Of a stretch of DNA of 14,551 bases, positions 1 through 14,551 are shown piece after piece; position 1 is the first letter of the stretch; each line of letters begins with the position of its first letter. The translations under genes were made by a program, and so were the position numbers. Origin of the DNA: Trueperaceae bacterium (lineage in GTDB: Bacteria; Deinococcota; Deinococci; Deinococcales; Trueperaceae). The notes under the pieces are model-generated. The model made no database searches. It had not been told where the DNA came from and saw only the letters and a program-made list of their open reading frames with translations. Location: contig JBBDRK010000042.1 in the NCBI GenBank assembly GCA_040905465.1, forward strand, positions 18,918-33,468. The letters are read 5' to 3'.

Positions 1-612
1 GTCGCCACTATCACCGGCACCATCACTGGTGTCATCGCTGACCCCATTGCTGACTTCATCGCCGTCATCTTGCCCAGCGCCAACGGTCAGCACAGTGGCG
101 GTACCGCTGGTATAGAGGTCGATGTCGCCGGCAATCGCCAACGACTGCCGGGCGATCTCCTCGGCTCCCAAGTCGGAGTGGCGCAGCAACGCCAGCGCGG
201 CAGCCTGGGCGTAGGGTCCGCCCGACCCTACCGCCACTACCGGCTCGTCGGGAGAGATCACGTCGCCCATTCCCGAAAGGGTGAGGATCTGCTCGGCATC
301 GGCGACTATCAGCATCGCCTCGAGGTTACGTAGCACCCGGTCGGTACGCCACTCCTTGACCGTCTCGATCGCCGCCTTGACCAGATTCCCGCGACTCGAA
401 TCGAGGTGGCCCTCGAACTTGTCCAGCAGCGTGAAGGCGTCGCTCACCGCGCCGGCGAAGCCGACCAGCACGCGCTCGTCGTGGAGCATGCGGACTTTCA
501 CCGCTCCCTTTTTCACTATCGTGTCGCCGAGCGTCACCTGGCCGTCTCCCGCAATCGCCGAGATGCCGTTTCGGTGCACCGCGACGATGGTTGTTCCGTG
601 CATTCGGTTCAT
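1..612 (-). CDS. hslV: ATP-dependent protease HslVU (ClpYQ), peptidase subunit HslV; 3' end truncated by window edge
   Basis: Hand translation of the minus strand from ATG 612: MNRMHGTTIVAVHRNGISAIAGDGQVTLGDTIVKKGAVKVR...GFAGAVSDAFTLLDKFE...EWRTDRVLRNLEAMLIVAD...VGSGGPYAQAAALALL...AGDIDLYTS. Contains the N-terminal nucleophile Thr (HG|TTI), GDGQVT, GFAG, WRTD and GSGG motifs of HslV. No stop before position 1. Alternative start is ATG 603. Confidence 0.96.
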   Translation of the reverse strand, partial: MNRMHGTTIVAVHRNGISAIAGDGQVTLGDTIVKKGAVKVRMLHDERVLVGFAGAVSDAFTLLDKFEGHLDSSRGNLVKAAIETVKEWRTDRVLRNLEAMLIVADAEQILTLSGMGDVISPDEPVVAVGSGGPYAQAAALALLRHSDLGAEEIARQSLAIAGDIDLYTSGTATVLTVGAGQDDGDEVSNGVSDDTSDGAGDSGD

Positions 613-620
613 ATTGCCGC

Positions 621-629
621 ACTCTAACA
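621..629 (-). promoter_or_regulatory. Putative extended -10 promoter element for hslV
   Basis: Minus strand reads TG-t-TAGAGT followed by 8 nt and the ATG at 612. No Shine-Dalgarno is visible. Confidence 0.5.
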
Positions 630-780
630 GCTTGCCAAACCAGCCAGAGTCGTCGGGAGCGAGGCCGGCGACGGCTCGTCTGCCGCCGGGGACAGGCGCT
701 CCGAAGCGGATGCAACCGGCATGCGACGCCCGACCGGGGATGCCGTACGACCTTTCGCAGCCGGAGCGCGTGCGCCGCGA

Positions 781-786
781 TAGCAT
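781..786 (+). promoter_or_regulatory. Putative -10 element for a leaderless tdk transcript
   Basis: TAGCAT (TAnnnT) lies exactly 6 nt before ATG 793. No SD and no recognisable -35. Confidence 0.55.
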
Positions 787-792
787 GGCCCA

Positions 793-1401
793 ATGCCATT
801 CTTCGAATTCGGTGGCGGCCGCCTCGAGGCGATCGTCGGTCCAATGTTCAGCGGCAAGTCCGAAGAGCTGATCAGACGCGTGAACCGGGCGCTCATAGCC
901 CGTCAGGAAGTGCAGGTGTTCAAGCCTGCGATAGACGATCGCTACGAACTAACGGCGGTTGCCTCCCACACCGGCAGGCGCATGGAGGCGCTGCCGGTAG
1001 ACGGAGCCGCGAGCATCCGTGCGCTCCTGCGCGAGGACGTGCGGCTGGTGGCGTTCGACGAGTGCCAGTTCTTCGAGGAGGATATTGTCGAGCTGGCGCT
1101 CGAGCTCACCGACGACGGCAAGCGAGTCATCGTGGCGGGCCTCGATCTCGACTTTCGAGGCGAACCTTTCGACCCCATGCCGCGCCTGTTGGCGCATGCG
1201 GAGTTGGTGGAGAAGCTGACCGCCATCTGCCGTTGCGGCAGGCAAGCGACCCGAACCCAGCGGCTTATCGCGGGAGCCCCAGCCCATTACGACGATCCGG
1301 TGATCCTGGTGGGGGCGGCCGAGCGTTACGAGCCGCGCTGCCGCGAGTGCCACGTGGTGCTGCGCGAAGCGCGTTCGATGCCGCTGTTCAGCGGTGTCTG
1401 A
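793..1401 (+). CDS. tdk: Thymidine kinase
   Basis: Walker [24 protein letters not shown], Walker [21 protein letters not shown], Zn-binding lasso ICRCG...YEPRCRECH. Confidence 0.97.
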
Positions 1402-1517
1402 ATCGGGGTAGGCGACAAGTACAAGGCATCACGGATTATCTCCACAAGTGGCAACGCGGTCGCCCTCTCGCGTAGCGTAATAAACTGGCGTCACCTGTCC
1501 TGTTTCGGAGTTGATTA

Positions 1518-3494
1518 GTGCATACGGAGAATCATTCGCAGACGGCCGCTTTCCTCTGGTCGATCGCTGAACTGCTACGAGGGGATTTCAAGCAGTCCCA
1601 GTACGGCCGCATCATCCTCCCGTTTACCCTGCTGCGGCGCATGGAGTGCGTGCTGGCCGATACCAAGGCCGCGGTACTGAGCGCAGCCGGCGAGCATACC
1701 GGCAAGTCCGAAAATTTGAGGGAACAGCTGCTGCTACGGGCATCTGGTCAGCAGTTCTTCAACACCTCGCCGCTCACGCTCGCCACCTTGTCGGACACGC
1801 AGACCGCCGACGATCTGATGAGCTACGTGCAGTCGTTCAGCCGGGACGGGCGGGAGATCTTCGAGCACTTCCATTTCGAGGACTTCGTGCAGCAGCTCAA
1901 ATCCAACGACTTGCTCTACCAGGTGGTGCAGCGCTTCGCCTCGGTCGACCTGAGCCCGGCGAGGATCAGCAACTTCGGCATGGGCATAGTGTTCGAGGAG
2001 CTGATCCGCAGGTTCGCCGAGAGCTCGAACGAGACCGCGGGCGAGCACTTCACCCCGCGCGACGTAGTACACCTCACCACGTCGCTGGTAATCACCGGTC
2101 AGGACGAGAAGCTCAAGCCTAACGGAATCGTCACCATCTACGACCCGACGGCAGGAACCGGCGGCTTCCTCTCGGAGGGGGACGAGTACATCCAGTCGAT
2201 CAGCGAGAAGGTCACCGTGTCGCTGCACGGCCAGGAGCTGAACCCGGAGTCGTACGCGATCTGCAAGGCGGACATGCTGATCAAGGGTCAGGACGTGAGT
2301 AACATCAAGTACGGCAACACCCTTTCGGAAGATCAGCTCGCCGACCAGCGGTTTGACTTCATGCTCAGCAATCCACCTTTCGGGGTGGAGTGGAAGAAGG
2401 TCCAGAAGCAGGTAAGGGACGAGCACACCAAGCTCGGGTTCGGCGGCCGTTTCGGCCCAGGGCTCCCGCGAGTGTCCGATGGTTCCCTCTTGTTCCTGCT
2501 GCACCTGGTCAGCAAGATGCGTGACGCCCGCGAGAGTGGTTCGCGAATCGGCATCATCCTCAACGGCTCTCCGTTGTTCACGGGCGGCGCCGGCAGTGGC
2601 GAGTCGGAGATCCGCCGTTACCTGATGCAGTACGACCTGGTGGAAGCGATAGTCGCCCTGCCGACGGACATGTTCTACAACACCGGCATCGCCACGTACG
2701 TCTGGCTGCTGAACAACAACAAGTCTGCCCGTCGCAAGGGCAAGGTGCAGCTGATCGATGGCAGCGAGCACTTCAGCAAGATGCGCAAGTCGTTGGGCAG
2801 CAAACGCCAGTACATCAGCAACGAGCAGATCGCTGACCTGGTGCGCTTGTACGGCTGTTTTGAGGAGACGCCCAAGAGCAAGATCTTCCCCACGGAAGCG
2901 TTCGGCTACCGGCGCATCACCGTGAAGCGGCCGCTGCGCCTTTCGTTCCAGGTGAACGAGGAGCGAATCGCTTTGGTGCTGGAAGAAAAAGCCGTCCAGA
3001 AGCTGGACGAAGAAGCGCGAGAGCGGTTAATGGGGGCTCTGCGGGCCATGGACGGCAGCGCTGTGTACATGAACCGAGAGCTGTTCGCGACGGAACTGGA
3101 GGCGGCGCTGGAGAAGTGCGGAGTGCCGGCGAGCGCGGTGGTCATGAAGGTGCTGATCAACACCTTGGGCGAGCGGGATCCTGATGCCGACGTCTGTATG
3201 AGCAAGGGGCAGCCCGAAGCGGATACCGGTCTAAGGGACTACGAGAACGTGCCGCTGGGCGAGTCGGTCTACGAGTATTTCGAGCGTGAGGTGAAGCCGC
3301 ACGTGCCGGACGCCTGGATCGACGACTCGAAGGTCGACGCCCAGGACGGCCAGGTGGGCGTGGTGGGCTACGAGATCCCGTTCAACCGGCACTTCTACGT
3401 GTTCAAGCCGCCGCGTCCCCTGGAAATGATCGATAGGGACTTGAAGATCAGCACGGACCGGATCAAGCGGATGATCGAGGAGTTGTCGGCGTGA
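1518..3494 (+). CDS. hsdM: Type I restriction-modification system methyltransferase subunit M (m6A)
   Basis: HsdM N-terminus (FLWSIAELLRG...ILPFTLLRR), GEHFTPR, SAM-binding YDPTAGTGG, catalytic NPPF, LPTDMFYNTGIATY. GTG start preceded by GGAG at 1507-1510. Confidence 0.97.
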   Translation: MHTENHSQTAAFLWSIAELLRGDFKQSQYGRIILPFTLLRRMECVLADTKAAVLSAAGEHTGKSENLREQLLLRASGQQFFNTSPLTLATLSDTQTADDLMSYVQSFSRDGREIFEHFHFEDFVQQLKSNDLLYQVVQRFASVDLSPARISNFGMGIVFEELIRRFAESSNETAGEHFTPRDVVHLTTSLVITGQDEKLKPNGIVTIYDPTAGTGGFLSEGDEYIQSISEKVTVSLHGQELNPESYAICKADMLIKGQDVSNIKYGNTLSEDQLADQRFDFMLSNPPFGVEWKKVQKQVRDEHTKLGFGGRFGPGLPRVSDGSLLFLLHLVSKMRDARESGSRIGIILNGSPLFTGGAGSGESEIRRYLMQYDLVEAIVALPTDMFYNTGIATYVWLLNNNKSARRKGKVQLIDGSEHFSKMRKSLGSKRQYISNEQIADLVRLYGCFEETPKSKIFPTEAFGYRRITVKRPLRLSFQVNEERIALVLEEKAVQKLDEEARERLMGALRAMDGSAVYMNRELFATELEAALEKCGVPASAVVMKVLINTLGERDPDADVCMSKGQPEADTGLRDYENVPLGESVYEYFEREVKPHVPDAWIDDSKVDAQDGQVGVVGYEIPFNRHFYVFKPPRPLEMIDRDLKISTDRIKRMIEELSA

Positions 3495-4843
3495 GCTTCC
3501 CGAAGTACCCGAAGTACAAGGAGTCGGGGGTGGAGTGGTTGGGGGAGGTACCGGAGCATTGGAGACTGCGGCCACTCTGGACGATGTTCCGTAGAGAAAA
3601 ACGAACCGGCTTCCCGGAAGAGCCGTTACTCTCGGTCTATCGTGATTATGGAGTAATTCCAAAGTCGTCACGTGACGACAATTTCAATAAAGCTTCGGAA
3701 GACTTGGCTGCTTATCAGTTGGTGCTTCCTGGTGATTTAACAATCAACAAGATGAAGGCGTGGCAAGGTTCCGTCGCAATATCGGGACACCGAGGAATAG
3801 CCAGTCCTGCATACCACGTTTATCAGAGCCATCATCATGAAAGTCGTCGGTACCTTCACTACCTTTTTAGGTCGGCAGAGTATATTTCCAGCTACCTTTC
3901 GCGCTCAAAAGGAATTCGAGTCAATCAGTGGGATCTGGAGCCCCAGCAGCATTCGAGGATGGCTGTTCTGATGCCTCCCAGGGAAGAACAATGCGGCATC
4001 GCGCACTTTTTGGACGGCGAGACCGCCAAGATCGACGCCCTTATTGCTGAACAGCAACGCCTGATCGGCTTGCTCAAGGAGAAGCGCCAGGCAGTGATTT
4101 TGCAAGCAGTGACCAAGGGCTCCGATCCCTGTGTAACGATGAAGGATTCTGGTGTGGAGTGCCTGGGAGAAGTACCGGAACACTGGCAGATCGCAGCCTT
4201 GAAGAACTACGTGCATGTTATTGACTGTAAGCATGTGACGGCCGACTTAACTGACCAGGGATATCCGCTGGCGAGTATCCGAGAGGTCCAAGAGTTCGAG
4301 GTCAACTTAGCAACGGCGAAGAATACCAGCGAGCACTATTATCGGATTCTCACTGAAGGAGGGCGAAAGCCGAAGGTTGGTGACATTATCTATAGTCGAA
4401 ACGCAACTGTGGGCGAGGCAGCGCTCGTCGCCTCGCACGAAGATTTCGCGATGGGACAAGATGTATGTCTGCTTAGATGGAAACGACAGGAAATGTCCTC
4501 TGCCTACCTAGGCTATCAGTTGCGGTCGCCAGCAGTACTCTCGCAACTTGAGCAGTTAATGGTCGGTGCAACTTTTCGACGGATAAATGTAGACGCGATT
4601 CGACAGTATATTGTGGTTGTTCCGCCACCAATTGAGCAACACGCCATTGCTAACCACCTGGCAGTATTACTTTCCGAGATCGATGCTATGCGGAATGATG
4701 CGGACGGTTTGATCGCCCTTCTCCAGGAACGCCGCTCCGCCCTGATCTCCGCCGCCGTCACCGGCAAGATCGACGTTCGCAACTGGCGGCCTCCGAACGA
4801 CCAGCAGCCCCCTGAGCCCGCAAGGGAAGTGGTTCATGGCTGA
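3491..4843 (+). CDS. hsdS: Type I restriction-modification system specificity subunit S
   Basis: Two-TRD architecture with repeated conserved segments KESGVEWLGEVPEHW / KDSGVECLGEVPEHW, PPREEQ / PPPIEQ, and C-terminal LQERRSALISAAVTGKIDVR. GTGA overlap with the hsdM stop. Confidence 0.96.
   Translation: MSFPKYPKYKESGVEWLGEVPEHWRLRPLWTMFRREKRTGFPEEPLLSVYRDYGVIPKSSRDDNFNKASEDLAAYQLVLPGDLTINKMKAWQGSVAISGHRGIASPAYHVYQSHHHESRRYLHYLFRSAEYISSYLSRSKGIRVNQWDLEPQQHSRMAVLMPPREEQCGIAHFLDGETAKIDALIAEQQRLIGLLKEKRQAVILQAVTKGSDPCVTMKDSGVECLGEVPEHWQIAALKNYVHVIDCKHVTADLTDQGYPLASIREVQEFEVNLATAKNTSEHYYRILTEGGRKPKVGDIIYSRNATVGEAALVASHEDFAMGQDVCLLRWKRQEMSSAYLGYQLRSPAVLSQLEQLMVGATFRRINVDAIRQYIVVVPPPIEQHAIANHLAVLLSEIDAMRNDADGLIALLQERRSALISAAVTGKIDVRNWRPPNDQQPPEPAREVVHG
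3518..4186 (+). repeat. Diverged 45-nt direct repeat (3518-3562 and 4142-4186) encoding the conserved segments preceding each HsdS TRD
   Basis: aaggagtcgggggtggagtggttgggggaggtaccggagcattgg versus aaggattctggtgtggagtgcctgggagaagtaccggaacactgg. Differences are mostly third-position. Confidence 0.85.
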
Positions 4844-7800
4844 CAGCAGGGAGACGGTCTTCCAGCAGGAGATCATCGACGCCCTGTGCGCCCAGGGTTG
4901 GTGCGTGGGCACTTCGTCCGGTTATGACCGTGCCAATGCTGTCTATACCGAGGATCTCCTGGGCTACTTCGAGGATGCGTATCCGGAGCGTTTGGAGAAG
5001 TTCCGCAAGAACAACCCTATCGATCCCGAGAAGACGCTGGTGCGGCAGACCGTGCGGGCGTTGGAGCAGGACGGGACGCTGAGTGTGCTGCGGCACGGTT
5101 TCAAAGTGCCCGGCGTCGAGGTCGAGCTTTGCAGCTTCAAGCCAGACCACGGCATGAATCCGGAATCGCTAGTGCGCTACCGGGCCAATCGACTGCGGGT
5201 GGTCCCCGAGCTCTCCTACTCCCCCTTTGCTCGTGACGGCGAGCACAACCCTCGGCTCGATCTCGTCCTGTTCGTAAACGGCATCCCCACGGCGACCTTA
5301 GAGTTGAAGAGCGAGTTCAAGCAGCCGGTGGAGAACGCCAAGCGGCAGTACCGCAAGGATCGGCCGGTCAAGGACCCGCACACGCGAAAGCCTGAGCCGC
5401 TGCTGGCGTTCAAGCGGGGCGCGTTGGTTCATTTCGCCGTGAGCCAGCATGAAGTTGCGATGAGCACCCGGCTCGGCGGCATCGACACCGCCTTCCTGCC
5501 CTTCAACCTAGGCAGCGAGGAGGGTGGCGCCGGCAACCCGAGGCCGGAACGCGAAGACGCGTACGCCACGGGGTACCTGTGGGAGCGGCTGTTCCAGCCG
5601 GACGCATGGCTGAAGGTGCTCGGTCGCTTCCTGCACCTGGAGAAGAAAAGGGTGGAGGACTTTTTCGGCAAGGTGACGACTCGGGAGACGATGATCTTCC
5701 CTCGTTATCACCAGTGGGAGGTCGTCAACGAGCTGGTCGAGACCACCAGGCAAGAGGGACCGGGAAAGCGTTACCTGGTGCAGCACAGCGCCGGCTCGGG
5801 AAAGTCGAACTCGATAGCCTGGACGGCGCACCAGCTTGCGTCGCTTTACGACGGCGATGAGCGGCGCTTGTTCGATTCGGTGATCGTGGTGACCGACCGG
5901 ACGGTGCTCGACAGCCAGTTGCAGGACACCATCTACCAGTTCGAACACGCCCAGGGCGTCGTTGTGCCGATCACGAGGGATATCGGCAGCAAGAGCAAGT
6001 CCGAGCAGCTGGCGGAAGCTCTGGCGGCCGGAACGCGAATCGTGATCGTTACGATCCAGACCTTCCCGGCGCTCTACGACGCCTTGGACAAGTACCCGAA
6101 GTTGGCCGCCGGTAGTTACGCGGTCATCGCCGACGAAGCCCACTCTTCGCAGACCGGCACTTCAGCCAATAAGCTGAGGGCAATACTCGGGAGTGACCGA
6201 CCAGATGACGAGGAGATCAGCGCCGAGGAGCTCCTTCAGGCGGCGGTAGCTTCCCGCAGGCCCAGCGACCGCATCAGCTACTACGCCTTCACGGCGACTC
6301 CCAAGGCCAGGACCCTGGAACTCTTCGGCCGGGCCCCCGACCCTTCCTCGCCCCCGAGCAGCGACAACAAGCCCGAGGCGTTCCACCTCTACTCGATGCG
6401 TCAGGCGATCGAGGAGGGTTTCATCCTCGATGTGCTCAAGCGCTACACGCCCTACAGCACGGCCTGGAAGCTCGCTCACCCCGATGACGACGATGAGGTG
6501 GACTCGAAGCGAGCCAGGAGGAAGCTGGCGCGCTGGGTGCGGTTGCACCCGTACAACATCAGCCAGAAGGTGGAAGCCATCGTCGAGCACTTCTGCGAGC
6601 ACGTTCGGCACCTGTTGGATGGCCAGGCCAAGGCGATGGTGGTGACGAGCAGCAGGCAGGAAGCGGTGCGCTACCAGTTGGCAATGCTCGCTTACGTTAG
6701 AGAGAAGAGTTACGGCGACGTGCACCCGCTGGTGGCGTTCTCCGCCACGGTTCTGCCGGACGAGGTCATCCCCGAAGAGGTGAGCGAGAACAGCCGGCTG
6801 CTCAATGCCGGCCTGTCAGGCCGGGATTTGGCCGAGGCCTTTGACACGCCAGATTTCAATGTGCTGATCGCCGCGAACAAGTTCCAGACCGGGTTCGACC
6901 AACCGAAGCTGTGCGCGATGTACGTGGACAAGAAGCTGCAGGGCGTGGATTGCGTGCAGACGCTATCCAGGCTGAACCGCACCTTCCCCGGCAAGGAAAC
7001 CTTTATCCTCGACTTCTTCAACGACCCTCAGGACATCCTGGAAGCGTTCCTGCCGTATTACAACAGGGCCGAACTGGCCGACGTCTCGGACCCGCAAGTG
7101 GTGTACGACCTGCAGAAGAAGCTCGATGAGGAACAGATCTACCATCGAGATGAGGTCGAGCGGTTCGCGGAGGCGTTCTTCGACCCGAAGGCGGCTACCG
7201 CGAAGCTGAGTTACTACTGCATCCCCGCCAAGGAGCGGTTCGCCGGCAGGTTCAAGGCCGCCGAGGAGGCCAGGCGGCAGGCGCGGACCATACGCGGCAT
7301 CGCGGAGCGCAACGGCGACAAGGTGGGGGTGCAGAACGCCGAGCACGCCGAGAAGGAGGCCGGCGAGGCTGTTGACCAGCTGGAACTGTTCAAAAAGAAC
7401 TTGAGGAGCTTCGTGCGAGTGTACGAGTTCCTCTCCCAGATCATCGACTACGACGATGTCGAATTGGAGCAGTTGAACGTCTACGCCAGTCACCTCTACC
7501 CGCTGCTGCAGGCCAACCGGCTGGAGGAGGCCGACGTGGATGTCTCTGAGCTGTCGCTCACGCACTACCGGCTGACCAAGCAGGCCGAGTTCAGGCAGAG
7601 ACTGGATGAGGAGACCGGCGAGTACACCCTCAAACCCATCAGTGACGTCGGCAGTGGCAAGCCCTTCGATCCCGAGAAGAGACGCCTCTCGGAAATCATC
7701 GAGGCCCTCAACGATATGTTCGGAGCAGAGGTCAGCGACGACGACAAGCTGCACTTCGCCTCCGGTGTTGCTGATCGCATCTGCCGCGACGAGGACGTGA

Positions 7801-8012
7801 TGACCCAGGTGAACGAGCACACCCCGGAGCAGGTGATGCACGGCCTGTTTCCCAGGCGGGTCGTGGATGCTGTCATCGACGCCATGACCGATCACGAGAA
7901 GTTGTCGATGGAAGTCTTGGACGATGAGAGCAAGAGCCGCAACTTCGCTTGGTTGATATTGAAGATGCTTGCCGGCACCGGCCCGGCGTCGGGCCCCGGA
8001 CGCGGAGCCTGA
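4836..8012 (+). CDS. hsdR: Type I restriction endonuclease subunit R
   Basis: PD-(D/E)xK nuclease motif RLDLVLFVNGIPTATLELK, Walker A HSAGSGKS, DEAH box IADEAHSSQ, FTATPK, TGFDQPKL, QTLSRLNR. 8-nt overlap (ATGGCTGA) with hsdS. Confidence 0.97.
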   Translation: MADSRETVFQQEIIDALCAQGWCVGTSSGYDRANAVYTEDLLGYFEDAYPERLEKFRKNNPIDPEKTLVRQTVRALEQDGTLSVLRHGFKVPGVEVELCSFKPDHGMNPESLVRYRANRLRVVPELSYSPFARDGEHNPRLDLVLFVNGIPTATLELKSEFKQPVENAKRQYRKDRPVKDPHTRKPEPLLAFKRGALVHFAVSQHEVAMSTRLGGIDTAFLPFNLGSEEGGAGNPRPEREDAYATGYLWERLFQPDAWLKVLGRFLHLEKKRVEDFFGKVTTRETMIFPRYHQWEVVNELVETTRQEGPGKRYLVQHSAGSGKSNSIAWTAHQLASLYDGDERRLFDSVIVVTDRTVLDSQLQDTIYQFEHAQGVVVPITRDIGSKSKSEQLAEALAAGTRIVIVTIQTFPALYDALDKYPKLAAGSYAVIADEAHSSQTGTSANKLRAILGSDRPDDEEISAEELLQAAVASRRPSDRISYYAFTATPKARTLELFGRAPDPSSPPSSDNKPEAFHLYSMRQAIEEGFILDVLKRYTPYSTAWKLAHPDDDDEVDSKRARRKLARWVRLHPYNISQKVEAIVEHFCEHVRHLLDGQAKAMVVTSSRQEAVRYQLAMLAYVREKSYGDVHPLVAFSATVLPDEVIPEEVSENSRLLNAGLSGRDLAEAFDTPDFNVLIAANKFQTGFDQPKLCAMYVDKKLQGVDCVQTLSRLNRTFPGKETFILDFFNDPQDILEAFLPYYNRAELADVSDPQVVYDLQKKLDEEQIYHRDEVERFAEAFFDPKAATAKLSYYCIPAKERFAGRFKAAEEARRQARTIRGIAERNGDKVGVQNAEHAEKEAGEAVDQLELFKKNLRSFVRVYEFLSQIIDYDDVELEQLNVYASHLYPLLQANRLEEADVDVSELSLTHYRLTKQAEFRQRLDEETGEYTLKPISDVGSGKPFDPEKRRLSEIIEALNDMFGAEVSDDDKLHFASGVADRICRDEDVMTQVNEHTPEQVMHGLFPRRVVDAVIDAMTDHEKLSMEVLDDESKSRNFAWLILKMLAGTGPASGPGRGA

Positions 8013-8122
8013 CGGGCCGACAGGGTACCGTTGGCTCGCCCCGCACGGTGGCATCAAATGTCGGCGTCATGGGGCCGGACGATGTGGCCGCCGAGTAGCC
8101 GTAAACCGTCAGTCTGGAAGCA

Positions 8123-8155
8123 TGCTACGGTTGCCGGAACATCAAACCTGGGAGG
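8123..8155 (+). promoter_or_regulatory. Putative extended -10 and Shine-Dalgarno for the CPT-like gene
   Basis: TG-c-TACGGT at 8123-8131 and GGAGG at 8151-8155, 10 nt before GTG 8166. Confidence 0.45.
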
Positions 8156-8165
8156 TTCCGCTACC

Positions 8166-8834
8166 GTGCAGCCAGGCACCGTCATCTATCTTAACGGCAG
8201 CTCGAGTGCCGGCAAGAGCACCCTCGGGCGTGCCCTCCAGGAAGTCCTCGGTGCCCGCTACCTCCTCCTGGGCATCGACTCGCTGTTCGGCGCCGTGACC
8301 GGCCGGCTGATCCGAACGTTCCGGGTGGGCTCTCCGGAGATTGCCGAGTGGAGCGGCATCGCCTGGGTTTTCGACGAGGCCGAGCACGTTCAGGGGATCG
8401 AGTTCGGGGAAGAGGGCCGCCGCCTGCCCTACGGGCTGCACTCGATGGTCGCCGCCCTCGCCAGCGAGGGCAACAACGTGATAGTCGACGACGTGATCAT
8501 GGAGCCCGACATGGCGCTCCACTGCGCGGTCGCCCTCGCGGAGACGCCTGCGCATCTCATAGGCGTCCGCTGCGCGCTCGAAGTTTTGGAGGAGCGCGAA
8601 CGGGCGAGGGGCGACCGCCACAAGGGCCTCGCGCGCTACCTCTACCAGCGGCCGCACCTGCACATCCCCTTCTACGACTTCGAGGTTGACAGCGGCGCTG
8701 CTTCCCCGGATGCGTGTGCCTCCGCGATCAGGGACTACCTGGAGGCGGGATCGCCACCCCGGGCTCTTGCTGCGCTACGGTCATCGCTGACGGCAAGCGC
8801 ACGGACGTCCGAGCTCGGAGCCGTTGCCGACTGA
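8166..8834 (+). CDS. Chloramphenicol phosphotransferase (CPT)-like P-loop small-molecule kinase
   Basis: VIYLNGSSSAGKSTL Walker A, LGIDSL (Asp at the catalytic-base position), GNNVIVDDV, lid ERERARGDRHKGLA, YDFEVDS. Start moved from 8031 to the in-frame GTG 8166 on SD evidence and because the domain begins there. Confidence 0.88.
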   Translation: MQPGTVIYLNGSSSAGKSTLGRALQEVLGARYLLLGIDSLFGAVTGRLIRTFRVGSPEIAEWSGIAWVFDEAEHVQGIEFGEEGRRLPYGLHSMVAALASEGNNVIVDDVIMEPDMALHCAVALAETPAHLIGVRCALEVLEERERARGDRHKGLARYLYQRPHLHIPFYDFEVDSGAASPDACASAIRDYLEAGSPPRALAALRSSLTASARTSELGAVAD

Positions 8835-8955
8835 CATCGCCCTCAGGGGCAGACACGCCGCCCCTTCGGATTGCGGCTGAAAGCGTCACCAGTCACGCTC
8901 TTCCTGTAAACCGCCCCGGTTGATGCAGGTCACAGGGCCGCCCAGCCTGCTGGCG

Positions 8956-10209
8956 TCAGAAGCGAACCGGTAACGCCTGCAGGCCGTGGAAGCTCATCCC
9001 CTCGCGCCACTGCAGCGGCTCGCCGGTGAGCGCCAGGGTCGGCAGGCGGTCAAGCAGCGTATTTACGGCGATCTGCCCCTCGAGTCGCGCCAGCGGCGCT
9101 CCCAGGCAAAAGTGGATGCCCATACCGAAGGCACTGTGGCGACCCACCTTGCGCTCGACGTCGAGGCGGTCGGGGTCGGCGAAACGTTCAGGGTCGCGGT
9201 TGGCTGCGCCGAAGATGAAGCCGACACCTGATCCCGGCGCAATGGCGCGACCACCCATCTCGACCTCTTCCGCCGCCACCCGGAAGGTAACCTGCACCGG
9301 ACTGTCGTAGCGAAGGAGCTCCTCGATGGCGTTGTCGATCAACCCCGGTCGTTCACGAAGCTTTTCCATTTCGGCGGGACTGGAGAGCAACGCCAGCATG
9401 CCGTTGCCGATCAGGTTGATGGTCGTCTCGTGCCCGGCGATCAGCAGGAGGATGCACATGGCGACGAGCTCCTCCTCGTTCAGCCGGCTGCCCTCCTCTT
9501 CGGCGGCGATGAGCCCGCTGATCAGGTCGTTGCGCGGCTCACTCCGACGGTGGCGGATGATCCTGCCCAGGTAATCGCTCATCTCGAGGGTGGCCTGGCT
9601 GGCGGCGGCATAGACGTCGGGCGATGTTCTGACGTCGATGGCGGCTGTGCCTACTCGCGACCACTCCTTGAACAGGTCACGGTCCTCGGACGGGATCCCA
9701 AGCATCTCGGCGATTACGATCACCGGCAGCGGGAAGGCGTAGTCGCCGATCAGGTCCATGCCCCCATCATCCTCCGCAGCGTCGACCAACTGCGCCGCAA
9801 TCTCCCTTATGCGCGGCTCCAGAGCGGAGACCATCTTCGGGGTGAAGGCACGGTTGACCAGCGAGCGTAGCCGCGTATGATCGGGCGGATTCCGGAACAG
9901 CATCCAGTTGCGCGACATCTCCACGAACGGCCGGTAGGCTTCCGGCACCGCCTGCGACGACGCCATTTGTGGCCTGATAAAGCGCGCGTCCTTCAGGCCG
10001 GCCATCACGTGGTCGAAACGGAAGAGGTACCAGCAACCGTCGACGTTCGGCGTCGGCGGCGCCCCGTAGTGCACCGGATCCGCCTCACGGTAGCGTGCGT
10101 AGATGGGGTAAGGGTTCTCGCTGAATCCAGGCACGAAGGGATCGAAGCGTGAAGGCTGAGCCACCCCTCCCTGACCGACCCCGTTTGCGGCATCTCGAAC
10201 GTCTGCCAT
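8956..10209 (-). CDS. Cytochrome P450
   Basis: NPPDHTRLR, I-helix AGHETT, ExxR (EELLR), ANRDPERF, heme-thiolate motif FGMGIHFCLG. Start ATG 10209 (MADVRD) preceded by GGAGG at 10215-10219. Confidence 0.96.
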   Translation of the reverse strand: MADVRDAANGVGQGGVAQPSRFDPFVPGFSENPYPIYARYREADPVHYGAPPTPNVDGCWYLFRFDHVMAGLKDARFIRPQMASSQAVPEAYRPFVEMSRNWMLFRNPPDHTRLRSLVNRAFTPKMVSALEPRIREIAAQLVDAAEDDGGMDLIGDYAFPLPVIVIAEMLGIPSEDRDLFKEWSRVGTAAIDVRTSPDVYAAASQATLEMSDYLGRIIRHRRSEPRNDLISGLIAAEEEGSRLNEEELVAMCILLLIAGHETTINLIGNGMLALLSSPAEMEKLRERPGLIDNAIEELLRYDSPVQVTFRVAAEEVEMGGRAIAPGSGVGFIFGAANRDPERFADPDRLDVERKVGRHSAFGMGIHFCLGAPLARLEGQIAVNTLLDRLPTLALTGEPLQWREGMSFHGLQALPVRF

Positions 10210-10240
10210 GATGACCTCCATACCCAAAGTGGCGAACGTT

Positions 10241-10249
10241 ACCATAACA
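10241..10249 (-). promoter_or_regulatory. Putative extended -10 for the P450 gene
   Basis: Minus strand TG-t-TATGGT about 30 nt upstream of the ATG, followed by a GGAGG SD. Confidence 0.5.
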
Positions 10250-10310
10250 GAGGCGCCTTCGTGGCGGAACAGTCAATCGAACCCTGGTTGCCATGATAAT
10301 CGCCTTTTCG

Positions 10311-11423
10311 TCAGTCCCGGTTTGTCTCGGTCGTTGCAGCAACGCCCGAGTATTTCCGCGCCTGATCCGGCGGTTCCCGGCAGACGCCGGCCACCCACAG
10401 GTCGCGGTCTAGCGAGCTGCCGCCCCAGACCAGCAGGATCGCCATGATCCCGTAGAACGGCAGGTGCCCGACGAGCTCGACCCAGTTGAAGACGGTGAGC
10501 GTGAGGTTGAATGGCAGCCACGCCACAACGATCGTCTCGCGCACGAAGACGTTGAACAGCAGCAACAGGCCGATAGCCAGCTCGACCGCGCCGGCTCCCA
10601 GGATGAACGGCGAATCGGGGATCGGCAGCCCCATCTCCCCGGTGAAGTTGAGCGGATAGCGCTCCAGGAACGCCAGGGCCAGCGGCAGATTGGCGAGCTT
10701 CTCGGTGAACGCCACGACGATGAAGCTCACGCCCGCGAACACTCGCAGGGCCGGCACCGCCCTGCGTACCAACCGTGCCGGCGGCTCGAGCCGCGGGAAG
10801 ATCAAGCGGTCGATAGAGAGCGGTCCCCGCCCGGCCAGGAAGAAAAAGGCCGCGAAGCCCAGTATGTGGGCGTTTTCCAGCATCGCCACCGGGGAGGCGA
10901 CCCACAATCCCAGCAGCCACAGGCCCGCCAGGACCAGTGCGGCAGCCCGAGTGAAGCCGCCGTAGAACAGCGATAAAGCCGCCCCGGTCTGCACCAGGCC
11001 CAGAACGTAGCGCCAGCCGCCTCCCAACACAACGTCCGGTGAGAGCAGGTTGCCGCTGACCCCGGCGATGAGCAGGGGTACCGCCAGGTGCACGCCCAGG
11101 ATGAGAGGCACCAGACCGTACAAAGCGCTGAGCCCCTGCGAAGACGCCCTGAACAACTCGGGCCCCGGCAGGAGGTTGCGGCGGTCGCGAAGGCGCCATA
11201 GCCCCCAGGCTGCCAGGAAGAACACCAAGGCCGCGGCTACGAACCAGACCGCCTCCGGAGTGAAGGCGCTCGCCAGGTCGGTGCTGAACCGCTCGTCGTC
11301 GATGAACCATTTTTCGTGGGCCGAGCCGGTTCCGGTGAGCGTTGTGGCCAGGCCGGCGGCAGCGGCGCGCCTAATCGCCGGGATGACCCCCGGGGACGGG
11401 GCGGTGGAGCGAGAGGTGGTCAC
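10311..11423 (-). CDS. DoxX-like multi-pass membrane protein
   Basis: About 9-10 hydrophobic segments. N-terminal signal-like stretch ending SA-HEKWF. Two DoxX-like halves (LGLVQTGAALSLFYGGFTRAAA and GAVELAIGLLLLFNVFVRE), GRGPLSID linker, ELVGHLPFYG. GTG start is uncertain. Confidence 0.75.
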   Translation of the reverse strand: MTTSRSTAPSPGVIPAIRRAAAAGLATTLTGTGSAHEKWFIDDERFSTDLASAFTPEAVWFVAAALVFFLAAWGLWRLRDRRNLLPGPELFRASSQGLSALYGLVPLILGVHLAVPLLIAGVSGNLLSPDVVLGGGWRYVLGLVQTGAALSLFYGGFTRAAALVLAGLWLLGLWVASPVAMLENAHILGFAAFFFLAGRGPLSIDRLIFPRLEPPARLVRRAVPALRVFAGVSFIVVAFTEKLANLPLALAFLERYPLNFTGEMGLPIPDSPFILGAGAVELAIGLLLLFNVFVRETIVVAWLPFNLTLTVFNWVELVGHLPFYGIMAILLVWGGSSLDRDLWVAGVCREPPDQARKYSGVAATTETNRD

Positions 11424-11432
11424 AGGATGCGG

Positions 11433-11441
11433 ACGATAGCA
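11433..11441 (-). promoter_or_regulatory. Putative extended -10 for the DoxX-like gene
   Basis: Minus strand TG-c-TATCGT, 9 nt before GTG 11423. No SD visible. Confidence 0.4.
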
Positions 11442-11473
11442 TGCGTTGTACTCAGGCGGCTGTGCACCACGCC

Positions 11474-12037
11474 TTACTGTTGCGGATCGAAGTGCCAGCC
11501 GAACGATTGCGGCGCATCCTCGTCAGTGAGCACCATGCCGTCCGCGCCGGCGATAACGAGCACCGGATTCCAGCCGGCATCGAACGAAACCGAAATCTCG
11601 CCGGGTCCGCATTTCCCCTCGGCCGTGAACGGTGCGGGGGTATACAGGAAGTACCCGTGGCGGGCGGGCGTCCCGTAATTCCACAGCTGACGCGGGAGGT
11701 CGGTGAGCAGCAACCGACCGACCACTTCGCCCTCCTGCTCCACAAGCAGGTAGGGCAGGTAGGCGAGATCGAGCACGTCCTCCTCGTCGCAACCCATTCT
11801 CTCCTCTTCGAGCAGGCCGGGGTCGACGGCAGCAGGAAGCCGCAGTTCGAAGCGGTTGTCGTCGACTCGCGCCACCGCCAGCAGGGTGGGCGCCGTCACG
11901 CCTGCGTCAGAGATCGCTCGCGCCACCACCTCCGCGCCGTCCGGCACAACCGCGGGCAGGCGACCTTCCAATCGGAGTTCGTCTTGGGCGATTGCCAGGC
12001 TGGTGAGGAGGAGAAGAGAGGCTAGTAGATTGTGCAT
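11474..12037 (-). CDS. Hypothetical secreted protein (187 aa)
   Basis: AAAGGAG SD (12044-12050) 6 nt before ATG 12037. Sec-type signal peptide MHNLLASLLLLTSLAIA|QDE. Beta-rich, acidic mature part with two Cys and a GWNPVLV motif. Codon usage is GC3-rich. Confidence 0.8.
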   Translation of the reverse strand: MHNLLASLLLLTSLAIAQDELRLEGRLPAVVPDGAEVVARAISDAGVTAPTLLAVARVDDNRFELRLPAAVDPGLLEEERMGCDEEDVLDLAYLPYLLVEQEGEVVGRLLLTDLPRQLWNYGTPARHGYFLYTPAPFTAEGKCGPGEISVSFDAGWNPVLVIAGADGMVLTDEDAPQSFGWHFDPQQ

Positions 12038-12200
12038 CCGGCGCTCCTTTCGACGTTGAGAGTGGGTCGGTCGCGAGGCCAGGAGGCGTCCGGGATGCCA
12101 TCGGACGGTTAGAGCAACGACCGCCAAGGCACGGGGGAGTCGCCACCGGCACGACACGAGGATGCCGGATACGCCGTTAATGGAGCGTTACAGGGACGCC

Positions 12201-13481
12201 TCAGGGTTGCAGCCGGCTGCCGTCTCGCGGAAACGCCCGCGCGAAGCGGACGTTGGGGATTCCTAGCAGCAGCGCGGTAAGCCGTTCCGCACCGGCGGCA
12301 AAGCCGCCGTGAGGCGGCATGCCGTGGCGGAAGACCTCGAGGTAACCGCTGAAAGCTTCCGGGTCCATGTTGCGCTTGCGCAGTTCGGCAACCAGGTCGT
12401 CGTGGCGGTGGATGCGTTGGCCGCCGGAAGTGATCTCGACACCCCGAAACAGCAGGTCGAGACCGCGAGTCAGGCCGTCTTCGGTGGGGTAGGTGTAGAA
12501 CGGCCTCGCCGCCTGTGGATAACGCGTGACGAAAACGAAGTCGCTGGCGTGCTCCTCTTGCGCCCAACGGCCCAGCAGCCGCTCGGCCTCCGGATCGAGA
12601 TCCTTGCCGCCGGTGGTATGGCCGAAGCGTTCCTTCACCAGCTCGCGGGCTTCGAGCAGAGTGATCCGCGGTATCGGCACCGAGGTGTCGGGCACGCTTG
12701 CGCCCAGGGTCTTCAACTGGGCTCCGCACCGCTCCCTTACCGCGTCCATCATCGCCTTGATGGCCTCCTCCTGGAGAGCCATGACGTCGCGATCATCCTC
12801 GATGAACCCGAACTCGACATCGAGCGACAAGTACTCCGAGAGGTGCCTGGTGGTGTGGGACTGCTCCGCCCGGTACACCGGGGCAACCTCGTACACTCGT
12901 TCGAACACGGCGACCATGATCTGCTTGTAAAGCTGCGGCGACTGTGCCAGGAAGGCGCGCTTGCCGTAGTAATCGACCTCGAACTGGTTGGCGCCGCCTT
13001 CGGCACCGGCCGCAACGAGCTTGGGCGTGAAGATCTCGGTGAATCCGCGGGTGTCGAGGAAGGCCCTGAACGCCTTGACGAGCTCCGCCTGAACCTTGAG
13101 CGTGGCCTGCGCCTTCACCCCGCGTACGGTGACGTGCCGGTACTGCAGCAGCGTTTCCGGGTTGGCGTGCCACTCCTCCTTGGGAATCTCCACCGGCGGC
13201 GGGGCTATCGCTTCACTGATCGTCTCCAACCGCTCGGCCTGGAGCTCCAGCCCCGAGGGAGCCTTGGCATTCTCCACGACCCGACCGTGCACGCGGACAC
13301 AGCTCTCGAACAGGGGCAGCTCGGTCCCGCTGAACACGCATTGAATGAGACCGCTGCCGTCTCGGAGCAGGAGGAACTGGATTCCTCCGAGGTCGCGCCG
13401 GTTGTGGACCCAACCGTGCACTGTCACTTGCCGACCGACATGCTCGGGCAGGCTGACGATCGGTACTGCTGGTGCGGTCAT
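12201..13481 (-). CDS. aspS: Non-discriminating aspartate--tRNA(Asp/Asn) ligase, short archaeal-type (AspRS2)
   Basis: OB-fold GWVHNRRDLGGIQFLLLRD, motif 1 GFTEIFTPKL, AEGGA, LAQSPQLYKQ, motif 2 YRAEQSHTTRHLSEY, EITSGGQRIH, motif 3 GMPPHGGFAAGAERL. 426 aa with no bacterial GAD insertion. His (WVH) and Pro (KAPSG) sit at the positions associated with tRNA-Asn recognition. ATG 13481 has a GGAAG SD-like sequence upstream. Confidence 0.95.
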   Translation of the reverse strand: MTAPAVPIVSLPEHVGRQVTVHGWVHNRRDLGGIQFLLLRDGSGLIQCVFSGTELPLFESCVRVHGRVVENAKAPSGLELQAERLETISEAIAPPPVEIPKEEWHANPETLLQYRHVTVRGVKAQATLKVQAELVKAFRAFLDTRGFTEIFTPKLVAAGAEGGANQFEVDYYGKRAFLAQSPQLYKQIMVAVFERVYEVAPVYRAEQSHTTRHLSEYLSLDVEFGFIEDDRDVMALQEEAIKAMMDAVRERCGAQLKTLGASVPDTSVPIPRITLLEARELVKERFGHTTGGKDLDPEAERLLGRWAQEEHASDFVFVTRYPQAARPFYTYPTEDGLTRGLDLLFRGVEITSGGQRIHRHDDLVAELRKRNMDPEAFSGYLEVFRHGMPPHGGFAAGAERLTALLLGIPNVRFARAFPRDGSRLQP

Positions 13482-13506
13482 GGCGGCTTCCAATGGGTCA
13501 CGCTCC

Positions 13507-13536
13507 AAAAAAACCCGAGGCTTGGAACCTCGGGCT
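13507..13536 (-). terminator. Intrinsic terminator (attenuator) in the aspS leader
   Basis: Minus strand AG-CCCGAGG-ttccaag-CCTCGGG-TTTTTTT: perfect 7-bp GC stem, 7-nt loop, U7 tail, ending about 25 nt before the aspS ATG. Confidence 0.9.
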
Positions 13537-13558
13537 GAACGGCGGTAGAGGACGGCGT

Positions 13559-13639
13559 CTAGCTTCCGAGGGTACCCGCATCGGAATTATCCGGGTTCGA
13601 ATCGCAAGCCGGGGACCGCACATGCGGATCAGACGCCAT
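13559..13639 (-). CDS. Putative Asp/Asn-rich leader peptide (26 aa) MASDPHVRSPACDSNPDNSDAGTLGS
   Basis: ATG at 13639, 8 nt after the -10 box; TAG at 13559-13561. Cluster DSNPDNSD (13580-13603) has 5 Asp/Asn codons in 8. Lies between the promoter and the terminator upstream of the Asp/Asn synthetase. Confidence 0.7.
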   Translation of the reverse strand: MASDPHVRSPACDSNPDNSDAGTLGS

Positions 13640-13647
13640 AGTCGAGC

Positions 13648-13676
13648 ATGGTAGCAGGGAGCATCTCCGGTGTCAA
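13648..13676 (-). promoter_or_regulatory. Sigma70/SigA-type promoter of the aspS leader
   Basis: TTGACA (13671-13676), 17-nt spacer ending TGc, TACCAT (13648-13653). Confidence 0.88.
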
Positions 13677-13756
13677 CGACGACGTGCAGGACGCAAGGCA
13701 CTGTTTCGCCGGCTCTCCCGGCCGCCGATTGCCGTCCGCCAGCGGTCTGAGTACGG

Positions 13757-14155
13757 TCAGGAGTGATTGCGCAGGTAAGACTCGATCAACCGTATGTGTT
13801 CTTCGTCCTTGGGCCTGGCCAGGCGCCGCTTGAAAGCGAGAACGGCGTCCAGCGTCACGCACGGCAGTCCCGCCACCAGGCTCGAGCTGTCGACAAGCTC
13901 GTCGGCGTCGTCACCCAGCCAGCCGTTGAATATCTCCACTCCGGGAAGCGGCCGCACGACGTCGTCCAGGCGGGCCTGTTCGGCGGCTGCCAGGGTGAGC
14001 GCATGGCGCCACGCCGCCCCGCGCGACACGATATCGACGTCGTTGATCTCGTCGACCAGCCCGTAAGCCAGCAAGGGGCCGCTGCCGTGCAGGGCGAAGT
14101 CACCGGCGGGCAGGCGCAGTTCGGTGACCAGGCGCTTCACCTCGGGCAGCTTCAT
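13757..14155 (-). CDS. Small Pol-beta-superfamily nucleotidyltransferase-like protein (132 aa)
   Basis: hGS...DxD signature FALHGSGPLLAYGLVDEINDVDIV, a third acidic strand VEIF, and C-terminal K...RPKD helix typical of minimal NTase-fold proteins. Confidence 0.7.
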   Translation of the reverse strand: MKLPEVKRLVTELRLPAGDFALHGSGPLLAYGLVDEINDVDIVSRGAAWRHALTLAAAEQARLDDVVRPLPGVEIFNGWLGDDADELVDSSSLVAGLPCVTLDAVLAFKRRLARPKDEEHIRLIESYLRNHS

Positions 14156-14183
14156 CGAAGGGCGGGAGCCGGCGCCGATCGTC

Positions 14184-14551
14184 TCATGCGCATGTGCTGC
14201 CCCGCTCGTTGCGGGCAGTGGACGGCCAGGGCAGCGCCAGGGCGGTGCGGGCAGACTCGATCAACGGAACCAGGGACGACCGGCCGGCGAACTCGTCGGG
14301 CGTCAACCAATCGAATGCGTCGTGCTCGTCGCTGGGTGTCACCTTGCCGCCGACCACGCGACCGCGGTAGACGATCACCACCATCGGCTCGTCGTTGCGC
14401 CTGGCAGGGTAAGCGGTCACCGGCTGCCGGTCCAGCTCGACCTCGAGTCCGCACTCCTCGGCGATCTCCCGCCTTATCGCCGCCAGCGGATCCTCGCCGG
14501 GACGCACCCGCCCCGACAGTGTCTCCCACAGACCCGGCCCGGCGTCGCGCC
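14184..14551 (-). CDS. Nudix hydrolase; 5' end truncated by window edge
   Basis: The frame stays open to the window edge: RDAGPGLWETLSGRVRPGEDPLAAIRREIAEECGL is an exact Nudix box GX5EX7REUXEEXGU. Downstream SDEHDAFDW. Confidence 0.92.
   Translation of the reverse strand, partial: RDAGPGLWETLSGRVRPGEDPLAAIRREIAEECGLEVELDRQPVTAYPARRNDEPMVVIVYRGRVVGGKVTPSDEHDAFDWLTPDEFAGRSSLVPLIESARTALALPWPSTARNERGSTCA

Follow-up and report, generated by a model that had tools for sequence, protein, structure and literature searches.

In the trp, his, leu, thr and ilv attenuators of Proteobacteria, mutually exclusive terminator and antiterminator structures are set by the position of the ribosome on an upstream open reading frame (uORF). 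The pheST attenuator of Escherichia coli responds to a single amino acid through pheM, a leader peptide equipped with both a 5' leader and a Shine-Dalgarno sequence. In Deinococcus-Thermus, asparagine is reportedly made on its tRNA by AspRS2 and GatCAB: AspRS2 makes Asp-tRNA(Asn), and GatCAB converts it to Asn-tRNA(Asn). We found no account of the regulation of this AspRS2 and GatCAB asparagine pathway in the literature searched. In 2014, 14 leader peptides, all leaderless, were described for Deinococcus deserti ahead of tRNA-synthetase and amino-acid genes (PMC4007540); cysS, with two Cys codons, and trpEGD are the only two named in the main text of that paper, and the other 12 are in its Table S9. 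According to the passages on these leaders, transcription starts at the AUG of the leader peptide or 1 nt ahead of it, and the authors proposed transcription attenuation (PMC4007540). Beyond this paper, our literature search on Asp/Asn or aspS attenuators gave nothing relevant, and the passages obtained from PMC2965389 and PMC4833913 mention neither aspS nor asparagine. An earlier note on this DNA knew of no described Asp/Asn attenuator; this holds for the literature searched and for Rfam, but the class of leaders was already published for D. deserti (PMC4007540).

We analysed a stretch of 14,551 nt of DNA from a genome of the Trueperaceae, in the Deinococcota (the window), in which the gene aspS2 lies on the minus strand behind a short leader. 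It is highly probable, judging from the sequence and its relatives, that this leader is a ribosome-mediated leader-peptide transcription attenuator with Asp and Asn control codons. Most likely, it would raise AspRS2 when charged tRNA-Asn or charged tRNA-Asp is short. The features on which this reading is built are the following, in the direction of transcription:

13671 to 13676, minus strand: -35 hexamer TTGACA (promoter scan; 10 of 12 matches with the -10 hexamer, 17-nt spacer)
13648 to 13653, minus strand: -10 hexamer TACCAT, with TG just 5' of it (promoter scan)
13559 to 13639, minus strand: leader uORF MASDPHVRSPACDSNPDNSDAGTLGS, 26 codons and TAG (sequence reading, conceptual translation)
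13630 to 13639, minus strand: 5' end with the AUG, which can pair with the stop codon and the following bases (13561-13552) in a 10-bp helix (duplex energy, fold)
13580 to 13603, minus strand: putative control codons D13 (13603-13601), N15 (13597-13595), D17 (13591-13589), N18 (13588-13586) and D20 (13582-13580) (leader alignment, codon counts)
13581 to 13586, minus strand: segment 1, UUCCGA, which can pair with UCGGAA at 13569-13564 (sequence)
13556 to 13571, minus strand: segment 2, 5' arm of the antiterminator, overlapping the final codons of the uORF as well as its stop (fold, alignment)
13528 to 13541, minus strand: segment 3, used as 3' arm by the antiterminator and as 5' arm by the terminator (fold, alignment)
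13507 to 13536, minus strand: intrinsic terminator with stem 13536-13526/13522-13512, loop CCA and a U run to 13507 (scan, alignment)
13503 to 13506, minus strand: GGAG, likely Shine-Dalgarno sequence of aspS2, directly past the U run (sequence, same order in relatives)
12201 to 13493, minus strand: aspS2, archaeal-type non-discriminating aspartate--tRNA(Asn) ligase, with a start at TTG 13493 or ATG 13481 (profile matches)

The downstream gene had been read as a non-discriminating AspRS, and its identity was confirmed by profile NF003483 (545.8 bits, cut-off 353, E 7e-164); it also matched TIGR00458 (392.1 bits, cut-off 368.4). The earlier note let the terminator be followed by an aspS ATG. 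The gene does follow, but the in-frame TTG at 13493, which sits 9 nt past the GGAG and shares its frame with ATG 13481, appears to be the likelier start, since the same arrangement of GGAG and then start is seen in relatives. The genome of the window also encodes AspRS1, AsnRS and GatB, all over their profile cut-offs, and tgt is present. Neither AsnA nor an AsnB over the cut-off was found in this genome; an AsnB-like gene was detected at 168.8 bits, below the cut-off of 267.1, so AspRS2/GatCAB cannot be claimed as the sole asparagine route for this genome. A tRNA-Asn gene was not found among the 38 tRNAs of the 81-contig assembly, which is probably an assembly gap.

We compared the regions upstream of aspS2 across the order Deinococcales, a comparison that the earlier note had proposed for the Deinococcota, and found D/N-rich uORFs together with compensatory changes in the stems. 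In particular, 46 of 54 non-duplicate Deinococcales aspS2 loci had a short uORF containing a D/N cluster, with a hairpin after it, and the leader was detected at 28 out of 28 further Deinococcaceae loci (25 by script and three, with a GTG start, by eye). All five sampled families of the order have the leader with uORF, D/N cluster, promoter spacing, terminator and antiterminator. No clear leader was seen at the remaining 8 of the 54 loci: none was found at L016, L020, L021, L040, L042 and L043, that of L014 is degenerate, and that of L038 is lost to a contig end. A covariance model of the Trueperaceae leader (R1) matched 97 of 128 genomes of the family, almost always once, and 65 of the 79 Trueperaceae genomes of good quality. 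The lack of a clear leader at some loci, together with the 31 of 128 genomes that gave no R1 match, indicates that the device is dispensable in some lineages.

Within the window's genome, R1 gave only one strong match, the aspS2 leader itself; the other match listed (E 0.63, 12.9 bits) falls on the terminator of this leader, read from the opposite strand. The model thus recovered no other copy of the leader in this genome, including before gatCAB, asnS and aspS1, and such a leader was not found either in the regions upstream of aspS1 and asnS (contig C76). Among the three extra matches inspected in relatives, out of about 12, two strong ones precede second copies of aspS2; the third, which is weak and comes from genome G024, marks an ordinary terminator at the end of a gene and was rejected as a leader. 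A genome-wide scan for sibling leaders gave 3 matches with a strict pattern and 7 selected with a looser one. Two of those 7 precede metG and leuS, but their peptides have no clear enrichment in Met or Leu, and we do not propose them as attenuators.

The promoter TTGACA-17-TACCAT described in the earlier note was the one site found by a promoter scan of an 800-nt region, against 0.1 expected in shuffles. The uORF was also read as described there, with its ATG (13639) 8 nt past the -10 hexamer and its TAG at 13561-13559. In the 46 related leaders, a TTGACA-like box (at least 5 of 6 matches) occurs at the equivalent place in 45 and a TANNNT 5-12 nt upstream of the uORF start in all 46; both boxes are present in 45, and the uORF starts 7-11 nt past the -10 box (7-8 nt in 27 leaders, 9-11 nt in 19). 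A Shine-Dalgarno-like word precedes the uORF in only 5 of the 46. The conserved spacing between the -10 box and the uORF start suggests that transcription begins at, or within 1-2 bases of, the uORF AUG, which would give a leaderless or near-leaderless RNA.

The uORF of the window contains four Asp codons, all of them GAT, as had been noticed before, and two Asn codons (AAC and AAT). Asp and Asn make up 30.6% (161/527) of the last 12 or fewer in-frame codons across the 46 leaders, and off-frame their share in the same leaders is 1.5% (7/481) and 0.8% (4/481). Three codon columns, D-D-N, are conserved in the 30 aligned Trueperaceae leaders: the first is Asp in 17, the second (D17) is Asp in 24 and the third (N18) is Asn in 28. 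The assignment of Asp and Asn as the control amino acids was thus strengthened by both the frame-specific enrichment and the Asn column. Across families the D/N residues are kept and the nucleotides differ. Codon choice is also biased: AAT accounts for 56 of 86 Asn codons in the leaders versus 71 of 327 in aspS2, and GAT for 47 of 95 Asp codons versus 197 of 899, so that the NAU codons, which are the rare ones, are commoner in the leaders than in the gene. Apart from the D/N cluster, the leader peptide is conserved only at its C-terminal LGA, whose codons are RNA segment 2, while among relatives the length and the sequence of its 5' part vary freely.

The terminator scan gave one site versus 0.3 expected, an 11-pair stem with six G-C pairs followed by U7, which is the 3:4 terminator that the earlier note had drawn. 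In the alignment, 94.4% of the cells of this stem are paired and 5 of 9 pairs have changes on both sides; these values were reached by 0 of 500 shuffles, a figure which, like the other shuffle and Fisher figures, overstates the significance, since the relatives are not independent. The proposed 2:3 antiterminator was recovered as well, with CCUCGG-aa-GCU-a-GACG (13571-13556) facing CGUU-c-AGC-CCGAGG (13541-13528); in the 30 aligned leaders 88.6% of its cells are paired and 4 of 8 pairs have changes on both sides. At two loci (L017 and L023) segments 2, 3 and 4 are altered together. The fold of the whole leader had z = -2.64 against shuffles, with 3 of 200 shuffles at least as stable.

A translated and regulatory uORF could also act otherwise than through intrinsic termination, by changing how Rho reaches the RNA, how stable the mRNA is or how accessible the aspS2 ribosome binding site is. 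In agreement with this, the GGAG adjoins the U run, the minimum-energy fold pairs bases beside the GGAG, and the Thermaceae-like loci L026 and L030 have a hairpin that lacks a U run and abuts the Shine-Dalgarno sequence, so that the read-out may differ there. Such a mode of action is nevertheless quite unlikely for the window, where the terminator is of the textbook kind, and U-rich tails are found in most Trueperaceae and Deinococcaceae leaders.

The geometry of the leader agrees with attenuation by intrinsic termination. The D-D-N codons lie 23, 20 and 17 nt upstream of segment 2, and the stop codon lies about 10 nt past the start of segment 2; in the other families of the order segment 2 directly follows the stop codon. 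We masked the bases under a ribosome assumed to extend some 12-13 nt past the first base of its A-site codon, and folded the rest. When the A site is placed on any codon from D13 to N18, the antiterminator (-18.6 to -20.5 kcal/mol) forms before segment 4 has been made. A ribosome with the stop codon in its A site leaves no more than -1.8 kcal/mol of structure, and the terminator forms at -19.6 kcal/mol. Spacing and masked folds therefore agree with the earlier proposal that segment 2 is left free by a stalled ribosome and covered by one that has reached the stop codon.

From these comparisons of sequence we infer translation of the uORF, ribosome stalling and regulated readthrough in the aspS2 leader, as follows. 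The RNA would begin at or near the uORF AUG, and the leader peptide would be translated from this leaderless or near-leaderless RNA. With an ample supply of charged tRNA-Asn and tRNA-Asp, the ribosome would reach the UAG and cover segment 2; segments 3 and 4 would then pair, the terminator with its U7 would form, and RNA polymerase would halt before aspS2. When charging is low, the ribosome would stall on the Asp and Asn codons, above all on Asn18, 17 nt upstream of segment 2, and the free segment 2 would pair with segment 3 before segment 4 is made, so that no terminator would form and aspS2 would be transcribed. As AspRS2 makes the Asp-tRNA(Asn) that GatCAB turns into Asn-tRNA(Asn), the device would amount to end-product feedback on the first enzyme of the pathway.

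Two further pairings were considered. The strands of the 1:2 protector of the earlier note are both in place, and a small hairpin is possible there in most relatives (74.9% of cells paired), but its covariation is no better than that of the controls (171 of 500 shuffles), and the protector appears to be the weakest part of that reading. The 10-bp helix in which the 5' end pairs with the bases at and after the stop codon, absent from the note, has a duplex energy of -15.8 kcal/mol in the window and dominates the ribosome-free, minimum-energy fold. In relatives the 5' end had a mean energy of -9.5 with its own partner versus -8.8 with swapped partners (permutation p 0.047, n = 35), and with this weak comparative support we did not retain the helix as a conserved element.

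The ribosome-free fold, a closed multi-helix structure whose closing helix is this 10-bp pairing and whose stability exceeds that of most shuffles (the z value given above), would suit a direct sensor independent of translation, either T-box-like, a riboswitch for a small molecule or an operator to which AspRS2 itself binds, with the uORF being incidental. Control of the latter kind has a parallel in E. coli ThrRS, which binds its own mRNA, and the Dehalococcoidia homologue L049 has in front of it a match of T-box type (44.1 bits and E 1e-8, short of the gathering score of 93), implying that RNA-sensing control of aspS2 exists elsewhere. For the leader of the window we consider a direct sensor very unlikely. 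Rfam gave 0 matches in the whole window at the gathering score; between 13400 and 13800, with E up to 10 allowed, all matches were to sRNAs that contain terminators and were at chance level (best E 0.21), which led us to reject a riboswitch or a known sRNA. A T-box match, named in the earlier note as a possible refutation, was searched for and RF00230 was found neither in the whole window at the gathering score nor in 13400-13800 at E up to 10. A tRNA or tRNA-like element, looked for on account of a TTCGAA motif in the leader, was rejected too, with 0 ARAGORN genes in the window and no Rfam tRNA match. Moreover, the families share the reading frame and the identity of its Asp and Asn codons rather than the nucleotides, the 5' part of the uORF is free, the spacing between the -10 box and the start codon is fixed, and the closing helix is weakly supported in relatives. 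Finally, the absence of any leader at 6 of the 54 loci would fit a leaky constitutive terminator, an RNA-stability element or a micro-protein ORF with no regulation at all, but this is scarcely credible, as a promoter followed by a terminator and a covarying competing helix, retained by about 100 genomes, would be difficult to account for if nothing were switched, and the peptide is kept only at the D/N cluster and at the LGA encoded by segment 2.

The attenuator interpretation of the earlier note is thus supported by recurrence across families, compensatory changes, geometry and the Rfam null. A more elaborate version of it, which we regard as doubtful, takes the leader as a dual-input sensor of both AspRS2 tRNAs, tuned by NAU codons and read by a single pioneer ribosome, that was invented repeatedly for the control of tRNA-dependent asparagine synthesis. 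Under this version, sensitivity would be set by the rare NAU codons, read by queuosine-position tRNAs, and the 10-bp helix would shut the AUG after one pioneer ribosome, so that each transcript would be interrogated once; such single-ribosome loading would follow from the RNA being leaderless.

If the leader is read by the ribosome, the cell would gauge its true end product, charged tRNA-Asn, and adjust the first enzyme to it. Leader-peptide attenuation would in that case extend to two amino acids that have no attenuator in Rfam or in the literature searched, and the leader would be a well-conserved, sequence-defined case of attenuation on leaderless RNA, with ribosomes loading in the absence of a Shine-Dalgarno sequence. 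The covariance model can be used for annotating the leader across Trueperaceae, and the leader itself could act as a reporter of Asn and Asp charging in Deinococcus or Thermus.

Among known systems, the T-box (RF00230) similarly controls synthetase genes through a choice between terminator and antiterminator that reflects tRNA charging, but it binds uncharged tRNA directly and translation is unnecessary. The trp, his, leu, thr and ilv attenuators share with the aspS2 leader, as we interpret it, the selection of terminator or antiterminator by the ribosome position on a uORF. They differ in that the aspS2 leader would sense both Asp and Asn and target a tRNA-dependent biosynthetic step, in that its 1:2 hairpin, the pause or protector element, lacks clear conservation, and in that segment 2 of the window overlaps the end of the uORF. 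As in pheST, the leader peptide would control a synthetase gene and not a biosynthetic operon, and the control codons specify the amino acid that belongs to the enzyme itself; no relationship between the two leaders was found in Rfam or by sequence. Unlike pheM, the aspS2 uORF lacks a Shine-Dalgarno sequence, probably lies at or near the 5' end, and has codons for two amino acids, matching the two tRNAs charged by the enzyme. The passages on the D. deserti leaders (PMC4007540) contain no antiterminator structures, covariation or phylum-wide survey, and the window belongs to Trueperaceae and not to Deinococcus. What the aspS2 leader has in common with the D. deserti leaders, as those passages present them, is the phylum, a short peptide rich in the cognate residues before an aminoacyl-tRNA synthetase gene, and the same kind of spacing from the -10 box to the AUG.

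We examined the region upstream of aspS2, the gene for the archaeal-type non-discriminating aspartate--tRNA(Asn) ligase (AspRS2), and found a promoter, a short upstream ORF (uORF) and an intrinsic terminator as an earlier note, made from the sequence alone, had placed them, all read on the minus strand. The features of this leader are the following:

13676-13671 and 13653-13648, minus strand: promoter, TTGACA, 17 nt, then TACCAT (promoter scan)
13639 (ATG) to 13561-13559 (TAG), minus strand: leader ORF of 26 codons, MASDPHVRSPACDSNPDNSDAGTLGS, with its ATG 8 bases 3' of the -10 hexamer
13639-13630 with 13561-13552, minus strand: 10-bp helix between the 5' end, including the AUG, and the stop codon plus the bases 3' of it (-15.8 kcal/mol)
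13536-13512, minus strand: hairpin of 11 pairs, intrinsic terminator, followed by a U tract to 13507 (terminator scan)
13506-13503, minus strand: GGAG 3' of the U tract (read from the sequence)
13493 (TTG) and 13481 (ATG), minus strand: in-frame starts of aspS2 (read from the sequence)

One promoter-like site was found in 13200-14000 (0.1 expected from shuffles), and the leader hairpin was the sole terminator-like site (0.3 expected). The pairings UUCCGA/UCGGAA, CCUCGG..GCU.GACG with CGUU.AGC.CCGAGG, and CCCGAGG/CCUCGGG were all present at the bases originally assigned to them. The aspS2 product matched NF003483, aspartate--tRNA(Asn) ligase (545.8 bits), and its nearest named records were Trueperaceae metagenome-assembled genomes (Deinococcota).

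The AspRS2 gene was present in all 41 genomes of the first search, and we inspected the DNA 5' of it at 54 non-duplicate Deinococcales loci (L001-L030 from that search, L051-L060 and 14 out of the 20 loci of a second set, from which 4 duplicates and 2 loci of other phyla were left out). The D/N-rich uORF recurred upstream of orthologous aspS2 genes: at 46 out of the 54 loci, spread over all five families sampled, aspS2 was preceded by a short uORF containing a cluster of Asp and Asn codons and, 3' of it, a G+C-rich hairpin. The leader was absent at six loci (L016, L020, L021, L040, L042 and L043) and degenerate at L014, while the upstream region of L038 ended at the contig end. The uORF was also found in 28 out of 28 additional Deinococcaceae loci (25 by script, and 3 with a GTG start by eye), with the typical peptide M-x-A-A-x-N-N-V-N-D-D-P-R. 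At L016 and L021 (Trueperaceae genera g15 and g14), two of the loci that have no leader, aspS2 lies directly 3' of a homologue of the window's 132-aa gene; the sequence just 5' of the ATG is ..TGCAATAATC.., one frame of which contains two Asn codons. The Asp-richest leaders were those of family f5 (L057-L060; e.g. MKCFFNNSADDDN); at E 1e-50 or better, these genomes gave the AspRS2 match alone, an AsnRS-like second match being missing in 3 out of 4.

A covariance model built from 30 Trueperaceae leaders (R1) had a single strong match in the genome that the window comes from, namely this leader; the other listed match (E 0.63) was the opposite strand of the same terminator. R1 matched 97 out of 128 Trueperaceae genomes (96 out of 127 without G111, an unpublished genome), that is 65 out of 79 good-quality genomes and 29 out of 36 genera; in genus g14 it matched none of 5 genomes. 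Two second strong matches were inspected in relatives and both lay upstream of second aspS2 copies, which ties the element to aspS2. The leader is real and well conserved, and a leader with no regulatory role at all is very hard to credit.

For each of the 46 uORFs, up to 12 sense codons at the 3' end were counted: Asp and Asn made up 161 out of 527 codons (30.6%) in frame, versus 7 and 4 out of 481 when the same bases were read in the other two frames. In the aligned Trueperaceae leaders, three adjacent codon columns held Asp, Asp and Asn in 17, 24 and 28 out of 30 sequences, respectively. The preference for GAT pointed out in the earlier note extended to relatives: AAT made up 56 out of 86 Asn codons in leaders versus 71 out of 327 in the adjoining aspS2 genes, and GAT 47 out of 95 versus 197 out of 899 Asp codons, while among the loci whose GC3 was at least 0.75 (36 in all) the shares were 39/66 versus 13/215 (AAT) and 33/72 versus 80/708 (GAT); both the codon-reading and the codon-usage figures overstate significance because the relatives are non-independent. 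Between families the D/N residues were kept while the nucleotides differed, and the 5' half of the uORF varied freely in length and sequence. The C-terminal L-G-A of the leader peptides corresponded to the translated RNA segment 2. These patterns indicate that the D/N cluster is read as codons.

Pairing was counted in the alignment of the 30 leaders. In the terminator, 94.4% of cells were paired and 5 out of 9 pairs had changes on both sides, values matched by 0 out of 500 shuffles, and every slid control was far lower. A read-out that depends on the uORF and works without termination retains very little probability. The antiterminator, formed by segment 2 (CUCGGGG, at the uORF end) with segment 3 (CCCCGAG), was paired in 88.6% of cells, with both-side changes in 4 out of 8 pairs (a count matched by 1 out of 500 shuffles) and a covariation score matched by none of the 500. 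In L017 and L023, segments 2, 3 and 4 were altered in concert. As for the proposed 1:2 "protector", the pairing was possible in 74.9% of cells, but its covariation was no higher than in controls. The helix joining the 5' end to the post-stop bases, absent from the earlier note, was on average -9.5 kcal/mol in relatives with its own partners versus -8.8 kcal/mol with swapped ones (permutation p 0.047, n=35), which weakly suggests a conserved element; if the RNA is leaderless, this helix could shut the start codon once its region is transcribed.

A TANNNT box lay 5-12 nt 5' of the uORF start in 46 out of 46 related leaders, with a TTGACA-like box 16-19 nt further 5' in 45 of them. The gap from the -10 box to the start codon was 7-8 nt in 27 leaders and 9-11 nt in 19, an SD-like word preceded the uORF in only 5 out of 46, and from these sequence features we naturally infer that the uORF is leaderless or nearly so. 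Segment 2 begins 23, 20 and 17 nt 3' of the conserved D-D-N codons, respectively, and about 10 nt 5' of the stop codon; in other families segment 2 directly follows the stop codon and the D/N codons are nearer to it. A ribosome, whose footprint was taken to reach 13 nt past the first A-site base, was mimicked on the window RNA by masking up to that point. With a stall on D13 to N18 the antiterminator formed (-18.6 to -20.5 kcal/mol, segment 4 not yet made), while with the ribosome at the stop codon -1.8 kcal/mol was left and the terminator (-19.6 kcal/mol) then formed. The ribosome-free fold combined the terminator with the 5'/post-stop helix.

Conservation, frame-specific D/N codons, covarying helices and masked folds make the trp/his/pheST-type attenuator logic first put forward for this leader the best-supported reading, and it is highly probable that aspS2 is controlled by classical ribosome-mediated attenuation. 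On paper the parts of this mechanism fit together: when Asn-tRNA(Asn) and Asp-tRNA(Asp) are abundant, a translating ribosome would reach the UAG and cover segment 2, and the terminator would halt transcription before aspS2; under poor charging it would stall on the D/N codons, segment 2 would pair with segment 3, and aspS2 would be transcribed. A T-box had been named as a possible explanation of the structure, and an Rfam search of 13400-13800 at E up to 10 returned chance-level matches only, T-box absent, with no match at gathering score anywhere in the window; an RNA sensor independent of translation is accordingly most unlikely. ARAGORN found no tRNA gene in the window.

The gene neighbourhood and other window features are as follows:

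13757-14155, minus strand: 132-aa ORF just 5' of the leader, with no Pfam or NCBIfam match
5' of the leader, alongside the 132-aa ORF, minus strand: NUDIX gene
1518-8012, plus strand: complete type I restriction-modification system, hsdM, hsdS and hsdR (Pfam)

A cytochrome P450 gene lies elsewhere in the window. The C-terminal ..RPKDE.HIRLIE.. of the 132-aa ORF recurs 5' of the leader in L003, L004, L006, L037, L039 and L079; the neighbourhood is therefore conserved. Besides aspS2, the genome carries genes for AspRS1 of the bacterial type (707 bits), AsnRS (452 bits) and GatB (500 bits), together with tgt and an AsnB-like gene (168.8 bits, under the cut-off of 267.1), while AsnA was absent from the 95%-complete assembly. 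In Deinococcus and Thermus, AspRS2 and GatCAB make asparagine on tRNA; the enzyme set of this genome matches theirs, with AspRS2 and GatCAB as one candidate asparagine route. The bacterial-type aspS1, a HAD-like ORF and asnS follow one another 3' of a hisS-like gene end (contig C76, 11406-15328), and no D/N leader or terminator was visible 5' of aspS1 or asnS there. ARAGORN found 38 tRNA genes in the 81 contigs, with two tRNA-Asp(GTC) and no tRNA-Asn, probably an assembly gap.

Two further uORFs were observed in the same genome. On contig C72 (L076, minus strand), MAWRMLNRSPVIR starts 6-11 nt 3' of a TANNNT box; a G+C-rich hairpin and T run separate it from metG, the gene directly 3', whose product is methionine--tRNA ligase (851 bits). 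This uORF could be a sibling leader, although its peptide contains only one internal Met. On contig C80 (L077, plus strand), MTDRRSLRLTEVRARR, with the promoter spacing of the aspS2 leader and two Leu and six Arg codons, is followed by a 27-nt hairpin directly 5' of leuS, for leucine--tRNA ligase (1009 bits).

Full-text literature searches yielded no Asp- or Asn-codon attenuator, nor any aspS2 regulation, Table S9 of PMC4007540 aside, and passages of PMC2965389 and PMC4833913 mention neither. In a transcription-start map of Deinococcus deserti, de Groot et al. (2014; PMC4007540) reported 14 leaderless leader peptides ahead of tRNA-synthetase and amino-acid genes, those of cysS and trpEGD being named in the main text and the others in supplementary Table S9. 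Since an Asn/Asp leader was found in 32 out of 32 Deinococcaceae loci read, the aspS2 leader may well be in that table and is possibly already recorded. Unlike the window's uORF leader, a T-box-like leader precedes the homologous aspS2-type gene of a Dehalococcoidia MAG (L049, 850-1097, plus strand; RF00230, 44.1 bits, E 1e-8, under the gathering score, in a searched region incomplete at its 5' side), which suggests that sensing systems may have been exchanged in front of aspS2-type genes. The aspS2 leader itself belongs to an already known class of device.
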